DNA of 14,168 bases from Pseudomonadota bacterium (GTDB taxonomy: Bacteria; Bdellovibrionota; FAC87; UBA2466). A program made the position numbers and the translations under genes. Of the stretch, positions 1 through 14,168 are shown one piece after another (the stretch's first letter is position 1; each line of letters begins with the position of its first letter). The stretch spans positions 1 to 14,168 of the forward strand of contig JAYSWN010000049.1 of the NCBI GenBank assembly GCA_043718025.1, in the 5' to 3' direction. The notes under the pieces are model-generated. The model worked only from the letters and a program-made list of their open reading frames with translations. It ran no database searches and was not told the origin of the DNA.

Positions 1-44
1 GATGGGTATATCCGCTTGCCTGCCGCATTGACTTGGAACTGCAT
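1..44 (-). CDS. IS3-family transposase OrfA, N-terminal fragment (partial)
   Basis: ATG at 44 gives MQFQVNAAGKRIYP..., which runs off the window. KRIY resembles the basic R-x-Y start of IS3 OrfA HTH proteins. It lies just inside the putative IRL. Confidence 0.45.
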   Translation of the reverse strand, partial: MQFQVNAAGKRIYP

Positions 45-98
45 GATTCACTCTCTCTAGCATAAAGAAAGTGTCCGATCCAATTGGGGACAACTCCA
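1..98 (-). mobile_element. IS3-family insertion sequence, left end (rest lies outside the window)
   Basis: Minus strand from 98 reads TGGAGTTGTCCCCAATTGGATCGGACAC, a typical IS3-type terminal IR (5'-TG...CCCC...GGACAC). It is followed by TATGCT, GAGAGAG and an ATG at 44. Homology between repeat copy 1 and copy 3 stops at about 98/99. Confidence 0.7.
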
Positions 99-504
99 GT
101 CCGCGTCTGGAAACAAACCCGCTTGAATTTAGGTGGCTGACAATCTCGCTCCATTCTTTCCGTTCGCTGTCTCGAAGTCTGAGTATCAGACGTACCACCC
201 GGATTTCCTTCGAGCAGGTTACCAATCGTCCCGAAGTCACCCGCTGTCCGAAAGGAGGCTCGGGATACCGGAAATTGTCCGAAGATCTTCCACGTCCGAC
301 TGTCCGGTGGATGCCAGCCCTCCGGAGACGTGCGAGAACCATCTGCTTGGAGGCTCCGACCATTTCTGCGATCTGGGCCGCAGAAAGACCCTTTTCGACG
401 TAAAGTTGCTTCAAAACGGAGATGTCGGTGCGTTTCGGAGAGATCGGAAAATCAATGAAGTCTGTGAGATAGGAGCGGTTCGTCCAGCATCTGGCTTTGT
501 CCAA
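99..504 (-). pseudogene. HTH + Recombinase-domain protein, copy 1, 3' end cut by IS3
   Basis: Manual translation from TTG at 504: LDKARCWTNRSYLTDFIDFPISPKRTDISVLKQLYVEKGLSAAQIAEMVGASKQMVLARLRRAGIH...PPFGQ...WSEIVSHLNSSGFVSRRG, then IS3 sequence. Bases 101-503 align without gaps to 6522-6924, with about 35 mismatches in 403 nt by hand count (~91%). It is absent from the ORF track because the frame runs off the window. Confidence 0.85.
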
Positions 505-525
505 AATTTTCGCCTACCAGCGAAA
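478..525. other. att-like site 1 (hybrid: conserved left arm, foreign right arm)
   Basis: GTTCG at 478 and central CC at 501-502 (offset 23). Identical to site 3 up to CCA(503), then diverges abruptly. Confidence 0.65.
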
Positions 526-620
526 ATTAGATGTTTGATGTTAGATATTAGGTGTTTGAAAGACCTAGGACGGTGTTAGAAGGGCGAAAATTTTCCTCTA
601 ACACCAAACATCCAACATCT
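503..620. repeat. Hairpin + heptamer-repeat structured element, copy 1
   Basis: Stem AATTTTCGC(505-513)/GCGAAAATT(520-528). Heptamers TAGATGT TTGATGT TAGATAT TAGGTGT from 528. GGGCGAAAATTTTCCTCTA at 582-600. Complementary heptamers CTAACAC CAAACAT CCAACAT from 598. Confidence 0.75.
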
Positions 621-749
621 TCTTCATTCCCAACAACTTAACTATCTCTAATCTTCTCAACAACAATCCCCATGATGGTTGGAGTCGAACCCTTTCCACG
701 CTCCCCACACCCTATTCCCGTGCCTTTACAACTGCGGCATCTTGCCAGA

Positions 750-1112
750 ATGAGCTTCGAATTTGAGAACCTCGACGTCTACAAGAAATCCGTCGCCTGG
801 GCCGCCACAGTTGAAGCCTTAACCAAGACTTTGCGCAGACAGGTATCGCCGTCGCTCCTCGATCAATTAACTCGCGCCGCCCTTTCCATTCCTTTGAACA
901 TAGCCGAAGGGAACGGTCGTTGGCATAAAGCCGAAAAACGCCAGTTCCTATGGATTGCCCGTGGTTCTACGTTCGAGTGCGTTCCGATTCTTCAGGTCTT
1001 GCGCGAGAACGGTTTAATCGATGTGGAACAGCATTCAAGTTTCCGAGTTCAATTGATCGAAATTGGCCGAATGATCAATGGACTGCTGAAATCGATCGAG
1101 AAACTCAATTAG
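750..1112 (+). CDS. Four-helix-bundle protein (23S rRNA IVP / bAvd-like family)
   Basis: Family motifs FENLDVYKKS, DQLTRAALSIPLNIAEG.GR, FLWIARGS.FE and IGRMINGL. The ATG at 750 is preferred over 672 because the family N-terminus starts there. Confidence 0.9.
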   Translation: MSFEFENLDVYKKSVAWAATVEALTKTLRRQVSPSLLDQLTRAALSIPLNIAEGNGRWHKAEKRQFLWIARGSTFECVPILQVLRENGLIDVEQHSSFRVQLIEIGRMINGLLKSIEKLN

Positions 1113-1647
1113 CCCACTCGTTCTTGAGAAGGCTAAATACGACCTGGTCCACAAATCTGTCGTAGAGACGTTCGTTATCTCGAAGAACGCCTTCCTCTTT
1201 AAAACCCAGAGCCCTAGGAATTGCCTGACTCGCCTTATTGTCGGTGGCGCATCGGATCTCGATCCGATGGAGCCCCAAGTTCTTGAATGCGTAGCTTGTA
1301 ACTGCGCGAGTCGCTTTTTTCGCGAACTCGTTTCCACGAAACTCCTCGCCGATCCAGTAGCCGATCATTGCCTTTCGATTGAACCTATCTACCTCGACAA
1401 GATGGACTACGCCGGCGATCTTGTTGGCCGCTAAAAGTAGGAAGCAATACCCGTTCTCCTCGGCCATTAGTGCGAGCCGCGAATCAATATATCTTTCAGC
1501 ATCTGAAATGGTTTGCATCCCATCAAGCCACCCGAGCTGCTCTCGCAGGTACGCTCGATTGCGCTCTATGAGAGCGAAGAAGGCGGGAGCGTGGTGCTTT
1601 TGGATGGGCTGGAGCTCCAACTGATCGTCTATTTTTAGGCTGGACAT
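1105..1647 (-). CDS. RimJ/RimL-family GNAT N-acetyltransferase
   Basis: Motifs NRAYLREQLGW, IGYWIGEEFRGN, LGLHRIEIRCATDNKASQAIPRALGFKEEGVLRD. Start at ATG 1647; the upstream extension to 1785 overlaps copy 2. Confidence 0.9.
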   Translation of the reverse strand: MSSLKIDDQLELQPIQKHHAPAFFALIERNRAYLREQLGWLDGMQTISDAERYIDSRLALMAEENGYCFLLLAANKIAGVVHLVEVDRFNRKAMIGYWIGEEFRGNEFAKKATRAVTSYAFKNLGLHRIEIRCATDNKASQAIPRALGFKEEGVLRDNERLYDRFVDQVVFSLLKNEWAN

Positions 1648-1653
1648 GAGCGA

Positions 1654-1682
1654 ATAGTACTCCTGCGGCAAGACCGCTGCAA
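1654..1682 (-). promoter_or_regulatory. Putative sigma70 promoter of the GNAT gene
   Basis: TTGCAG-17 nt-TACTAT, 6 nt before the ATG at 1647. Confidence 0.45.
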
Positions 1683-1696
1683 CGAAACGAGATCGA

Positions 1697-2176
1697 TTAA
1701 ATCTTACCGGTCCAGCGCTTGTGGACCCGTTTAACTCCAACCGAGTTCCAAAGTTGATTTCTCCTGGTCGCCAACCCCTTGGCATTCAGCTGGCGAACAA
1801 TATCCGCCCATTTAGCCTCCTTCCGGTCCCGAAGCTCGACAATAAACCGAGCGATGACCATCTCTTTCCGGTTCACCACCAACCTTCGATCCGAGGTAAT
1901 TCGGTATCCAAACGGTGGTATCCGATATCGAAAATTGTACGGCGACCGACCACGGTCCTTTGTCCGGTGCACTCCTGCCCGACGTAGCCGCGCAAGAACC
2001 AGCTGCTTCGAGACACCAAATTGCTCGGCTAATTGAGAGGCCGTGCGGCCCTCTTCGAGGTAAAGTTTCTTCAAAAGCGAAGAATCCACTCGTCTCGGTG
2101 AGATCGGAAAATCAAGGAAGTCGGTGAGATAACCGCGGTTCGTGCAGCGTCCGGCTTTGTCCACCAACCTGGACAA
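1697..2176 (-). CDS. HTH + Recombinase (PF07508-like) DNA-binding protein without catalytic domain, copy 2
   Basis: HTH segment LKKLYLEEGRTASQLAEQFGVSKQLVLARLRRAG, then PPFGY and IVRQLNAKGLATRRNQLW..VGVKRV, typical of the LSR recombinase domain. No Y-x-R-x-S resolvase motif. Start is TTG 2176, TTG 2167 or GTG 2164; an in-frame TGA lies a few codons upstream. Confidence 0.8.
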   Translation of the reverse strand: MSRLVDKAGRCTNRGYLTDFLDFPISPRRVDSSLLKKLYLEEGRTASQLAEQFGVSKQLVLARLRRAGVHRTKDRGRSPYNFRYRIPPFGYRITSDRRLVVNRKEMVIARFIVELRDRKEAKWADIVRQLNAKGLATRRNQLWNSVGVKRVHKRWTGKI

Positions 2177-2185
2177 TACTCGAAC
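2138..2185. other. att-like site 2 (symmetric, attP-like)
   Basis: GTTCG(2138-2142)...CGAAC(2181-2185), centred on CC 2161-2162. Contains TTGTCCA-6 nt-TGGACAA (2157-2176) and CCACCA. Confidence 0.7.
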
Positions 2186-2283
2186 ACGTCCGGAAGTGTT
2201 TCATATCACTCTAGTTTTAGAATCCCCCCGTTCGATTCGGAAAAACAGGCCCGGGCTGGAACCGAACCGTGGTCGAACACCAT
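2182..2283. repeat. Conserved cassette left end, copy a (palindrome + 32-bp motif)
   Basis: GAACACGTCCGGAAGTGTTT (2182-2201) and CGGGCTGGAACCGAACCGTGGTCGAACACCAT (2252-2283). The latter is 29/32 identical to 7013-7044 at identical spacing from the core. Confidence 0.8.
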
Positions 2284-2386
2284 CTAAAGAAATGGCCAAC
2301 GGAGTTCTACTTGGACAGAACCTTCTCAACCGTCGCAACACTCGAAAGGAACCTCCCACTGCCAGCCAACCGCAGGGGGAGTTGAG

Positions 2387-3301
2387 TCACACCGACTTGC
2401 CGCCCACCGAGACCCGGAAGTTTTTCTCCGCCCAGGTTGCAAAATCAGTTGCAGGTTTGTCGGCGACTTGGTTTGCCAATTTGATTTGAGCATCATAGTT
2501 CGCGCCCAGATAAGTGTGGCTTTCGAAATAAGCAAACATTTGGGCAAGCTCACGTGCGCCGTTGAAGAAGGTCGAAAAGACCTCAACCGGGACTGAGTTG
2601 AAGGTAAACTTGTGACCCTGTTTATTGAGCGTACTCACAATGTCGTTAAAGCTTAGTAAACCACCCACCAAAGGGAGGTACTGTCCGTTGCCCACCTTCT
2701 CAGGATGCGCAAAAGCACCTGCAACGACATTCCCAAGCTCGGTGATATCTCCCATGTGAACGGCTTTCACCGTCGGATCGATCGGCAATGTCCAGCCTAT
2801 TGAGCCGTCCTGCTTTGATTGAGGCGCGAGCGTGATATTCAGATTTTGAAAAAAGAACGGCGCTATGACAAACGTATGGTGCCTAAAACCGCCATTCTTG
2901 ACTACGTCATCTACTTTCGCTTTCTCGGTAAAATGTGGGACATCAAACTTACCGCCGCTGATCCTTTCAACGTTGGGCAGCGTTGACCAAATGAAATGCT
3001 GAACGCCAGCCTTTTTCGCTGCTTCGACGGCCGCCATGCCTTGTGTCAGTTCATCGGTGCCTTTTTCCCAGAAATTGGTGACTGCGAAGACCCCGTAAGC
3101 ATCTTTGAACGCGGCTTTGAGTGTTTCCGGGCGGTTAAGATCTGCCTCAACGACTTCATCGCCGATACCCTGGTGCCTACTGGGGTTGCGGGTTAACGCG
3201 CGGACATGGAATTTACCACTCGCTTGAAGTGCTCGAACAACACCGCCGCCTTGGTTTCCAGTTGCGCCTAGGACCGCAATAATTTTCTTTGTAGAGGACA
3301 T
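2387..3301 (-). CDS. NmrA/HSCARG-family NAD(P)-binding protein
   Basis: Rossmann motif IAVLGATGNQGGGV, then VRALTRNP, AFKDAYGVFAVTNFW, AGVQHFIWSTLP and VPHFTEKAKV. Confidence 0.92.
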   Translation of the reverse strand: MSSTKKIIAVLGATGNQGGGVVRALQASGKFHVRALTRNPSRHQGIGDEVVEADLNRPETLKAAFKDAYGVFAVTNFWEKGTDELTQGMAAVEAAKKAGVQHFIWSTLPNVERISGGKFDVPHFTEKAKVDDVVKNGGFRHHTFVIAPFFFQNLNITLAPQSKQDGSIGWTLPIDPTVKAVHMGDITELGNVVAGAFAHPEKVGNGQYLPLVGGLLSFNDIVSTLNKQGHKFTFNSVPVEVFSTFFNGARELAQMFAYFESHTYLGANYDAQIKLANQVADKPATDFATWAEKNFRVSVGGKSV

Positions 3302-3408
3302 GATTAATATTTCCTTTGTGGTTCGTTGATTAACGTTTCAGTCGATTTTACTGAGCACGAACCAAGAACTGCCCCTTTCAAGATTTAGAGCGCTTGCGAG
3401 GTACTTGA

Positions 3409-3885
3409 TCAACGGCTCGGGCGTGCCTTGTTGAACATGTACCGAGATATTTTCCAATCGTCCCCGACTTTGACAAAAAGAAAGAACTCCCGGTTCTCTT
3501 CTGGCCCGGTAACTTTATTTGAGAGAACGGTTACCTCTCCCTTGGATGCGGTGCGAGCAAACGCGACATTTCCCGAAACAACGATCTCATCAACCGTAAA
3601 TTTAATGCGCAGCTTTATGGCACTGAAAACGTGATTGTAAGCCGCGACTAATTGTTCCCGCCCTCTCGCCGTTGGTGCCTCTGTTGGCATGAAGATACCG
3701 TCGTCCGCATAAAGGTCGACAGCATCCTTCGTGCTGGAACTATTCAACGCCGCCTCGTATCGGCTTAACTGCTTTTGAATCTTTTCTTCTTCCATACCAT
3801 TCTCCTGGTTAAGTGGGCTCCGGCCCCAACTGCAAGGGCCCGAGGTTAAAAACGCTAGAAATAAGATTGCTGAAAGCTGCTTCAT
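3409..3885 (-). CDS. SnoaL-like / NTF2-family (DUF4440, YybH-like) protein
   Basis: Motifs YEAALNSS, LYADDGIFMP, GREQL and WKISRYMFN. Hydrophobic N-terminus may be a signal peptide. SD-like GGGAGA upstream. Confidence 0.85.
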   Translation of the reverse strand: MKQLSAILFLAFLTSGPCSWGRSPLNQENGMEEEKIQKQLSRYEAALNSSSTKDAVDLYADDGIFMPTEAPTARGREQLVAAYNHVFSAIKLRIKFTVDEIVVSGNVAFARTASKGEVTVLSNKVTGPEENREFFLFVKVGDDWKISRYMFNKARPSR

Positions 3886-3893
3886 GAATCTCC

Positions 3894-5420
3894 CTATCTG
3901 ATATTCATTCTAAGGATTCCGATTTCCTTCTCGGGGATTTCCAAAAATTTGGCCATTTGTTTCCGCCATTGTTCTAGGATGGGCATCCGGTGTGCCAGGA
4001 CCAAGGTGGGTAGCCGTCGCTTTGCAATGACGGCGCAGGCCATCACTGTCTTTCCGGCTCCCGGAGGTGCCACGAGAACCCCACTTTCGTGGGGAATAAG
4101 CGCCTTTACCGCTTTGTTTTGTTCGGGAGATAGCTCTCCATGAAACGAAAGCGAAGTCTTTCGATGCCTAGGCCTTTCATCTCGAACTACGATTTGGCTC
4201 CCGGCCAACTTCAAAATCTCAAGACATCGATCGAGGGTCCCTCTTGGCAACATTAGCAAGTCACCATCCATCTCACCGCAACAGATGAATCGAGGAATAT
4301 TCCAGGTGGAAAATCTGAGGCGTTGTTTCTCGAAGAATATTGGATTGGCAAACGTCGCGGTTCGCTTTAGCGCCGCTATGAGAGGTGACGGGAGGCCCTT
4401 CAAGCTAATTTTTATCTGCGAACCCAAATGGATTTCGACTTGCTCGGGATAGCAGCCCGGCTGAATTTTTCGGGCTCCGGAATCCAACAACTTTTCAGTA
4501 CGCAAGACTTCCGCATCATCCGTAGGCACGAGTTCGAGTGAAAGCGAAGTATCCAGAACTCTATCAAGCAACCCTTGGACTTCAACTGCCGATAAGCGTG
4601 GGACAGATGCCAAGTATTTCCATTGGTCGGTGATGGGAGTTAGGCTGTCATCCAAAAACAAGGTATTTCCGTTCTCCCGAGGCTTTCTCTGGAGAGGCAA
4701 AGCGATCAGATTGCCGAATCCGCCCCTTGGAAGACAGTCCTGATTCGGAAAAAATCGATCGTAACTCTTGAGGCTGAGCCCATGTCTCTTCGAGGAAGTC
4801 CGAGCCATGATGGCGGTACCCATTTGTCTCGCCAATCTTGCGGAAACCGGTTCACAGAACAAAATCCACGCATGGCCGCCGTCGCCGGATCTTGAACGCT
4901 CAATTGCTGCCGTGATTCCCAATTCAGATGCAGCGCTCCGAAAAGCGATGATGTCCTCCCGCCAAGACGATCCATCAAAATCGGCTGCCAAAAAGGCACA
5001 GGAGCCATCTTCCCGAATGGCGTAAGTGCCTAGCGTTTCACTTCCCTCAAGATGTCTCCGGATAGCGTTGGCTTCCAATAACGGAAACGCGTGGTTCGGG
5101 CATTCACTACATTTCACTTTGGGTTTGTCGCAGATTCCTGAGCGCCATTCATTATCGCAGGCCGGAGAGTAGCCTTTCTTGCCCGTCTTATAGTTTTCCC
5201 AAAGCTTCGGAAAGACTTCCTTTCGGCAAACGAACAAGTACTCAAACAGACTAATTTTCTCTTCTGGACTGGTTGGGGTTAGTGAACGGGCTGGCTTTCC
5301 TAACGGTCCGGTCAGTTTTTCCGCTTCTGACGCAACGACATCCGCAAGCTCGACAAGAAGTCGTTTTTCTTCCTGTCGTAATTCTCTAAGTCGAGTTTCG
5401 ATTTCAACTTTGCGGTTCAT
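3894..5420 (-). pseudogene. AEP (TOTE-type) primase + SF2/ResIII helicase, C-terminally truncated
   Basis: Primase-type motifs GYSPACDNEW, CDKPKVKCSECPN, FLAADFD, ERSRSGDGGHAW, YDRFFPNQD and GGFGNLIALPLQ. Helicase Walker A APPGAGKT and motif Ia LVLAHR..LEQW are present, but the ORF stops before any DExH motif. Confidence 0.8.
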
Positions 5421-5450
5421 TTGGTCAACACAGCCTGCTTTTAGCTGGCT

Positions 5451-5936
5451 TTACGCGACCTGGACCGCATTTGCGAGCTTTGGATCGAGTAACTGGTCCA
5501 GCTCTCTAATTTCCTGAAGGCGTGTTTTTCCACCATGACCGCCGGTCACGAAATCAGTGGCTAACGCAAGAAGGGCCAAGGCCGCAAAGTGATCGATAGA
5601 AGAGTTTCGTTGAGCCGCCCTCGTAAATGTGGAGGGATCCATTCCGCCGGCTAGTACCGCGAACTCCTGCACCGAGAGCCCAATGGATTTTCTAATCCAC
5701 TGTGCTACTTTGCCAGGAAGTTTCTCGGCCTGATGCGCATAAAATTTAATCAATCCGGAGAGAAGCTTTTTGTTCTGCTCCGCTGAAACTACCATGTCCT
5801 TCAACACATCTCCGCACTTGGGACATTCGAGCACCTTTAGCCCACGGATCTTAAAGGTTGGGCCACCCTCAATTTCTACTACTTCATCAATCGTTTTGGG
5901 TGCCATGACACCCTTTTGGCAATTTTGGCATTTCAT
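5451..5936 (-). CDS. YgiT-type zinc finger + HTH protein (MqsA-like antitoxin)
   Basis: MKCQNC...LECPKCGD zinc finger followed by the HTH WIRKSIGLSVQEFAVL. ATGA overlap with the upstream gene. Confidence 0.75.
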   Translation of the reverse strand: MKCQNCQKGVMAPKTIDEVVEIEGGPTFKIRGLKVLECPKCGDVLKDMVVSAEQNKKLLSGLIKFYAHQAEKLPGKVAQWIRKSIGLSVQEFAVLAGGMDPSTFTRAAQRNSSIDHFAALALLALATDFVTGGHGGKTRLQEIRELDQLLDPKLANAVQVA

Positions 5937-6379
5937 CGATCTTTCCTCCTAGTCACCGAAACTGAAATTTTTCTCCTCACCCCGCCACCAGGCGCCTCTT
6001 CGTAGTCCGAATGAGACTTCAACCAGTCCTTCTTTATCTTCGCGTCATCCTTCCCTGGTTCATAGGCAGTTCCCACCCTTACTTGAAACGCATCCTGAAC
6101 AACCAGAGTGTCGTTGCCGTCTTCGTTCACCAGCGCACACTGTAGTTCAAGAAGTCTTCCATCCACGTCCCTGCCACGCCAGAGAAGCGTTAAGTCCCCC
6201 GGGCGAACTCTTTCGACCTTACCGTTTTCAAGAGCCTTTCTGACATCAGACTCCAAGATCTCCCGCCAAATACGGTCCTTCTCGATGTGTCTCGCGCGGA
6301 TGAAAACCCGTTCCGGCGCACTTTGCACAAGCTCGCGAATCTTAGTGGTGTATTGCCCAAGAGAAGCCTGACTCATCAT
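5933..6379 (-). CDS. DUF4258-like putative toxin with C-terminal extension
   Basis: RHIEKDRIWREILESDVRKALENGKVE...LLWRGRDVDGRLLEL...LVV matches the DUF4258 pattern. Translationally coupled to a YgiT-finger/HTH gene. Confidence 0.65.
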   Translation of the reverse strand: MMSQASLGQYTTKIRELVQSAPERVFIRARHIEKDRIWREILESDVRKALENGKVERVRPGDLTLLWRGRDVDGRLLELQCALVNEDGNDTLVVQDAFQVRVGTAYEPGKDDAKIKKDWLKSHSDYEEAPGGGVRRKISVSVTRRKDR

Positions 6380-6384
6380 TTATG

Positions 6385-6413
6385 ATAATGCCCGTAATTG
6401 GTGAATTTGTCAA
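6385..6413 (-). promoter_or_regulatory. Putative sigma70 promoter of the TA operon
   Basis: TTGACA-17 nt-CATTAT, 5 nt before the ATG at 6379. Confidence 0.55.
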
Positions 6414-6460
6414 TATATGAAGATTAATTCACTGTGGCTGCGCAATGGTAGGTCGGCTTC

Positions 6461-6970
6461 CTAGAGTTTTCCACCCCAGCGCGTATGGATCCTTTTTACT
6501 CGTATCCTGGTCAACGGGAACCCGCGCCTGGAAACAAACCCGCTTGAATTTAGGTGGCTGACAATCTCGCTCCATTCTTTCCGTTCGGTGTCTCGAAGTC
6601 TGAGTATCAGACGTACTACCCGAATTTCCGTCGAGCACGTTACCAATCGCCCCGAAACTACTTTCTGTCCGAAGGGAGGCTCGGGGTATCGGAAATTGTC
6701 CGGAGATCTTCCCCGTCCAGTTGTTCGGTGGATGCCAGCCCTGCGGATACGGGCAAGAACCATCTGCTTTGAGACGCCGACCATTTCGGCGATCTGGGCC
6801 GCAGAAAGCCCCTTTTCGACGTAAAGTTGCTTGAAAACGGAGATGTCGATGCGTTTCGGAGAGATCGGAAAATCAATGAAGTCGGTGAGATAAGAGCGGT
6901 TCGTCCAGCATCTGGCTTTGTCCACCAATCTGGACAATACTAGAACACTTCCGGAAGTGTTCCACATCAT
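6461..6970 (-). CDS. HTH + Recombinase-domain protein without catalytic domain, copy 3
   Basis: Paralogue of copies 1, 2 and 4 (YLTDF, KQLYVEKGLSAAQIA, SKQMVLAR, PPFG, IVSHLNSSG..SRRG). True start is probably TTG 6937, TTG 6928 or GTG 6925, since the upstream ATGs are not conserved in copy 2. Confidence 0.8.
   Translation of the reverse strand: MMWNTSGSVLVLSRLVDKARCWTNRSYLTDFIDFPISPKRIDISVFKQLYVEKGLSAAQIAEMVGVSKQMVLARIRRAGIHRTTGRGRSPDNFRYPEPPFGQKVVSGRLVTCSTEIRVVRLILRLRDTERKEWSEIVSHLNSSGFVSRRGFPLTRIRVKRIHTRWGGKL
6899..6946. other. att-like site 3 (symmetric, attP-like)
   Basis: GTTCG(6899)...AGAAC(6942-6946), centred on CC 6922-6923. TTGTCCA-6 nt-TGGACAA at 6918-6937; contains CCACCA. Confidence 0.7.
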
Positions 6971-7044
6971 GTAGTTTTTTGATCTGTGGTCGACACGACA
7001 TAAAAAACCTCTCGGGCTGGAACCGAACCGGAATCGAACACCAT
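6943..7044. repeat. Conserved cassette left end, copy b (palindrome + 32-bp motif)
   Basis: Perfect 20-bp palindrome GAACACTTCCGGAAGTGTTC (6943-6962) and CGGGCTGGAACCGAACCGGAATCGAACACCAT (7013-7044). Confidence 0.8.
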
Positions 7045-7202
7045 GAAGATGAGCTTAGTCGGCATGAGAGCTGCAAATTAAGTTAGTTGCGCTGCCTTCT
7101 AGGCACGAAGTTGCATGCGATGGTGGCAAAGCCCCAGATATCTTTACAAAAAGTGTCACCGCGCCTATTTTGCCCGAGATTCGAGTTTGAGCAGGAGAAC
7201 CT

Positions 7203-7790
7203 ATGAGACTGACCTCCCTAATTGCTTTCGTATTTGCGATAACATTGGCTAGCGGTGGGTTTGCAAACCACGCGCTGGAAGAAGGCGCTAGTGACCGCAC
7301 GAACGCAGGTGAAGAGGACCAAGAGAAGGCCTTCGTTAGGGCTTTGGGAGTTGTCTTTAAGGACCCGGCAACGGGCAAGCAAAAGACAGACAAGTACAAC
7401 GCTTATCTGAAGTGGCAAACGGACAGAACGGAGCTGGTTCGCCAGATCATAGATGCCGATACGGACTTAAAGAAACGCTCACTCGCTCGGAAACTTACGT
7501 CTTTGGACCAGGATTTTAGACTTTTCAATTCTGAAATCCTAAGAGCGATGGACGTTTTATCCGCAGCGGAGATTAAGCTTTATCCGGATGACGCCGCCTT
7601 CAAGAAAATTAAAGACCACGATGAAGAAACGTACGACACCTGGCAAAAAGATCGCTTAGTGGTTGTAGAGTCAATTAAGAAGGAATCAAACGATGAGAAA
7701 AAACGGTTCCTTGCCGGCAAACTCAATGCAATTGATCGAGGTTTCAAAATTCAGTTCATGGGATTTTTACTAGGCCTATCCGCCGATTAA
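7203..7790 (+). CDS. Hypothetical secreted protein with an internal duplication
   Basis: SD AGGAG upstream, signal-peptide-like N-terminus, and two Y..WQ.DR...KKR.LA.KL...D..F segments. Confidence 0.75.
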   Translation: MRLTSLIAFVFAITLASGGFANHALEEGASDRTNAGEEDQEKAFVRALGVVFKDPATGKQKTDKYNAYLKWQTDRTELVRQIIDADTDLKKRSLARKLTSLDQDFRLFNSEILRAMDVLSAAEIKLYPDDAAFKKIKDHDEETYDTWQKDRLVVVESIKKESNDEKKRFLAGKLNAIDRGFKIQFMGFLLGLSAD

Positions 7791-7811
7791 ACTGCAACAT
7801 CGGAATAGAGA

Positions 7812-8288
7812 CTAAGCTGCCGACGCCTTATCCTTCACAATCTTGTACTCAAGTTCGTATCCCAGCGCCGCTAAGAGCTTGATCATTTGATCGACCGTCT
7901 TTGTTTGATTCGCGGGATCGAGCAAGCGATAAAGCTGCGCCGGGGAAGTAGACAGCTTTCTAGCTAATTCCCGGCGGCTTAATTTCGAAGTCTTGATTCT
8001 ATCGAGGGCATCCACCGTCAGGCGATGAAGCAGTAATTTGGCCAAATATTCTGGGTCCCGGTTGTAATCAAGAAACGCATCCAGAGGGATAGAGTTTTCA
8101 TCTCCTGAATCGAGAACGTAGGTAATTCCTTCGCTGCCCATCTCCTTATCCACATAGACCTCGGCGATCTTATTTGAAGCTGTAGGAACAAGGCCCGACT
8201 TGGAGAAAGGGAGCACAAACTCGCCCTTTGGAGTCTCAATTTCAAAACATTTTCGATGGTTGTTGGCCAATACGCTTTTTATCTTCAC
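7812..8288 (-). CDS. Putative antitoxin with C-terminal XRE-type HTH
   Basis: HTH KLSRRELARKLSTSPAQLYRLLDP...TVDQMIKLLAALG. GTGA overlap with the upstream DUF4160 gene. Confidence 0.75.
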   Translation of the reverse strand: MKIKSVLANNHRKCFEIETPKGEFVLPFSKSGLVPTASNKIAEVYVDKEMGSEGITYVLDSGDENSIPLDAFLDYNRDPEYLAKLLLHRLTVDALDRIKTSKLSRRELARKLSTSPAQLYRLLDPANQTKTVDQMIKLLAALGYELEYKIVKDKASAA

Positions 8289-8479
8289 AGTTTTCCTTCC
8301 ATAACCAGTTCACTAATGATCTGCCTGAGCCTGCGGTCCATCTGCCCATCCATCACGACGCTTCGATCGAGGTTCCACTTGGCTATAAACTTACCGTCCT
8401 TATAAATATGGACATGTCTGGGCGAGTGATCTCCCTTCCATGTCACAAAGGTGTAGTTTCCTCGGCGGACCTTACTCAC
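8285..8479 (-). CDS. DUF4160-family putative toxin
   Basis: GDHSPRHVHIY motif. GTG start at 8479 inferred from the promoter position (the ORF track starts at 8515). Confidence 0.75.
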   Translation of the reverse strand: MSKVRRGNYTFVTWKGDHSPRHVHIYKDGKFIAKWNLDRSVVMDGQMDRRLRQIISELVMEGKL

Positions 8480-8485
8480 CAAATA

Positions 8486-8515
8486 ATAGTACCATACATG
8501 GTAACGCTTTATCAA
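8486..8515 (-). promoter_or_regulatory. Putative promoter with operator palindrome for the DUF4160/XRE pair
   Basis: TTGATA-18 nt-TACTAT, 6 nt before the GTG. Inverted repeat TACCAT-AC-ATGGTA (8490-8503) overlaps the -10. Confidence 0.55.
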
Positions 8516-8546
8516 GTGTTAGCTTTAGGCATGGTAGGGAGGCGCT

Positions 8547-9007
8547 TCAAACCTTGTCGGCCCACCTGTTAAAAACCTTTCTTATGCGAGAACGGTCCCA
8601 CTTTCCGCCGGTACGGCTGGGTATTTGCCTTTCATACAGGTAAGCGACGATCGCTTTCCACCCGAGGAGGTCCACTGTTCGCAGCTTTACGATGACGCGA
8701 ACAATCTTCATCTCGGAACGACTGACAACGAGCCGACCTTTGACTGCTCGAAACCCAAACGGTGGATTGCGATAGCGGTAGTTGTCTTTCCGGCGTCCGT
8801 GTCCGAGCAACGGACGAACACCTTCCTTTCTGAGTCGCGCCAGGACTGCTTGTTTGGAAAGGCCCGTTTGGTCTCCGATCTGGCTCGCTGTCAGTCCCTG
8901 TTGAGCAAATTCAGTGAAGACTCCGGAAGGAATTCGGCGAGGAGAATGGTAGTAATTAAGGAAATCAGATAGATAAAGGTGTTCGGGTATTGTCTCGTTC
9001 GGTCCAA
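8547..9007 (-). pseudogene. HTH + Recombinase-domain protein, copy 4 (divergent, 1-nt frameshift near the 5' end)
   Basis: The frame of ORF 8547-8810 extends upstream to 8975 as YLSDFLNYYHSPRRIPSGVFTEFAQQGLTASQIGDQTGLSKQAVLARLRKEG. There are only 5 nt between CGAAC and the Tyr codon, versus 6 in the other copies, so the TTG at 9007 is out of frame. Confidence 0.75.
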
Positions 9008-9028
9008 AAATTCCGCTAACGCGGAATT
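8981..9028. other. att-like site 4 (hybrid)
   Basis: GTTCG at 8981 and GTCCA with CC at 9004-9005 (offset 23 again), then the hairpin element as at site 1. Confidence 0.6.
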
Positions 9029-9168
9029 TTAGAAAATAGAAAATCGTAAATAGCTGAAAATAGATTAGAAATCTCGCCCGTCGGGCGGAATTTTTCCTCT
9101 ATTTTCTATTCTCGATTTTCCTCCGATTCCGAGTTCGGAGAGGGAAAAGAGAGGGAATTTTCCCTCTC
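9006..9168. repeat. Hairpin + heptamer-repeat structured element, copy 2
   Basis: Stem AAAATTCCGC(9007-9016)/GCGGAATTTT(9021-9030). TAGAAAA TAGAAAA TCGTAAA repeats. GGGCGGAATTTTTCCTCTA at 9083-9101. Complementary CTATTTT CTATTCT CGATTTT. Extra hairpins at 9075-9087, 9121-9140 and 9149-9168. Confidence 0.75.
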
Positions 9169-9334
9169 CATCTGCTTTTCTTCTTCGAATATCTCGCCAC
9201 TACAAAAATGATTTGAGCCTAGAAATCGCTGATTAACGCGAATCTTCGACTCAAATAGCACGAGGTGGGGAACCCCATTCCCCCCATCCCCATGGCTTCA
9301 CTAAATTACATAATTCCAATAAGTTATCACTGCG

Positions 9335-9363
9335 TTGATTTATACATCAATTTGATGTATAAT
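9335..9363 (+). promoter_or_regulatory. Sigma70 promoter with operator palindrome for the DUF4160/BrnA-like pair
   Basis: TTGATT-17 nt-TATAAT, 6 nt before GTG 9370. An inverted repeat with 11-bp arms, TTATACATCAA-T-TTGATGTATAA (9340-9362), fills the spacer. Confidence 0.7.
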
Positions 9364-9369
9364 ATACAT

Positions 9370-9612
9370 GTGAGTCCGACAGTCGCCCACTACAAGAGCG
9401 TTCGCTTCATGATTCGGACTAACGATCATCCGCCACCGCATATCCATGCGGTTAAGGACAGCTCGGAGGCGGTGGTAGAGATCCAAACGGGCAGAGTTGT
9501 TCGATCGCACGGTTTCAGCCAGCAGGACGTGGCCAGGATTGTGAAAGAGGTTTTGGCTACGAAGGAATTATTACAGGAGGAATGGGATGCCATCCACGAA
9601 GAACAAGATTGA
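9370..9612 (+). CDS. DUF4160-family putative toxin
   Basis: MSPTV...VRFMIRTNDHPPPHIHA...LLQEEWDAIH is the typical DUF4160 pattern. GTG start at 9370. Confidence 0.85.
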   Translation: MSPTVAHYKSVRFMIRTNDHPPPHIHAVKDSSEAVVEIQTGRVVRSHGFSQQDVARIVKEVLATKELLQEEWDAIHEEQD

Positions 9613-9847
9613 GCATGGCGCAAAGAACCAGCTGGATCATGACGAGTTTGATCCGAAACATGCAAAGTTTCGTGTCACGATGTTTATCGATTTGCCCATT
9701 CTCGAAACGATTCGCAATGAAGCGAAGAAAAAGGGACTTCCTTATCAAACGTATATTAATCAGTTGCTAAGAGAACATGTGGAAGGCGATCAGGATCAAA
9801 GAATCCGGGAGATAGTTCGAGATGAAGTAAAAAGGCTTCGAAAGTAA
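9587..9847 (+). CDS. BrnA/CopG-like ribbon-helix-helix antitoxin
   Basis: RVTMFIDLPILETIRNEAKKKGLPYQTYINQLLRE contains the BrnA-type YQT.IN..L motif. SD GGAGG upstream; overlaps the toxin gene. Confidence 0.8.
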   Translation: MPSTKNKIEHGAKNQLDHDEFDPKHAKFRVTMFIDLPILETIRNEAKKKGLPYQTYINQLLREHVEGDQDQRIREIVRDEVKRLRK

Positions 9848-9939
9848 ATTCGATGTCATTCGAACGTGTCGTGCCGAATTTCTCCGAGCGATATCCGGCA
9901 CAGTTACCAAGGCTTTGTTTCTAAGAATCGGTTGTGCGA

Positions 9940-10770
9940 TCAAGCGCCTCCGGCGCACTGACCCTCCTTATTTTGTCCCCAGCATTTGATTCCATTTTCA
10001 TCGAAAGCGCACGTGTGCCAATTTCCCAGGCCGACAGTTTTTGGAGATTTGAGTTTGGGGATCGTGCACTCGCCCGAATTGTTTTCGCCCCAACATTTTA
10101 ATCCCGTCTTATCTAGAGCGCAGGTGTGATAGCCTGCAGCGGCAACGAAATAAGGGGAATCCAATTCGGGAACTTTGGTTTGCCCGAATGCATTCGCGCC
10201 CCAACATTTCACTTTGCCCTCGTCCAGCACGCAGGTGTGCGCGCTGCCCGAAACAATTTCCGTCGGATGCGAGAGTTTAGGTATGGAAAGTTGGCCGACT
10301 TCGTTCCTTCCCCAACATTTCACGCCTTCAGAATCGATTGCGCAGGAGTGAAAAGCGCCCGCGGAAATTGCGATGGGCGACTTGAGTTTGGGAACGTTCG
10401 TCTGACCATAGCTGTTTAAGCCCCAGCACTTCACGCCTTTTGCGTCGAGTGCACACGTATAGCTATCTCCCAATGCTATCGCTTTGGGTTCGGTCAAAGC
10501 CGGAACCTTTGTTTGTCCGGATTTGTTGTGGCCCCAACATTTCACTCCCTCCGCGTCTATCGCACAACTGTGGAGCGCGCCGCTGGCGAGTGCGGTTGGT
10601 TTGTTTAGTTTCGGGGGCGTGATTTGCCCGGCTTGATTGCTTCCCCAACATTTTACGTGGTCGTCGATGAGTGCGCAGGTATGCCCGTAGCCGCCGGAAA
10701 TTAAGGGCGGTACGGCGGCCAACGCCGTTATGCCTAACAATGCGCAGGGCAAAATCATTCGGAAATGCAT
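9940..10770 (-). CDS. Secreted RCC1/BLIP-II repeat beta-propeller protein
   Basis: Seven ~37-aa repeats G..H(T/S)CA(L/I)D..GVKCWG.N..GQ. Signal peptide after ATG 10770; SD AGGAG upstream. Confidence 0.9.
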   Translation of the reverse strand: MHFRMILPCALLGITALAAVPPLISGGYGHTCALIDDHVKCWGSNQAGQITPPKLNKPTALASGALHSCAIDAEGVKCWGHNKSGQTKVPALTEPKAIALGDSYTCALDAKGVKCWGLNSYGQTNVPKLKSPIAISAGAFHSCAIDSEGVKCWGRNEVGQLSIPKLSHPTEIVSGSAHTCVLDEGKVKCWGANAFGQTKVPELDSPYFVAAAGYHTCALDKTGLKCWGENNSGECTIPKLKSPKTVGLGNWHTCAFDENGIKCWGQNKEGQCAGGA

Positions 10771-11048
10771 AGTTTCTCCTTGTTCCAATTAAGACGTAGT
10801 AGCGTCTCAAAATGCATCGTCCATTTTCTCTCGTCTGTGGGTTACTGGCTACAAATTTGGTTATCGCTCAAAAGCACGAAACCGCCCGGACGTAGAAGGC
10901 TTCGGACTTGCTCTTGTCCAACGGATGCACATGGTGAGCTGACATTCAAAACACAATGCAGTCGTACGGCGCCGGCGACCTGAAAGTAGCAATGTCCGCT
11001 TCCGTGACAAGAACGCGAGATTTATCGGCGGTGTGCACAGAATACTTG

Positions 11049-11534
11049 CTACCGTGTTTTATCAATCAGCTCCCGCCAGTCCTTTGGCATTTCCGCTTTC
11101 CGCAGGTGGTAGTCCGTAAATTTAAAGGCTTCGACAACGGCGTTCACGTCCCCATCGCCCTTAATCGCATCCTGATGGGGTTTTGATGCTACGAATCGTC
11201 GCATGCTATCAAAGTCGGTCCATACGGTGAGGTTCCAAAATTCGCGGTTCCGTCGAAAAGGGGCGAAACGTATTGCCCCAGGAGATCTCTTCAGCTCCTC
11301 AATGATGCCTGGAAAAAACTTAGCGATCCGCTCATTGGCATCTTTCTCGGTTTTAACCTTAAGATAACCGACGTTCACTAGGTAAACCGTCGTGTCATCC
11401 ATCTCCTTTATCTCTTGCCACTTTAGGGCTGAAGACTCCTCTAACGGACTTCGCTGGTCGCCTTTGTTTTTATCTGAGCAGGAAACAATTGCCAGTAGAC
11501 AGAGGATTACGTAGCAGCCTTTTATTAGTCTCAT
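11049..11534 (-). CDS. Lipoprotein with a DUF3291/ABM-like (dimeric alpha-beta barrel) domain
   Basis: Lipobox-like LAIVS-C and the segment LKRSPGAIRF...FWNLTVWTDFDSMRRFVASKPH..AI. Confidence 0.7.
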   Translation of the reverse strand: MRLIKGCYVILCLLAIVSCSDKNKGDQRSPLEESSALKWQEIKEMDDTTVYLVNVGYLKVKTEKDANERIAKFFPGIIEELKRSPGAIRFAPFRRNREFWNLTVWTDFDSMRRFVASKPHQDAIKGDGDVNAVVEAFKFTDYHLRKAEMPKDWRELIDKTR

Positions 11535-11593
11535 GAAGTCTCCCTATCTACTGAAAAATATTTCGTTTTAGCTAACATGCCCGACTCGTTGAG

Positions 11594-11704
11594 TCACTCG
11601 TAATTAAGATGATAACGGCGCCTGTTCTTGTAGCTCTTCCAGGTTCTCTCAAGCGTGGAATGACCCATTCAGACGCTAATGTTCTCGAGGGAGTGGCCCT
11701 TTGA
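11594..11704 (-). pseudogene. Tyrosine recombinase C-terminal remnant 1
   Basis: Manual translation SKGHSLENISV*MGHSTLERTWKSYKNRRRYHLNYE*. W-to-TGA nonsense codon at 11671-11669. Contains the MGHS...Y box II. Confidence 0.75.
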
Positions 11705-11706
11705 AT

Positions 11707-11844
11707 GGAATTGACCTTTACGCCGGAAGAAAGGGATTTACGGATCTGATGCTCGCCAAAGGACACGCTTTGGAGAACATCAGCGTATGGATGGGGCACT
11801 CCACCCTTGAGCGGACCTGGAAGAGTTATAAAAGCCGGCGCAAA
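11707..11844 (+). pseudogene. Tyrosine recombinase C-terminal remnant 2, cut by IS66
   Basis: GIDLYAGRKGFTDLMLAKGHALENISVWMGHSTLERTWKSYKSRRK aligns with the box II pattern HxLRHxFAT...LGHS...TxxY. Confidence 0.8.
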
Positions 11845-11920
11845 GTGAACGCTCCATCAACCCCACCTTTTAGCCCTTAGGAAATCCCGTACACTGAGCC
11901 TCTCAATCACGGAGGTTAAT

Positions 11921-12211
11921 GTGGATTCGACTATTCAATCGGAAAAAGTAGTGTCGTGGCCAGCTGAGGTGGCGCTGTTTGCGAAGCACACCGGATCTCT
12001 TGCTGGATTTTGCCGTTCGCGCGGACTGTCAGAAGTTCGGTTTCGTTATTGGGAGCAGAAGCTACGCAAATCCAGTGTGAGCAAGGTCGTTTCGGTGTCG
12101 CCGTTTGTTTCGGTGAAGGTGGAACCAAAAGCAACGGTTTCAACGGTGGGGCTTCCAGATCCGCGCTGGCTAGCGGAGTTAATTTTGCATCTGAACGGGT
12201 CTGGACAGTGA
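11921..12211 (+). CDS. tnpA: IS66 accessory protein TnpA
   Basis: SLAGFCRSRGLSEVRFRYWEQKL...FVSV pattern; SD GGAGG; first ORF inside the IRL. Confidence 0.85.
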   Translation: MDSTIQSEKVVSWPAEVALFAKHTGSLAGFCRSRGLSEVRFRYWEQKLRKSSVSKVVSVSPFVSVKVEPKATVSTVGLPDPRWLAELILHLNGSGQ

Positions 12212-12564
12212 AGTCGGTTAGAGAGTTTCTCGGCGTCTTTTTTCACCGCGAGCCAGTGGACATGCGTAAGGCGATAAATGGGCTCTCACAGTTGGTGGAG
12301 TCGGCCGGAATGGGCGAGATGATGGGGCCGAATCTTTTCGTGTTCTCGAATCGCCGCCGGGAGCTGATAAAGGTTTTGTATTTTGACCGGTCCGGATTCG
12401 CGCTGTGGATGAAGCGGCTGGAGAAGGACAAATTCCCCTGGCCAAAGAAGCACGAATCAACGGTGGTGAGCTTAAGCCCCGAGCAATTTGAATGGCTTCT
12501 CGATGGCTACGATGTTTGGAAGATGAAACCGTTCGAAAAATTGAATTACGCTCGGCTAAGTTAG
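12208..12564 (+). CDS. tnpB: IS66 accessory protein TnpB
   Basis: PVDMRKAINGL, LFVFSNRRRELIKVLYFDRSGF.LWMKRLEK..FPWP. GTG start overlaps the tnpA stop (GTGA). Confidence 0.93.
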   Translation: MKSVREFLGVFFHREPVDMRKAINGLSQLVESAGMGEMMGPNLFVFSNRRRELIKVLYFDRSGFALWMKRLEKDKFPWPKKHESTVVSLSPEQFEWLLDGYDVWKMKPFEKLNYARLS

Positions 12565-12601
12565 TGACTCCGATCTGTTTTTTGTTAGAGTGCGGCCATC
12601 G

Positions 12602-14140
12602 ATGGAACGAGCCGCAAATTTATTTTCCGACGCTGAATCGCTTCACATCGAAATCCAGAGTCTCAAATCGGTAGTTGCGCAGAGCGAACAGCGCCTCGCT
12701 TTGTACGAAGAAGAGAATTTCAATCTCTATGAGATCATTCGCAAGCTAAAGAAAGAGGCCTTTGGCCCTCGCAGGGAACGTTGGGAGAGCAATGAGCAAG
12801 TGCTTCTTTTTAACGAAGCGGAAAGTTGTGCCGCTAACGAAACGGCAGCGCCCGAGCCCGAGGTAGTAGTTCCCGCGCACACCCGCAAGCGCGGAAAAAG
12901 AGAACCCTTGCCGCAGAATCTCCCGCGCGAGGTTGTGGTTATTGATTTGCCCGAAGCCGAAAAAGTAGCGCCAGACGGAAGTCCCCTGCGAATGATGGGC
13001 GAAGAGGTTTCCGAAAAGCTCGTGTTTGAGCCCGCAGTGATGAAGATCATTGAGTATCACCGGCTAAAGTACGGCGGAGCCGAAGGGGCAGACACGGTAA
13101 AAATAGCCGCCGTTCCCCCATGCATCATCCCCAAGGGAATCGCTACTTCCTCTTTGCTTTCACAAATCGTCACAAGCAAGTTCGCTGACGGGCTGCCTCT
13201 GTACCGGCAAGAAGAGCAATTTGAAAGGCTTGGCGTCGATATCCATCGCTCCACAATGGGTCGGTGGATTATCCAAGCCGCCCAAACCTGCCAGGGTATC
13301 TGGAACGCTCTGGAAGAGCGGCTTATGAGTGAGCGTTACGTCACTTGCGATGAGACGCCCGTGCAGGTGCTCAAGGAAAAAGATCGAAAGGCAGAAAGCA
13401 AATCTTGGATGTGGGTCCGGGCTACGCCCGCGGCAGATAAGAAAATCGTTCTTTTTGACTACGATCCCTCTCGCTCTGGCGATGTGGCCAAAAAACTTTT
13501 CGCCGAGTACCAGGGCTTTTTCCAGGCCGATGGCTACGGCGCCTACAACGTGCTTGAACAAAACGCCGGAATCATTCGCATCGGCTGCAATATGCACGGG
13601 CGCCGCAAGTTTTTCGACGCAGCCGAGGGCTCGGCAAAAGGGCAGTCTCTCGCGAAAGAGGGGCTCGACTACTACCAAAATCTTTACGCGATCGAAAAAA
13701 GAGCCAAAGGGCTTTCCTTTTCTGATCGACACGCGCTTCGCCAAAACGAAGCAACCCCTTTGTGGGATGTAATGCACGAGTGGGCTCTGAAGCACAACGA
13801 GTCAGTGCCGCCGAAAAGTAAAATCGGAAAAGCCTTTCACTACTTCCTGGCCGAGTACGAATGCCTTCGAGGATATCTCAAGGATGGCTGCCTCGAAATG
13901 GACAACGGTTTCACCGAACGAGCCATAAAGTACTTCGCCATCGGCAGGAAGAACTGGATGTTCTCCGACACTGTCGCCGGAGCCAACTCCAGCAGCATCT
14001 TCTACAGCTTTGTCGTCACCGCAAAACTCAACGGTGTCGATCCCTACCAAGCGATGAAGAAAATCTTCGACGAGGTCCCGCTCTCAACCACCGCCGATGA
14101 CTACGATCGACTTGCCGATATTCTGCTCGGCATTCGATAG
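12602..14140 (+). CDS. tnpC: IS66 DDE transposase TnpC
   Basis: Motifs KFADGLPLYRQ, CDETPVQVL, FQADGY..Y, CNMHGRRKF, MDNGFTERAIK..AIGRKNWMF and TAKLNGVDP. Confidence 0.95.
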   Translation: MERAANLFSDAESLHIEIQSLKSVVAQSEQRLALYEEENFNLYEIIRKLKKEAFGPRRERWESNEQVLLFNEAESCAANETAAPEPEVVVPAHTRKRGKREPLPQNLPREVVVIDLPEAEKVAPDGSPLRMMGEEVSEKLVFEPAVMKIIEYHRLKYGGAEGADTVKIAAVPPCIIPKGIATSSLLSQIVTSKFADGLPLYRQEEQFERLGVDIHRSTMGRWIIQAAQTCQGIWNALEERLMSERYVTCDETPVQVLKEKDRKAESKSWMWVRATPAADKKIVLFDYDPSRSGDVAKKLFAEYQGFFQADGYGAYNVLEQNAGIIRIGCNMHGRRKFFDAAEGSAKGQSLAKEGLDYYQNLYAIEKRAKGLSFSDRHALRQNEATPLWDVMHEWALKHNESVPPKSKIGKAFHYFLAEYECLRGYLKDGCLEMDNGFTERAIKYFAIGRKNWMFSDTVAGANSSSIFYSFVVTAKLNGVDPYQAMKKIFDEVPLSTTADDYDRLADILLGIR

Positions 14141-14168
14141 CCTACCCTGTGGTTTGTGGAGCGTTCAC

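Follow-up and report, generated by a model that had tools for sequence, protein, structure and literature searches.

The 14,168-bp stretch of DNA analysed here, hereafter the window, probably holds an array of integrase-less mini-islands, likely at ssrA, whose repeated frames would be the detached tails of a large serine recombinase (LSR) gene that spans its own attP. Judged from end joins in related elements, each of the four frames of the window is the severed DNA-binding tail of a serine integrase rather than a stand-alone gene. The array itself reads as islands without an LSR accreted in tandem, with ssrA the most likely site, rather than as an integron, because its left ends correspond to LSR codons after tmRNA 3' ends and because tail and LSR are fused in relatives.

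The four frames and their junctions

Four paralogous frames, all co-oriented on the minus strand, lie at 99-502, 1697-2162, 6461-6923, and 8547-9005 (tails 1 to 4), and every one begins on a GTTCG-N18-CC site, with CC cores at 501-502, 2161-2162, 6922-6923, and 9004-9005. Both the common start site of four paralogues and the core spacings of 1660, 4761, and 2082 bp, as given in an initial annotation of this DNA, were recovered identically. The pattern GTTCG-N15-KGTCCA is present four times in the window, where 0.03 occurrences are expected, and none of 200 shuffles reaches four; this count measures repetition only, because the pattern was taken from the same four copies.

Each frame corresponds to the HTH and recombinase-domain C-terminal part of a split LSR. 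Pfam HTH models match all four tails (above the curated cut-off in copies 1 and 3 only), the Recombinase family PF07508 exceeds its cut-off in copy 4 only, and the predicted fold of copy 2 superposes on the recombinase domain of Bxb1 at 1.5 Å rmsd over 84 columns, with a weak E value of 0.026. Tails 2, 3, and 4 have intact frames. Tail 1 has lost its 3' end at ~98 to the end of a multicopy insertion sequence (IS; 1-98), presumably IS3-like, which forms a 1,276-bp contig at a depth of 83 versus ~10; contigs C45 and C74 also terminate in a related IS end motif. No start codon is common to the four frames, and copy 4 differs from copies 1-3 in its frame relative to the site. Between copies 1 and 3, identity is 91.3% over 403 nt, in line with the ~91% first reported, and amino acid identity to copy 2 is 59% for copy 1, 55% for copy 3, and 44% for copy 4. 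Copy 4 is nearer to tails of other samples (dN, 0.17-0.22) than to copies 1-3, which favors the earlier proposal of independent acquisition over local duplication, and from these distances acquisition of the units looks independent.

The junctions are described here on the plus strand. J1 (478-502) consists of a P arm, GTTCG-N18, and the CC crossover and is attR-like, a junction type also observed in the related genome G024. J2 (2138-2185; GTTCG-N18-CC-N18-CGAAC) and J3 (6899-6946) are tandem P-P' junctions, each with P arm, CC, and P' arm in succession, and J4 (8981-9005) is again a P arm with CC (attR-like), matching the unit B P' arm in inverted orientation at 19 of 25 positions. This inverted symmetry falls to 13/25 in unit A and 9/25 in the unit at 503-2162, which has no recognizable cognate left arm, at odds with the idea that cognate arms bound it. 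A scan of the window with ARAGORN and Rfam returned nothing credible.

The split integrase gene in related islands

In related Bdellovibrionota islands, the LSR gene runs into the 3' end of a tRNA or tmRNA and the tail frame lies at the far end of the island. Joining the ends in silico produces one open, stop-free LSR-plus-tail frame in 26 of 26 testable elements, where chance would give one in three per element and the elements, being related, are not fully independent. In-frame joins are found in 13 of 13 elements with the LSR at a tRNA (two of them with partial LSR frames), in 9 of 9 nearest-tail pairs, and in three of four further pairs, the fourth having no common core and hence standing outside the 26. 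The targets comprise tRNA-Val, -Asn, -Pro, -Asp, -His, -Leu, and -Ala as well as tmRNA; a 61,176-bp tmRNA element present in two genomes yields an in-frame LSR plus tail of 770 aa on its in silico circle. In the window, the predicted circle of unit B reads in one frame from the LSR remnant in left end B into tail 4, and unit A is out of frame, as are some hybrid junctions elsewhere (L063 and G218). In G167:C3 and G287:C7, no LSR was found beside an anchor.

Fused frames also occur naturally: three frames of 753, 793, and 529+ aa combine LSR domains with the tail, two of them being tandem junctions. A representative-wide profile search returned mostly multi-HTH repeat proteins, and of the 150 matches listed, the two that were checked (671 and 691 aa) are both LSR-plus-tail fusions of this layout. 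A word-based protein search with tail 2 gave a fragment at 89% as its sole match, and a search for longer tail-bearing proteins gave three matches, none of them a fusion. Of 401 genomes sampled from the phylum, 199 have a match to the tail profile.

The N-terminal part of these LSRs keeps the Resolvase, Recombinase, and Zn-ribbon domains, that is, all canonical LSR domains. The suggestion that an LSR family is the mobilizer is supported, and the circle joins correct the description of the HTH-recombinase frames as separate genes: they are the C-terminal portion of the LSR gene, detached from its body. As reconstructed from these joins, the integrase gene spans its own insertion site in the related elements, so that only an excised circle or a pair of neighboring islands would encode the full enzyme.

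Sequence comparison shows that, in autonomous relatives, integration at CC leaves the LSR body at the left end, terminated by a tRNA-derived peptide, with the ~150-aa tail at the right end; circularization or a tandem P-P' junction unites body and tail in one frame. For the window, we propose the following course. Ancestors of the window units would have lost the LSR body and retained both arms and the tail, and a helper LSR acting in trans would add each unit at the restored attachment site, shifting older units outward. Two enzyme forms, a short one from the integrated state and a long one from a circle or hybrid junction, would favor different reactions. The long form would most likely favor integration, its tail contacting additional sites close to attP. 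The tail may in this way have a role in setting the direction of recombination. Orphan tails would be kept because they complete the LSR of an incoming neighbor or work in trans.

Target site, units, and host genome

The tmRNA end reads GTTCG-N13-CC versus GTTCG-N18-CC in the window arms, a difference equal to the 5-bp attB/attP shift described for LSRs (PMC3783163). In the window, the left ends are the closing ~15 codons of an LSR directed at ssrA. Among relatives, the closest (G024, G026, and G028) have tmRNA as their anchor, as does G021, and G155 carries a tandem of one LSR and two LSR-less units at its tmRNA. By these spacers, and by left ends that follow tmRNA-like ends in four loci, the junctions are hybrids of the target 3' end and element arms, and the array is likely stacked at the 3' end of tmRNA (ssrA). 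An earlier candidate, tRNA-Ala(GGC), was dropped because the closest relatives proved to be tmRNA anchored. A 1,417-bp LSR-less unit, a relative of the window units compared across genera only, is present exactly at the CC, and the site is empty in three other loci; the G024 unit, with its J1-type junction, is absent at three empty sites. The earlier proposal of att-bounded units with the crossover at CC is supported, and this filled-versus-empty comparison, for one relative, would be in keeping with precise gain or loss at that position. Arrays of two or three tails were found in 11 of 110 other loci.

The first unit opens with a terminator-like hairpin and long palindrome (503-660, plus strand; DNA fold z, -6.9). 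This flank type directly follows tmRNA-like 3' ends or fragments in L040, L060, and L106, and we therefore regard it as a B'-type flank. It is followed by a four-helix-bundle (23S_rRNA_IVP) gene (750-1112, plus strand; PF05635, E = 1.7e-27) and a GNAT (Acetyltransf_3) cargo gene (1105-1785, minus strand), the real start of which is probably downstream of 1785. A similar terminator-like hairpin and palindrome of B' type follows J4 (9006-9130, plus strand; z, -5.3) and resembles the sequence after tRNA-His (C111) and tRNA-Tyr (C179) in this genome, with 79-81% identity. Both flanks were considered as P' arms, with only 7-9/25 symmetry to the P arms, and as attC sites; they were rejected in both roles because they are not symmetric with the P arms and also follow empty tmRNA-like ends.

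The left end of unit A (2163-2283, plus strand) comprises a P' arm made of the final codons of an LSR that targets ssrA, followed by a palindrome and then a conserved distal motif, and it is identical at 26 of 30 positions to the attL arm of the G021 tmRNA LSR. On the minus strand follow NmrA-like cargo (2387-3301), SnoaL/DUF4440 cargo (3409-3885), and an AEP-TOTE primase with a truncated helicase (3894-5420; full AEP-TOTE match, ResIII model positions 3-83 of 164), with a likely deletion or chimera joint near 3900, and a toxin-antitoxin-like pair of DUF4258 and an MqsA-like protein (5451-6379, both under Pfam cut-offs), resembling one in the G024 ssrA array. Unit B has a left end of the same family (6924-7044, plus strand), a type found directly 3' of tmRNA-like ends in four loci (L197, L198, L062, and L063), then a cargo protein without a Pfam family (7203-7790, plus strand) and a toxin-antitoxin-like pair of DUF4160 and HTH_37 (7812-8515, minus strand). 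The layout that the initial annotation ascribed to both units stands insofar as the two left ends are 76% identical over 126 nt and toxin-antitoxin-like pairs precede copies 3 and 4. By its arms and frame, unit B is a clean mini-island; unit A is probably chimeric and not a clean cassette as first described, because its arms match at 13/25 (unit B, 19/25), its frame is mismatched, and its primase-helicase is truncated.

No LSR and no tmRNA gene were found in this assembly (92% complete), and the contig itself ends in an IS; the helper and the anchor are thus drawn from relatives. The units were described as having no LSR of their own, and none is present in the window units or the assembly. 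Degenerate tmRNA 3' fragments on another contig, C60, are the sole tmRNA trace found in the genome, and the cognate LSR type is present in the family member G021.

Alternative readings, known systems, and significance

It is rather unlikely that the units are dead relics, that is, deletion remnants of full LSR islands piled up at ssrA, with silent tails and no mobility. Such an origin would fit the IS-broken tail 1, the chimeric look of unit A, the lack of an LSR in the assembly, a stop just after the site in the G024 tail, and start codons that are not enriched in frame in the P' arm (13 of 22, versus 10 and 11 in the other frames). It is opposed by a ~120-bp LSR-less left end that recurs in seven aligned copies (spread over two further genomes, a pair of metagenome contigs, and the window) with tail-4-type tails and varied cargo, by the presence or absence of the 1,417-bp unit exactly at CC, and by selection in the tail 4 family, with dN/dS of ~0.15-0.2 at dS of ~1. 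In pairwise comparisons, dN/dS is 0.15-0.21 between tail 4 and four relatives and 0.17 between tails 1 and 3. Among LSR-less tRNA-to-tail units, the tail is open from the crossover in 21 of 22, a test that drops 7 of 29 LSR-less rows (second-tRNA rows, units of >12 kb, and one distal duplicate); this purifying selection may partly predate the loss of the LSR body. The relic reading is compatible with the split-gene part of our explanation and differs on activity only. We consider it equally doubtful that the tails are expressed as small stand-alone proteins, acting as directionality factor or repressor, with a start codon from the circle or from a neighboring left end. A start-type codon (ATG, GTG, or TTG) does lie 15 codons before CC in seven of seven full left ends and, on the predicted unit B circle, shares the frame of tail 4; tails 2 and 3 have starts inside neighboring left ends, and orphan tails are under purifying selection. 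However, the codon is out of frame in unit A and with the own tail of the L062 mini-island, and, given the lack of family-wide enrichment, a start within the P' arm is not general in the family.

The integron-like cassette platform first proposed, with a complete noncatalytic HTH-recombinase gene in each unit, is very improbable. The co-oriented units, varied cargo, toxin-antitoxin-like pairs, and precise CC boundaries suit it, yet the in-frame fusion of tail and LSR body in all testable autonomous relatives appears already to have largely refuted it; moreover, no IntI exceeds the cut-off in this 92% complete genome (TIGR02249, best 77 bits versus 265), the folding of left ends A and B does not exceed that of shuffled sequences (z, -0.5 and -1.6) whereas the flanks that do fold, right of J1 and J4, also follow tRNA or tmRNA ends, and the sites are P arms mimicking the tmRNA 3' end. 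"Integron-like" is a loose analogy only, the sites being as in ordinary tandem tRNA/ssrA islands. The least probable reading is an assembly artefact or local duplication, a concern raised for a MAG contig with short identical stretches in tails 1 and 3 and an array spanned by no single contig of two runs (possibly the source samples). An artefact is unlikely because contigs of both runs bridge J1, J2, and J3 at an even depth of ~9-11x (J4 in one run), and copies 1 and 3 lie on separate contigs, with no joints reported; copies 44-59% identical to copy 2 and the arrays at other loci also speak against it. The circles that had been predicted gave no joints in the contigs of these runs, and contigs drop rare variants.

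Placement of attP inside a phage gene, with the C terminus swapped on integration, is familiar from IntP/IntX of myxophage Mx8 and the repressor of mycobacteriophage BPs; the former is a tyrosine integrase and the latter a repressor, unlike the serine LSR here, and we know of no orphan-tail mini-islands in either. Integrons likewise hold co-oriented cargo arrays at one site, toxin-antitoxin-like pairs included, but here we find no IntI, no attC fold at left ends A and B, and double-stranded serine-type att arms at a tmRNA end. The literature searched, with subscription papers mostly outside it, held no description of this tail; work by Mageeney from 2020 on regulated gene integrity may treat integrase C-terminal swaps.

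The nearest parallel is found in Dehalococcoides, where islands with the integrase DsiB stand in tandem downstream of ssrA, the dsiB gene adjoins and overlaps attL on the reverse strand without a stop within the island, and 15 islands without an integration module are proposed to be cis-mobilizable by accretion (McMurdie 2011, PMC3146451). Tandem islands at ssrA with a serine integrase at attL are common to both cases, and its authors suggested that a complete dsiB may exist only on the circle or beside an island with a 3' fragment. That fragment is hypothesized only, and the available account does not give its identity, whereas here it is a defined ~150-aa HTH and recombinase-domain module that joins the LSR in frame in 26 elements and also occurs in natural fusions. 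The Dehalococcoides boundaries are 20-bp direct repeats as described there, in contrast to a 2-bp CC core with P and B arms; the host phylum differs, and the window has no DsiA-type module. In archaeal suicidal tyrosine integrases (SSV1, pTN3, and pT26-2), attP lies in the integrase gene, integration splits it, related integrases excise in trans, and exchanged halves give chimeras (Badel 2021, PMC8371274). That 2021 review calls self-disrupting integrases exclusively archaeal, and both halves are inactive pseudogenes of a tyrosine recombinase; here, the family is serine, the N-terminal part keeps the canonical LSR domains, and only an extra DNA-binding module is detached, no catalytic domain having been found in the detached half as in the archaeal case. 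The large serine integrases A118/LI, Bxb1, and phiC31 share with the window a 2-bp crossover, inverted arms, and P arms with the binding motif 5 bp further out than in B arms, and the second half of the tail folds like the Bxb1 domain; they use a separate directionality factor, and a second recombinase domain beyond attP falls outside the available part of that account (PMC3783163).

The missing 3' fragment of the 2011 ssrA serine integrase, only hypothesized there (PMC3146451), thus has a defined counterpart here. The long and short forms of one enzyme allow a direct test of how direction is controlled with no separate factor. LSR mining is also affected: annotation of integrated copies yields the short form, which carries a tRNA-derived end, and the long form can be lost to length filters. 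More tentatively, it is possible that this serine-integrase family steers direction by cutting its own gene and that ssrA and tRNA arrays serve as an interchangeable tail bank yielding hybrid long integrases, with array growth coupled to integrase diversification; if the mini-islands' tails are functional, each new neighbor or excised multi-unit circle would encode a hybrid long integrase. The window represents the non-autonomous side of this family, with several orphan tails kept in one array, which would explain many start-less "recombinase family" ORFs at island ends.

Tail frames as very probable parts of a split serine integrase

The window corresponds to the complete contig C178 (14,168 bp) of a 4.14-Mb, 92% complete genome. 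Four paralogous minus-strand frames, ending at 99 (cut), 1697, 6461, and 8547, each start on a common GTTCG-N18-CC site, with the CC at 501, 2161, 6922, and 9004. Copies 1 and 3 share 91.3% nucleotide identity across 403 nt, and protein identity of copy 2 is 59% to copy 1, 55% to copy 3, and 44% to copy 4. The first half is HTH-like in all four copies, copy 4 passes the Pfam Recombinase cutoff, and the structure predicted for copy 2 (mean pLDDT, 85) superposes on the Bxb1 recombinase domain with an rmsd of 1.5 Å across 84 columns, though its E value (0.026) is weak. In contigs of two runs, possibly the source samples, depth across the array is even (9-11x) and copies 1 and 3 are separate, with bridged junctions. 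The four paralogues sharing one start site, as described in the initial annotation, are thus confirmed in an evenly covered array. Positions 1-98 are part of an IS of 1,276 bp, at 83x, which interrupts copy 1.

The frames had been taken for stand-alone noncatalytic HTH-recombinase genes. Instead, they are very probably detached C-terminal modules (tails) of a large serine recombinase (LSR) with attP inside its gene, since LSR and tail join in frame in all 26 testable elements, at seven tRNA types and tmRNA, and since natural fusions and database proteins share this layout. The first clear case is a tRNA-Val locus in which the LSR gene reads into the tRNA, followed by cargo and an HTH frame 6.2 kb away; circularized in silico, it yields a single 662-aa frame. 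Stop-free, in-frame joins were obtained for 13 of 13 tRNA-abutting LSR elements (two LSR frames being partial), and a tmRNA element of 61,176 bp shared by two genomes likewise gives a joined frame, of 770 aa. After extension of eleven loci, two of which have no LSR beside the anchor and are left out, nearest-tail pairs are in frame in 9/9 cases, as are three of four LSRs abutting another island, the fourth having no detectable core. Noncognate pairs can be out of frame, as in genome G218 and locus L063, and so provide a control. Natural fused frames (753, 793, and 529+ aa) combine LSR domains with a tail; those in G218 and G263 lie at tandem junctions, at which the LSR of one island runs into its neighbor's tail. 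This layout also occurs in two database proteins (671 and 691 aa).

Of 401 genomes sampled from the phylum, 199 contain a match to a tail profile built from 30 frames. Among 111 loci examined (127 hits), drawn nonrandomly from the better matches, the tail frame mostly begins 40 to 70 nt from a tRNA- or tmRNA-like gene end, and where such an anchor is within reach, its 3' end shares a 6- to 60-nt core with the tail-start site. Two or three tails were present in 11/110 loci. Elsewhere in the window's genome (contig C24, 6806-7156), a truncated fifth tail lies behind a tRNA-like CCCGCCA end and adjoins toxin-antitoxin (TA)-like genes.

The probable ssrA target and the units of the array

The target of the window array is most likely ssrA. 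Arrays of the nearest relatives (G024, G026, and G028) are headed by tmRNA, whose end reads GTTCG-N13-CC versus GTTCG-N18-CC in the window arms; at the tail 2 junction, a mirrored CGAAC lies 18 nt right of the CC. According to passages in PMC3783163, LSR binding motifs shift 5 bp outward from attB to attP. The left ends of units A (2163-6923) and B (6924-9005) are each identical at 26/30 nt to the attL arm of a tmRNA-adjacent LSR in G021, and all three encode identical last residues (CSSIVQIGG at the tail 3 junction). Left ends of this type lie directly 3' of tmRNA-like ends in four loci (L197, L198, L062, and L063), as does the hairpin flank right of the tail 1 junction in three. In G024, the tmRNA-like end and the hairpin flank are separated, precisely at the CC, by an LSR-less unit of 1,417 bp whose end is of the tail-1 type; set against the three empty loci, it gives a contrast of occupied and vacant CC sites between genera rather than between strains. 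Neither a tmRNA gene nor an LSR was found in the window's genome assembly (92% complete).

Contig C60 of this genome, which may carry the upstream part of the array, has two degenerate tmRNA 3' fragments; a decayed version of the tail-1-type left end of G024 comes after the second. At least five tmRNA 3' fragments, together with two tails, share a single contig of G008 (C8), in whose family ssrA is a hotspot of stacked islands. In G026 and G028 (L100/L103), the integrated tmRNA LSR frame (738 and 853-857 aa) reads antisense across the tmRNA and is thereby extended by well over 100 codons.

Unit B reads as a clean mini-island: its arms match at 19/25 as inverted repeats, and the predicted circle places an LSR remnant in frame with tail 4. 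Relatives that share its left end and carry a tail-4-type tail with other cargo are about 1.9 and 2.8 kb long. Unit A is probably a deletion chimera, because it joins a B-type left end to a tail-1/3-type right end (arms 13/25, other frame) and its primase-helicase is cut within the helicase domain; A and B combined have arms matching at 20/25 and a matched frame. Unit 503-2162 has a B'-type flank and no P' arm (9/25), as also seen in G010 and L060, and unit 1 is IS-broken. The clearest analogue is G155, where tmRNA and a 40-kb LSR island come before two units lacking an LSR (8.9 and 4.5 kb), each with a terminal tail in frame with the LSR of that island. We consider a tandem ssrA array of nonautonomous units likely. 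The initial annotation is supported in part: its array of four paralogues on one type of site is upheld, but the window is very probably not an integron.

Seven LSR-less left ends keep a distal motif, GGAACCGAACC ... TCGAACACC, some 95 to 120 nt inside (2255-2283 and 7016-7044 in the window), which is not conserved in the LSR end of G021. Its minus strand reads as a further copy of the arm motif GTGTTCGA, so that it may serve as an accessory binding site. A terminator and long-palindrome module (503-660 and 9006-9130; also contigs C111, C179, C142, and C102 of the same genome) lies directly 3' of several tRNA and tmRNA ends, sometimes with a four-helix-bundle (IVP) gene after it; C179 has it twice, behind tRNA-Tyr and behind a duplicate of the tRNA-Tyr 3' half ~4 kb away. 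Right of the tail 4 junction, 9265-10788 encodes a third TA-like pair (DUF4160 and CopG/BrnA) and a seven-repeat RCC1-like protein and may be a further island remnant. An inverted repeat (11618-11841; 84-nt arms, 77% complementary, 56 nt apart) lies just left of an IS66 element (TnpB/TnpC; 11845-14168) at ~2x chromosomal depth.

Proposed mechanism and fate of orphan tails

Judging from the sequences, the crossover is the CC, integration parts the LSR body from its tail, and a circle or tandem junction rejoins them. The 61,176-bp island (L036 and L037) is identical in G026 and G028, and the sequence right of the CC differs between the two, which marks the crossover point a second time. The window units lack the LSR body; a helper LSR would serially integrate them at the restored ssrA end. 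The long form (LSR plus tail) would favor integration, its extra HTH and recombinase domains acting on sites near attP. The short form, as integrated, would favor excision or be less active, so that the switch would stand in for a separate directionality factor. This directional role of the tail is put forward tentatively, as somewhat less than an even prospect.

Among LSR-less tRNA-to-tail units, the frame is open from the crossover in 21/22. Tails 1 and 3 show a dN/dS of 0.17 (22.5 synonymous and 12.5 nonsynonymous differences), and tail 4 gives 0.15 to 0.21 against four relatives at dS 1.0 to 1.4 (pairs with dN <0.36). Two of these relatives belong to units with the LSR-less left end of unit B; provided that ends and tails were coinherited, this suggests that selection on tails went on once the LSR body was lost. 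Counting against live orphan tails, P' arms are not enriched for in-frame starts (13 of 22, against 10 and 11 in the other two frames), a start-type codon conserved in seven left ends agrees with the tail's frame in unit B and not in L062, and the tail of G024 is interrupted early by a stop.

Relation to known systems

Mx8 and BPs offer parallels. In Dehalococcoides, parts of PMC3146451 describe or propose tandem ssrA islands, integrase-less ones among them, as well as an attL-overlapping serine integrase possibly completed on the circle or via an adjacent island. Splitting through an attP within the gene is also known from archaeal self-splitting integrases, which undergo half exchange and are exclusively archaeal according to passages of a review (PMC8371274); those are tyrosine enzymes, whereas here the integrase is a serine enzyme. 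No description of an HTH plus second recombinase-domain tail was found in the full-text literature searched, whose coverage is incomplete. That a serine integrase should be split is surprising and open to direct testing, though a published hint of it exists; the window's own addition is the array of orphan-tail mini-islands.

Follow-up and report, generated by a model that had tools for sequence, protein, structure and literature searches.

The open reading frame (ORF) at positions 1697..2176 of the window, which spans the whole of contig C178 (14,168 nucleotides) in an assembly of 4.14 Mb that is 92% complete, is probably the detached C-terminal module of a serine integrase (LSR) that carries attP inside its own gene, the module comprising an HTH and a second recombinase-like domain. 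The broader reading of an LSR gene split at its att site is held with high confidence, and for the tail family as a whole, meaning this ORF and its relatives, the arrangement appears well supported by sequence comparison. Within the split-gene reading, about even weight is given to a tail that would favour integration by binding DNA. The ORF itself, copy 2 of four on the contig, is a decayed instance of the arrangement and may be inert today.

Domain composition and fold of ORF 1697-2176

1697..2176, minus strand: tail ORF copy 2, 159 aa from TTG 2176 or 155 aa from GTG 2164 (at the att core); phase 0
1964..2101, minus strand: N-terminal three-helix HTH, residues 26-71 of 159 (Pfam, AlphaFold2 model and structure alignment)
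1700..1933, minus strand: compact recombinase-domain-like fold matching the recombinase domain (RD) of LSRs, residues 82-159

A preliminary description of this DNA had recognized an HTH followed by a recombinase domain, with neither a catalytic nor a zinc-ribbon domain. This was confirmed by Pfam, by an AlphaFold2 model, and by structure and HMM-HMM matches: the ORF is real and encodes an HTH and a compact serine-integrase RD. The Pfam matches of copy 2 were weak, with the HTH matching HTH_10 at an E value of 0.003, below the cut-off, and residues 105-151 matching the first ~50 of 102 profile positions of PF07508 at an E value of 0.05. The copy at 8547-9008 matched PF07508 at 4.8e-6, above the Pfam cut-off. 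Judged as an LSR on its own, the ORF contains the RD in its compact version; PF00239 (Resolvase, the serine catalytic domain) gave no Pfam match in the ORF and is absent assembly-wide, and the zinc ribbon/coiled coil (PF13408) is absent from the ORF by Pfam and from its AlphaFold2 model.

The model of copy 2, built on an alignment of 62 sequences, had a pLDDT of 90. Its residues 82-159 aligned with the LSR recombinase domain 9dxd (Z 8.8, rmsd 2.2 Å, 77 residues aligned) and with Bxb1 9iu2 (Z 7.9), LSRs occupying four of the five top rows in the structure alignment, and residues 26-71 superposed on HTH domains. In an HMM-HMM comparison the tail matched a 29-sequence LSR profile with a probability of 95% and an E value of 2e-8 over 66 columns at 18% identity. 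A Foldseek search with the tail model returned nothing at E<=0.001, and no NCBIfam model matching the tail was found. By these comparisons the second domain of the tail is paralogous to the LSR RD but distinct from it and shorter, and it is joined to an HTH that is absent from LSR bodies.

Tail copies, family distribution and selection

94..504, minus strand: tail ORF copy 1, phase 0; 89% alike to copy 3 in DNA; last ~17 codons missing; crossover 502/501
6461..6925, minus strand: tail ORF copy 3, phase 0, intact
8547..9004, minus strand: tail ORF copy 4, phase 1; open frame with no ATG, GTG or TTG ahead of the HTH

A search of the assembly contigs located four tail copies, all on the contig of the window, and a partial fifth on C24. 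The other contig copies are 41-56% identical to copy 2. The recurring architecture and stop position reported previously held up, in that three of the four copies end in W-x-[GD]-K-[ILV]-stop, the exception being the interrupted copy at 94-504. A start codon stands at the att core of copies 1-3, and no sigma-70-like promoter was found in 400-2600. Copy 2 is spanned by a single 6.1-kb contig of even depth in two sequencing runs that are possibly the source of the assembly. The tail is under purifying selection, with a dN/dS of 0.19 between copies 1 and 3 (Fisher p 5e-7), 0.26 between copies 2 and 3, for which dS is near saturation, and 0.24 for a tail pair from two other genomes. The first of these values bears out the earlier suggestion of a selected gene rather than random debris.

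The tail profile matched 26 of 61 related genomes and then 140 of 301 in a larger set. Among the 150 tail matches listed, 146 fall within an open frame of fewer than 300 codons and six contain internal stops. Length is uniform, and the position at the att core constant, for tails across many genera, and a representative-library search gave many proteins of ~155 aa among those listed. Small "recombinase domain proteins" came to 2,254 cluster representatives with E<=0.001, and many of these are HTH-repeat proteins. The same name is given automatically to the nearest ESM Atlas clusters, in which Bdellovibrionota is commonest where the phylum is known, a hint as to lineage. A word-index protein search gave one relative of near length and none longer, the latter a weak negative given that other searches did show longer forms; scans of collections by single proteins or patterns found no tail relatives. 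Among the 51 distinct tails are 16, copy 4 included, with no ATG, GTG or TTG upstream of the HTH, one of the 16 being a pseudogene. At a tRNA-Val (L049, G021:C3), a 1.6-kb LSR-less mini-island carries nothing beyond a tail, one further small ORF and a toxin-antitoxin-like pair.

The tail begins at an att crossover

2138..2185, minus strand: attP-like junction of copy 2, 48 bp; crossover 2162/2161; GTTCG at -24..-20 and CGAAC at +20..+24
6899..6946, minus strand: attP-like junction of copy 3; crossover 6923/6922; left arm resembling that of an LSR directed at tmRNA (P arm, G021)

Every tail copy starts where an att site has its crossover core. The upstream DNA switches at a short core common to all four contig copies, and genomes G035 and G037 carry an identical tail ORF behind differing upstream DNA, with the switch again at the core. 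In copy 2 the right arm, 2138-2161, codes for the first residues of the tail. The preliminary description was thus right about the ORF and about a predicted DNA-binding module tied to the cassette ends, but it did not take the att site in which the ORF starts as the 5' boundary.

The CGAAC motif, which derives from the T-loop, lies at +15..+19 in tRNA and tmRNA 3' ends, as opposed to +20 in many tail arms. A 5-bp shift of the zinc-ribbon motif between attB and attP is given as a rule for LSR sites in the accessible text of PMC3783163, and the spacings of +15 in the tRNA arm and +20 in the tail arm therefore correspond to the attB/attP shift. By sequence the crossover in these islands falls within the acceptor stem, close to the CCA end, and the phase-0 start codon at the core is a by-product of this CCA-end core. 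The P' arm of copy 4 is symmetric at 14 of 14 positions with the P arm of the phase-1 tmRNA-targeting LSR of G021 and shares its phase; the arm of copy 2, itself of phase 0, scores 12/14 against a phase-1 LSR arm and 11/14 against a phase-0 LSR arm, a small difference that counts against the split-gene reading. The left att arm of copy 1 is of a host-hairpin type also found in G024. In two loci, L133 (G010:C356) and L071 (G017:C108), the P arms are followed by a tmRNA-3'-like start that has no ARAGORN or Rfam match, pointing to a damaged or unknown RNA target.

Tail and LSR share a reading frame in related islands

In related islands the tail lies at attL and the LSR at attR, with the LSR frame open into the reverse complement of the tRNA or tmRNA 3' end. 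All three core domains of these partner LSRs fall within the inserted piece, and the proteins score best against CcrB models, yet far below the cut-off. Pairs were chosen by eye on 20 contigs in which tail and LSR share a strand and the LSR is 5-60 kb downstream, and were drawn from the best 150 of 277 and the best 150 of 267 rows. Three same-contig cases (G245:C10, G263:C2 and G021:C3) were left out because of their other geometry; in the first of these (L131) the usual order is inverted, with a tail that shares the core found 15.7 kb downstream of an LSR whose end is a broken tRNA-Met-like sequence.

A frame-blind script located the common core in 19 pairs, and the tail frame equalled the LSR frame in 18 of these 19 islands, the LSRs being spread 13, 4 and 2 over the three phases. 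Shuffling the phases gave a mean of 9.4 matches and reached 18 in 0 of 300,000 trials, and once five pairs had been removed as duplicate, tandem or long-core, 13 of 14 frames matched, with 145 of 300,000 shuffles as good, although p-values from this test are overstated because the genomes are kin. The lone mismatch, G035 (a near-duplicate of G037), reflects a mis-picked centre, and its frames match when the centre is set by the motif. Frames read by hand agreed in four further islands, among them G004 and G023 (with a truncated LSR). Genome G218 has three tandem elements at a tRNA-Pro, where each tail agrees with the LSR belonging to the same element, in phase 1/1 (arms 13/14) and 0/0 (arms 9/14), and the frames disagree at the junction between the second and third elements. 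Across the 18 cognate pairs, outer-arm symmetry averaged 11.4 of 14 positions compared with 6.7 when shuffled (0 of 100,000), and LSR identity and tail identity co-vary (rho 0.41; 0 of 20,000 shuffles). A programmed frameshift was considered for the start-less tails and set aside as unneeded, their phase already being equal to that of their own LSR.

LSR and tail also occur naturally in one frame, as in a frame of 753 aa that carries Resolvase, Recombinase, Zn ribbon, HTH and second Recombinase domains and in the further frames L094 and P0069. The natural fusions examined (G218 and G263) are hybrids formed at a tandem junction, where the arms are non-cognate (6 and 3 of 14), and not cognate circles; no joint indicating an excised circle was found among the assembled contigs of the DNA runs. 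Regarded as a displaced 3' part, ORF 1697-2176 begins at an att crossover, and in its relatives the partner LSR is open through the core in the same frame. The preliminary description had named homologues that are simply fragments of full-length LSRs as an outcome that would count against its reading. The homologues do prove to be fragments, in a specific and regular way, as pieces of longer LSR genes, and a dN/dS near 1 was not observed.

The window as a tandem array

9005..9150, minus strand: host-type hairpin repeat, left arm of copy 4; present downstream of the tRNA-His and tRNA-Tyr genes of this genome
2186..2283, minus strand: integrase-less right-end block of the upstream unit, conserved
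6947..7044, minus strand: second copy of the right-end block, conserved
753..1785, both strands: cargo of the copy-2 unit, a GNAT acetyltransferase (minus) and a four-helix-bundle gene (plus)
2387..6379, minus strand: cargo of the copy-3 unit, a DUF4258/MqsA-like pair, a truncated AEP-TOTE primase-helicase, SnoaL-like and NmrA
7203..8515: cargo of the copy-4 unit, a DUF4160/HTH pair and one unknown ORF
1..98: end of a multicopy IS-like element, depth 83 against ~10 for the contig, interrupting copy 1

Read on the minus strand, the window resolves by sequence features into a four-unit tandem array, each unit headed by a P' arm and a tail. The units, whose lack of an integrase of their own had been proposed before and was supported here, are decayed and LSR-less, and probably accreted at tmRNA. 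Because the left arm of copy 4 is a hairpin repeat found behind two tRNA genes, it is likely to be a B arm and so to mark attL and the outer border of the array.

The right-end block recurs without an LSR in G034 and G010, making three genomes in all. Ahead of copies 3 and 2, a ~125-bp block ends in a P arm that is 93% alike over 28 nt to the arm of the tmRNA-targeting G021 LSR. In the two window copies and in L133 and L134, the block shows two conserved segments a constant distance apart, GTTCG motifs that recur, and a palindrome that overlaps the att arm. All four copies have an ATG, GTG or TTG 14 codons ahead of the core in the phase-1 frame, which could supply the start for a start-less tail on a circle. 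The block was also considered as a structured RNA and dismissed, no Rfam match having been obtained in the four loci except one tRNA and the four-sequence fold resting on invariant G-U-rich pairs; as an intact LSR reading frame it was rejected on account of stops or an indel in three of four copies.

Several features of the cargo and flanks recur elsewhere. The primase-helicase at 3894-5420 ends within the helicase, and longer relatives adjoin tails in G006 (L047). A four-helix-bundle gene and the hairpin repeat precede the tail both in the window genome and in G024 (505-1112; L032 in G024; L033 in G010), and the G024 array also holds a DUF4258/MqsA-like pair, so cassettes are common to different genera. 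A complete-looking IS66 with tnpB, tnpC and terminal inverted repeats occupies 11845-14168 at about twice the contig depth, and adjoining its end at 11845 are two inverted, 77%-alike fragment copies at 11572-11880, which presumably resemble the C-terminus of a tyrosine recombinase.

Search for an integrase and a tmRNA gene

The helper integrase postulated previously was not found in the 92%-complete assembly. Searches with PF07508, PF00239, tblastn with seven LSR proteins and the 29-sequence LSR profile all failed to return an LSR, an absence that at this completeness is weak evidence and proves little. An LSR of the G034 type was not covered at 80% identity in four runs. Nor was tmRNA found in the assembly, though smpB is present; C60 has merely a 25-nt look-alike. 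The window contig terminates in a repeat. From two runs that are possibly the source of the assembly came an unbinned 5.4-kb contig with a tmRNA gene, at depths of 9.4 and 8.9 compared with 9-11, whose tmRNA flank equals the arm of copy 2 in the outer 10 bases and is one base off the usual spacing. We infer that this contig belongs to the window organism and to its array.

LSR-type P arms without an LSR gene were also noted in the window genome (G000), at the 3' ends of tRNA-Gly tcc (C117), tRNA-Gly gcc (C166) and tRNA-Leu caa (C230). With the partial, frameshift-like tail at C24:6863-7033, such orphan P arms represent further decayed islands in the same genome.

Proposed role of the tail and alternatives

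Given the frame lock between tail and LSR and the tails that have no start codon, excision would be expected to fuse the tail to the LSR C-terminus, giving a protein of ~730-770 aa on the circle. The integrase would then be long when encoded by the circle and short when encoded by the inserted island. As an incoming circle would have the long form alone, that form would have to perform attP x attB recombination; as an inserted island can make the short form alone, the short form would have to start excision. The tail would thereby favour integration, probably through extra DNA contacts near attP or the target. The window tail would rejoin an LSR only via recombination with an LSR-bearing end.

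A different outcome of the same gene split, to which a minor share of that reading is assigned, is that the long form is restrained, with the tail repressing the integrase promoter or blocking re-integration such that the circle is kept free for transfer. An HTH with a DNA-binding domain fits a repressor, engineered fusions of an integrase with its recombination directionality factor (RDF) block integration (PMC5737554, accessible text), and systems with attP inside a repressor gene use the same logic for regulation (PMC9934374, accessible text). A new circle, however, would have only the long form to integrate with, and no operator was identified.

The preliminary description preferred a stand-alone protein acting as an RDF or as an adaptor for a helper LSR. 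Such a protein, made from the core GTG or TTG and acting in trans, now seems improbable. It would account for the start codon at the core of copies 1-3, for the open, selected tail ORFs retained by the LSR-less units of the window, and for an integrase-less end block that in three genomes keeps its upstream start codon in every copy. A stand-alone gene would not, however, need a frame lock to the LSR of the same island across three phases. The separate start codon expected of an RDF is present in copy 2, but about one-third of tails have none before the HTH, natural LSR-tail proteins exist, and the phase-0 start is explained by the tRNA CCA-end core; the missing promoter and helper LSR also count against it. 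An RDF role is further made unlikely because RDF-integrase fusion lowers attP x attB activity in the accessible texts of PMC5737554 and PMC12286644, which would handicap an incoming circle.

That the tails are non-functional debris, whether duplicated LSR pieces or an assembly repeat, could draw on the IS-cut copy 1, the truncated primase-helicase, the occasional internal stops among the matches listed and the lack of an LSR in the assembly, but it is highly improbable and largely refuted for the tail family by the purifying selection, the uniform length and att-core position in many genera, the distance of the tail from LSR bodies as an RD paralogue with its own HTH, and the even-depth contig spanning copy 2.

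Relation to known systems

In canonical LSR systems attP lies outside int. The split-gene arrangement shares with these enzymes (Bxb1, phiC31, SPbeta and LI Int) an attP of ~48 bp with the outer motif shifted 5 bp relative to attB, and the RD fold as the second domain of the tail, as judged from the accessible texts of PMC3783163, PMC12286644 and PMC5737554. Canonical RDFs differ in being separate proteins that bind DBD2 or the coiled coil (PMC12286644, PMC5737554, same portions), whereas the tail is in frame with the integrase. A close parallel is seen in the ssrA islands of Dehalococcoides, described in the accessible text of PMC3146451, in which DsiB is a CcrB-like LSR at the tmRNA 3' end with no stop before the att site, and in which islands occur in tandem, some without an integration module. 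Its authors proposed that DsiB is perhaps complete only on the circle or beside the 3' gene fragment of another island. That text names no tail domain and contains no frame test, and the crossover there is in the T-loop rather than the acceptor stem; DsiA of the same islands is a small catalytic-domain protein, unlike the tail ORF. The 2014 Islander paper stated that serine integrases were not known to target tRNA genes (PMC4383910, accessible text).

Placement of an att site inside a gene has precedents outside the serine enzymes. One is IntP of Mx8, which we take to be a tyrosine recombinase. Its attP lies within int, and integration swaps the C-terminus, leaving the enzyme alive with altered activity; no HTH and recombinase-domain tail is described in the accessible text of PMC6070905, and the enzyme is treated as a tyrosine recombinase in that of PMC4383910. 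In the archaeal suicidal integrases of SSV1 and pT26-2, attP is likewise translated within the integrase, integration leaves int(N) at one end and int(C) at the other, and tandem insertion generates hybrids, but these are tyrosine enzymes cut into two inactive pseudogenes (PMC7253208, accessible text), whereas here the catalytic, recombinase and zinc-ribbon domains stay together in the inserted piece. The tail system is hence not an SSV-type suicidal integrase, its partners being serine recombinases with all three core domains inserted. Integration-dependent immunity of mycobacteriophages is alike in that att lies in an ORF, the 3' remnant is moved to the far end and frames matter at tandem junctions; there, however, a repressor is split and a short degradation tag is lost, not a 150-residue DNA-binding integrase module (PMC9934374, accessible text).

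The accessible portions of PMC12884075 and PMC5499577 gave nothing further on these precedents, and no description of an HTH and second recombinase tail on an LSR was found in the literature covered, which comprised full texts without supplements and few subscription papers. An att site inside the integrase is thus known for tyrosine integrases and hinted at for DsiB, and the appended HTH and recombinase module would be the new part.

Genome engineering relies heavily on serine integrases, whose direction is credited to att-arm geometry and a separate RDF. We tentatively suggest that the tRNA/tmRNA-targeting class of LSRs may instead set direction by rewriting itself, with no separate RDF, and that mini-islands may keep a tail and end block so that the long enzyme can be restored where elements join in tandem, or so that the tail can be supplied in trans. 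If the split-gene reading is true, small "recombinase domain proteins" would be in part mis-annotated gene halves, and LSRs mined from inserted islands would be the short form with a host-derived tail, the integrating form being still to be tried.
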